From contig JAICQL010000028.1 in the NCBI GenBank assembly GCA_025937895.1, positions 1-32,000 on the forward strand: DNA of 32,000 bases, read 5' to 3'. This document shows, piece by piece, positions 1 through 32,000 of this stretch. The stretch is from Polyangiaceae bacterium. Lineage in GTDB: Bacteria > Myxococcota_A > Polyangia > Polyangiales > Polyangiaceae. Numbering within the stretch: the stretch's first letter is position 1; every line of letters begins with the position of its first letter. The position numbers and the translations under genes are program-made. Under the pieces are notes generated by a model, which saw only the letters and a program-made list of their open reading frames with translations, did no database searches and had not been told where the DNA came from.

Positions 1-72
1 GTGCCACCGGCACCTCCGGCAGCCGTGCCGCCAGCACCTCCGGCAGCGGCACCCACCAGCGCTTCCGGCTAG
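1..72 (+). CDS. possible 3' end of a Pro/Ala-rich protein (partial, enters from window edge)
   Basis: Frame 1 is open from base 1 to TAG at 70-72 (VPPAPPAAVPPAPPAAAPTSASG*). Bases 1-24 and 25-48 are a near-identical 24-nt tandem repeat. Too short to assign and could be chance in GC-rich DNA. Confidence 0.15.
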   Translation: MPPAPPAAVPPAPPAAAPTSASG

Positions 73-1376
73 GAGCGGCCGATGCCGCGGTACTTGAAGC
101 CCGCTTGCTTGAAGCCGCTGGGCGAGAGCACGTTGCGGCCGTCGAACACGAAGCGCCGCTTCATGCCGCGCGCCAGCCGCTCGATGTCCGGCGACTGGTA
201 CTGCAGCCACTCCGTGGCCACCACCAGGGCGTCCGCACCCTGGGTGGCGGCGTAGTAGTCCGCCGTCAGCTCCACCCGCTGCGCCAGACCCATTTCTTGC
301 AAGTGCGCCCGCGCAGTCTCCAGCGCCTCCGGATCACTGCCCACCACGCTGGCGCCCGCGTTCAGCAGGCCCTCGATCAAACGCAGCGCGGGCGCCTCGC
401 GCACGTCATCCGTCTTGGGCTTGAACGCCAGGCCCCAGACCGCGATGCGCGTGCCGGCGAGCCCGCCGAGATCGCGCTCCATCGCCTTGAGCAGCTCGCT
501 CACCGGGCGCTGGTTGGCCTCGATCGCCGCACGCGCCACCCGGATCGGCACGCCCAGCTCCTCCCCCGTGCGCACCAGCGCGCGCAGATCCTTCGGGAAA
601 CAGCTGCCGCCGAAGCCCAGGCCCGGATACAGGAACTGGAAGCCGATACGCCGGTCGGCGCCCAGCGCCAGGCGCACGTTCTCCACGTCACCGCCCGCGG
701 CCGTGCACAGCTCCGCCATCTCGTTCATGAAAGAGATCTTCGTCGCCAGCAGCGCGTTCGCCGCGTACTTCACGATCTCGGCGCTCTTCGGTGACATGCG
801 CAGGATGCGATTGCGCTGGCGGTTGAAGGGCGCGTACAGGCGCTCCATCAGCGCGTAGGCCTCGTCGTCATCCGTGCCGACGACGATGCGATCCGGCTTG
901 AGGAAATCCTCGATCGCGGCGCCCTCTTTCAAGAACTCCGGGTTGCTCACCACGCTGATGCGCTTGCGCGAGGAGGCCACCACGTCGCTGACCTTCTGGT
1001 TGGTGCCGACGGGTACCGTGCTCTTGAGCACCAGCACCAGGTCGCGCTCGGCGGACTGAGCCACGCCGCGCGCAACCTCCAGCACTCGGCTCAGATCCGC
1101 CGAGCCATCTTCCTGAGGCGGCGTGCCCACGGCCACGAACACCACCTCGCGCCCGCGGATGCCGCTCGCCAGGTCGTTGGTGAAGGTGATGCGCTGCGGA
1201 AAGTTGCGCGCCAACATGGCTGCCAGCCCCGGCTCGAAGAAGGGCACCTCACCCTTCTCCAGCCGCCGCAGCTTCTCGGGATCGACGTCGATGCAGACCA
1301 CGTCTGCACCCGACTCCGCCAGGCAAACGCCCGCCACCAGTCCCACATAGCCCGTGCCGATGACCGCTACTCTCAT
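69..1376 (-). CDS. ugd: UDP-glucose 6-dehydrogenase
   Basis: Rossmann N-terminus MRVAVIGTGYVGLV at the internal Met (start moved from 1439 to 1376). Catalytic-Cys motif GFGGSCFPKD. Full-length colinear resemblance to the UDP-glucose/GDP-mannose dehydrogenase family. Confidence 0.9.
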   Translation of the reverse strand: MRVAVIGTGYVGLVAGVCLAESGADVVCIDVDPEKLRRLEKGEVPFFEPGLAAMLARNFPQRITFTNDLASGIRGREVVFVAVGTPPQEDGSADLSRVLEVARGVAQSAERDLVLVLKSTVPVGTNQKVSDVVASSRKRISVVSNPEFLKEGAAIEDFLKPDRIVVGTDDDEAYALMERLYAPFNRQRNRILRMSPKSAEIVKYAANALLATKISFMNEMAELCTAAGGDVENVRLALGADRRIGFQFLYPGLGFGGSCFPKDLRALVRTGEELGVPIRVARAAIEANQRPVSELLKAMERDLGGLAGTRIAVWGLAFKPKTDDVREAPALRLIEGLLNAGASVVGSDPEALETARAHLQEMGLAQRVELTADYYAATQGADALVVATEWLQYQSPDIERLARGMKRRFVFDGRNVLSPSGFKQAGFKYRGIGRS

Positions 1377-1406
1377 AAGCCTCTGCTCTAGCCCATCAAA
1401 CGGATA

Positions 1407-1438
1407 AAGGAAAAGAAGACTTGCCCCCGGAAGGGGCA
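1407..1438 (-). terminator. candidate rho-independent terminator after the lipoprotein gene
   Basis: On the minus strand, stem TGCCCC/GGGGCA (plus 1422-1427 / 1433-1438) has a 5-nt loop and is followed by the T-rich run AGTCTTCTTTTCCTTTATCC. It lies about 33 nt downstream of the stop at 1471. Confidence 0.5.
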
Positions 1439-1470
1439 TGGCTCGCTGTTGATTCGAGTTAGATTTTGCC

Positions 1471-2079
1471 TCACTCGGCCGCCTCCTGGTCGGAGAACGG
1501 CTCGGCGCGCGGGCACTCCGCCTGCAGCCGCTGGCAGGCCGCGGGCGCCTCGCGCTCGCTCAGCTGCGCGATGAAGCCCTGTGCATCACTGCTGTCGATG
1601 GTCGCCGCATTGCCGCAGCTGAACTGCGCAAACAGCTCCTCCACCTGCGTGAGCCGGGCATCCATGCAGCCCTCGAGCTCAGCCACCGTCACCTCGCAAT
1701 CGGTGTAGGCGCTGGTGTCTCCATTGCACTCCAGCACCGCGGCAAAGTCGAGATCCTCACGGCTAAACAGCGGGTTGGTGCCGTCGTTGGTCTGGCTCAC
1801 GCAGCTCGCGGCCTGGGTCTGACAGGCGTCGGTAGTATCGGTCAGCGCTGCGCCAAACAGCTCGCAAGCCTTGCGCACCGTCTGCTCCACCCCCACCTCC
1901 TGCTGGATCGCGCCGCGGATGTTCTCGCAGGCCGAGATGGCATCCGAGCTCGAGATGTCGCGCAGCGCGGTCGACTCCGGAAGGCCGGTGTCCACCCGCG
2001 AGCCCTCGCTCTCCCCACCGCAGCCGCAGAGCGCGCTGGCGGCCAGCCCCACCCAGCGCCATTTCCCCAACAAATTCAT
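1471..2079 (-). CDS. Cys-rich putative lipoprotein (hypothetical)
   Basis: Internal Met gives MNLLGKWRWVGLAASALCGCGG, a signal peptide with a lipobox-like LCGC. The mature part is acidic with many paired Cys and lacks shadow-ORF composition. Confidence 0.6.
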   Translation of the reverse strand: MNLLGKWRWVGLAASALCGCGGESEGSRVDTGLPESTALRDISSSDAISACENIRGAIQQEVGVEQTVRKACELFGAALTDTTDACQTQAASCVSQTNDGTNPLFSREDLDFAAVLECNGDTSAYTDCEVTVAELEGCMDARLTQVEELFAQFSCGNAATIDSSDAQGFIAQLSEREAPAACQRLQAECPRAEPFSDQEAAE

Positions 2080-2242
2080 GTAGCTTTCTCCGTTCCCTGG
2101 GCGGGCCGCGCGGCCTCGCGGGGCTCTGCGCACCGCTCCGGGGCAGCCCTACCGCTCATTACGGCCGTTTGCAGGGCAAAAAAGCCCGCCCCGGGCGCGG
2201 CCGTGCGGACGGCGTGCTACCGTCCCCTCCCGTTTTCGACGC

Positions 2243-3811
2243 ATGTCCGCCCACACCTCCCGCGAGCTGATCCGCACCCGGCTTTCCCGGGAGTCCGGCA
2301 GGATCGACAAGACCGCCCCCCGCCGCGTGGCGCTGGCCTATCCCTCCCCTTACGCGGTGGGCATGAGCTCGCTCGGCTATCAGCAGATCTATCGCATCCT
2401 GCAGGACATGCCGGGCGTCGCCTGCGAGAGGGTGTTTTTACCCGACGGCGCCGACCAGGCAGAGGCGCTGCAGGATGTGGAGGCACCACTCAGCTACGAG
2501 GGGCAGCGATCGCTCGGGGATTTTCAGCTGATCGCCTTCAGCGTGGCGTACGAGCTGGAGCTCGCCGGCTTGCTGCGCATGTTGCACGCCTCCGGTATCC
2601 CGCCACTGCGCGCCGACCGCAGCCGGCGCCACCCCCTGGTGATCGCCGGTGGTCCGCTCACGTTCTCCAACCCACTGCCGCTCGCGCCGTTCGTCGATGC
2701 CATCGTGATGGGCGAGGCCGAAGAGATCGTGGAGTGGCTGGCAGAGACCTGCTTCGAGGCGGCCGACTCCGAGCACGCGCGCGAGCAACTGGCGCAGCAC
2801 CCGCACATCTTCGTGCCCAGCGTGCACGGCTCCACGTTGCCCAGCCTGGGCAGGACGGAAGACGCGCGGCTGCCGGCGCGCAGCGTGATCCTGACCCCCG
2901 ACACCGAGCTGTCGAACATGTTCCTGCTGGAGGCCGAGCGCGGCTGCTCGCGCACCTGCACGTATTGCGTGATGCGGCGCGGCTCGGCTGGCGGCATGCG
3001 CAAGGTGCCGAAGGATGTGGTGCTCGAGCTCATCCCCGAGCACGTGAGCAAGGTGGGCCTGGTGGGCGCGGCCGTCAGTGATCACCCGCAGATCGTGGAG
3101 ATCGTCTCGGAGCTGGCGGACCGCGGCAAGCAGGTGGGCCTGTCCAGCCTGCGTCCCGATCGGCTCAAGGAGCCGTTCGTGGTGGCGCTCAAGCGCGCCG
3201 GCTATCGCACGCTCACCACGGCGCTCGACGGCGCCAGCGAGCGCCTGCGCGAGACCATCGAGCGGCGCGGCCGCGTGCCGCACTACGAAGCGCTGGCCGA
3301 GCACGCGCGCGCAGCCGGCATGCAGCGGCTGAAGCTGTACCTGATGATCGGCTTGCCCGGCGAGACCGAGTCGGACATCGACGAGTGCGCCGAGTTCGTG
3401 AGCAAGCTCTCGCGCATCTTGCCGGTGGCGCTGGGCATCGCGCCCTTCTGCGCCAAGCGCCGCACCCCGCTCGACGGCCAGCCCTTCGCCGGCATCGAGG
3501 TCGTGCAAGCGCGGCTGGAGCGCCTGCGCCGCGGCCTGAAGGGGCGCGCCGACGTGCGCTCCACCAGCGCCAAGTGGGCCTGGGTGGAGTACGTGCTGGC
3601 GCAGGGTGCCGAGGAAGAGGGCCTGGCGCTGTGGCAAGCCGTGCAGGCCGGCGGTCGCTTTGCGGACTACCGCAAGGCCTTCGTCGAGCTCGGCTACGGC
3701 ACGCGCGGGCCGCAGCGCCCGCGGCTCGAGCCCCCGCCGCTGCCGGTGGTCGCCGCCAAGCCCGCGCGCAGTACGAGCCCGGGCTCGCGCGCGCTGCCGC
3801 TGGTCGGCTGA
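2243..3811 (+). CDS. radical SAM protein with N-terminal B12-binding-like domain
   Basis: CxxxCxxC cluster motif CSRTCTYCVM. N-terminus RVALAYPSPYAVGMSSLGYQQIY is typical of the uncharacterised B12-type radical SAM family. Confidence 0.85.
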   Translation: MSAHTSRELIRTRLSRESGRIDKTAPRRVALAYPSPYAVGMSSLGYQQIYRILQDMPGVACERVFLPDGADQAEALQDVEAPLSYEGQRSLGDFQLIAFSVAYELELAGLLRMLHASGIPPLRADRSRRHPLVIAGGPLTFSNPLPLAPFVDAIVMGEAEEIVEWLAETCFEAADSEHAREQLAQHPHIFVPSVHGSTLPSLGRTEDARLPARSVILTPDTELSNMFLLEAERGCSRTCTYCVMRRGSAGGMRKVPKDVVLELIPEHVSKVGLVGAAVSDHPQIVEIVSELADRGKQVGLSSLRPDRLKEPFVVALKRAGYRTLTTALDGASERLRETIERRGRVPHYEALAEHARAAGMQRLKLYLMIGLPGETESDIDECAEFVSKLSRILPVALGIAPFCAKRRTPLDGQPFAGIEVVQARLERLRRGLKGRADVRSTSAKWAWVEYVLAQGAEEEGLALWQAVQAGGRFADYRKAFVELGYGTRGPQRPRLEPPPLPVVAAKPARSTSPGSRALPLVG

Positions 3812-3832
3812 CGCAGGCTCGTCGCCGCTGGC

Positions 3833-5482
3833 TCAGTGCTTACGGCAGATCTGCAGCCGCGCGCCAAATCCCCCGAGATCCACCTCCGGGCCATCCTCGA
3901 CGACCAGCCCCGCCGCGCCCGCCGCCCGCGCCGTGTGCTCCGCCAGCGGCGAGAGCCACACCAGCCGCCCCCCCGGGCGCAACACCCGCGCCGCATGACG
4001 CACGAAGCCGCCGAGCAGCTCCGCGAGCGAGCCGTCGCGCGCCACTCGCCGCCCCATCGGCGGGTTGCTCACGATCAGACTGACCCCCGCCGGCGCAAAC
4101 TCCAGCGCCGAGCGCTGCACCAGCTGGCCAGCAAGGCCTGCCGCGTCCAGGTTGGCGCGTGCCGCCGCCAGCGCACCCGGATCGATGTCACAGCCCCAGA
4201 GCTCTGCAAACGGGCCGCGCCGCGCCCGCTCCACCAGCTCCAGCCCGCTGCCCACAAACGGATCCCAGACCACGTCGTCCGCCCACACCTCGCTCGCGCG
4301 CGCCAGGGCCGCGGCGATGGTCGGGTGTGAAGCCGCCCGCACGTCGCGCTGCCGGTACGCAAAGCGCGGATCCGGATCGAGCCGCGGCACGAGCAGCAGC
4401 ATACCCGCGCCGTCGCTGCGCGCGCGCACCGTCCACGGCGCCCGCTCCGGATCGTTGATGGGCGCCCACTCGTCGTCTGCCACGCGCCGTTGCACGGCCT
4501 GCGCCAGCGCCCAGGAGCGCGCGCGCTGATGCCCGGCGTCGCTCCAGTCCACGCGAAAGCGCGGCCGCCCGCTGCTCCAGCGCGTGAGCCAGCTCGCTGT
4601 CTGCGGCCGGGTCAGCGCCTCCGCCACCCGCTCCGCCACCTCGTCGATGCGCTCATCGAGCGGCACGCACAGCGCCACCTCCAGCGCCAGCCGCGAGCGC
4701 AGCAGCTCGTCCAGGGTGCCCGCGTGCGCGAGCGTGCAGCCGCTCGCCGGCAGCGGCGCGCGCGCGGTCTGTGCCTGCAGGCCCAGCTCCGCCAGCTCCT
4801 CCCCGAGCAGCCCCTCGAGCCCCCGGCGACAGCCCAGCCAGACCTGGCAGGCATTGCCCAGCGCGCGCTGGCTGACGATGACACACGCCTGTTGCCGCGA
4901 GCCACGCCGCTCGATCAATGCCAGCGCTCGCTGCCGGCGCCGCTCGAGCTCGCTGTCGTTCACCCGCAGCTCGCCGAGCGCGCTGCGGCTCCGTTCGCCG
5001 CCGAGCGCGCCCAGTGCGTCGGTGATCGCGCGCGCTTCCGGCAGCTCCGCCACCGCCAGCGCGCGCAGCAGCGCCGGCTCCGCCTGCGGATCCGCCAGCT
5101 TGGCCAGGCCTCGCGCTGCCCAGCGCTGGCTCGCCGGCAGCGGCTCGTCCAGGCTCGCCACCAGCACCTGCCCGAGCCGCGCGCGCGCGGCACCAGCCGC
5201 TCCGTCACCCGGGCGCGCCAGCTGCTCACCCGCCAGCCGTGCGAGCAGCGCCAGCAAGGCGGGCCGCTGCTCCGTCGTCGCTTTAGCCAGGGCCTCCAGC
5301 GCGGGCTCCAGCAGCGCCAGCCCCGCGCGCGCGAGCGCCCGCTCCAGCAACTCCCGCTGCTCCTTGGTCTGCACGGGCAGCGCGCGCAGCAGCTCCGGCA
5401 ACGCGCGCAGCGGCGGCGTGTAACCGGGCTCCGTCAGGCAGCGCTCGAGCGCGCTGGCCGCGCCGCTGCCAGCAGCGCTCAT
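3833..5482 (-). CDS. HEAT-repeat / THUMP-like / class I SAM-dependent (UPF0020-type) methyltransferase
   Basis: Motif I VWDPFVGSG and motif IV IVSNPPMG. Upstream segment RFAYRQRDVRAASHPTIAAALA resembles RlmL/Trm14-type enzymes. The first ~190 aa are Leu/Ala-rich HEAT-like repeats. AGGAG-like SD overlaps the ddl stop. Confidence 0.8.
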   Translation of the reverse strand: MSAAGSGAASALERCLTEPGYTPPLRALPELLRALPVQTKEQRELLERALARAGLALLEPALEALAKATTEQRPALLALLARLAGEQLARPGDGAAGAARARLGQVLVASLDEPLPASQRWAARGLAKLADPQAEPALLRALAVAELPEARAITDALGALGGERSRSALGELRVNDSELERRRQRALALIERRGSRQQACVIVSQRALGNACQVWLGCRRGLEGLLGEELAELGLQAQTARAPLPASGCTLAHAGTLDELLRSRLALEVALCVPLDERIDEVAERVAEALTRPQTASWLTRWSSGRPRFRVDWSDAGHQRARSWALAQAVQRRVADDEWAPINDPERAPWTVRARSDGAGMLLLVPRLDPDPRFAYRQRDVRAASHPTIAAALARASEVWADDVVWDPFVGSGLELVERARRGPFAELWGCDIDPGALAAARANLDAAGLAGQLVQRSALEFAPAGVSLIVSNPPMGRRVARDGSLAELLGGFVRHAARVLRPGGRLVWLSPLAEHTARAAGAAGLVVEDGPEVDLGGFGARLQICRKH

Positions 5483-5486
5483 CTCC

Positions 5487-6587
5487 TCAGCGCTCGACCG
5501 AGAGCGCGCGCCGCGCCTCGAAGCGAGCCAGCCCCAGCTCGATCAGCCGGGTCAACAGGTCGCGATAGCTCAGCCCCGTCTCCTGCCACATGCGCGAATA
5601 CATGCTGACCTCGGTGAAGCCCGGCAACGTGTTCACCTCGTTGACGAACCACTTGCCCGTGCCGCGATCGAGGAAGAAGTCCACCCGCGCGAGCCCCTCC
5701 AGCTCCAGCACCTCGAACACGCGCAAGGCCAGCGCCTGCACCTCATGCGTTTGCTCCGGCGCGAGCGGCGCCGGCACCAGGAGCTCGGCTCCGTTCGGAT
5801 CCAGGTACTTGGCCTCGTACGAGTAGAACTCGTGGCGCGGCACGATCTCTCCCGGCAAAGACACCACCGGCGGCCGCCCGTCGAGCACTGCCGCCTCGAT
5901 CTCGCGCGCGTCGATGCCGCGCTCGATCAGCACCTTGCGATCGTAACGAAACGCCTGGCTCAGCGCCGCCGACAGCTCTCCCGGCGCGCGCACCTTCACC
6001 ACGCCCACCGAGGAGCCCAGGTTCGCGGGCTTGACGAAGCAGGGAAAGCCCAGCTGCGCCCGCACCTCGCGCTCCACGTCCTCGAGCCTCGAGCGCTCCG
6101 CGCGGGCCACCACGCACTCCACCACGGGCAAGCCGGCCTCGCGCAGCAGCCGCTTGCTGACATCCTTGTCCATGCCCACGGCGGAGCCCAGCACGCCGCA
6201 GCCCACGTAGGGCGCGCCTGCCATCTCCAGCAGGCCCTGCAGCGCGCCGTCTTCCCCGAGGGTGCCGTGCACGATGGGAAAGAACACGTCCACCCCGAAG
6301 CGCCCCGAGAGCTCCGCCACGTCCCCGCCGCTCGCCGGCGCCACCGCGCCCGTCACCGGCACCAGTCCACCCTCGCCCACCACCGCCGCGCAGCCCGCCG
6401 TGTCTGCCTCCAGCAGCGCGCGTGCCTCCAGCAGGTGCCAGGCGCCGCTGCGATCGATGCCGATCGGCACCGGCTCGAAGCGCGCTGGATCCAGCGCCCC
6501 CAGGATGCCGCGCGCCGAGCGCACGCTCACCTCGTGCTCTCCCGAGCGCCCCCCGAAGATGATCCCCACGCGCAGACGACGGCTCAT
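5487..6587 (-). CDS. ddl: D-alanine--D-alanine ligase
   Basis: N-terminus RVGIIFGGRSGEHEVSVRSA and an ATP-grasp body (FVKPANLGSSVG, NEVNTLPGFT). ATGA start/stop overlap with ttcA. Confidence 0.95.
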   Translation of the reverse strand: MSRRLRVGIIFGGRSGEHEVSVRSARGILGALDPARFEPVPIGIDRSGAWHLLEARALLEADTAGCAAVVGEGGLVPVTGAVAPASGGDVAELSGRFGVDVFFPIVHGTLGEDGALQGLLEMAGAPYVGCGVLGSAVGMDKDVSKRLLREAGLPVVECVVARAERSRLEDVEREVRAQLGFPCFVKPANLGSSVGVVKVRAPGELSAALSQAFRYDRKVLIERGIDAREIEAAVLDGRPPVVSLPGEIVPRHEFYSYEAKYLDPNGAELLVPAPLAPEQTHEVQALALRVFEVLELEGLARVDFFLDRGTGKWFVNEVNTLPGFTEVSMYSRMWQETGLSYRDLLTRLIELGLARFEARRALSVER

Positions 6588-7426
6588 GACTCGGACACCA
6601 CTCGCAGACGGCGGTCGGGTAACGTGGCCTCCGCCCGGGCCCTGGCTGGAAACAGGTGTGAGGGGCGCACGTTGCCGAGCGCCGCGAACAGGTTGCCGCG
6701 TACGTGCGGGTTCTCCGCGTGCAGCTCACTGATCAGCTGCTTGACCCGCTGGCGCTTCAGGTTGTCCTGCGACCCACACAGATCACAGGGCAAGATCGGA
6801 AAGGCGCGCAGCGCCGCGTAGCGCGCGATGTCCTCTTCTGCCGAGTAGCACAGCGGACGGATCACGATGTGCGCGCCGTCGTCCGAGACCAGCCGCGGCG
6901 GCATGGCCTTGATCTGCCCCGCATACAGCAGGTTCATCAGCAAGGTCTCGGTCATGTCGTCACGGTGGTGACCGAGCGCGATCTTGTTGCAGCCCAGCCG
7001 CCGCGCCGTCGTGTACAGGATGCCGCGGCGCAGGCGCGAGCACAGCGAGCAATACGTCTTGCCCTCCGGCACCTTCGCCTTCACCACCGAATAGGTGTCC
7101 TCCTGCACGATCTCGAACGGGTACTGCTCCTGCTCCAGGTACCCGCGCAGCACGTGCAGCGGATAGCCCGGATGGCCCTGATCGATGTTCACCGCCACGA
7201 AGCTGAACTGAAAGGGCACCCGCGCCTGCAGCTGCCGCAGCAGATCGAGCAGCGTGTACGAGTCCTTCCCGCCGCTGATCGCCACCAGCACGTGGTCCCC
7301 CGGCTCGATCAGCCCGTAGTCACGGCTGGCCTGCGAGAGCTGCCCGAGCAGCCGCCGCCCGAGCTGCTGCCCATCGTCGCGCGCCGCAGCGGAGGGCGTG
7401 GACGCCCCTGGCAGAGCCTGTGTCAT
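6584..7426 (-). CDS. ttcA: tRNA 2-thiocytidine biosynthesis protein TtcA
   Basis: PP-loop AISGGKDSYTLL plus Cys motifs CSLCSRLRRG and CDLCGSQ. Start set at internal MTQALPG (7426) instead of 7612. Confidence 0.9.
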   Translation of the reverse strand: MTQALPGASTPSAAARDDGQQLGRRLLGQLSQASRDYGLIEPGDHVLVAISGGKDSYTLLDLLRQLQARVPFQFSFVAVNIDQGHPGYPLHVLRGYLEQEQYPFEIVQEDTYSVVKAKVPEGKTYCSLCSRLRRGILYTTARRLGCNKIALGHHRDDMTETLLMNLLYAGQIKAMPPRLVSDDGAHIVIRPLCYSAEEDIARYAALRAFPILPCDLCGSQDNLKRQRVKQLISELHAENPHVRGNLFAALGNVRPSHLFPARARAEATLPDRRLRVVSES

Positions 7427-7668
7427 GAGAGTGCCATTTTCCTGCAAATGCGGGCGCGAAGCCACCGTGGAGAGCGGCACGGCGGGCAGCACCAGCACTG
7501 CCGAGCCGAACGGCTCGAGCGCCGAGCTGCGCAGGGTTATGCCGCCATCGGCTGACTGGGGCAAGAGCACCCAACTGCCGGCGAGAGCGCGGCCTGCTCC
7601 GCTCCTGAACACACGTTTGCAAGGTAAAACCCACCGGAGCGAGCTGCCTTCCTGCCCGCGCTGGTGCT

Positions 7669-8343
7669 ATGTCGGCGCTCATGATCAACAGCGGCCATCT
7701 GGCGCAGCTGGCGTTCACCGTAGTGGCCGCCGCGGGCGTGTACTCCTTCCTCACCTCCGCCCGCGAGGGCGAGCGGCGGCGCATGTGCACTCCCGCGTGC
7801 GCGCTACGGCCGCAATACGCCAACAACAACCGCACCGCGCCCGACTTCGAGCTGCCCACGCTCGACGGCAGCACCAAGAAGCTGTCGGACTACCGCGGCA
7901 AGGTCGTGGTGCTGAATTTCTGGACCAAATCCTGCCGCCCCTGCCTGGAGGAGATGCCGGCGCTCGCCGACTTCGCCCGAGTGCTGGAGAAGGAGGGAGA
8001 CCTCCAGCTGCTGACCGTCAGCACGGACGAGTCGGTGGCCGATGCCCGGGACACCCTGCTCTCCGTGCTCGCCGGGGACCCTCCGTTCGTCACCTTCGTG
8101 GACACGGAGAACCAGTTCGTCAGCGAGAAATACGGGACCAAGCTCTACCCGGAGACCTGGTTCATCGACAAGCAGGGCGTGATTCGCGCCCGCTTCGACG
8201 GCGCGCGCGAGTGGATGAAGCCGCTCAACCTGGAGTTTGCCCAGTCGCTGCGCGGCCCCGCCACCTGCCAGGTCCAGTTCGACAACCAGGAGCCCATCGG
8301 CCCGTTCAAGGACGTCTGCAACGACATCCCGCTCGCCATCTGA
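7669..8343 (+). CDS. TlpA/ResA-like membrane-anchored thiol:disulfide oxidoreductase
   Basis: N-terminal TM helix LAQLAFTVVAAAGVYSFL. Thioredoxin-fold motif VLNFWTKSCRPCLEEMP (CxxC). Confidence 0.8.
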   Translation: MSALMINSGHLAQLAFTVVAAAGVYSFLTSAREGERRRMCTPACALRPQYANNNRTAPDFELPTLDGSTKKLSDYRGKVVVLNFWTKSCRPCLEEMPALADFARVLEKEGDLQLLTVSTDESVADARDTLLSVLAGDPPFVTFVDTENQFVSEKYGTKLYPETWFIDKQGVIRARFDGAREWMKPLNLEFAQSLRGPATCQVQFDNQEPIGPFKDVCNDIPLAI

Positions 8344-8374
8344 GCCGGGCCGCTCTTTGCTCGAGCTGCTCAGG

Positions 8375-8387
8375 TGTTCACTGAACA
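8375..8387. promoter_or_regulatory. perfect 6-1-6 palindrome TGTTCA-c-TGAACA (possible operator)
   Basis: Read directly from the sequence. It lies 58 nt upstream of the ATG at 8445 and 32 nt after the redoxin stop. Confidence 0.3.
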
Positions 8388-8444
8388 TCTGGACAGAGCC
8401 GCTAGCGCGCGCTATGTAGGGATCCCCCCTGCCTGGAGGTTCTC

Positions 8445-8720
8445 ATGCGTGTTGCTGCCATCTTGCGCCCCCTCGATGACGTGCCCGTGGATTTCCGAGC
8501 CGATCCCGACGGCACCTGGGATTTTGAAGCCCTTGCCGCAGCCGCAGGCTTTGAAGAAGCCTGGGGACAGATTTCCATCGGGGCCCTGATGGAGCCATAC
8601 CTCGGCTTCCCCGAAGGAGCCGCCGTGGTGCTGCTCAGCGCACCGGAAGAGAGCGCCATCGCGCTCGTCGATTGCACGGCGAGGGTGGAGCACCGCTACC
8701 AGACCAGCGCCGCAGCCTGA
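8445..8720 (+). CDS. small acidic hypothetical protein (91 aa)
   Basis: Strong SD GGAGG (8435-8439) sits 5 nt before the ATG. Asp/Glu-rich composition is unlike shadow ORFs. No family recognised. Confidence 0.5.
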   Translation: MRVAAILRPLDDVPVDFRADPDGTWDFEALAAAAGFEEAWGQISIGALMEPYLGFPEGAAVVLLSAPEESAIALVDCTARVEHRYQTSAAA

Positions 8721-8841
8721 GGCTCGCCGGGCCGAAGGGAGAAGGGGCTCGGTGTCGGGCGTCGACCGACCGACGCTAGAATGTGCCCGCTCGCCCAGCC
8801 CCCGGCGACCACGGCAATGCACGTCAGCCGCTCGCCGTGAG

Positions 8842-11286
8842 TCACTCAGCCAGCAGCGCTGCGAGCACGCCCGGCTCATTCCGTCGCAGCTCCACGACCG
8901 GCACCGCCAGACCCAGCCGGCGGAGCTCGGCGGCATTGCTGCCCGTGCTCGCATCCGGCGTGGGCGGCGCACTGAGCACCAGCACGTCGGGCGAGCGCCC
9001 CAGCGCTCGCAGCGCGTGCAGGGTGCTGGTGACGTCGTGCAAGACACCTAGCCGATCGGGAGCCACCAGCACCCAGCGGGCGTTGCCCAGCGCGCGAGCG
9101 AGCTCGAAGTTCGTCGTGCCGGCGCCCAGCGGGGAGAGGACTCCACCCGCCGTCTCTATCACCAGGGCTGGCAGCTCCGAGCTCTGACACCGCACTCGGT
9201 CCACCCAGGACGCGATGGCGTTCACATCGATCTCCTGTCCCTCGTGGTGCGCTGCCAGGGACGGGGCAATGGGCTCACGGAAGGCGTACAGCGGATGCGG
9301 CCGCGGGTGCTTCACCCGGGCGGAGGCCTGCTCCAGCAGCGCCGCGTCACCCCCGCACGGCTGCCCATCAGCGCTCGTCCCGCAACCCGTCTCGACCGGC
9401 TTCAGGCCCGCGACCGCGTGGCCCGACTCCGCCAGGATCCGGACCAGTGCGGCCGCGACATAGCTCTTGCCGACGCCGGTGCCAGTGCCCAGCACGATCC
9501 AGCGCTGCTGCGTGAACGAATCGTGGACGGTACGGGTGCGCGCGCCCAGCGCGAGCTGGGCTGGAGCGCTGGTGGAGGGAGGAGGCACCACCGAGGGCGA
9601 AGCGGCGCTGGCTGACGACGCAAGGTCGGGCTGCGCACGGACGCCGGACGGCGAGGCCACGTCGGGCGGCGAAGCGGCTGGCGGTGAAGCGAAGGAGGGG
9701 GCAAGGCCCGGCTGCGGTATTGAGGACGGCGAAGCGGAGACCGCCGAAGCGAGTGAGGGGGCGGCGAGTGGGGGCGCAGCGAGTGGGGGCGCAGCGCCGG
9801 GCAGCGTGCCGGCGGCTCCGGAGCGCTCGCTCGAGTCGGCAGGGTCGGCAGACTGCTCGCGCCAGGCGCTCAGCAGGGCAGAGCCCAGGAGCTCGAGCTC
9901 CGTATCTGTCATGTCCGCACGCAGAGAGATGCGCAGGCGCGAGCTGCCTCTTGGCACGGTTGGCGGGCGAATCGCCTGGGCTCGAACCCCGAGCTGCTCG
10001 AGCTGCGCCGCTGCCCGCAAGGTGGCGGCCTCGCTCCCGAACACCACGGGAAAGAGCGGCCCGTGCCTGCCGGCGGGCAAGGGGATACCGCTCGAAATCA
10101 GCTTACGCTCCAGCCGAGCAGCGAGCGCGCCCAGCCGCGTCCGGGCCCGGTCCGCGGTGCGCACCACCTGCAGATGCTCCTGCGCCCGCGCGCAGAGCCA
10201 CGGGCTGACCCCGGTGGAGAAGACAAAGCTCCGAGCACGGTTCCAGAGCCACTGCCGGTAACACCGCGCTCCGGCGACGAAGCCCCCCTGCAGTCCAAAG
10301 GCCTTGCCGAACCCACCCACCAGCAGGTCCGGCACCACCCCGACCGCTGCCGCCAGCCCCCGCCCCTCCGGACCAAAGACCCCCAGCCCGTGCGTCTCGT
10401 CGAGGATCAGCGCTGCCTGATGCTGGTTGCACAGCTCGCGCAACGCCGCGAAGTCCGGGCTCGTGCCATCCATGCTGAAGTAGCTCTCCGTCACCACCCA
10501 GCGCACCGTTCGCTCTGGGCGCGGACGAGCCAGGCCGACAGCGAGCGCATCCAGGTCCCGATGGGGAACCACCACCGTCTCCGCGCGGCTCAAGCGACAG
10601 CCGTCGATGATCGACGCGTGGTTCAGGGCATCCGAGAAGATCACATCGCTCGGCAAAGCCAGCGCGCTCAGAACCCCAACGTTCGCTGCATACGCGCTCG
10701 AGAACAGAAGGCTCGACTCCACCTCCAGCCAGGTCGCCAGCGCCGCCTCGAGCGCTTCGTGCTCGAGCGTCGTCCCTGACACCAGTCGCGAAGCGCCAGC
10801 TCCCAGCCGCTCCGCGCCCGCAACGTGTCCGCGCGTTTCACGTGAAACGCGTGGAACGAGCCCGCGCGTGGGCTCACGAGCTGCAGAGCCCTGGCCCACT
10901 TGACGCCACTCGCAGTGCGCCTCCCCGAGGCTTCCGTCACGCGGCTCCTGGTCCACCGTTGCGCCGGCTGTTTCACGTGAAACGTCGCCCCCGCGCGCCG
11001 ATTGCTCTTGGGCGCGCCCAGCGTCGCCGAGGCCTCGGCCAAACACCTCGCAAGCCAATCCCAGGTAGTCGTTCGACCGCGTGTCGAGCACGCTGCTCTG
11101 AGAGCCGCCAAAGTCCGTCCGGCCCTCCGCCGAGCGATAGAGCCCAGCGGCACGCAGCGCGTCTAGCAGCTCCACCAGCCGATCAGCAGCCCGCATCCCA
11201 CCCCGTGCATAGCGCATCAGCCCCTCCCCGGATACGGGCAGTGCCTGTCGAGCCAGCGGACGCGGCCCGCAGGTACCCGCAACCAT
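8842..11286 (-). CDS. bioF: fused 8-amino-7-oxononanoate synthase (BioF) / dethiobiotin synthetase (BioD), with a parS-bearing insertion in the BioF part
   Basis: BioF motifs NDYLGLA, GAGASRLVSGT, YFSMDG, GGFGKAFG and IRPPTVPRGSSRLR. A Pro/Ala/Ser linker of about 120 aa follows. Then the BioD P-loop WIVLGTGTGVGKSYV and a BioD-like body. The true start may be the Met at 11217. Confidence 0.85.
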   Translation of the reverse strand: MVAGTCGPRPLARQALPVSGEGLMRYARGGMRAADRLVELLDALRAAGLYRSAEGRTDFGGSQSSVLDTRSNDYLGLACEVFGRGLGDAGRAQEQSARGGDVSRETAGATVDQEPRDGSLGEAHCEWRQVGQGSAAREPTRGLVPRVSRETRGHVAGAERLGAGASRLVSGTTLEHEALEAALATWLEVESSLLFSSAYAANVGVLSALALPSDVIFSDALNHASIIDGCRLSRAETVVVPHRDLDALAVGLARPRPERTVRWVVTESYFSMDGTSPDFAALRELCNQHQAALILDETHGLGVFGPEGRGLAAAVGVVPDLLVGGFGKAFGLQGGFVAGARCYRQWLWNRARSFVFSTGVSPWLCARAQEHLQVVRTADRARTRLGALAARLERKLISSGIPLPAGRHGPLFPVVFGSEAATLRAAAQLEQLGVRAQAIRPPTVPRGSSRLRISLRADMTDTELELLGSALLSAWREQSADPADSSERSGAAGTLPGAAPPLAAPPLAAPSLASAVSASPSSIPQPGLAPSFASPPAASPPDVASPSGVRAQPDLASSASAASPSVVPPPSTSAPAQLALGARTRTVHDSFTQQRWIVLGTGTGVGKSYVAAALVRILAESGHAVAGLKPVETGCGTSADGQPCGGDAALLEQASARVKHPRPHPLYAFREPIAPSLAAHHEGQEIDVNAIASWVDRVRCQSSELPALVIETAGGVLSPLGAGTTNFELARALGNARWVLVAPDRLGVLHDVTSTLHALRALGRSPDVLVLSAPPTPDASTGSNAAELRRLGLAVPVVELRRNEPGVLAALLAE
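10834..10849. promoter_or_regulatory. parS: parS-like ParB-binding site 1 (inside bioF)
   Basis: CGTTTCACGTGAAACG has a perfect 14-bp core and matches TGTTTCACGTGAAACA at 14/16. It is part of a perfect 20-nt palindrome, 10832-10851. Confidence 0.8.
10969..10984. promoter_or_regulatory. parS: parS-like ParB-binding site 2 (inside bioF)
   Basis: TGTTTCACGTGAAACG, 15/16 to consensus. It lies 135 bp (45 codons) from site 1. Confidence 0.85.
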
Positions 11287-11611
11287 GCCCCGCCTCCATG
11301 AGCCGCGACCGCCAACCGGACTGCGCTCGCGCTCATGAGCCTGTCCAACGCCACGCCTGCGGCCAGACTGCCGCGTTCGAACCCGAAGCTGTCACTGGCC
11401 CGATCAAGTCCCTTGCCCGCTTCGCTCGCAGGCTGCGCTCAAACTTCGCGGCAAGGGACGTCGTCGTCTCGGCAGCGGGAGCGCGCCAACTCAGTCAAAG
11501 CTGCTGCCAGTGGGTGCGTCCACTGGATGCACCCGCGCCGCTAGCCAGCTTGCGCCCCCCGAGCGTGCCGCAGCCGGCGCAGGGCCTCCTCCGGGGGAGC
11601 GAGGTTGCGCC

Positions 11612-11627
11612 TGTTTCACGTGAAACT
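11612..11627. promoter_or_regulatory. parS: parS-like ParB-binding site 3
   Basis: TGTTTCACGTGAAACT, 15/16 to consensus. Confidence 0.85.
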
Positions 11628-12904
11628 CGGACCCTGTGCCGCAGCCTCGGCTCAGGCAGCCTGCCGCCGGCACCCAGAGCTTCCGATACGCAACCAGAGC
11701 AGGTCTCCGATGGCGGATCCCCTCCCTGGCCCGTCTCCATTGCGACCGCCAGGGCCACCCGCCTGCTTCCCTTAGCTGCGACCGCTCGCTGCATGCACAC
11801 CGGCCTTCTGCCGGCATTGAGGCGCTCCCGCGCCAAACGGTGAGCGCGCTCAACTCAGCTGCTAGCCCGTGGCCACGCACCGTCCAGCTCCAATGTCCCC
11901 CCAGCGTCAGGCCCGCTGAACCCATCAAGAGAGGCTTGCGGGCGCGGGCCTCGCACCACGCCTCGTTACCCCGCACGGCGCAAGGGGGCCAGCCGCGCAT
12001 CGCCTTCCCGCCGTCACGTGCCTTGCCCCACCTTCTCCCGTGGTCGCGCGAGACCCCGCGGACGGCCATAGAGTGTATAGGGGTCTCGAGTGGCGACCCG
12101 AAAGTGTGAGCCCCCGCCCGGTTCGTTCCCCGCTGAGACGCCGCGGCCTCCCACGCGGCCGTGCCGCGACGAATGGCAGCCCTGCCGGCGCCTGCCTTCG
12201 CACCGCCTCGTCTGAGCACCGACTGATAGACCCGCGCGCTGCCGGGAGGCCGCTCACGTTCCTTCGATTGGTCGCGTCACAGTCCTCTGCCTCACACGCC
12301 TTGGTTTCTCGTGCTTGACCTACCGCTGGCACGAGGACGAGCGAGCTCAGCAGCCGCTGTGCGCGAGCCTGCAGGCAATGGCAAGCGCCTCGTCCCCGGC
12401 CGCGCTCGAGACGGCAAAATGCGACGCCCGGGACCGCGCGGTGCTGCTGGGGTTGCACGTGCCGCCACGGAGCGGAGCGGGGCGGGGCCGGCTCCCCGAA
12501 CCGAGCGCGGCCCCCTCTGCATCGCCTGGCCTCCGCCCTGAGTCCGGAGCCCTGCGCTGGCGGCCGGGCGCACTAGGCCCACTGGGCTGGGCGAGCGCGA
12601 AGGCTCCGCTCGGCCGCGGGAGAGCGGAGCGCCGCCGGAGGAAACCTTCCCAGCGCAGCCCGGGTTCGCCCCGGCGAGTATTCGGTCTCGCTCGCGCGGG
12701 CGTAAGCCTAAGTGCCGACCGCCACCCGACCGTCGCTGCTGCGCGGGGCGCACCTGCGCCTCCTCACCTTTGGAACGCAAACAATTCGGCCCGCGCTCCT
12801 CATACTCGCTTCAATCAGGCCGCGTGCTGTCTCCACGGGTGCAATGGCCCGCGAAGAGCGCCGAGGCGGGTGCTGCTGCTGCCGAGAGCGGGGCGCGCTG
12901 TCTT

Positions 12905-12920
12905 CGTTTCACGTGAAACA
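12905..12920. promoter_or_regulatory. parS: parS-like ParB-binding site 4
   Basis: CGTTTCACGTGAAACA, 15/16 to consensus. Confidence 0.85.
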
Positions 12921-13153
12921 CTCGGCGCGGCTGCGACTGCGTCGAGCGATCGCGGCGCCAGGTGCGACGCAGACGTATGCGCGGCAGCTGGTCTCCGCGC
13001 GGCGTCACCATCTGGATGGTTAGCGCCAGGCGAGCGCGACGGTCACGGGACGGAACGCGCCGAGCCTATCAATGGCCAATGGCCGAGCCGCCGCCGCCGG
13101 TGCTCGCGGATGTTCGGCGCTCGAACTGGCTCGGGCATTCACTGGGGGGGCCT

Positions 13154-13169
13154 CGTTTCACGTGAAACG
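13154..13169. promoter_or_regulatory. parS: parS-like ParB-binding site 5 (satellite unit)
   Basis: CGTTTCACGTGAAACG, perfect 14-bp core. Confidence 0.8.
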
Positions 13170-13294
13170 GACAAACCTGAGAGGTCCGCAGAAGACGCTC
13201 CTCGAGCCCATCAATGGCCAACGGCGGAGGCGCCGCCGCCAGTGCTCGCGACGTTCGGCGCGCAACCCGCCTCCGGCATTAGCGGGCGACCGCT

Positions 13295-13310
13295 CGTTTC
13301 ACGTGAAGCG
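13295..13310. promoter_or_regulatory. parS: parS-like site 6 (satellite unit, one core mismatch)
   Basis: CGTTTCACGTGAAGCG. Confidence 0.6.
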
Positions 13311-13439
13311 CACCAGCCGGAGACTCCCGCAGGAGGCGCTCTCCGGTCCTTGTCAACGGCCAATGGCCGAGCCCCCGAGGCCTCGGTGCCCGCGGCCGTT
13401 CGGCGCACAAGCCGGCTCGGCCATCACCAGGCGTCTGCT

Positions 13440-13455
13440 CGCTTCACGTGAAACG
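13440..13455. promoter_or_regulatory. parS: parS-like site 7 (satellite unit, one core mismatch)
   Basis: CGCTTCACGTGAAACG. Confidence 0.6.
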
Positions 13456-13587
13456 CGCCAGCCTGAGAGGCGCGCAGAAGGCGTTCCTCGGTCCTGTCAA
13501 CGGCAGTGGCCGAGCCCGCCGAGGCCCCGGTGCTCGCGGATGTTCGGCGCGCAAAACCGGCTCGGGCATTGGGGGGGCGGGGCCGTT

Positions 13588-13603
13588 CGTTTCACGTGAA
13601 ACG
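13588..13603. promoter_or_regulatory. parS: parS-like ParB-binding site 8 (satellite unit)
   Basis: CGTTTCACGTGAAACG, perfect 14-bp core. Confidence 0.8.
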
Positions 13604-13731
13604 GACCAGCCTGAGAGTTCCGCAGGAGGCGCTCTCCGGTCCTGTCAACGGCAACGGCCGAGCCGCCGAGGCCCGGCGCTCGCGAATGTTGGGCGCGCAA
13701 ACGTGCTCGGGCATTAGCGGGAGGGACGGTT

Positions 13732-13747
13732 CTTTTCACGTGAAACC
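13732..13747. promoter_or_regulatory. parS: parS-like site 9 (satellite unit, one core mismatch)
   Basis: CTTTTCACGTGAAACC. Confidence 0.55.
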
Positions 13748-13872
13748 GACCAGCCTGAGAGTCCCACAAGAGGCGCTCCCCGGTCCTGTCGACGGCCAAT
13801 GGGCTAGACGCCGAGGGCCGTGCTCGCGGCTGTTCGCGCTCACCGGGCTCACGCATTACCGGGTCACCCGCT

Positions 13873-13888
13873 CGGTTCCCGTGAAACG
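13873..13888. promoter_or_regulatory. degenerate parS-like site 10 (last, decayed satellite unit)
   Basis: CGGTTCCCGTGAAACG. The right half-site is intact; the left half has two core mismatches. Confidence 0.35.
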
Positions 13889-14913
13889 CACGAGCCCGAG
13901 AGTCGCTCCCCCTAACGCGGGGCCTCCAACCATCGACAGCCACGGTCGACATGAACTTTGCATCCGCTGCCTCACACGAGTCGCGGACACTGCGACAGCG
14001 TCAAGGCGTCCTCATTTGGGAGCTCACTCAACGGAACCTGCCACCCCATCCGAGACAAGCTTGCTACGCCTCGGCGGGGCTCACTGAGGCTGCCACCCCC
14101 ATCCTCGTCCTCCTCCCGCGAGTGGCTCCCCACATCGTCAGCCCGCCCGAGGGTGCGGCGGCAGCCGCCTCGCTTCCTTCGGACCTGTGCCGTGAGGCCC
14201 GTAGTGCGCTCTCGCTCTGCCTCAGCTTCGTCTCCCCCTCGTCGATGCTCCGGAGCGTGCAGCCGCTGCGGCACGCGAGCACCCACCCTCGTCGCGGCGC
14301 TCCGCGCCGGCTATCGTTGGTTGCCACCCGCGAGCGGCTAGCTCTCGAGAGAGCCGGTCGGCGCCCGCTGGAGCCGACCCGAGCAGAGCGCGCGGCGCCC
14401 GCGCCGAATCGACTTCTCCCCGTGGCAGCGCCGTGCGGCTGGACGGGGACACGCTGGAGCCGCACGCCTGCCGGCCGCACTCGCTCCAGGCGTGAGAGAA
14501 TGCCATCGTCAGGAAAGGAACGACGTACCCCCGGAAGTAGCGGAGCGGGGAGATGACCCAGACTAACCCGCGGGACAACGGTGACGGCAGCGTCCCGCGG
14601 AAGCCCGGCTTCCCGCGGCCATGGCTTCGGTGCGGCTCTGGCCACGGCTCCGACCCCGACGTCGCCTCGAAGCTCGGCACGGCCGCGCCGTCCGATGTCC
14701 GGCCCCCTGCCCACCGAGGTACCCTTCTTGGCCATGCAGCCCTTCGCCCAGCACCGTCCGAGAACCCGCTCCAACAAGGTCGCTTCGACGCCCAGCGACC
14801 CTCGCCGGAACTGGCTTCAACCAGCCGGAGCCAAGAAGGCTTTGATCCGAACCCGCGCCCTCATCTTCCGGCGCCCTGTCCGCCGTGCGCAGCAGCCGCC
14901 AATAGACGCTGAT

Positions 14914-14929
14914 GGTTTCACGTGGAACA
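14914..14929. promoter_or_regulatory. parS: parS-like site 11 (isolated)
   Basis: GGTTTCACGTGGAACA, 14/16 to consensus with one core mismatch. Confidence 0.6.
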
Positions 14930-14999
14930 ACCAGTAAGCCGCTGGGGCACGCAACCCCAGAGCTCGGCGTTCACCCTCTTACACGCGCACTCCCGGCCC

Positions 15000-15800
15000 G
15001 CCTGTCTGCGGACCTCGCCCGGTACTGGTGGGGGCCACGAACCTAAGCGTCGAATGCCGAGTCGCTGCGGTCCCACCGTCCTGGCGCGCACGAGAGCTGC
15101 TCGCGCGGACCCCTCCCGGCTCCAGAGTTCGTGGGAGCCTGAACAGCCTCCCTCCGGCTGCTAGAAGCCGAGTCACTGCCTGGACGCTGCTCCGGCGGGT
15201 CTGCCCGCGTCGGACCTCGCTGGATACTAGCGAGTCTTCCGGCACCTGAAGCCCGAGTCACCGCCCAAGCGGTCTCACCGGGCGTGGCGGCGGTACACGA
15301 GAGCCGTCACACCAAGCCATCGCCCGCCGCCGGACCTCGCTGCCTACCGAACAGCTGACGAGGCCGTGTCTTCCGGCACCAGAGGCCAAGTCGCTGCCCC
15401 GCAGGCCTCGCCGCCAGGGCCAGCGCCGCGAGCCGCTCGTTCGGCTCCTTCCGAGCGGGCCTCGATTACGGGACAGGCCGCGAGCCCTCACCGGAGCCAT
15501 TCGGCGCCCAAGCGGTCCACCGCCGCGGCCCGACGTTACGGGAGGAGATCACCGACCAATCCTGGCGGCGGCCTCGTTGAGTGCTCCACGGGTCGGAGTC
15601 CTTCCGACCACCTGCAAGGGCGATTCGCTGCCGAGCGGTCTACCGCAGTCGTCGCGTGAACGGTGCCACTCGCCCATGAGCAAGCGACGTGCGGACCGCG
15701 CGGCGTCTCCACCGCACACTTGGCGGTGAGCGGGTGACGACGAGGGAGGCCCGCCGGCGCCCAGATGGTCTGCTTCCGGCACCATCCTCGGCCCGCGTTG
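15000..15800. repeat. second, degenerate direct-repeat family (no parS)
   Basis: CGGACCTCGC occurs at 15009, 15211 and 15331. GTCTTCCGGCACC occurs at 15234 and 15368, with GCTTCCGGCACC at 15772. GCCGAGTCRCTGCC-like blocks occur at 15056, 15167, 15251 and 15384. Spacing is roughly 110-135 bp. Confidence 0.5.
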
Positions 15801-15866
15801 GCGACCACCCAGCGTGCTCCGGTGCATCCCGCCGCTGACGCACCGGCGACGGTCCGGCTCCACCCG

Positions 15867-15933
15867 CTGCGCTGGTGGTGACACCCCCTGCTCGGCCCCA
15901 CTGCGCTGGTGGTGACACCCCTGCTTGGCGCGG
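15867..15933. repeat. 34-bp tandem duplication
   Basis: CTGCGCTGGTGGTGACACCCCCTGCTCGGCCCCA (15867-15900) is followed at once by CTGCGCTGGTGGTGACACCCCTGCTTGGCGCGG (15901-15933). Confidence 0.8.
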
Positions 15934-16608
15934 GTGCGTGCATCCGGCGCCGCTCGAATGCGTTGGCCATTGCTGGCCGAGAGTGTCGGGCAGCGGAGAT
16001 GGACCTCGCCTCAGTGACAGAGCGAGCGGAGCCGCCGGAGCTCGGTGCCACCGCGGTGATGGCGGGCGCGGCGCTGGGCGCCTCAGGGGTGTCGAGTCAG
16101 AGCGCCGACTCGTGTCTGCCCCGCGCCCGTGGGCGCAGCGACGAAGGACCGGTCGTCGCCGGCTCGAGTTCCCGTTGACCGACCGTGCTTCACCAGTGCA
16201 TCGAGCGGCCAACCTCCCCAAAGCCAGCCACTCGGCTGGCTCGCACGAGGGCAGTGGTCAACCGCCCACGCTCCTGTCGCCCCGCTCTGCGTCGAGTCCC
16301 GCGGCGCGGACACGGCCTCCGAGCAAGCACTATCACTGCACTGCTGGCCTTTCACTCCGACCTCGGATCACGTCCTTGGCGCTGATCACGCTGCGTGGAC
16401 TGAGTGATCACGATGGGCGGAACGCCCAACCTTCGCTACGCCCGTTACCGCGAGGTGGCGTGCGCCGGATGCTTCCCGCAGCCGGCAGCACCCTGCCGCG
16501 TCGGCCCAGCGCCATCCCCGATGCGCTCGCCATGGTCTCCCTCCCAGCACCAGGAGCCCGCGCCGCTTCGCCACTCGCGCGCGCGCACTTTGCTCGGCTG
16601 ACCGGTCC

Positions 16609-16668
16609 TTATCTACCAGCATGCATCCACAGCTATCCCCCAACTATCCACAGCCTGTGGACAGGCTG
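16609..16668. promoter_or_regulatory. cluster of DnaA-box-like 9-mers with overlapping palindromes
   Basis: Compared with TTATCCACA: TTATCTACC (16609, 7/9), GCATCCACA (16623, 7/9), CTATCCCCC (16633, 6/9) and CTATCCACA (16644, 8/9). TGTGGACAG (16656) is the reverse complement of CTGTCCACA (7/9, or 8/9 to the high-GC variant TTGTCCACA). This is locally the least GC-rich stretch of the desert. Palindromes TCCACAG-c-CTGTGGA (16647-16661) and CAGCCTG-tgga-CAGGCTG (16651-16668) overlap. Confidence 0.35.
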
Positions 16669-16813
16669 GGGATGACCTGCTCCGCCTTCCCACCCGGGCT
16701 CCGCACGGATTACTGCTCGCTTGTCGAGACGACTCGCTCGACGGCTGCTCCCAGCGACGGTCCGCCGCGTTCCCTCGGCTTCGCTGGCCGCCGCAGGCGA
16801 CCCCTCCGCGCTC

Positions 16814-17140
16814 TCAGCCGGCGGGGGCAGCGGGCAACGGGTCGCCGTTTTCGTCGACTCCGTCGAGCGCTTCGTTCACTCGCTCGAGCAGCTGGCGCAA
16901 CATGGCCTCAGCGCCGTCCAGATCCGCGCGGCGCTGGGCGCGCTCCTGCTCCAGGTCGTGGGCGAGCGCCATCGCGACGAGCAACATCGCCTGCGGGTGC
17001 GACGTGCGATCGGTGCCCGTCAGCGCGCGCAGGCGCTCGTTCACCACGCCGGCGTAGCGCTGCAGCGTCTGCTCGCCGGAGGAGGCGACCAGGCGATACG
17101 ACTGGCCCCCTACACTCACTTCCACGGCGGGGCGCATCAT
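16814..17140 (-). CDS. zapA: cell division protein ZapA
   Basis: From the internal Met: MMRPAVEVSVGGQSYRLVASSGEQTLQRYAGVVNERLRAL...LLVAMALAHDLEQER. Length (~108 aa) and pattern match ZapA. The upstream part of the tracked ORF is Arg-rich junk. Confidence 0.8.
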   Translation of the reverse strand: MMRPAVEVSVGGQSYRLVASSGEQTLQRYAGVVNERLRALTGTDRTSHPQAMLLVAMALAHDLEQERAQRRADLDGAEAMLRQLLERVNEALDGVDENGDPLPAAPAG

Positions 17141-17213
17141 CGCGGCACGGTACCATTCGCCACGCGCAAGGGGAAAGCGCGCTGCGCCCCGGTTCGGAAA
17201 ACAGCCATGCGGC

Positions 17214-17942
17214 CTACAGGCCGCCGCGGCAAACCTCTTGGCTGGTCGCGCACAGGCGGCAGTCGACGTACGCGTCCTGTCCGGCGCTGCACGGGATCTC
17301 CGCCGGCTCCTGGTCGAAGCGGGCACACTCGCCGTTGGCGTTCAGCGCCTCCGACGGGAAGGACACCAGGCAGCCGCGGCACACCTTCACGACGTAGCGG
17401 ATGTTCGCTGATTCGACGTCCACTCCGCCCACCGTCTTGCCGAAGACGCTGACCTCGGCGACGCGGGTCACGGTCTGCCCCGGCTGCAGGCTGTCGCGCA
17501 GCTCTGCGCCAGCAGTCTGCGGAATGAGCGTGGCGTTGATCACGCCGTAACCGGCAGACGCCGATTCATCCGGCAGGATCGTGCCCGAGGCGGGCACCGT
17601 GAACTCCAGCACCTGCGCGCCCTCGTCATCGAACAGGTGCACCTCCGCGCCTTCGATGACGGTGATCATCGTCTCGGTGCGCAGGTTTTCCTTGTCGCCG
17701 CGCGGCGTGAGCTGGCTGCCCACCAGCAAGCTCGCGTCGTAGTCGAGCTTCAGGCCCACATCGAGCACGCCATACCCGAGCAAGGTCGCCGACTCCTCGG
17801 CGGTCACCGTGCAGTCCGGGGGGACACGCGCGGCGTTGCCCTGAATGAACAAGCCCGTCTGCTCGTCGGTGCAACTAGCGCCCGCCCAGAGCAAGAGCGA
17901 GCCGATCAGGCAGCTCCAGCGCCTTCCCAGAAGATCTTTCAT
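17214..17942 (-). CDS. putative secreted lipoprotein (hypothetical)
   Basis: Internal Met gives MKDLLGRRWSCLIGSLLLWAGASC, a signal peptide with lipobox GASC. The mature part has a beta-rich, Cys-containing, non-shadow composition. Confidence 0.6.
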   Translation of the reverse strand: MKDLLGRRWSCLIGSLLLWAGASCTDEQTGLFIQGNAARVPPDCTVTAEESATLLGYGVLDVGLKLDYDASLLVGSQLTPRGDKENLRTETMITVIEGAEVHLFDDEGAQVLEFTVPASGTILPDESASAGYGVINATLIPQTAGAELRDSLQPGQTVTRVAEVSVFGKTVGGVDVESANIRYVVKVCRGCLVSFPSEALNANGECARFDQEPAEIPCSAGQDAYVDCRLCATSQEVCRGGL

Positions 17943-18168
17943 ATGCGCGACCTCGTGTCGGGGCTGTTGGTGGCCCAGTGCTAACAGTCTAACGAGTCGC
18001 CGGAGCCGGCGCCAAAAGATGGGCGAAAACTCCCCCCTGGCGCTGCCCCTCGCGACCTTGCGCGAAGCGCAGCACACCTTGGCACCGGCGCGCCTACCTG
18101 GCCTATTTTCTGCGCACTCGCCTGTGCTGCGAGTCGCCAGTCACCCGGGCGCGGTGGCGAGCCGCGCT

Positions 18169-19749
18169 TCAATCCATGCGCGCCAGATCGCCCGACAGCC
18201 GCACCAGCTCGCCGATCTCCAGGTTCCGGAACTCGATCTGCCCGGGCTCTCGCACCAGCACGAACTTGATGCGCTTGCCCTTGCGCTTCTTGTCCAGCTG
18301 CAGCAGCTCCGCGGCCTGCTCCAGCGGCTCTTCGCGCAGGTTCGTGGGCAAGCCGAGCCGCGCGAGCAGGCGAGTGACGCGCGCGACCAGCAGCTCCGAG
18401 GTCACGGCCAGGCGCTGGCCCAGGCGCAGCGCGGCCACCAGCCCCAGGCTGATCGCCTCTCCATGCGACAGGCGGTCAAAGCCCGCGGCTGCCTCCAGCG
18501 CATGACCGAAGGTATGCCCCAGGTTCAGCGCGGCGCGGATCCCTTGCTCGCGCGCATCCTGGCCCACGACTCGCGCCTTCACCCGGATCGAGCGGCGCAC
18601 CAGCTCCGCGGTCACCCCGGGCTCGCGCCGCAGCACCGCGGGCGCCTGGCGCTCCACCAGCTCGAGCAACCCTGGATCGCCGATCAAGGCCGTCTTCACC
18701 ACCTCCGACAGCGCGGTCATGCCCCGCGGCGGCTCGGTCGCGCAGTAGTCCACGTCGCAGAACACTGCCGACGGCTGCCAGAACGCACCGACGCAGTTCT
18801 TGGCCTGGCCGAGATCGACCCCCGTCTTGCCACCCACGGAGGCGTCCACCATGGAGAGCAAGGTGGTGGGCAGCGCCAGCCAGGGCACGCCGCGCATCCA
18901 GCTGGCCGCGGCAAAGCCGGTGATGTCCGTCACCACCCCGCCGCCCAGCCCCACGAACAAGCTGGAGCGATCGGCGCCGAGCGCGCTGGCGCGCTTCCAG
19001 ATAGTCTCCACCGTCGCCAGCGTTTTGTGCGGCTCGCCCGCGGGCAAGACGAGCAGCTCCACCCCGTCACCGCCCAGCGCCTCGCGCACGCGCGCGGCGT
19101 GCAGCGGCGCCACGTTGCGATCGCTGATCAAGAGGATGCGGCTGCGCCCGTGGGTCCACTCCGGCAGGCGCTGGCCGGCAAAGCCGGCGCCGATCTCGAC
19201 GGCGTACGAGTGCTCTCCGGCGGCCACCGCCACCCCGTCTCGCTGCCACAGCTCCAGCGCCCGCGCGGCCAGCTCCTCAGGGGCGCGACCCGTGGTGTCG
19301 AGCCGGGCATGACACTCGGCATAGGCATTGGCGCGCTCCTCCAGCAGCTGCTCGACGTGCTCTGCCGCGCTGCCCGGCGCCAGCAGCGGGCGCTGCCCTG
19401 ACTGCCCTGCAACTCGCCGCAGGGTCTCGTCCACGTCGGCGACCAGCCCGAGCACGACCGCGCGATCGAGCGCCTTCAGGCGGCGCGAGCGCACCAGGAG
19501 GGCGCCACCCCCGAGCGCCACCACCTCGCGCCTGCCGGCCTCCAGCACCTCCTCCAGCGCCTCCGCCTCCCACTGCCGGAACGTGCGCTCGCCGTGCTGG
19601 GCAAAGATCTCGTGCACCTTCAGGCCCGCTCGGGCCTCGATGCGCTCGTCCAGATCCAGGAAAGGGCAGCCCGCGCGCTGCGCAATCAAGCGACCCACGG
19701 TGGACTTGCCACTCGCCATGAAGCCGTTCAGGAGCAGAGGTCGTTGCAT
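18169..19749 (-). CDS. aroB: bifunctional shikimate kinase / 3-dehydroquinate synthase
   Basis: AroK Walker A LLLNGFMASGKSTVGR at the internal Met (19749). AroB motifs GGGVVTDITGFAAA and NLGHTFGHALE. Confidence 0.9.
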   Translation of the reverse strand: MQRPLLLNGFMASGKSTVGRLIAQRAGCPFLDLDERIEARAGLKVHEIFAQHGERTFRQWEAEALEEVLEAGRREVVALGGGALLVRSRRLKALDRAVVLGLVADVDETLRRVAGQSGQRPLLAPGSAAEHVEQLLEERANAYAECHARLDTTGRAPEELAARALELWQRDGVAVAAGEHSYAVEIGAGFAGQRLPEWTHGRSRILLISDRNVAPLHAARVREALGGDGVELLVLPAGEPHKTLATVETIWKRASALGADRSSLFVGLGGGVVTDITGFAAASWMRGVPWLALPTTLLSMVDASVGGKTGVDLGQAKNCVGAFWQPSAVFCDVDYCATEPPRGMTALSEVVKTALIGDPGLLELVERQAPAVLRREPGVTAELVRRSIRVKARVVGQDAREQGIRAALNLGHTFGHALEAAAGFDRLSHGEAISLGLVAALRLGQRLAVTSELLVARVTRLLARLGLPTNLREEPLEQAAELLQLDKKRKGKRIKFVLVREPGQIEFRNLEIGELVRLSGDLARMD

Positions 19750-19857
19750 GGCTCGCACGCTACCACTCCGCCGCCGCTCTGGGCGCTGCCGATCCGGCAC
19801 GCTGTCGCGCTCGTGCCAGAAAGCTGCCCATTTCCGGCGCCCTCCGCCCGGGCACTA

Positions 19858-19880
19858 TGCTAGCGTTCCGCGCGCTAGCA
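19858..19880. promoter_or_regulatory. 8-bp inverted repeat TGCTAGCG-N7-CGCTAGCA just upstream of the signalling gene start
   Basis: Read directly from the sequence. It ends 10 nt before the ATG at 19891. Confidence 0.3.
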
Positions 19881-19890
19881 CGGCTGGACG

Positions 19891-22800
19891 ATGACGGGAG
19901 ATCTGCCGCCAGAGCTCGACGCATCCCGCGAGCGTTTCATCGCGGAGCTCGGGGAGCGATTGGCTACCCTGCGCCAGAGCCTCGCGCGCTTTGCCAGCGG
20001 CTCAGAGCCGGCCGGTGAGCTCAATGCGCTGCGGCGGCGGGTTCATGCGCTGGCCGCCTCGGCAGAGGTGCTGCGCTTCACGCGCGCGGCCGAAGCCCTG
20101 ACCAGCGCCGAAGCAGGCCTCGCCGGCGCCGGCGGCTGGGATCCGGGGCCGCAGGTGCGCGAGCGCGTCGCCCGCATCCTGGATCTGCTGCCCTCGCTGG
20201 TGCTGGGTGCGCCCCTCGATCTCGCCACTGAGCTCGACAACCCGCGGCTCGAGCCGCTGCGCGAGCCGCTGTGCGTGGTCGTGTATGCCGACGCCAGTCT
20301 GGAAAGCTTGCTGCACACGCCGGGGCTGCAGCGGCCCGGCGCGCCACCGAGCATCGAGAGCCACGCGGCACGGCAGCCCGAGCAGGCGCTGGAGCTGGTC
20401 ACGGAGCTCAGCCCCGACGTGCTGCTGGTCGACGGTGACGATCCCGAGGTGAATGAGCTCTTGCCACGGCTGCGCCAGGCGTTCGGGGGGCGCCCGACGG
20501 CGATCGTGGCAGTGGGCAGCTTCGATCGGCACGAGCCGCTGGCGCGCCTGATGCGCCGGGGCGTCTCGCGCGTCTTGCCCAAGCCCACCGACGCGCTCAC
20601 CTTGCAGCGCACGTTGCGCCAGGTGACGCAGTCGGACGCGGGCGTCGCGGCGCGCACCGTGCAACAGCGCCGGCCGAGCTCGGAGCAGCTGCTGGAGGCG
20701 CTGGAGCGGGAAGCGCGGCGTGCGTTGCGCGAGCCTGCGTCCAGCGTTCCGGGCAGCGCCGGCGCAGGGCCCAGCGCGGCGCAGCAAGCTGCCGTGTGGG
20801 GTGCGCTGGCGCGGCTGCGCTCGCTCGGCGCCCGCTCGGCGCAGGGCGCGCCCGCCGTCTGCTGCGAGGGCCCGAGCGGAGCGCTGCTGCTCTCGGTCGA
20901 TCCGCCCGCGCAGGGCGCCGATGCGCGCCCGCCGTCGGCGCCAGTGCCACTCTCCGGGCGCCGGCTGGTGGTGGCCGACGATGATCCCGCGATCCGTACC
21001 CTGCTCGGCAACGCGCTGGCGGAGCTCGGCGCCACCGTGCTGCCCGCACGCGACGGCGCCGAGGCGCTCGATCTCGCCGAACGGCACTGGCCCGACGCGC
21101 TGGTCAGCGACACCTTGATGCCGGAGCTCGACGGCTTCGAGCTGTGCCGGCGCGTGCGGCAGGACATCGCGCTGTCGGATCTGCCGGTGCTGCTCGTCGC
21201 CTGGCGCGAGCACCTGCTCGCTTGCACGCGCGGGCCTGCCACCGGTCGCGCGCTGGAGCAGCTGGACGGGGCGAGCCTGGCGCTGGCCCTGCGCGAGTGC
21301 CTGGCGCCCCGCGTCGCGCTGGAGCAGCGGCTGGCGCAGCACGATGCCGTGCACGGCCGTCTCGACGGGCTCACTCCGCGCTCGCTGCTGCAGATGGTGT
21401 GTGAGCGCTCGCCCAACGCGCTGCTCAGCGTGCGCAGCGGGCGGCTCAGCTTCGAGTTCAGCATTGCCGACGGCAGGCCCGTGCACGCGCGCTGGTACGA
21501 CGGGGAGCAGCCGCGCGGTGAGGGGCAGTGCGTGCTGGTGCCGTTCCTCGGCGTCCGCACCGGGCGCTTCAGCGTGGAGCCGCTGTTCTCCCCGCCGCTG
21601 TCCCTGTTCGAGGGCGAGGCAAAGGCCGTGCTCAACCCGGCGGCGCTCCGCGCGCGGCGCGCCCGCGAGCTGGTGAGCTCACGGCAGCTGCGCGAGGTGG
21701 GCCGAGTGCTGCTGGATCCGCCCGTGCTCGAGCACTACCTGGCCGAGTTCCCCGCGCAGGCCTCGCTCATCGCACAGCTCGGCAACGGGGACGCGCTGCG
21801 TCGCCTGATCGACGACGAGGCGCGCGGCAGCGAGACGGGGCGGGTCTCCACCTTGCTGGCAGAGCTCGCCAGCCGCGGGGTGATCGGCGCGCTGCTCGAT
21901 CGCCACGGCAACGATCTTCTGCCCGGTGGCCCCGGGTTTCGCCCGGGCAGCACGCCACCGGGCTCGGCGCGCCGCTCGTCACGCCCGCCCGCCCCGAGCG
22001 CTGCCGCGTCTGCCACGAGCGCGCAGCACCTCACGCCAGCGCCACGCTCCGCTCCATCCCCACGCTCCGCTTCATCTCCGCCGCCGGCGCCGCCCTTCGT
22101 CACCCAGCCCGAGCCAGCGAGCCCGGACCCGAGCTCCCCGCTGGCAGCGGAAGCGTCCTTCTTTCAACCGCACGCAGCACCCGCAGCGAGCGAGCTGGAT
22201 TTCACTCCCGCTCCGGGCAAGCCCGAGCCGCCGCCGTCCGATCAGCGAGCTTCTGCGCCGCCGAAGGCCGAGCCGGCGGCGAGCTCCAGGCCGCCGCCTG
22301 CCAGCGAGCCCGAGCTACCGCGAGCCTCGAGCCCGAGCGATCCCGAAGCCGGCGGCACGGAGCTGGATGAGCTCGACGTGGAGTGGCCCCCCAGGCGCAG
22401 CTCGCGAGCTCGCGCTGCAGCGGGCCGCGTGTTGCTCAGCCTGGCTGCAGCCGCGGCGGCCTTCCTGGCCATCCGCGCTGTCGCGTTCCGCTGGGAGGCG
22501 CGCAGCCTGCAGCTGTCCGGCAGCGCGCCTGCGGGCTCGGCGGTCGCGGCGGCGGGCTCGCCGAGCAGGGCTCTCAGCGGCGCAGCCGCCAGTCTGTCGC
22601 CCGCCAGCGCTGCTGGCACCAGGGCGCCGGCTGCTGTCTCCGCCAGCTCGCCACAGAGGGCGCACGCGACGGGTAGCTCTCCTGCAACCAGCGCCGCAGC
22701 AGCGCCTTCCGCCAGCACATCGCCTGCGAGCGCGTCCGTGCCGGTGAGCTTCGAGAGCGAGCTGCTCGAGCTCGCGCCGGGCACCCAGCTCTCGCCGGGG

Positions 22801-23010
22801 CAGGGCCTGCTGGAGGTGCGCAGCTGGCAGCGCCGGCACATCTACGTGGATGGTGTGTTCATGGGCAACTACGACAGCCGTCTGATCCCGCTCGGCGCGG
22901 GCAGCTACCAGCTGCGGCTGAGCGACGGCGTGCAAGAGCTGGAGCGCGCCGTGGAGGTCAAGGCGGGCCGCCGCACGCGCATCTCGGCGCGGCCGAGCAC
23001 GGCGCCGTGA
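19891..23010 (+). CDS. multidomain signalling protein: Hpt-like, degenerate receiver, receiver, DUF4388-like, Pro/Ser/Ala linker, TM helix, C-terminal PEGA domain
   Basis: Hpt-like LNALRRRVHALAASAEVLRF. Receiver RRLVVADDDPAIRTLL...SDTLMPELDGFELCRRVR. DUF4388-like LTPRSLLQMVCERSPNALLSVRSGRLSFEFSIADGRPVHA. TM helix VLLSLAAAAAAFLAIRAVAF. PEGA-like HIYVDGVFMGN...GSYQLRL. Confidence 0.8.
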   Translation: MTGDLPPELDASRERFIAELGERLATLRQSLARFASGSEPAGELNALRRRVHALAASAEVLRFTRAAEALTSAEAGLAGAGGWDPGPQVRERVARILDLLPSLVLGAPLDLATELDNPRLEPLREPLCVVVYADASLESLLHTPGLQRPGAPPSIESHAARQPEQALELVTELSPDVLLVDGDDPEVNELLPRLRQAFGGRPTAIVAVGSFDRHEPLARLMRRGVSRVLPKPTDALTLQRTLRQVTQSDAGVAARTVQQRRPSSEQLLEALEREARRALREPASSVPGSAGAGPSAAQQAAVWGALARLRSLGARSAQGAPAVCCEGPSGALLLSVDPPAQGADARPPSAPVPLSGRRLVVADDDPAIRTLLGNALAELGATVLPARDGAEALDLAERHWPDALVSDTLMPELDGFELCRRVRQDIALSDLPVLLVAWREHLLACTRGPATGRALEQLDGASLALALRECLAPRVALEQRLAQHDAVHGRLDGLTPRSLLQMVCERSPNALLSVRSGRLSFEFSIADGRPVHARWYDGEQPRGEGQCVLVPFLGVRTGRFSVEPLFSPPLSLFEGEAKAVLNPAALRARRARELVSSRQLREVGRVLLDPPVLEHYLAEFPAQASLIAQLGNGDALRRLIDDEARGSETGRVSTLLAELASRGVIGALLDRHGNDLLPGGPGFRPGSTPPGSARRSSRPPAPSAAASATSAQHLTPAPRSAPSPRSASSPPPAPPFVTQPEPASPDPSSPLAAEASFFQPHAAPAASELDFTPAPGKPEPPPSDQRASAPPKAEPAASSRPPPASEPELPRASSPSDPEAGGTELDELDVEWPPRRSSRARAAAGRVLLSLAAAAAAFLAIRAVAFRWEARSLQLSGSAPAGSAVAAAGSPSRALSGAAASLSPASAAGTRAPAAVSASSPQRAHATGSSPATSAAAAPSASTSPASASVPVSFESELLELAPGTQLSPGQGLLEVRSWQRRHIYVDGVFMGNYDSRLIPLGAGSYQLRLSDGVQELERAVEVKAGRRTRISARPSTAP

Positions 23011-25334
23011 GACGGGTGGGGCGAGCGCTCGCCAGTGCCCGGCAACGTGCTCGCCAGGCGCTCGCCGGGCTCGCGGGGCTGCTCGTCGCCGGCGCAGCGC
23101 CGGGCTGCCGCAGCACACCGCGCGAGAGCGTGCGCACGGAGAGCGCGCCCGTGCAGCCACCGCAGGCTGCCCCCGCGCCGCTGCCCGCCGCGAGCGCCCG
23201 CGCCGCGCTGCCGTTCGAGACGCTGGCGCGCTGCCGCATCGATCACGGCGGCTTGTTCCTGGATCTGGGCAGCGAGGCGCAGCAGCTGCACCGCTCCTTC
23301 TCGCTCGGCCCCTTCAGCGACGTGGAGAGCGAGGCCTGGGCGGATCAGAGCCACGCCCGCTTCAACGCTGCTGCGGTCAGCTATGACTTCTGGTTGCGAG
23401 AGCCGCTCCAGGGGCTCTCGCTGCGCGTCCGTGCCAGCTCGGGCAGCGCCACCCAGCTCAGCGCCAGCATCGATCAGACCCGGGTCGGCCTGCAGCGGCT
23501 GCGCGGCGCTGGCTTTCAGACCCTGGTCTTTCCGACCCTGGACAGCCCGCTCGCCCCCGGGCGCCACCAGCTGCACCTGCGCTGGTCGGGCCGCGGCGCA
23601 AGCGAGGCCGGCTACGTCGCTCGCGCGGAGTGGATCCACTGGGCTGATCCCGCGCAGCCCGCAGCACGGTATCGCGCCCCGCACGAGCGCAGCCTGCGCT
23701 CGGACGTGACCCTGGCGGGCAGCCCGCGCCCAGCTCTGCTGCTGGATGCTCCGGGCAAGGTGAGCTGCCCCGTGTCGATCCAGCCGGGCTCGGAGCTGCG
23801 GCTCGGGCTCGGGCAGTGGGGAGAGGGGGAGGGCGTGGCGCGCATCGCGGCGCGCACCGACAGAGGCCCGCGCCGGATCTTGCTGGAGCGACGGATCAGC
23901 GCAACGGCGGGCTGGGCGGACGTGAAGGTGAGCCTCGAGCCGCTCGCGGGACAGCTCGTGGATCTGGAGCTGGAGGCGGTGAGTGACGGCACCACCGGGC
24001 GAGTGGTGTTCAGCGAGCCCAGCATCGTGAGCACCAGCGCACAGGTTCCCGCCAGCACGGCACGCCTGGCCGTGCTGGTGATCGCCAGCGGCCTGCACCA
24101 CGAGCTCTTGCCCCCGTTCACGACGGCACGGCCGCTGCGGCACGCGGCGCGCCTGGCGGCGGCGAGCGTGCGCTTTCCCGCTTACCGGGTGCCCACCACC
24201 CTGGCCGGCGGCGTGGTGGCCACCTTGCTCTCCGGCCTGCCGCCGCTGGCGCACCAGCTGCTCAGCGCGAGCTCGCGCCTGCCCGCCAGCGTGCCGCTGC
24301 TGTCCGAGCGGGTGCACGAGCAGAGCGGCGAGAGCGCCTTCTTCAGCGGGGTGCCACAGACCCGCGCCGCGTTCGGCTTCGAGCGCGGCTGGAACCGCTA
24401 CGAAGCCTTCTCTCCCGTGCACGACGTGGCCGCCACGGCTCCGCTCGAGCGCGCGCGCGGCTGGCTCGAGCAGCAGCTCGAGCGCGACGACGACGTGCGC
24501 CGGCTGCTGGTCGTGCACCTGCGCGGCGGGCATCCTCCCTGGGATCTCACGCGAGAGGAGGTGGCGCAGCTCGAGCCGCAGGACTATGCGGGGCCGCTGG
24601 AGGCGCGCCGTGGCGGCATCATCCTCAAGCACCAGCGCGCGCAGCCCCGCCCCGCGCAGCGCCGACTCTCCTCGACAGACTGGACCCGGCTGCAGGCTCT
24701 GGAGCTGGCCGCGCTAGCCAAGCAAGACGAGGCGCTGGGCTCGCTGCTCGAGCTGCTCGAGCGCGGCAAGCTCTGGGAGCAGACGTTGTTCATCTTCACC
24801 GGTGACGTGGGCCCCGGGGATGCGCCCGAAGCGCCGTTCGGTGACGGCCAGCCCCTGGCTGAAGACCGCCTGGTGGTGCCGCTCTGGATCAAGCTGCCCG
24901 GCGCCAAGCAGGCAGGCGCGGTGATCCCGGCTCCGGTCAGCAGCATCGACGTCACCGCCACCATCGCCGCGGCCCTCGGCCTGCAAGCAAGGGAGGGCAG
25001 CGAGGGCCTGGATCTCGCCCGGCTCGCCCTAGGTCAAGGCCAGCCCGTGGCCAGGCCGCTGCTGAGCCAGCTCGGCTCGGAATACGCGCTGCGCTGGGGC
25101 CGCTGGCTGCTGCGCGGCAACAGCCCGCACACGCCGAGCCTGTGCGATCTGAGCGCTGATCCGGCCTGCGCGCACGACGCGCTGGAGCGCAGCCCGCTGG
25201 CCGCGGAGGCGCTGTGGCGGGTGACCTTCGACGAGCAGCGCCGGCAGGCCGCGCTGGAGGGAGCTGCGAAACGCCCCGAACTGGCGCCGGTGGACCGAGA
25301 GACCTCCGCTGCGCTGCAGGTCTGGGGGGAGTGA
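23007..25334 (+). CDS. sulfatase-like (alkaline-phosphatase superfamily) lipoprotein, possibly catalytically degenerate
   Basis: GTG start overlaps the upstream stop (GTGA). Lipobox-like [10 protein letters not shown]. Sulfatase-like blocks [22 protein letters not shown] and LFIFTGDVG stand where active enzymes usually have D, CxPxR and SDHG. Confidence 0.55.
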
Positions 25335-25366
25335 ACAGCGCGCGCGATTTGCCGTACCATCGCGCC

Positions 25367-25906
25367 ATGGCTTCTGCCTCTGCCGCCGGACCGGTCCGAG
25401 TCTACATCTCGCGCGAGCGCATCCAGCAGCGGGTGGCCGAGCTGGGCCGCGAGATCGAGCGCGCTCACCCGGGCGATGCCCCGCTGGTGCTGCTCGGTGT
25501 GCTCAAGGGCAGCTTCATCTTCCTCGCCGATCTGGTGCGCGCCATCGAGCGGCCGATGCGGGTCGAGTTTCTCGGGGTGCAGAGCTACGGCAACGAGACC
25601 AAGAGCAGCGGTGTCGTGCAGATCACCCTGGACGTGACCACGCCCGTCGACGGGAGCGACGTGGTGATCGTGGAGGACATCGTCGACACAGGCCTCACCG
25701 CACACTTTCTGATGCAGCAGCTGGCGGCGCGGCGCGCTCGGAGCGTGCGCCTGTGCTCGCTGCTGCACAAGCCAGCGGGCGCGCGGCGCGAGGTACACAT
25801 CGACTACCTGGGCTTCACCATCGATGACGTCTTCGTGGTGGGCTACGGCCTGGATCACGCGCAGAAGTACCGCAACCTGCCCGACATCTGTGTCGTGGAC
25901 GGCTGA
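25367..25906 (+). CDS. hpt: hypoxanthine phosphoribosyltransferase
   Basis: Start at internal MASASAAG (25367). Motifs [15 protein letters not shown] and PRPP-binding [13 protein letters not shown]. Confidence 0.9.
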
Positions 25907-25923
25907 GGCGGCCCGCGCGGCGC

Positions 25924-26643
25924 TCAGCCGGGCGCCATCACCAGCACCCAGACGTCGTACGACACGTGCGTCCAGACCACGGGTGCAAAGCCGCGGGTCA
26001 CATAGATGACGGTGAAGATCAGGCCGCACACCGCGCGAAACACGAACACCCGCAGATCAAACTGCTCGCCCAGCGCGCCCAGGTGATGCCAGGCGCTGAA
26101 CAGCACCGCGGAGGCCAGCGCCCAGCCTGCGCCGAGCAGCGTGCGCCGCCACCAGCCCTTGCCGGGCCAGAGCACGCGCAAGCAGCGCAGCCCGAGGCCG
26201 AAGAGCACGACGCGAAAGGCGATCTCCTCGTACAGGCCCGCGCCCAGGCTCATCACCAGGCCGGTGAACTTGCCCTCGATCCCGCCGGCGAGAAACAGGC
26301 GCCCGACCACTGCGCCCGCCACCAGGCGCATGGCGAGCGCGTACAGCACCCCCTCCAGCGCCAGCCACACGAAGCTCTGCCAGCGCAGCACCTCGCGCCG
26401 CCCGAGCAACACCAGCACCGCCACGAACGCAGCGCCGATGCCGATGGTGAAGGCCAGGTAAGCGACCCGGCTCTGGTGCGCCAGCTCCACCAGGTACTGC
26501 GTCACCAGATCCGCCGCATTGCGCACGGGCAGAAAGATGACGCCCAGGTGATAGGCGACGAAAATGGGCAAGGTCAGCCCGAGATCCGTCCGAGCGTTGC
26601 TGGGCGCGAGCAGCGCCCTGGTTGACCCTGCCTCGAAGCTCAA
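25924..26643 (-). CDS. CPBP-family intramembrane metalloprotease (CAAX protease-like)
   Basis: Polytopic membrane protein with the signature motifs EEIAFRVVLF and FSAWHH. Confidence 0.8.
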   Translation of the reverse strand: MSFEAGSTRALLAPSNARTDLGLTLPIFVAYHLGVIFLPVRNAADLVTQYLVELAHQSRVAYLAFTIGIGAAFVAVLVLLGRREVLRWQSFVWLALEGVLYALAMRLVAGAVVGRLFLAGGIEGKFTGLVMSLGAGLYEEIAFRVVLFGLGLRCLRVLWPGKGWWRRTLLGAGWALASAVLFSAWHHLGALGEQFDLRVFVFRAVCGLIFTVIYVTRGFAPVVWTHVSYDVWVLVMAPG

Positions 26644-26655
26644 GCGCCGCGCGCC

Positions 26656-27705
26656 TCAGTTGGGGCCGAGATTGTACACGAGCGCGAGCATGGCCACGCC
26701 CCAGGAGAACACGATGGCCACGAAAGGCCCGTCGCGGAGCATCTCCTGCGTGGGGCTCTCCGACTTCGGCCGGGTGCGAACCAGCACCATGAAGCGCCAC
26801 AGTGCCACCGCCACGAACACGCTGGTCCACCACAGGTGCCGCGAGTTGAAGAAGTCCATGGTCTCCGGATCCAGCGTGTACGCCACGTAGCTGGCCACCG
26901 TCAGCACCGCGGTGGTGCGATGGCTCCAGCGCAGCCCGTGCCGCGTGTAACCCCCGAGCGCCTTGCGCTGCTGCTGCGCCATGCCACGCGCCGCCGTGCT
27001 CAGCTCGTGCCGGCGCTTGCCCAGGCCCAGGAACAGTGCCAGCAGCGCCGTGCACAGCGCCAGGTAGGTCGACACCTCGGTGTGGGTGGCAAAGCCGCCT
27101 GCCAGAACGCGCAGCACGAAGCCCGCCGCGATCGCCGCCACGTCCAGGTAGGCGACCTGCTTCAGCCGGAACGAATAGGCCACGTTGAGCAGAAAATAGC
27201 TCAGTGCCGTGACCAGGAACTCCCACGGACCGATGGCGGCCCCGGCCAGGCTGACCAGCACCAGCGCGACCACGGCCGTGCGCGCCCAGCCGATCGGCAC
27301 GCGGCCCGAGGGGATGGGCCGATAGCGCTTGATGGGATGGGTCGCATCGTTGTCGATGTCGACCAGATCGTTCATCGTGTACACGGCGCCGGTCAGCAGA
27401 CAGAACACGCCGAACGCGCCGATCGAGCGCACCAGCAGATCCGTGATGAACATCTCGCGCGCGAACACCACCGGCGCCAGGACGAAGACGTTCTTCACCC
27501 ACTGGTGCGGGCGCATGGTGAGCAACAAGCCGCCCAGCCGCCAGACCACCAGCCTGAGCCCCTGGCTGGGGGGCGGCGGCGGCGACAGGTTGACCGAATC
27601 CGTCGACGGCGACGGATCGGAGTCGAGCCCGCTGGACTGCGATGGTGGCTCACTGTCGTCCGCACGCATGCCGTTGCCGTGCTGGATGCTCGCCGTCTGA
27701 ACCAT
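26656..27705 (-). CDS. UbiA-family decaprenyl-phosphate phosphoribosyltransferase-like enzyme
   Basis: RPHQWVKNVFVLAPVVFA and NDLVDIDNDATHPIKRYRPIPSG (NDxxDxxxD plus the KR.RPI block typical of DPPR synthases). Multiple TM helices. 12-nt gap to the CPBP gene, so probably one operon. Confidence 0.85.
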   Translation of the reverse strand: MVQTASIQHGNGMRADDSEPPSQSSGLDSDPSPSTDSVNLSPPPPPSQGLRLVVWRLGGLLLTMRPHQWVKNVFVLAPVVFAREMFITDLLVRSIGAFGVFCLLTGAVYTMNDLVDIDNDATHPIKRYRPIPSGRVPIGWARTAVVALVLVSLAGAAIGPWEFLVTALSYFLLNVAYSFRLKQVAYLDVAAIAAGFVLRVLAGGFATHTEVSTYLALCTALLALFLGLGKRRHELSTAARGMAQQQRKALGGYTRHGLRWSHRTTAVLTVASYVAYTLDPETMDFFNSRHLWWTSVFVAVALWRFMVLVRTRPKSESPTQEMLRDGPFVAIVFSWGVAMLALVYNLGPN

Positions 27706-27764
27706 GCTGGCTGAACCATAGCCAGGGCGCTCGCTCCGCGCTCCAGTTTTTCAGCACGTGCAAT

Positions 27765-27839
27765 TTGCCGCGCGACCTCGTTGCCGCGCGGCCTCGTTGC
27801 CCTGACGTGGTTGCCCCGACGTGGTTGCCCGCGACGTGG
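27765..27839. repeat. five tandem TTGCC-initiated short repeats in a divergent promoter region
   Basis: TTGCCGCGCGACCTCG (27765-27780), TTGCCGCGCGGCCTCG (27781-27796), TTGCCCTGACGTGG (27797-27810), TTGCCCCGACGTGG (27811-27824) and TTGCCCGCGACGTGG (27825-27839). A degenerate TTGGCGCGAGACGT follows. Confidence 0.75.
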
Positions 27840-27898
27840 TTGGCGCGAGACGTTCCGGCTTGACGTCCCGCGGGGCCCCGGGGCATCCGAAGACTGCC

Positions 27899-28675
27899 AT
27901 GAGCGACGTCACCCCCCGCTACGCCCGAGTCCTGCACGATGGAGCCCCTGCGTACGTCCTGGTACCACCGGCAGGGCCGGCACAGCTGCTCACCGCCGCG
28001 CCCTGGGCCGACGGGCGCCCCACCGGCGTGCAACTGGCGCACGACGCGCAGATGCTGTGCCCCGTGTTGCCGTCCAAGATCATCGGCATCGGGCGCAACT
28101 ATCGCAAGCACGCCGCGGAGCTGAAGAACGAGGTGCCGGAAGAGCCGTTGATGTTCTTCAAGCCACCCTCCTCCCTGCTCGATCCGGGTGGCACGGTGCA
28201 ACTGCCGCCGGAGAGCGAGCGGGTCGACTACGAGGGCGAGCTGGTGGTCGTGATCGGCAAGCGCTGCCGCAGGGCCAGCGCCGCGCAGGCCCGCGAGGCC
28301 ATCTTCGGCTACAGCATCGGCTGCGACATCACCGCGCGCGATCTGCAGCAGAAGGACAAGCAGTGGACCCGCGCCAAGGGCTTCGACACGTTCTGCCCGC
28401 TCGGGCCGCTGGTGGTGCCGCTCAAAGATCCGCACGGGCTCTCCTTGCAGCTCACCGTCAACGGCCAGCTGCGGCAAGACGGCTCTACCTCCGACATGAT
28501 CTTCGACGTGCCCGCGCTGGTCGCGTACGCCAGCCAGTCGATGACCCTGGAGCCCGGTGACGTGATCTACACCGGCACTCCGGAGGGGGTCGGGCCGCTG
28601 AAGCACGGCGATGACGTGCGCGTGCGCATCGAGAACCTGGGCGAGCTCGCCTTTCACGTCGCGGGTCCGGCATGA
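27899..28675 (+). CDS. fumarylacetoacetate hydrolase (FAH) family protein
   Basis: Start at internal MSDVTPRY (27899). Motifs KIIGIGRNYRKHA, DYEGELVVVIGK and GDVIYTGTPEGVG. Confidence 0.9.
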   Translation: MSDVTPRYARVLHDGAPAYVLVPPAGPAQLLTAAPWADGRPTGVQLAHDAQMLCPVLPSKIIGIGRNYRKHAAELKNEVPEEPLMFFKPPSSLLDPGGTVQLPPESERVDYEGELVVVIGKRCRRASAAQAREAIFGYSIGCDITARDLQQKDKQWTRAKGFDTFCPLGPLVVPLKDPHGLSLQLTVNGQLRQDGSTSDMIFDVPALVAYASQSMTLEPGDVIYTGTPEGVGPLKHGDDVRVRIENLGELAFHVAGPA

Positions 28676-29958
28676 GCGCGCTGGGGCGCGCAGCCATCGT
28701 CTGCATCGGCACGGAGCTGACCCGCGGGGAGATCCACAACACCAACGCCACCTGGCTCGCCGAGCGCCTGACCGCGCTCGGGCTCGAGGTGAGCAGCATC
28801 GAGGCCGTGGCGGACGACGCTGCGGCGATCATGGGCGCGCTCGAGCGCGCGAGCAGCGGCAACCCGCTGGTGGCCTGCACCGGTGGCCTCGGGCCCACCA
28901 CCGACGACATCACCAGCGCCACCGTGGCGGCGTGGCAGGGCGTGGCACGCGTGCGCGACCCGCAGGTGCTGGCAGGGCTCGAGGCGCGCCTGGCCCGCGC
29001 CGGGCGGCAGCTGACCGCGTCCAGCGCGCAGCAGGCGGATTTTCCCGCCGGCGCCCGCATCCTGGACAATCCGCACGGCACCGCGCCCGGCTTCGCGGTC
29101 CGCCGCGCACGGAGCTCGAGCGGCACCACCTCGGACGGCGCGACCGCCAGCCCGTGCCAGCTCTTCTTCATGCCTGGGGTGCCGCGCGAGATGAAGCCGA
29201 TGTTCGAGAGCTTCGTTGCGCCCGCGGCGCAGGCGCTGGTGCAGGGCGCGCAGCGCCAGGTGCGCCTGCGCTGCTTCGGCGTGCCCGAGTCCATGCTCAA
29301 CGATCAGCTCGCCGGGCTGGAGGCGCAGCACGGCGTGCGCATCGGCTACCGCGCGCACTTCCCCGAGGTCGAGGTCAAGCTGCTCGCGGTGGCCTCCAGC
29401 GCAGAGGCGGCGGACTCGCTCGCCGCTCGCGCCGCGGCCGATGCACGCGCGCGCCTGGGCAAGGCGGTGTACGCCGAGGGCGAGCGCGACCTGCCTCGAG
29501 CCGTGGGCGAGCTGCTGCGCGAGCGCGGGCAGACGCTCAGCCTGGCCGAGTCCTGCACCGGCGGCCTGGTGGGCTCGCTGCTCACCGCGTACCCGGCGAG
29601 CGATTTCCTGCTCGGCGGGGTCATCTCCTACGCCAACCAGGTGAAGCTCGAGCTGCTCGGGGTGGACGCTGCGACCCTCGAGCGTCACGGCGCCGTCAGC
29701 GCCGAGGTGGCGCGCCAGATGGCGGAGGGCGCTCGCGCGCGCTTTCGCAGCGCTCTCGCCCTCTCGCTCACCGGCATCGCCGGCCCGAGCGGGGCCACCG
29801 AGCAGAAGCCGGTGGGTCTCGTGTACTACGCCGTGAGCAGCGCGCAGGGCACGGTCGTGCGCGACGTCAACGTCAGCAATCGCCCGCGCGAGGGCGTGCA
29901 GCTGTATGCCGCCTGGTGCGGTCTCAACCTGGTACGCGAGGTGCTGCTCGCCGGCTGA
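28672..29958 (+). CDS. cinA: CinA-family protein (MoCF-binding domain plus PncC-like NMN deamidase domain)
   Basis: N-terminus AAIVCIGTELTRGEIHNTNATWLA. C-terminal domain LSLAESCTGGLVGSLLT. ATGA overlap with the FAH gene. Confidence 0.9.
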   Translation: MSALGRAAIVCIGTELTRGEIHNTNATWLAERLTALGLEVSSIEAVADDAAAIMGALERASSGNPLVACTGGLGPTTDDITSATVAAWQGVARVRDPQVLAGLEARLARAGRQLTASSAQQADFPAGARILDNPHGTAPGFAVRRARSSSGTTSDGATASPCQLFFMPGVPREMKPMFESFVAPAAQALVQGAQRQVRLRCFGVPESMLNDQLAGLEAQHGVRIGYRAHFPEVEVKLLAVASSAEAADSLAARAAADARARLGKAVYAEGERDLPRAVGELLRERGQTLSLAESCTGGLVGSLLTAYPASDFLLGGVISYANQVKLELLGVDAATLERHGAVSAEVARQMAEGARARFRSALALSLTGIAGPSGATEQKPVGLVYYAVSSAQGTVVRDVNVSNRPREGVQLYAAWCGLNLVREVLLAG

Positions 29959-29976
29959 GGGCGAGGCGGAGCGCCG

Positions 29977-30156
29977 TCACTTCCGCCGCGCACCGGACTC
30001 GTATTGCACGGCAGGGGTACGCCCCCGAATCTCGTGCGGGGGCGGCGGTGGGCCGGCGCAGCCGAGGATCAGTACACAGACTCTGAGCACTTGCCGTAAC
30101 AAACGGAAGAGGGCGCGCAGCACGGATCCGAGCTGCTGCCCCGCTGAGCTGGACAT
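29977..30156 (-). CDS. small lipoprotein-like ORF (59 aa, below the ORF-track cutoff)
   Basis: Hand translation: MSSSAGQQLGSVLRALFRLLRQVLRVCVLILGCAGPPPPPHEIRGRTPAVQYESGARRK*. AAGGAG lies 6 nt upstream of the ATG (30154-30156). Lipobox-like LILGC. GC3 is lower than in neighbouring genes. Confidence 0.35.
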   Translation of the reverse strand: MSSSAGQQLGSVLRALFRLLRQVLRVCVLILGCAGPPPPPHEIRGRTPAVQYESGARRK

Positions 30157-30207
30157 GGAGATCTCCTTGGTTGCGAGCGAGTGATCGCGGGCGTTGCCCG
30201 CGCGCGC

Positions 30208-30528
30208 TCAGCAGCGGAGAGTCTGCAGGTCCAGGTAGAGGCGACGCTGATCCGGCGCCCGGCGGGCAGCGGCGGGTGCAGGTGCATGGCTGGCTCGCGC
30301 CCAGCGAGGCGCGGTCGGCTCTGCTGCGCTGACGTTCGCCGCGCGCGGAGCCCGAGCGCGCTGCACCGAGGCAGCCGCAAGCGCCGGCACGCGCTGCACG
30401 GCGATCCAGGCGCTGACATCGCGCACCGGCTCGCTGGCGACGGCAGGGGTGTGCGCCGCGAAGAGCAGCACCGTACAGGCGAGCAGCGCCCGCAGGAGCC
30501 GGACGAGCCTCTGATCCCAGCGCCGCAT
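30208..30528 (-). CDS. possible small secreted protein (106 aa)
   Basis: Internal Met of tracked ORF 30208..30999 gives MRRWDQRLVRLLRALLACTVLLFAAHTPAVA|SEP, a plausible signal peptide. The remainder is Ala/Arg/Pro-rich, so coding status is uncertain. Confidence 0.3.
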   Translation of the reverse strand: MRRWDQRLVRLLRALLACTVLLFAAHTPAVASEPVRDVSAWIAVQRVPALAAASVQRARAPRAANVSAAEPTAPRWARASHAPAPAAARRAPDQRRLYLDLQTLRC

Positions 30529-30572
30529 TCCGCTCAGCGTAGCCACTCGCGTTCCGGCCGCAAGCGGAGCGA

Positions 30573-31418
30573 TCAGCGCCGCAAGGCAAAGCGCAGCGGC
30601 TGTGCGCCGCTGACGTACAGCTGCACTCCGGCCGCCGACAGCTCCACGACGGCGGAGGCCGCGGCGGGCACGGGCGCGCTCTCCGAGCCGACGTTCTCCG
30701 TCAAGCTCTGCACGGTGATGAACGGCACCCCGGCGATGACGTCGACGTGATTCCAGTGCGCGTGGCCGTTGAACGCCGCCAGCACGTTGCCGTGGCGGGC
30801 GAGCACGGCGCGGACCTGCGCGCGCTCGTGGATCAAGGCCAGCTGTGGCGCTCCTGCGAACCAGCGGTTGCCGGCCAGGCTCATCTCGCTCAGCGGCTGG
30901 TGGGTGAGCAGCACGCAGGGCCCGGGCGCGCTGCCCAGACAGCGCTCCAGAAACGCCAGCTGCCCGTGCCCCAGGAACACGCCGTCCGGCGGCAGCCACA
31001 GGGTGCTCAGGATCACGAAGCGCAGCCCCCCGAAGTCCACGGCGTATGCCGTGGAGCTGTCATGCCGGATCGCCGCCGGCCAGCGCCGCGCCAGCTGCCA
31101 CAGCTCGAGCAGGTCGCGGTCGCCCAGGTTCACTTGATCGTGGTTGCCGGCCACGTGCAGCACCGGGGCCTGCGCGCCGTCGAGCAGCGCGCAGAAGTGC
31201 GCGTAGCTCTCCAGATCCGCCGCGCGCGACACGTCCGACAGCACGTCGCCCAGGTTCAGCACCAGCTCCGGCTGGTCGCGCTCGCGCCAGCCCTGCACCA
31301 CCTGACGAGTGAGCGGCTCGGCCGAGGCCGTCAGCTTCACGGGCTGGCCGCGCTCTGCAGCCAGAGCGGCGCTCTGCGCCGGGCCGAGGTGCACGTCGGT
31401 GATGATGCCGAGCCGCAT
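30573..31418 (-). CDS. metallophosphoesterase
   Basis: Start at internal MRLGIITDVHLG (31418). Calcineurin-like motifs DVH, LGDVLSD, VAGNHD and GHAHWNH. Confidence 0.8.
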   Translation of the reverse strand: MRLGIITDVHLGPAQSAALAAERGQPVKLTASAEPLTRQVVQGWRERDQPELVLNLGDVLSDVSRAADLESYAHFCALLDGAQAPVLHVAGNHDQVNLGDRDLLELWQLARRWPAAIRHDSSTAYAVDFGGLRFVILSTLWLPPDGVFLGHGQLAFLERCLGSAPGPCVLLTHQPLSEMSLAGNRWFAGAPQLALIHERAQVRAVLARHGNVLAAFNGHAHWNHVDVIAGVPFITVQSLTENVGSESAPVPAAASAVVELSAAGVQLYVSGAQPLRFALRR

Positions 31419-31456
31419 GGGCTGCAGCTTAGCTCGAGGGTCCGAGCGGCGGGACC

Positions 31457-31840
31457 TCAGCCCAGCGCCGCGAGCAGGTGGGGCCCAAACACCAGGAGCC
31501 CGATCAGCGCCGCACCCACTGCACAGATCAGCACCCCACCCGCCGCCACGTCCTTCGCCTTCTCCACGAGCGGGTGAAACTCCGGCGAGGCCATGTCTGC
31601 CAGGAACTCGAGCGCCGTGTTCAGCGCCTCTGCGGCCCAGACCACGAGGATGGCCAGGATCAGGGCGATCCAGTCCGCCCGCGACACGCCCAGCCAGGCC
31701 GCCGCCGCCACCGTCAGCACGGTGGCCAGCGCGTGGATCCAGGCGTTGTGCTGCGAGCGCAGCAGGATCAGCACGCCGCGCCCCGCGTACACGAAGCTGC
31801 GCAGCCGGGCAGCAAGCGAGAGCGGGCGCGGCGCGGCCAT
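31457..31840 (-). CDS. dgkA: diacylglycerol kinase (DgkA family)
   Basis: 127-aa three-TM protein with NAWIHALATV and WAAEALNTALEFLAD, characteristic of prokaryotic DAGK. Confidence 0.85.
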   Translation of the reverse strand: MAAPRPLSLAARLRSFVYAGRGVLILLRSQHNAWIHALATVLTVAAAAWLGVSRADWIALILAILVVWAAEALNTALEFLADMASPEFHPLVEKAKDVAAGGVLICAVGAALIGLLVFGPHLLAALG

Positions 31841-31842
31841 GT

Positions 31843-32000
31843 TCAGCCGTGCACGAGGCCAAACACGAACAGGAACGCGGGGCGTGAAAGGGGCTCGAAC
31901 AGGTTCCAGGCCAGCAGCAGCCCCACGAGCTGCAGGATCGGCACCTCCCGCATCTTGTCGTAGAGCTTGCCGATCGTGTTGGGGAACAGGCCCTCGACGA
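31843..32000 (-). CDS. 3' end of an upstream membrane-protein gene (partial, runs off window end)
   Basis: Hand translation of the minus strand: ...VEGLFPNTIGKLYDKMREVPILQLVGLLLAWNLFEPLSRPAFLFVFGLVHG*. The stop at 31843-31845 is 2 nt before the dgkA ATG. GC3-rich codons. Family not recognised. Confidence 0.4.
   Translation of the reverse strand, partial: VEGLFPNTIGKLYDKMREVPILQLVGLLLAWNLFEPLSRPAFLFVFGLVHG

Follow-up and report, generated by a model that had tools for sequence, protein, structure and literature searches.

A probable ParB-loading zone of eleven parS-type palindromes at the bioFD locus of an uncultured Polyangiaceae bacterium

About 10 dispersed parS sites are found in the origin-proximal part of the Bacillus subtilis chromosome, and in this species as well as in Streptomyces coelicolor many of the sites are located inside coding sequences, like two of the sites described here. 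In both species these origin-proximal sets extend over distances of tens to hundreds of kb and are not known to stem from local tandem amplification. The total for S. coelicolor is 21 sites (table in PMC7022226). A much denser arrangement has been reported for Myxococcus xanthus, where 22–24 parS sites are present in 3 kb, are bound by ParB in vitro and are located about 30–35 kb from oriC (Harms et al. 2013, PMC3778016; Iniesta 2014, PMC3899335). We found comparable arrays in loci from M. eversor (L059), Myxococcus sp. (L001) and Corallococcus (L004), in stretches of 4–6 kb without coding-like ORFs; these arrays are in part made up of tandem units of about 140 bp (136–138 bp in M. eversor). 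In all three loci parA is located 2–4 kb from the array, and in L059 and L001 it is followed by parB. The literature searched yielded nothing on parS in Polyangia or Sorangium, nor on parS sites embedded in bioF.

Here, we analysed a stretch of 32 kb (the window) from a chromosome of the Polyangiaceae (Myxococcota). The host is an uncultured soil myxobacterium. A pattern count over the window revealed 11 copies of GTTTCACGTGAAAC, six of them perfect, four with one mismatch (13296, position 13; 13441, position 2; 13733, position 1; 14915, position 11) and one, at 13874, with two mismatches. All copies are located between 10835 and 14928 (about 4.1 kb) and the rest of the 32 kb contains none, showing that they are over-represented and localised, not dispersed, within the window. 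By chance 0.01 matches are expected, and none of 100 shuffles attained 11. These data bear out the first-pass annotation, which had listed six perfect 14-mers (their starts are its 16-mer starts plus 1) and one decayed copy, and had considered such a recurrence not to be due to chance. It had also reported four copies with a single core mismatch; the number is correct, but the mismatches are at outer positions, outside the CACGTG core. In the universal parS consensus tGTTNCACGTGNAACa, a 16-bp palindrome, positions 4 and 11 are free according to the consensus logo, and one half of the variant at 14915 reads GGAAC as in the M. xanthus consensus; therefore seven sites in the window are perfect, three have one outer mismatch and one has two. 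The features of the locus are compiled in Table 1.

Table 1. Features of the bioFD-zapA region (window coordinates).
Feature	Position	Strand	Basis or remark
bioF-bioD fusion (8-amino-7-oxononanoate synthase and dethiobiotin synthase)	8842..11196	-	Pfam Aminotran_1_2, AAA_26; NCBIfam bioF, bioD
Expanded BioF loop	10800..11055	-	between SNDYLGL and GAGASRLVSG motifs
parS site 1, perfect 14-mer, in bioF	10835..10848		pattern count; orthologue of the relatives' single bioF-loop parS
parS site 2, perfect, in bioF loop	10970..10983		second in-frame VSRET copy
Gene-free spacer, about 5.5–5.6 kb, 70% GC, nine parS sites	11197..16813		no codon-position GC signal
parS site 3, perfect, solitary	11613..11626		palindrome alone matches 145-bp unit model
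Decayed parS-like half-site GTTGCACGTGCCGC	12452..12465		scan with positions 4 and 11 unconstrained
parS site 4, perfect, solitary	12906..12919		pattern count; comparison with 145-bp unit model
Six tandem units of 141–148 bp, one parS each	13065..13904		TRF, unit alignment, nhmmer
parS sites in the tandem units	starts 13155 (perfect), 13296, 13441, 13589 (perfect), 13733, 13874 (decayed)		
parS site 11, GTTTCACGTGGAAC, solitary	14915..14928		one half-site of M. xanthus type
zapA, right boundary of spacer	16814..17140	-	Pfam ZapA; gene call on near-identical Logan contig L125

The identification of the palindromes as canonical parS, already proposed in the first-pass annotation, is strongly supported by their exact match to the consensus, their strict clustering and the retention of an orthologous site in bioF in six related loci. 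Judged from the sequence, we consider it about 80% probable that all eleven are parS sites and together form a ParB-loading zone, i.e. a centromere, on the chromosome of this uncultured member of the Polyangiaceae, of the kind found in M. xanthus. It is very improbable that the palindromes resemble parS only by coincidence and are in fact a REP- or MITE-like repeat or operator sites for some unrelated regulator that binds CACGTG. It is true that six copies ride on a tandem unit with a second conserved inverted repeat and that a ParB gene is not seen locally. However, the parS consensus is matched over the whole 14–16 bp, the solitary sites have just the palindrome in common with the 145-bp unit, and this unit occurs only in tandem in the window and never in the relatives, not at many unrelated places as expected for a REP or MITE. 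In addition, neither the remaining 28 kb of the window nor any of 26 distant bioF loci contains the motif; these loci served as negative control (a metagenome search with the BioFD body, in which all relatives returned had at most 42% identity). Arrays of this motif adjoin parA-parB in the Myxococcus and Corallococcus loci that we fetched.

Arrays with many parS sites are already known and are widespread. Our survey, a single scan of genome contigs, returned at least 120 loci; among the matches listed, 68 of 120, from many phyla, have at least seven sites and 29 of 120 have at least ten sites in 8 kb. Head-to-tail arrays were found in Zimmermannella faecalis (L099, 23 sites at about 150 bp), Bdellovibrionota (L079, 25 sites at about 50 bp) and a Bacilli MAG (L037, 15 sites at 36 bp). 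Their sites are canonical parS as in the window, but the unit sequences and genomic contexts are unrelated, and we found no published description of dense tandem arrays of this type from other phyla in the literature searched. Multi-site clusters, described in the first-pass annotation as known in a few lineages, are thus not confined to such a small number, and the density of about one site per 370 bp, which that annotation had regarded as striking, is below that of M. xanthus with 22 sites in 3 kb. What is unusual here is that the seed of the array is embedded in a coding region and that the array is not next to par genes.

With the sets of B. subtilis and S. coelicolor the window array has the consensus and the presumed function in common. 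The Myxococcus arrays come from the same phylum and likewise have at least ten canonical parS sites within a few kb without coding-like ORFs. The window array matches this type in having at least ten sites in a few kb of gene-free, partly tandem DNA, but it is not located immediately upstream of parA-parB(-bactofilin). Whereas the Myxococcus arrays are found 2–4 kb upstream of parA-parB-bactofilin, the array in the window adjoins zapA and bioFD. Furthermore, the half-site consensus is TTTCAC in the window and TTCCAC in M. xanthus, the sites are less densely spaced, there is no homology between the repeat units, and in the window two of the sites are codons of an enzyme gene.

This gene, bioFD, most likely starts at 11196 (MRAADRLVELL...), as suggested by alignment of its N-terminus to relatives; 11217 and 11286 are further candidates. 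In the minus-strand reading frame, the parS sequence GTT TCA CGT GAA AC encodes Val-Ser-Arg-Glu-Thr, and the sites at 10835 and 10970, which are 135 nt (45 codons) apart, are both in frame. The loop that contains them has about 83 aa, compared to 18 aa in solved BioF (query residues 55–137 versus residues 72–89 of 3wy7 in the PDB alignment). It is predicted to be disordered, with AlphaFold pLDDT values below 50 for residues 55–129 and above 90 for the body. V-S-R-E is always written GTT TCA CGT GAA, with codons that each make up 3–7% of their family in the window, and the joint probability of this rare codon choice is 4e-6. VSRET is present at exactly the same loop position in 27 of the best 120 BioF N-terminal homologues. 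The parS in the bioF loop thus appears to be under constraint at the DNA level. The region is not the simple intergenic repeat cluster it had first been taken for: two sites are in-frame bioF codons and nine are located upstream of bioFD in a gene-free spacer.

A comparison of the syntenic locus, suggested by the first-pass annotation, revealed that six related loci of the Polyangiaceae have a parS at the orthologous position of the bioF loop (L121 at 8853, L122 at 16442, L123 at 13159, L124 at 14003, L127 at 10133 and L128 at 10181). It is a perfect 14-mer in the window and in L122, L123, L124, L127 and L128. The coding sequences flanking it are only 65–81% identical, the spacers cannot be aligned, and the blastn alignment between the window and L122 terminates exactly at parS site 1. 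Relatives have only 1–3 sites at the locus, and more distant ones a single parS; the exception is the sister MAG L121 (GCA_035760985.1). This MAG resembles the window in the locus, the ancestral bioF-loop site and the total number of sites (ten), but differs in that all ten sites are inside the bioF reading frame, whereas in the window two are coding and nine are upstream. Its loop is enlarged by 544 in-frame codons bearing the ten sites, with spacings that are all multiples of 3 and without any stop (open-frame shuffle probability 8e-4). The complete L121 ORF comprises 1215 aa, compared to 647 aa in the annotated form. A protein search with the L121 insert returned one irrelevant match, suggesting that such an insert is absent from other called proteins. 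L121 also has a second bioF N-terminus upstream of its array; no counterpart of it was found in the window, and the spacers of the two genomes show no similarity in blastn, although their flanks are 70–81% identical.

In the spacer of the window, six sites belong to a tandem repeat, for which TRF reports a 144/145-bp unit with 5.9 copies and 76% matching. Column identity in the unit alignment averages 81%, compared to about 95% within the 16-bp parS (manual count). According to inverted-repeat pair counts each unit also carries a 9-bp inverted repeat, GGCCGAGCC...GGCTCGGNC, which might be a site for a second protein. Compensatory changes are limited to this repeat, and templated mutation between its arms could explain them equally well. 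A structured RNA was considered for the six units; the covariation term of RNAalifold is positive, i.e. unfavourable, and thus does not support it. With the 145-bp unit as query, nhmmer found exactly six copies, all in tandem, and none in the relatives. The repeat-driven architecture described in the first-pass annotation therefore applies to these six sites; the other five are solitary or in-gene.

Repeats of this kind raise the question of assembly errors in a metagenome-assembled genome, either in the tandem part or throughout the long spacer. A Logan contig from this organism, assembled from short reads, extends only about 290 bp into the spacer, the search for an independent contig had no result, and a metagenome scan with a window-specific 31-mer gave no match. 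Nevertheless, an artefact is highly unlikely: with about 19% divergence among them, the six units do not represent collapsed or duplicated reads, an array of comparable size is present at this locus in a related MAG, and the five solitary or in-gene sites are independent of the repeat.

The array at this locus is a mosaic. Its oldest element is the in-frame parS in the BioF loop that is predicted to be disordered; it has been conserved throughout the family, with a single duplication in this genome. Nine more sites accrued in this lineage upstream, in the spacer, six of them by tandem amplification of the 145-bp unit. The palindromes are kept by selection and the DNA between them drifts.

Apart from parS, the search for further elements in the spacer yielded little. 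Ten ORFs examined as possible hidden genes had no Pfam match, there were no tRNA genes, and Rfam gave no match in the spacer at the gathering threshold or at E<=1, nor a 6S RNA downstream of zapA. The promoter and terminator scan yielded no signal above that of shuffled sequences. A 290-aa gene called in the spacer of L122 is probably spurious: it is Arg/Pro-rich, lacks a Pfam match and has no homologue in the window or the other relatives. The spacer was also considered as oriC, and this was rejected: it has no DnaA-box cluster (one DnaA-like box versus 0.58 expected) and no AT-rich stretch, and dnaA and dnaN are not among the annotated genes. The window shows no GC-skew switch, gidAB is likewise missing from the annotated genes, and an origin signature is thus not seen in these 32 kb. 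The flanking genes ddl, aroKB, zapA and bioFD have housekeeping functions, thus the locus is chromosomal.

As the first-pass annotation had stated, parA and parB are absent from the window (none within 10.8 kb to the left or 17 kb to the right, using Pfam on confident genes and tblastn with Myxococcus ParA/ParB), and the same tblastn search found none within ±10 kb in the six syntenic relatives. This would fit an auxiliary locus, at which the sites bind ParB but serve as extra SMC-loading site, ParB reservoir or modulator of the biotin genes, with the main centromere beside parAB elsewhere. More distant relatives retain a single site here, the nine spacer sites are located where the promoter of bioFD must be, and in P. 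aeruginosa the binding of ParB to intergenic parS leads to repression of the neighbouring genes (PMC7022226). However, repression would need just one parS, and 10–11 sites equal or exceed the whole-genome totals of most studied species (table in PMC7022226). In addition, two sister lineages, that of the window and that of L121, amplified independently to 10–11 sites, which suggests selection for loading capacity and not for the regulation of one operon. We therefore regard a merely auxiliary role as unlikely and favour a centromere. Since relatives have only 1–3 sites at the locus, other and possibly larger parS clusters may be present elsewhere in the genome, and this locus is perhaps not the only or the main centromere.

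Following established ParB biology, dimers of the cognate ParB, whose existence is assumed here, would bind to the individual 16-bp palindromes and, with CTP bound, form closed clamps that slide onto the flanking DNA. A large number of sites at short distances would increase the loading rate and give rise to one large partition complex, which ParA would then move and position. SMC is probably loaded at the array too.

With this cluster, multi-parS centromeres of myxobacteria would extend to uncultured Polyangiaceae, and linkage to parAB is not a requirement for arrays of this kind. The comparison between relatives is more useful than the cluster itself, with one ancestral coding-embedded site that would be retained for its DNA sequence, and two sister lineages that arrived at about ten sites in different ways, one through a non-coding tandem array and the other through an in-frame expansion of an enzyme gene. 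Tentatively, and with slightly less than even confidence, we propose that local tandem amplification gives rise to the centromere arrays of this family and drives their turnover, with a single ancient parS in the bioF coding sequence as the seed, and that selection for ParB-loading capacity on the DNA can override protein economy. Five rare codons (VSRET) would have been fixed in the enzyme loop and doubled in this genome, and in the sister lineage the loop would have been inflated by 544 in-frame codons with ten sites; in the window the demand would have been met by the non-coding 145-bp array instead. The locus would offer a natural system to study how many ParB-loading sites a large chromosome needs and how fast bacterial centromeres turn over, and a clean example of a DNA-binding-site constraint that dictates protein sequence.

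Pattern search of the 32-kb window with the parS palindrome GTTTCACGTGAAAC confirmed that the cluster is real: six perfect copies, four with one mismatch and one with two were found against a chance expectation of 0.01, and no further copies are present elsewhere in the window. The first-pass annotation had correctly listed four single-mismatch copies but placed their mismatches in the core, whereas all mismatched copies deviate at outer positions. At 14915, the variant half-site reads GGAAC, resembling the M. xanthus consensus. The absence of parA and parB from the window was likewise upheld, since neither Pfam nor tblastn with Myxococcus ParA and ParB detected a par gene there.

Features of the locus (window coordinates)
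Feature	Position	Strand	Basis
parS GTTTCACGTGAAAC, perfect	10835, 10970, 11613, 12906, 13155, 13589		pattern search
parS, one mismatch	13296, 13441, 13733, 14915		pattern search
parS, two mismatches	13874		pattern search
144/145-bp unit, 5.9 copies	13065-13904		Tandem Repeats Finder
bioF-bioD fusion (bioFD)	8842-11196	minus	
BioF N-terminus (…TRSNDYLGL)	11181-11056	minus	
Spacer bioFD-zapA, ~5.6 kb	11197-16813		
34-bp direct repeat, 2 copies	15863-15929		
zapA	16814-17140	minus	
aroK-aroB fusion (aroKB)	18169-19719		
14-15-bp unit (GTTGCC..GACGTG), ~five tandem copies	27765-27848		

The genes flanking the array are housekeeping genes: UDP-glucose dehydrogenase, ddl, bioFD, zapA, aroKB, a response regulator, ubiA and cinA. 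Two biosynthetic fusions, bioF-bioD and aroK-aroB, lie on either side of the locus; the more distant relatives L127 and L128 carry bioF and bioD as separate genes. Homologues of the AroK-AroB fusion are labelled Polyangiaceae, and a 100% identical protein is encoded on short Logan contigs, one of which (L125) corresponds to window positions 20603-16521 at 99.3%. The spacer between bioFD and zapA appeared non-coding on every test: it lacks a codon-position GC signal, ten of its ORFs gave no Pfam match, Rfam returned nothing even at E ≤ 1, and promoter and terminator motifs are not in excess. Its region contains one DnaA-like box (0.58 expected) and no AT-rich stretch; at about 70%, its G+C content equals that of coding DNA and of the window (~70%). 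A sigma-70-like promoter match is absent from the spacer, even though transcription of bioFD must start there. The 34-bp direct repeat (91% matching) is located in the parS-free part. Elsewhere, the 14-15-bp repeats in the divergent intergenic region between a ubiA-family and a fumarylacetoacetate-hydrolase-family gene may be an operator array.

Part of the array is built from tandem 145-bp units. Alignment of the six units (A1) gave a mean column identity of 81%, while the parS within them is about 95% conserved. Comparison of the window with its relatives found this unit in the six window copies only. Each unit also contains a 9-bp inverted repeat, GGCCGAGCC ... GGCTCGGNC, with arms about 42 nt apart (A1 columns 33-42 with 84-92). 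Three compensatory changes preserve its pairing, a score matched in only 4 of 500 shuffles; RNAalifold did not support an overall structure of the units. The repeat could be the site of a second protein, a hairpin, or the product of templated mutation between the arms.

The sites at 10835 and 10970 are read as codons of bioF. The frame runs from the N-terminus through both, each encoding V-S-R-E-T, and into GAGASRLVSGT…, with a spacing of 135 nt (45 codons). Residues 55-137 of the window BioF stand in for 18 residues of a solved BioF (3wy7), and AlphaFold gave pLDDT >90 for the enzyme body and <50 for residues 55-129, which places both coding sites in an expanded, probably disordered loop. The codons used, GTT, TCA, CGT and GAA, are rare in the window, at 3-7% of their respective families (joint probability 4e-6); the DNA motif thus dictates the peptide and not the reverse. 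Among BioF N-terminal homologues, 27 of the best 120 have VSRET in this loop; cultured Sorangium and Polyangium lack it.

Six syntenic loci (aroKB-hyp-zapA-bioF/D) were compared. AroKB identity to the window is about 70% in L122, L123 and L124, and L127 and L128 are more distant; each has one perfect parS at exactly the same bioF loop position. A second parS inside bioD, read F/L-H-V-K, is found in L122 (17911), L123 (14475) and L124 (15547); L123 has a third, and there zapA directly adjoins bioFD without a spacer. Both the window (ASARVKHP) and L121 (ASLDMKPP) retain the bioD site only in decayed form, which shows that parS loss accompanied gain of the array.

Among the relatives with a long contig, L121 (NCBI MAG GCA_035760985.1, contig DASTRX010000067.1) is the closest (AroKB 82% identical). 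All ten parS at its locus lie within the bioF reading frame: the bioF-bioD ORF (7071-10718, 1215 aa) has a normal BioF N-terminus, after which an insert of 544 codons separates the SNDYLGL motif from GAGAARLISG. Each of the nine parS spacings is divisible by three, and the insert has no stop in the bioF frame versus 1-17 in the others, an openness reached in 0.08% of shuffling trials (P ~8e-4); coding-type GC3 is absent from it. The existing annotation covers the downstream 647 aa only and would miss the conserved N-terminus. The window spacer does not align with this region, and the flanks are 70-81% identical. With the 145-bp unit likewise confined to the window, the two sister lineages must have arrived at 10-11 sites independently, each by its own route. 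That the tandem part is an assembly artefact is very improbable, given the 19% divergence between units and the similarly sized array in L121.

In M. xanthus, 22-24 parS sites in ~3 kb, located ~4 kb upstream of parA and 30-35 kb from oriC, are bound by ParB in vitro (PMC3778016; PMC3899335). Our scan of species-representative genomes for three parS cores 130-160 bp apart returned at least 120 loci from many phyla; among the 120 listed, 68 have at least seven sites and 29 at least ten, with a maximum of 25 (per 8 kb). Dense tandem arrays among these matches include Bdellovibrionota L079 (25 sites at ~50 bp), Zimmermannella faecalis L099 (23 at ~150 bp) and the Bacilli MAG L037 (15 at 36 bp), and others in Planctomycetota, Acidobacteriota, Flavobacterium, Microbacterium and CPR MAGs. 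The Myxococcus and Corallococcus loci resemble the window in having 4-6 kb without coding-like ORFs, partly in 136-138-bp tandem units, and the window array therefore belongs to an already known kind. Unlike it, they adjoin parA, with parB next in the Myxococcus loci and then a bactofilin gene in M. eversor (L059); the Cystobacter fuscus array adjoins gidA-gidB. What sets the window array apart is its distance from parAB, a seed site embedded in coding sequence and a repeat unit that is not homologous to theirs. A non-ParB palindrome or REP-like element is a very unlikely explanation: the 145-bp unit is confined to its six copies, 26 distant bioF loci contain no parS, and the Myxococcus/Corallococcus arrays adjoin parA.

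The analysis shows the sequence identity of the sites, how they cluster, that purifying selection acts on the palindromes, and the array's history; the reading as a parS array and putative centromere, as proposed initially, is well supported computationally; an auxiliary or regulatory ParB cluster is a rather unlikely alternative. If the putative centromere follows established ParB biology, each palindrome would nucleate one ParB dimer, CTP binding would shut the clamp, and the clamp would slide off the site. Many sites would then mean more ParB loading and one large partition complex, serving ParA-driven segregation and SMC loading. The locus owes most of its interest to the seed site embedded in coding sequence and to evidence of rapid, convergent array growth, not to its site density.

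Follow-up and report, generated by a model that had tools for sequence, protein, structure and literature searches.

A bioF-bioD fusion gene of a Polyangiaceae bacterium with in-frame parS copies in an expanded enzyme loop, a putative ParB loading site

The DNA analyzed here (the window, 32,000 nucleotides from a Polyangiaceae bacterium) contains a bioF-bioD fusion gene and, upstream of it, a cluster of parS palindromes that continues into the bioF coding sequence (Table 1). Both halves of the fusion were recognized by Pfam (PF00155, E = 6e-46; PF13500, E = 1e-20). The public annotation starts the protein at M24 (nt 11217), giving 791 amino acids, and the sequence P0001 is 100% identical to the window protein. 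The top PDB sequence matches of the fusion protein were BioF, and the AF2 model (pLDDT 85) also returned BioF as its best Foldseek match (7s5m, TM 0.87), with block-mean pLDDT values mostly above 95 in the enzyme body. Catalytic Lys305 (P0001 numbering; the PLP-lysine column) is kept, as are 40+ other clade-invariant columns. The window protein thus has the domain (PF00155), the BioF-like fold, and the PLP-lysine and motif columns of a BioF. BioF proteins of this clade are commonly fused to BioD.

Table 1. Positions of the bioF-bioD gene, its motifs, and the parS sites in the window
Feature	Position (nt)	Strand	Remarks
bioF-bioD fusion gene	8842..11286	-	814-aa ORF; Pfam PF00155 + PF13500
Degenerate relic of the second clade-conserved in-frame parS, BioD half	9304..9324	-	SARVKHP here
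GAGASR glycine-rich motif, aa 162-167	10786..10803	-	C-terminal anchor of loop
Variable loop, aa 78-161, 84 residues	10804..11055	-	AF2, alignment, GC profile
Proximal, ancestral parS CGTTTCACGTGAAACG, VSRET aa 147-151	10834..10849	.	Position kept in ~175 homologues
Apparent lineage-specific expansion with distal parS, aa 79-146	10849..11052	-	~65 codons above clade-typical
Distal, extra parS TGTTTCACGTGAAACG, VSRET aa 102-106	10969..10984	.	135 bp from proximal site
NDYLGL motif, aa 72-77	11056..11073	-	N-terminal anchor of loop
Remaining parS cluster upstream of bioF	11612..14929	.	Starts 11612, 12905, 13154, 13295, 13440
Same upstream parS cluster, further starts	13588, 13732, 13873 (weak), 14914		
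145-bp tandem satellite, 5.9 copies	13065..13904	.	One parS per unit; lineage-specific

The NDYLGL and GAGASR motifs are separated by 84 residues in the window BioF, compared with 18 in solved BioF structures, mostly 17–19 in outgroup BioF from metagenomes, and 13–18 in most members of the clade. A preliminary description of this DNA had counted 83 residues where BioF normally has about 20; the positions of the two motifs give 84. The outgroup comprised nearly all of the best 80 metagenome loci listed in the search with alignment A1, which are non-clade BioF; a single-protein search of genome contigs, with patterns specific to this protein, matched only distant alphaproteobacterial BioF. In non-clade BioF, the stretch between the two motifs is a helix of 18–19 residues, and no parS was found in the metagenome outgroup, which has the usual 17–19-residue helix. 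In the AF2 model, the loop has 10-residue block-mean pLDDT values of 37–57 and sits on a confidently modelled BioF body. Its GC content at codon positions 1/2/3 is 0.88/0.62/0.74, with GC2 lowest, as in the remaining gene; the profile of the 145-bp satellite is flat. Because the enzyme body is intact, the insert is predicted to be a tolerated surface excursion, as had been suggested.

The same preliminary description had raised the possibility that bioF is decaying, in which case the gene would be a pseudogene whose frame stays open by chance in GC-rich DNA. Long spurious ORFs are indeed common in this 70% GC window, and the parS site in the BioD half has degenerated, but the 814-codon frame is unbroken and the clade-invariant residues, including the PLP-lysine column, are kept. 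The confident model of the BioF fold and the codon-position signature of the loop also speak against decay, as do the expanded loops found in several independent lineages with otherwise conserved enzymes. A pseudogene is very unlikely; the conserved catalytic residues and the confidently modelled body indicate that bioF-bioD is not decaying.

Two parS cores lie in the loop, 45 codons (135 bp) apart, and both are read as VSRET on the minus strand, which confirms the pair of in-frame palindromes reported earlier. The 14-nt core (GTTTCACGTGAAAC) is perfect at both sites. Against the 16-bp palindrome tGTTtCACGTGAAACa, the proximal site has two mismatches, confined to the outer bases, and the distal site has one. 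Ten 16-mer matches with three or fewer mismatches were found in the window, and none were expected (100 dinucleotide-preserving shuffles). On each strand, one of the palindrome's three frames includes TGA; therefore, an intragenic parS can be read only as VSRET or FHVK.

VSRET was found at the proximal position, within a normal-length loop, in ~175 of ~200 related BioF proteins: it occurs once, 4 residues after NDYLGL, in 166 homologues, twice in 2 more, and beside odd GxGxSR variants in 7 others. For most homologues, parS was inferred from the peptide alone; the relatives are metagenome assemblies, and their taxon names are NCBI labels only (Polyangiaceae or Deltaproteobacteria bacterium). 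Where the proximal parS was checked as DNA, it was exact in 9/9 relatives' loci. The number of residues between NDYLGL and VSRET has a median of 4 in the clade and is 69 in the window; in the closest relatives, VSRET is preceded by 15, 38, and 137 residues. By this distribution, the proximal parS is ancestral and not inserted, and only the ~65 codons and the distal parS are extra in this genome. The earlier idea that both sites arrived together as a repeat pair is at odds with a proximal site that is present clade-wide in loops of normal length. In orthologues, this segment is commonly short and has parS; a segment of comparable length that lacks parS is not the common state.

At all 11 loop sites of relatives checked at the DNA level, VSRE is spelled GTTTCACGTGAA, including one site that reads VSREM. 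Together with the two window sites, the codons GTT TCA CGT GAA are found at 13/13 loop sites from 10 genomes. Local usage of these codons is 0.039, 0.036, 0.073, and 0.072, respectively, for a joint probability of ~7e-6 per site. The DNA of the loop parS is thus more conserved than coding alone would need, in agreement with the dual DNA and protein constraint that had been proposed. Most peptide variants (VPRET, VARET, VSRGT, and VSRAT) map to 16-mer positions 5 and 12, which are also the positions where the Myxococcus xanthus consensus, TGTTCCACGTGGAACG, differs. Nothing else in the loop is conserved, and VSRET could in principle be a functional motif of the protein whose identity with parS is incidental. 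That explanation is extremely unlikely; the same four rare codons would have to be chosen at all 13 loop sites, the residues flanking the motif are unconstrained, the motif occurs in 2–3 copies in disordered loops, and the 21 clade members without VSRET have kept the enzyme.

A second clade-conserved parS lies in frame in the BioD half. This site encodes SFHVKHP (TTTCACGTGAAA) in 37/60 fusion homologues and is intact as DNA in the loci L112 and L117. It is read as FHVK and was missed by the preliminary description.

Several relatives carry more than one parS in the loop. Besides its BioD site, L117 has two that are 141 bp apart; the two of L115 have a spacing of 132 bp and are the sole parS in 21 kb; and L120 has three, with spacings of 138 and 195 bp, which are the sole parS in a 16-kb contig. 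Likewise, the bioF sites of L110 and L113, as of L115 and L120, are the only copies in 16–21 kb. Among representatives of 50%-identity clusters, loops extend up to 389 residues with 2–3 VSRET motifs. Multi-parS loop expansions recur across the clade. This recurrence of expanded loops had also gone unnoticed in the preliminary description.

The extra copies may have arisen by local duplication, with spacers that have since diverged beyond recognition. A recent tandem duplication was considered and rejected: the inter-parS spacer of the window gave no signal against the flanks of the two parS sites (z between -0.8 and 0.8), nor was there a signal in L120. L117 has an insert of parallel architecture, and its similarity to the window insert was marginal (z = 1.75, p = 0.06). 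In the neighbour-joining tree, the short-loop proteins P0006 and P0010 were placed beside P0005, which fits either a shared or a separate origin of the double-parS loop. A fixed in-loop spacing of ~135–145 bp, suggested by the values 135, 141, 132, and 138, was discarded when other representatives gave 45–789 bp, and no single duplication unit is apparent over this range of spacings across the clade.

With the bioF sites included, the parS cluster comprises 10–11 sites in 4.1 kb. No Pfam domains were found in the ORFs of the upstream part. The parS-containing ORFs (FHVK or VSRET) between bioF and zapA had no Pfam match and were treated as non-coding; two upstream ORFs that were tested did not resemble the ORFs called upstream in relatives. 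Part of the cluster is the tandem satellite, which has a period of 141–148 bp, and its unit was absent from 10/10 relatives' loci.

It had been suggested by eye that the inter-parS spacer resembles the satellite unit, and a parS-bearing repeat pair from this satellite could have entered bioF as one unit, by insertion or by spreading. The satellite is just 2 kb from bioF, the 135-bp spacing of the loop sites is near the satellite period, and weak inverted matches connect positions 11013–11041 with satellite blocks (70–72% over ~30 nt). Despite this, the spacer scored at the level of dinucleotide shuffles against the five satellite spacers in global as well as local alignments of either orientation (z = 0.6, -1.5, 0.1, and -0.4), and an nhmmer profile of six satellite units matched bioF only at the parS core and a few flanking bases. 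The proximal parS also predates the satellite because it is clade-wide, whereas the satellite is absent from the loci of the ten relatives. A satellite origin of the bioF insert was rejected on these alignments and the profile search, and arrival as a repeat pair is quite unlikely. Beyond the parS core, the satellite is unrelated to the insert.

The palindrome might instead be the operator of another DNA-binding protein, such as a biotin-operon regulator, or form an mRNA hairpin. Its position inside a biotin gene would fit such a role, as would the four loci in which the bioF sites have no other copy nearby, and neither parA nor parB was found among the scanned ORFs of the 32-kb window. However, the sequence equals the universal parS consensus, and the known biotin operators (bioO and those of BioR and BioQ) differ in sequence from parS. 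In addition, the motif occurs in a 10- to 11-copy array that is partly satellite, like the ParB-bound cluster of M. xanthus, and the syntenic relative L118, which has no bioF site, keeps one perfect 16/16 parS 1.3 kb away, with dnaN-recF-gyrB 4–10 kb from bioF. An operator or hairpin is highly improbable in light of these observations. No origin marker was found in the window, and proximity to the origin was seen only in L118, the one relative with a partition locus near dnaN-recF-gyrB.

We propose that the window covers a chromosomal cluster of parS (centromere) sites in a Polyangiaceae-like myxobacterium, with bioF-bioD at the edge of the cluster. In BioF of this clade, the usual helix after NDYLGL would have been lost and replaced by a short variable linker, in which the sole conserved element is parS read in frame as V-S-R-E-T (GTT TCA CGT GAA ACN). 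The constraint would act on the DNA, as a nucleation and loading site for ParB, and the pentapeptide would be a by-product; the BioF site would use the VSRET reading and the second conserved site, in BioD, the FHVK reading. In this genome, the linker would have gained ~65 disordered and unconstrained codons immediately on the N-terminal side of the ancestral parS, and the grown linker would hold the second perfect core 135 bp off. Judged by their sequence, the bioF sites are probably bound by ParB, and the extra copies may have been retained since more parS improves ParB loading.

In our judgment, the locus is probably explained by a putative loading site for ParB that has become fixed in a permissive loop of the enzyme and whose parS copies increase in number without breaking the frame. 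We hold more tentatively that the centromere is anchored in the bioF frame and that selection on parS copy number drives growth of the surface loop. According to this more far-reaching proposal, in-frame gains of ParB sites would have given loops of up to ~390 residues as many as three copies, and some lineages would have their entire local parS array in BioF coding sequence. parS may be preferentially accommodated in bioF because this gene is weakly transcribed.

Intragenic parS sites are known and are mostly regarded as incidental. In this clade, a centromere site would have stayed in one loop of a housekeeping enzyme while that enzyme diverged to ~50% identity, and it would impose a pentapeptide on the protein and multiply in frame. 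The locus could serve as a natural dual-coding system in which a DNA-binding constraint is measurable against protein tolerance: synonymous recoding would remove parS and leave the protein unchanged, and deletion of the loop would remove both. It also bears on the growth of parS arrays and on the coexistence of ParB clamps with a host gene that is being transcribed and translated. For annotation, VSRET in BioF or FHVK in BioD may flag the partition locus in uncultured, Polyangia-type genomes, and the locus cautions those searching for motifs that a conserved peptide can be the shadow of a DNA element. If a centromere does reside in bioF, the length and sequence of a protein would be shaped by a cis-acting chromosome-maintenance element, and the locus would be a clear example of this in nature. 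In the literature, we found nothing that combined parS, ParB, and bioF, no relevant use of VSRET, and nothing on parS in Sorangium or Polyangia.

The window BioF shares its fold, motifs, and PLP-lysine column with known BioF enzymes (PDB: 7s5m, 3wy7, and 1bs0). In those structures, NDYLGL is followed by a helix, whereas the clade protein has a variable linker carrying parS, which in the window is 84 residues long and mostly predicted to be disordered. In M. xanthus, 22–24 parS sites lie in ~3 kb upstream of parAB, and ParB binds the cluster in vitro (Iniesta, 2014; PMC3899335). Both are dense myxobacterial arrays, with a mean spacing of ~145 bp in M. xanthus and a 145-bp satellite in the window. 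The M. xanthus cluster is ~4 kb upstream of parA, whereas the window has no parAB and its array runs into the bioF coding sequence; positions 5 and 12 of the consensus are also different (GTTTCACGTGAAAC in the window and GTTCCACGTGGAAC in M. xanthus). Intragenic sites are also known from other bacteria, and in Bacillus subtilis a parS site lies within spo0J. In Pseudomonas aeruginosa PAO1, nine of ten parS sites are in coding sequences (PMC4368675). In both species, as here, a 16-bp palindrome is translated, and the same bases belong to a DNA motif and a protein. Unlike those sites, the clade site is kept at one position in one enzyme loop across ~175 protein clusters that are ~50% identical, leaves a recognizable pentapeptide signature, multiplies in frame to 2–3 copies in loop expansions, and in some lineages provides the sole parS within 16–21 kb.

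The two perfect parS cores within bioF are both read in frame as VSRET in a bioF-bioD fusion gene. PF00155 matches residues 158–467 of the fusion ORF (E = 6e-46) and PF13500 residues 597–784 (E = 1e-20); in the public record for this contig the annotated protein begins at M24 and has 791 amino acids (P0001, 100% identical). Its best solved relatives are the BioF enzymes 7s5m, 3wy7, and 1bs0 (E down to 5e-62). Pairwise alignments with 7s5m and 3wy7 place the query NDYLGL motif (72–77) on chain residues 66–71 and GAGASR (query 162) on chain residue 90, so the loop between the motifs is 84 residues long versus 18 in solved BioF enzymes. The cores lie 135 bp apart within it, and this spacing together with the two VSRET readings confirms the factual part of the preliminary description.

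Features of the window that bear on the bioF parS sites, with neighboring genes and repeats
Feature	Position	Strand	Remarks
bioF-bioD fusion, 814 aa	8842–11286	minus	ORF plus Pfam PF00155, PF13500
Degenerate BioD-half parS, SARVKHP	9304–9324	minus	GCCCGGGTGAAG; counterpart of the SFHVKHP site
15-bp tandem repeat	9748–9796		AGCGAGTGGGGGCGC x3.3; low-complexity linker joining the BioF and BioD domains; encodes repeated PPLAA-type peptides
Proximal parS	10834–10849		Perfect core CGTTTCACGTGAAACG; VSRET, aa 147–151
Distal parS	10969–10984		Perfect core TGTTTCACGTGAAACG; VSRET, aa 102–106
145-bp tandem satellite	13065–13904		5.9 copies, one parS each; five or six of the cluster's parS sites
Outlying parS variant	14914–14929		GGTTTCACGTGGAACA; GTGGAAC type, shared with the consensus from M. 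xanthus; equivalent to the VSRGT variant in homologue P0039
zapA	16814–17326
UbiA-family gene	26656–27705	minus
14-bp tandem repeat	27765–27848		TTGCCCGCGACGTGG, ~5 copies; just past the start of the UbiA-family gene

Either a tolerated surface loop or a decaying bioF had been proposed. The reading frame is intact and all clade-invariant columns are kept, including the PLP-lysine column (K305, P0001 numbering). An AlphaFold2 model from a 68-sequence alignment (mean pLDDT 85, pTM 0.82) superposes on BioF structures with a TM score of 0.87; block-mean pLDDT is mostly >95 in the enzyme body and 37–57 in the loop (residues 55–138), with residues 79–124 below 50. With the parS codons removed, GC1/2/3 in the loop is 0.88/0.62/0.74; GC2 is lowest there, as it is elsewhere in the gene (0.75/0.58/0.80) and in four relatives' loops, and the non-coding satellite is flat (0.69/0.66/0.71). 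These data favor a tolerated surface loop over decay, and pseudogenization is contradicted by a specific test.

The homologues recovered are BioF or BioF-BioD proteins encoded in metagenome-assembled genomes, the named ones being Polyangiaceae or Deltaproteobacteria bacterium. In most, the NDYLGL-to-GAGASR loop is of ordinary length and contains VSRET (typical example, NDYLGLARRAVSRETVGGSQVGAGASR); of 101 further cluster representatives obtained in a second search that started from the distant member P0095, 93 have it. In the pooled tally, 166 proteins have a single VSRET, two have a pair (the window and P0005), seven more have VSRET beside atypical glycine motifs, nine have single-residue variants (VSRAT x4, VARET x2, VPRET, VSRGT, and FSRET), and 21 lack it; VSREA (P0038) and VSREM (P0178) fall outside this variant count. 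At the median, 4 residues separate NDYLGL from VSRET and 7 separate VSRET from GxGxSR. In a neighbor-joining tree, 18 of the VSRET-less proteins form one block near the base, and the remaining three are isolated losses. BioF proteins outside the clade have an ordinary amphipathic helix here (e.g., DHPRVREAAAEAAMRYG), mostly of 17–19 residues, and no parS, both among the metagenome-scan matches listed with both motifs locatable and among 50%-identity representatives past approximately rank 60.

The comparison at DNA level took in nine relatives (L027, L028, L029, L110, L112, L113, L114, L115, and L117) plus L120; these genomes span 58–71% GC, and identity of their BioF proteins to that of the window is only ~47–69%. 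Loop VSRET is always spelled GTT TCA CGT GAA ACN, and the single VSREM GTT TCA CGT GAA ATG, so the first four codons are the same at 13/13 loop sites, the window's two included. Usage of these codons in the window's genes is 0.039, 0.036, 0.073, and 0.072, respectively, and by that usage the spelling would arise by chance at ~7e-6 per site. Back-translated, most peptide variants map to 16-mer positions 5 and 12, where the M. xanthus consensus TGTTCCACGTGGAACG also departs from the clade parS. The codon spelling argues that the constraint on VSRET acts at the DNA level; the rival reading of VSRET as a protein-level motif is contradicted by a specific test, as is binding of the palindrome by another DNA-binding protein. 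Because the palindrome has TGA in one frame whichever strand is read, VSRET and FHVK are the only possible readings of an intragenic parS. The FHVK reading occurs as SFHVKHPxPHPLY in the BioD half of 37/60 fusion proteins and was confirmed as DNA, TTTCACGTGAAA, in L112 (2392) and L117 (7910).

The parS pair had been suggested to have been inserted into, or to have spread into, the gene; only the distal site is extra in the window. The proximal parS lies 10 residues ahead of GAGASR, within the clade's normal range, and is the ancestral site. From NDYLGL to this site there are 69 residues versus a typical 4, a net gain of ~65 codons (roughly 10849–11052), and this stretch, including the distal parS, is new in the window. 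The four closest relatives are expanded at exactly the same point (P0003, 15 residues; P0002, 38; P0004, 137; P0005, 74), with differing lengths and unrelated sequences.

In layout the P0005 loop, encoded in L117, matches that of the window (~27 aa, DVSRET, 42 aa, PRVSRET), with two exact parS 141 bp apart (6489–6645); that locus also carries the BioD site and two upstream parS. Short-loop proteins branch beside P0005 in the tree, and alignment of the two spacers is no more than marginal (z = 1.75, p = 0.06). Multi-parS loops elsewhere are independent cases: L115 (10189–10336) has VSREM and VSRET 132 bp apart as the sole parS in 21 kb; in L120 (5926–6274) the sole parS of a 16-kb contig are three exact cores spaced by 138 and 195 bp, in a different gene neighborhood (UDG upstream, HigB downstream); and 50%-identity representatives have two to three VSRET in loops of up to 389 residues at spacings of 45–789 bp. 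Further proteins listed among these lineages are P0247, P0248, P0253, P0254, P0258, and P0283. Taken with the expansions, these loops make the window one instance of recurrent in-frame growth of parS arrays within the BioF loop.

The bioF sites are the first two of 10–11 parS-like sites between 10834 and 14929, where dinucleotide-preserving shuffles predict none by chance. Satellite units share conserved flanking blocks (e.g., GTGCTCGCGGATGTTCGGCGCGCAA and TCAACGGCCAATGGCCGAG), and the unit is absent from ten relatives' loci and therefore lineage specific. Derivation of the bioF insertion from this satellite, as first suggested by eye, did not survive a specific test. The 119-nt inter-parS spacer, aligned globally and locally in both orientations with five satellite spacers, gave scores no higher than those of dinucleotide shuffles (z = 0.6, -1.5, 0.1, -0.4); satellite units aligned with one another score 59–135. 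With all filters off, an nhmmer profile from six units matched bioF only over the parS core plus a few adjacent bases. The spacer is also unlike the sequence flanking either bioF parS, so there is no recognizable tandem duplication. The ~4 kb upstream of bioF (11287–15500) contains many long ORFs reading parS as FHVK or VSRET; none of the parS-bearing ORFs has a Pfam match, and the two compared with relatives' upstream ORF calls resembled none of these. The region is probably GC-rich non-coding centromere DNA and its ORFs spurious.

Relatives share the gene order of the locus: response regulator, (shikimate kinase-)DHQ synthase, zapA, parS spacer, bioF-bioD, AhpC-like, PP-loop ATPase, ddl, and HEAT-methyltransferase. 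No parA or parB lies in the window. In L118, BioF lacks VSRET and one perfect 16/16 parS, TGTTTCACGTGAAACA (12450–12465), lies 1.3 kb downstream of bioF; dnaN-recF-gyrB follows, 4–10 kb from bioF, so that in this lineage at least the locus is close to the replication origin.

These data show a universal-consensus parS in frame within a structurally permissive linker, held by selection on DNA and duplicated repeatedly within loop expansions. ParB nucleation and loading at parS are established generally, and ParB would be expected to do the same at the bioF sites. Extra copies may arise through local duplication and be kept as they strengthen the partition complex; with the loop unconstrained, their spacers would diverge until no longer recognizable. 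For parS, a biosynthetic gene with weak transcription could be a quiet harbor. The preliminary description was partly right, and the wider clade pattern of parS in BioF loops outranks the single insertion in interest.

In the literature searched there was no account of a bioF-conserved parS, of VSRET/FHVK as a signature, or of parS arrays that grow in frame as loops of a protein. Intragenic parS as such is already known: the first B. subtilis parS was located in spo0J. In P. aeruginosa, 9/10 parS lie within coding sequences (PMC4368675). Dense myxobacterial arrays are also known from M. xanthus, where ParB binding to the parS cluster is established in vitro (PMC3899335); the mean spacing of that 22-site cluster, ~145 bp, matches the period of the window's satellite.

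Follow-up and report, generated by a model that had tools for sequence, protein, structure and literature searches.

Variation in parS number and the driver of parS clustering over evolution are open questions (review PMC7333895). The locus described here puts them in a concrete form: are six parS sites that follow one another at steps of about 144 bp the copies of a single segment, and is anything besides parS kept in these copies? An earlier note on the stretch of DNA analysed here (32,000 nucleotides, hereafter the window) had read them as a satellite. Our best explanation, which we hold to be probable, is that the array arose by a lineage-specific tandem amplification of a ~144-bp parS-carrying segment within a chromosomal parS cluster.

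The parS cluster and its chromosomal setting

The window was searched with the parS consensus TGTTTCACGTGAAACA, up to 3 mismatches being allowed and 100 shuffles serving as control. The search found 10 sites within 4.1 kb of the window and none in the 100 shuffles. Together with one degenerate site these make up a cluster of 11 predicted parS between 10834 and 14929 (Table 1). The 16-bp palindromes are thus clustered beyond chance, which is one of the marks of a chromosomal ParABS centromere.

Most of the cluster lies in a non-coding stretch among housekeeping genes, namely ddl, aroK-aroB, zapA, bioF/D and the gene for UDP-glucose dehydrogenase. Tblastx in high-GC DNA gives mostly noise, and the strong matches alone were retained; zapA, a hypothetical gene and aroKB were identified via such matches between the window and the loci of two relatives (L121 and L122). 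The order aroKB - hypothetical gene - zapA - gap - bioF/D - ddl is preserved in six relatives, in each of which the same gap holds 3-9 parS; the nearest relatives carry the labels Polyangiaceae or Deltaproteobacteria. BLASTN of the array against plasmids (PLSDB) and phages gave no match. Because of the housekeeping genes, the synteny in six relatives and the missing plasmid or phage match we regard the segment as chromosomal, as the earlier note had done. No parA or parB turned up among the searched ORFs of the window, and no dnaA, oriC or GC-skew switch was found in these 32 kb. The array is probably part of the chromosomal centromere region in a Polyangia-type myxobacterium that has not been cultured.

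Table 1. Array units, predicted parS sites, inverted repeats and bordering features, by position in the window
Feature	Position	Strand	Remark
bioF/bioD	8842 to ~10900	-	borders non-coding stretch
Non-coding stretch, ~5.4 kb	11300..16700	.	contains most of parS cluster; bioF/bioD on one side, zapA on the other
zapA	16814-17155	-	borders non-coding stretch
parS outside array	10834..10849	.	within 5' part of long bioF ORF
parS outside array	10969..10984	.	consensus search
parS outside array	11612..11627	.	consensus search
parS outside array	12905..12920	.	249 bp upstream of unit 1 parS; flanks without homology to unit
Unit 1	13029..13169	+	homology to other units only from ~13060; first 30 nt are array junction
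Inverted repeat, unit 1	13078..13139	+	AATGGCCGAGCC at 13078-13089, complement at 13128-13139
parS, unit 1	13154..13169	.	CGTTTCACGTGAAACG; 14-nt core perfect
Unit 2	13170..13310	+	141 bp
Inverted repeat, unit 2	13220-13231 / 13269-13280	+	same arm pair as unit 1
parS, unit 2	13295..13310	.	CGTTTCACGTGAAGCG; 1 core mismatch
Unit 3	13311..13455	+	145 bp
Inverted repeat, unit 3	13362-13373 / 13414-13425	+	same arm pair as unit 1
parS, unit 3	13440..13455	.	CGCTTCACGTGAAACG; 1 core mismatch
Unit 4	13456..13603	+	148 bp
Inverted repeat, unit 4	13505-13516 / 13559-13570	+	same arm pair as unit 1
parS, unit 4	13588..13603	.	CGTTTCACGTGAAACG; core perfect
Unit 5	13604..13747	+	144 bp; nearest to unit 4, 81% identity outside parS
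Inverted repeat, unit 5	13653-13664 / 13704-13715	+	same arm pair as unit 1
parS, unit 5	13732..13747	.	CTTTTCACGTGAAACC; 1 core mismatch
Unit 6	13748..13888	+	141 bp; edge unit, decayed
parS, unit 6, degenerate	13873..13888	.	CGGTTCCCGTGAAACG; 4 mismatches to consensus, 2 in core, 1 of these in central CACGTG
Unit 7 start, truncated	13889..13906	+	CACGAGCCCGAGAGTCGC matches CCAGCCTGAGAG block found 3' of each parS
parS outside array	14914..14929	.	GGTTTCACGTGGAACA

Head-to-tail units and their divergence

The array (about 13031-13906) consists of six units arranged head-to-tail, each ~144 bp long and with parS at its end. An in-register repeat search gave parS-to-parS steps of 141, 145, 148, 144 and 141 bp, the very periods that had been reported for the six units before, and Tandem Repeats Finder (TRF) returned for the window a single array (13065-13904, period 144-145, 5.9 copies, 76% matches, score 824). 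With at least three copies, a near-constant period, homology over the whole unit and no coding function the array is a satellite-like tandem repeat. The statement that each unit carries one parS holds for all six, with the qualification that the sixth site is degenerate; from its mismatches it is probably weak or dead.

Long open reading frames run over the array at 12315-13451 (+), 13072-13599 (+) and 13497-13952 (-), as they might if the repeat coded for a repetitive protein; a structured RNA is the other version of this reading. The codon scores of these frames are -0.23 to -0.27 bits/codon as against +0.21 to +0.73 for the confident genes of the window, every ORF of the region has a codon log-likelihood below zero, and neither a GC3 periodicity nor a Pfam match was found there. 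Units of 145 and 148 bp put the next copy out of frame, and the argument of the earlier note, that two of the five periods are not multiples of 3, is borne out by codon score, GC3 and Pfam alike. The array has no Rfam match and its fold is not consistent between units, on which grounds a structured DNA was rejected as well. We give hardly any credence to a coding or RNA function. Two further candidates, a promoter or terminator array and a tRNA-related element, were dropped when no promoter match and no tRNA match were found for the array.

An alignment of the six units, one of the checks proposed with the original observation, revealed similarity over the full unit length rather than in the 16-bp parS alone. 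A profile from which the parS columns had been removed recovered all six units with E values between 1e-28 and 1e-32 and matched no other part of the window, in agreement with the claim that the entire unit had been amplified and not only the ParB site. Outside parS any two units are 63-81% identical (mean ~0.69). The edge units have diverged most, and units 4 and 5 least from one another, a pattern that, judged from the alignment, is typical of the decay of a tandem array.

How much of this similarity is under constraint? The most conserved 16-column window is parS (mean pairwise identity 0.88-0.90 vs 0.69 elsewhere); it exceeds the column-shuffle maximum just marginally, six units giving low power to tell constraint from drift. 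The conservation of the best block outside parS is not above that of column shuffles (P = 0.33 and 0.90). Since parS is the most conserved window and the next-best block stays within shuffle expectation, we think it probable that selection acts on parS only, and we do not read the remaining similarity as a conserved site for a second factor.

The inter-site blocks which the earlier note had quoted as shared fared unevenly: the 25-nt block is present exactly, albeit once (at 13530), and the 46-nt block, put together from parts of units 3 and 5, occurs nowhere in the window in exact form. The AATGGCC direct repeat (AATGGCCAATGGCC) is exact in unit 1 only and the TGGCCA palindrome is confined to units 1 and 2, at odds with their supposed conservation. 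With neither motif conserved, the best block at P = 0.33 and none of the blocks found elsewhere, the suggestion that they bind a second factor lost its footing. The block GTGCTCGCGGATGTTCGGCGC, also considered as a conserved element, was rejected by the column shuffles as not significant.

The window comes from a 52.5-kb contig of a metagenome-assembled genome (MAG), and no second, independent assembly of this organism turned up, so that one may ask whether a repeat had been collapsed or expanded during assembly. Artefacts of this kind come from near-identical repeats. Here any two units are 19-37% apart outside parS, and the longest exact string common to any two is 24 nt, and for this reason assembly k-mers separate every unit. 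An assembly artefact, which had been named among the findings that would overturn the satellite, is very improbable.

An inverted repeat within the unit

The units contain a 12-13-nt inverted repeat with compensatory changes, AATGGCCGAGCC...GGCTCGGSCATT, which is not mentioned in the earlier note. It is present in five of the six units, with 83% of its cells paired as compared with 25-46% in slid controls. In three pairs, two of which belong to unit 2, both partners have changed, and only 2 of 500 column shuffles reached this number. In the consensus unit the arms extend to 13 nt, a length matched by none of 100 dinucleotide shuffles, and the hairpin is part of the minimum-free-energy fold of four of the six units. 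Going by these changes, something besides parS may be maintained.

The unit could accordingly be a composite one, made of parS and a second element. The inverted repeat might fold into a hairpin, or its symmetry might be read by another protein, such as a co-factor or a roadblock to the spread of ParB clamps. Against this stands that the helix was chosen after inspection of the same sequences and in six related copies only, and that the fold z-scores, between -0.5 and -3.6 in the sub-region and between +1.1 and -2.1 in whole units, are weak. Compensatory changes can also arise without selection, by template switching between the arms of a quasi-palindrome. The motif was found neither in the six syntenic relatives nor in any of the 131 loci, and independent parS satellites elsewhere have no comparable inverted repeats outside parS. 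We therefore consider a composite unit unlikely. Should a two-part module of parS and a maintained hairpin or symmetric site be real after all, for which the chances are slim, the second part would serve to bind another factor or to give a structure by which ParB clamps are confined or organised, and the array would be more than extra copies of parS.

Origin of the array and comparison with other centromeres

Searched with nhmmer, the unit without parS is absent from the six syntenic loci and from 120 loci retrieved by their spacing pattern. The closest relatives found have a BioF identity of just 63-64%, so that absence of the unit from them says little on recent constraint. One syntenic relative (L129) has a 120-bp duplication of its own that contains parS, and another (L128) a 259-bp repeat. 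Metagenomes were scanned with a pattern that is specific to the unit and matches five of the six units in the window; this yielded five unrelated, chance-like loci only, of lower GC and with isolated parS. Nothing of the unit outside parS thus turned up in the relatives, metagenomes, plasmids or phages searched; a comparison with related genomes had been another of the checks proposed earlier. The unit is missing in the syntenic relatives and one of them has its own 120-bp duplication; therefore the amplification, as far as the sequences tell, is specific to this lineage, and its age is sufficient for the ~30% difference between units.

We propose that an ancestral ~144-bp segment with one parS was copied in tandem to give six units. 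According to well-established ParB biology, every intact parS would load CTP-bound ParB clamps, which would then slide onto the flanking DNA. Five or six extra loading sites close together would raise the loading flux and the local density of ParB, and the denser ParB partition complex would be the substrate on which ParA and SMC act. The similarity outside parS would be an inheritance from the duplicated segment that is now drifting. The ParABS system gains no new component or mechanism from such an array, which would rather be a clear and datable case of the growth of a multi-site bacterial centromere: duplication of a parS segment, followed by drift of everything except parS.

The centromere sopC of the F plasmid is made up of 12 tandem units of 43 bp, and every unit has one inverted repeat that binds SopB. 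The units in the window are likewise arranged head-to-tail, each with one inverted-repeat site for a protein of the ParB family; they are ~3.3 times as long. The sopC units are near-identical and of fixed period, whereas those in the window are about 70-80% identical and vary between 141 and 148 bp. In contrast to sopC on its plasmid, the array is chromosomal, has no similarity in PLSDB and no adjacent partition operon, neither parAB nor sopAB being present in the window.

The known chromosomal counterpart is that of Myxococcus xanthus, with 22 parS in 3.05 kb and 24 in total (Harms 2013 PMC3778016; Iniesta 2014 PMC3899335), to which binding of ParB has been demonstrated (PMC3899335) and which forms the centre of a 33-kb ParB ChIP-seq peak (bioRxiv 10.1101/2021.05.05.442810). 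Both are dense sets of canonical parS on a myxobacterial chromosome. The cluster in the window has 11 sites in 4.1 kb, six of them in the repeat at steps of 141-148 bp, as against 22, and it shows the core variant TTTCACGTGAAA instead of TTCCACGTGGAA. The Myxococcus array lies just upstream of parAB, that in the window between zapA and bioF in 32 kb without parAB. In M. eversor (L059) the counterpart, flanked by parA and parB, is a tandem repeat of whole units of 136-138 bp with 84-90% identity. The unit sequences of the window and of Myxococcus are unrelated (nhmmer with parS removed found nothing in L001, L059, L063, L113 and L114), and the arrays are therefore of independent origin.

Streptomyces coelicolor and Listeria innocua have 20-23 parS sites (review PMC7333895), and Corynebacterium glutamicum and Bacillus subtilis also have dispersed multi-parS centromeres on the chromosome. 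These share with the window the numerous canonical parS per chromosome and presumably the loading of ParB clamps, but they are described as clusters near the origin and not as head-to-tail copies of a unit (PMC7333895).

Among 120 loci from many phyla, retrieved by their spacing pattern, 30 carry parS-bearing tandem repeats. As in the window, whole units with parS were amplified; these arrays lie on large contigs or complete chromosomes, their unit sequences are unrelated to that of the window, and their periods lie between 36 and 183 bp. The array is thus a local instance of a pattern also seen in Myxococcus and many other bacteria, and the novelty implied by the earlier note, which was not aware of any chromosomal parS described as a satellite, has to be given up as regards the architecture, which M. 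xanthus, M. eversor and the arrays in many phyla share. An explicit description of chromosomal parS as tandem repeats or satellites was not found in the literature searched. With relatives that hold 3-9 parS, an independent duplication in one of them and tandem parS repeats in many phyla, the locus bears on both of the questions raised at the outset, and the sequences suggest that local duplication, happening time and again, is a general way in which parS clusters come about.

Could the period of ~144 bp itself be selected, for rotational phasing of ParB nucleation sites or as the length of wrapped or looped DNA? It is close to the mean spacing in the M. xanthus cluster (~145 bp) and to the unit of M. 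eversor, and periods of 129-153 bp recur in several unrelated arrays, a grouping near 140 that is biased because the genome scan chose spacings of 128-158 bp. Other myxobacteria have periods of 67-105 bp, other phyla cover the wide range given above, and no spacing is preferred in the syntenic relatives. Steps of 141-148 bp put consecutive parS out of helical phase by anything from 34 to 291 degrees, a variation which also speaks against the idea that the inter-site blocks phase the ParB sites. Selection of the period is quite improbable.

Many of the arrays in other phyla are much younger than that in the window (93-99% identity), and part of them may belong to integrated elements. In a member of the Coriobacteriaceae (L120) a parS repeat of 129 bp is present in 6.6 copies with 99% identity, Zimmermannella faecalis (L100) has 23 parS sites at a spacing of ~151 bp, and on a chromosome of the Hyphomicrobiales (L036/L058) the parS repeat measures 50 bp and occurs in 8-10 copies.

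Structure of the array and its parS sites

The array of six head-to-tail units is real and was correctly described in the earlier note; it is best filed as an independently arisen example of the dense multi-parS chromosomal centromere, an already known kind. A repeat search of the window returned six in-register copies with the same start-to-start spacings that had been read by inspection (141, 145, 148, 144 and 141 bp), and Tandem Repeats Finder (TRF) reported one long-period array in the window (13065-13904; period 144-145, 5.9 copies, 76% matches, score 824). In the MAFFT alignment of the six units the likeness spans the entire unit rather than being confined to the 16-bp parS, and a profile freed of the parS columns still recovered 6/6 units (E = 1e-28 to 1e-32), which bears out that the whole unit and not just the ParB site was amplified. 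The same profile gave no further match across the 32-kb window. The homology of unit 1 to the other units begins only at ~13060.

Outside parS the units diverge by 19-37%; units 4 and 5 at the centre are the most similar pair and the edge units are most decayed. This is the usual pattern of an old, unhomogenised tandem array. The simplest reading is that a segment with a parS was amplified in tandem within this lineage only. The longest exact string common to any two units is 24 nt, and an assembly artefact (collapsed or expanded repeat) is therefore improbable.

Positions of the units, of the parS sites outside the array and of the genes flanking the non-coding gap
Feature	Position	Strand	Remark
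Unit 1	13029-13169		MAFFT alignment
Unit 2	13170-13310		MAFFT alignment
Unit 3	13311-13455		MAFFT alignment
Unit 4	13456-13603		MAFFT alignment
Unit 5	13604-13747		MAFFT alignment
Unit 6	13748-13888		MAFFT alignment
Non-array parS of the cluster	10834, 10969, 11612, 12905, 14914		flanks unrelated to unit
bioF-bioD fusion gene	8842 to ~10900	-	one flank of the gap
zapA	16814-17155	-	other flank of the gap
Conserved hypothetical gene and aroK-aroB			zapA side of the gap

With the parS consensus TGTTTCACGTGAAACA and up to 3 mismatches 10 sites were found in the window and 0 in shuffles; the cluster comprises 11 parS sites in all, six of them in the array. One parS per unit, as had been claimed, is present in all six, the sixth site (13873; CGGTTCCCGTGAAACG) being degenerate. 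Of the 14-nt cores in the array two are perfect, three carry a single mismatch and one carries two; ParB binding in M. xanthus was about tenfold weaker at a parS with two substitutions. No other stretch of the unit is conserved as well as the parS 16-mer (mean pairwise identity between units 0.88-0.90 vs 0.69 elsewhere). The second-best block, GTGCTCGCGGATGTTCGGCGC (identity 0.85), is not above random clustering of conserved columns (P = 0.33; P = 0.90 with unit 1 left out).

Of the conserved inter-site blocks proposed in the earlier note the general likeness stood, since it is unit-wide, whereas the quoted 46-nt block turned out to be a composite and not an exact string, the direct repeat AATGGCCAATGGCC is exact in unit 1 only and the TGGCCA palindrome is found in units 1 and 2 only. 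As the AATGGCC repeat and this palindrome are not kept between units, the idea that they are sites for a second factor is not supported. The same applies to a phasing of the ParB nucleation sites: the helical offsets of successive parS in the array (154, 291, 34, 257 and 154 degrees at spacings of 141-148 bp) are so scattered, from 34 to 291 degrees, that rotational phasing is not maintained.

The intact parS would each load CTP-bound ParB clamps, which would slide to adjoining DNA, and extra loading sites in a short stretch would increase the density of ParB at the partition complex. This picture is supported by M. xanthus, in which a 33-kb ParB ChIP-seq peak centres on the dense cluster (bioRxiv 10.1101/2021.05.05.442810).

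An inverted repeat within the units

An inverted repeat, AATGGCCGAGCC ... GGCTCGGSCATT, with arms of 12-13 nt and a spacer of ~40 nt (13078-13139 and equivalents in units 2-5), is not explained by parS function. In its arms 83% of cells pair (slid controls 25-46%), and both partners have changed in three pairs (two in unit 2), as compensatory changes; three such changes were matched by only 2/500 column shuffles. The arm length of the consensus unit was equalled in 0/100 dinucleotide shuffles. These findings make a thin case that the inverted repeat may be functional beyond parS, although the helix was picked after the sequences had been seen, among only six related copies, and although template switching in quasi-palindromes can yield compensatory changes without selection. 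Four units have the hairpin in their minimum-free-energy fold, but with weak z-scores, and a comparison of whole units gave no common fold. Independent parS satellites elsewhere are without comparable non-parS inverted repeats; the arms are not above chance elsewhere in the window and are absent from all 131 loci compared.

The gap between zapA and bioF

Most of the parS cluster lies in a ~5.4-kb stretch (~11300-16700; GC content of the window ~70%) that shows no sign of coding: GC3 stays flat whichever frame is taken, and the codon log-likelihood of its ORFs is negative throughout (-0.11 to -0.51 bits per codon vs +0.21 to +0.73 for confident genes). Pfam, Rfam, ARAGORN and promoter searches of this stretch gave no match, and a terminator scan found 1 site vs 2.8 expected, i.e. 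not above chance. Elsewhere the window holds housekeeping genes, e.g. ddl and UDP-glucose dehydrogenase; neither parA nor parB is among the genes of the 32 kb.

One protein, from a 52.5-kb NCBI MAG contig, matches the BioF/D protein at 100% identity; the next relatives reach only 63-64% and carry the labels Polyangiaceae, Deltaproteobacteria or Pseudomonadota MAGs. All six syntenic loci compared (L121, L122, L128-L131) keep the gene order aroKB - hypothetical - zapA - gap - bioF/D - ... - ddl, with a gap of 1.3-5.5 kb without Pfam-supported genes and 3 to 9 parS in the gap region. The presence of parS in every syntenic gap identifies the zapA-bioF gap, judged by sequence comparison, as a conserved chromosomal centromere region of this lineage. 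The unit consensus, which the earlier note had suggested tracing in related genomes, has no copy there: nothing resembling the unit outside parS was found in the six loci, a unit-specific pattern scan of a metagenome collection gave chance-like matches only and BLASTN of plasmids and phages gave none. Tandem duplication recurs independently in the gaps of L129 (8126-8878; four parS spaced 114-120 bp, with parS-bearing TRF repeats of 120 and 243 bp) and L128 (7361-8058; a 259-bp repeat in 2.7 copies, without internal parS at up to 3 mismatches).

Between lineages the gaps have no detectable sequence similarity outside parS. Gene callers put hypothetical genes in some relatives' gaps, none with a Pfam match. 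The gene for the Z-ring associated protein ZapA is within a few kb of the parS cluster in 7/7 Polyangia-type loci, and in these no other Pfam-supported gene directly abuts the cluster on that side. Within the called bioF/D coding sequence parS were found in the window (10834-10984), L121 (6489, 6630, 7910), L122 (10162, 11433) and L128 (10267); one parS ~1.27-1.4 kb into bioF/D recurs in three relatives and is absent from the window.

Three smaller repeats were seen in the window: a 34-nt direct duplication (91% identity) inside the gap at 15863-15929, an in-frame 15-nt tandem repeat, AGCGAGTGGGGGCGC, between the BioF and BioD domains (9748-9796; 3.3 copies) and a 14-15-nt unit, TTGCCCGCGACGTGG, in ~5 copies (27765-27848) just upstream of an ORF for a UbiA-family prenyltransferase (26656-27705, minus strand).

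Comparison with other parS clusters

M. xanthus has 24 parS, 22 of them in a 3.05-kb cluster with a mean spacing of ~145 bp (PMC3899335), which the author termed the "22-repeat parS stretch" and for which ParB binding was shown. In the literature, as far as covered, chromosomal parS are called "clusters" and never explicitly tandem repeats of a longer unit. In M. eversor whole-unit repeats of 136-138 bp lie directly upstream of parA and parB, so that the Myxococcus-type centromere, the one studied by experiment, is built in the same satellite-like way as the array in the window. The array in the window differs from the Myxococcus examples in locus (zapA-bioF vs upstream of parAB) and parS core variant, and its unit sequence is unrelated to theirs.

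A scan of a genome collection, which asked for three parS cores spaced 128-158 bp apart, gave at least 120 stretches from many phyla; being biased to spacings near 140 bp, it shows breadth of occurrence, not frequency. Among the 120 matches listed, 30 have tandem repeats that TRF detected and that carry parS (period 30-423 bp, in most cases <190 bp), and a regular parS spacing of 36, 44-50, 74, 129, 136 or 150 bp is common. Complete chromosomes with examples include those of Myxococcus sp. Y35, Cystobacter fuscus (beside gidA) and a Hyphomicrobiales MAG. With these repeats and the M. eversor locus, a chromosomal parS satellite is not the novelty for which it had been taken. The array brings no new mechanism; it illustrates how parS clusters arise, a question posed by the field (PMC7333895).

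Dense parS tandem repeats appear to be widespread in little-studied lineages. The 3.5-Mb Hyphomicrobiales MAG chromosome (OZ245032.1) carries two separate arrays 1.75 Mb apart (L036 and L058, at 0.41 and 2.16 Mb), with 8-10 parS each, a 49-50-bp period and 97% identity; possible readings are integrated elements or an arrangement with two centromeres. Very regular parS arrays were also seen at two loci from uncultured Bacilli (L037, L089; 13-15 sites at 36-37 bp), at a Coriobacteriaceae locus (L120; 6.6 copies of 129 bp at 99% identity) and in Zimmermannella faecalis (L100; 23 sites at ~151 bp).
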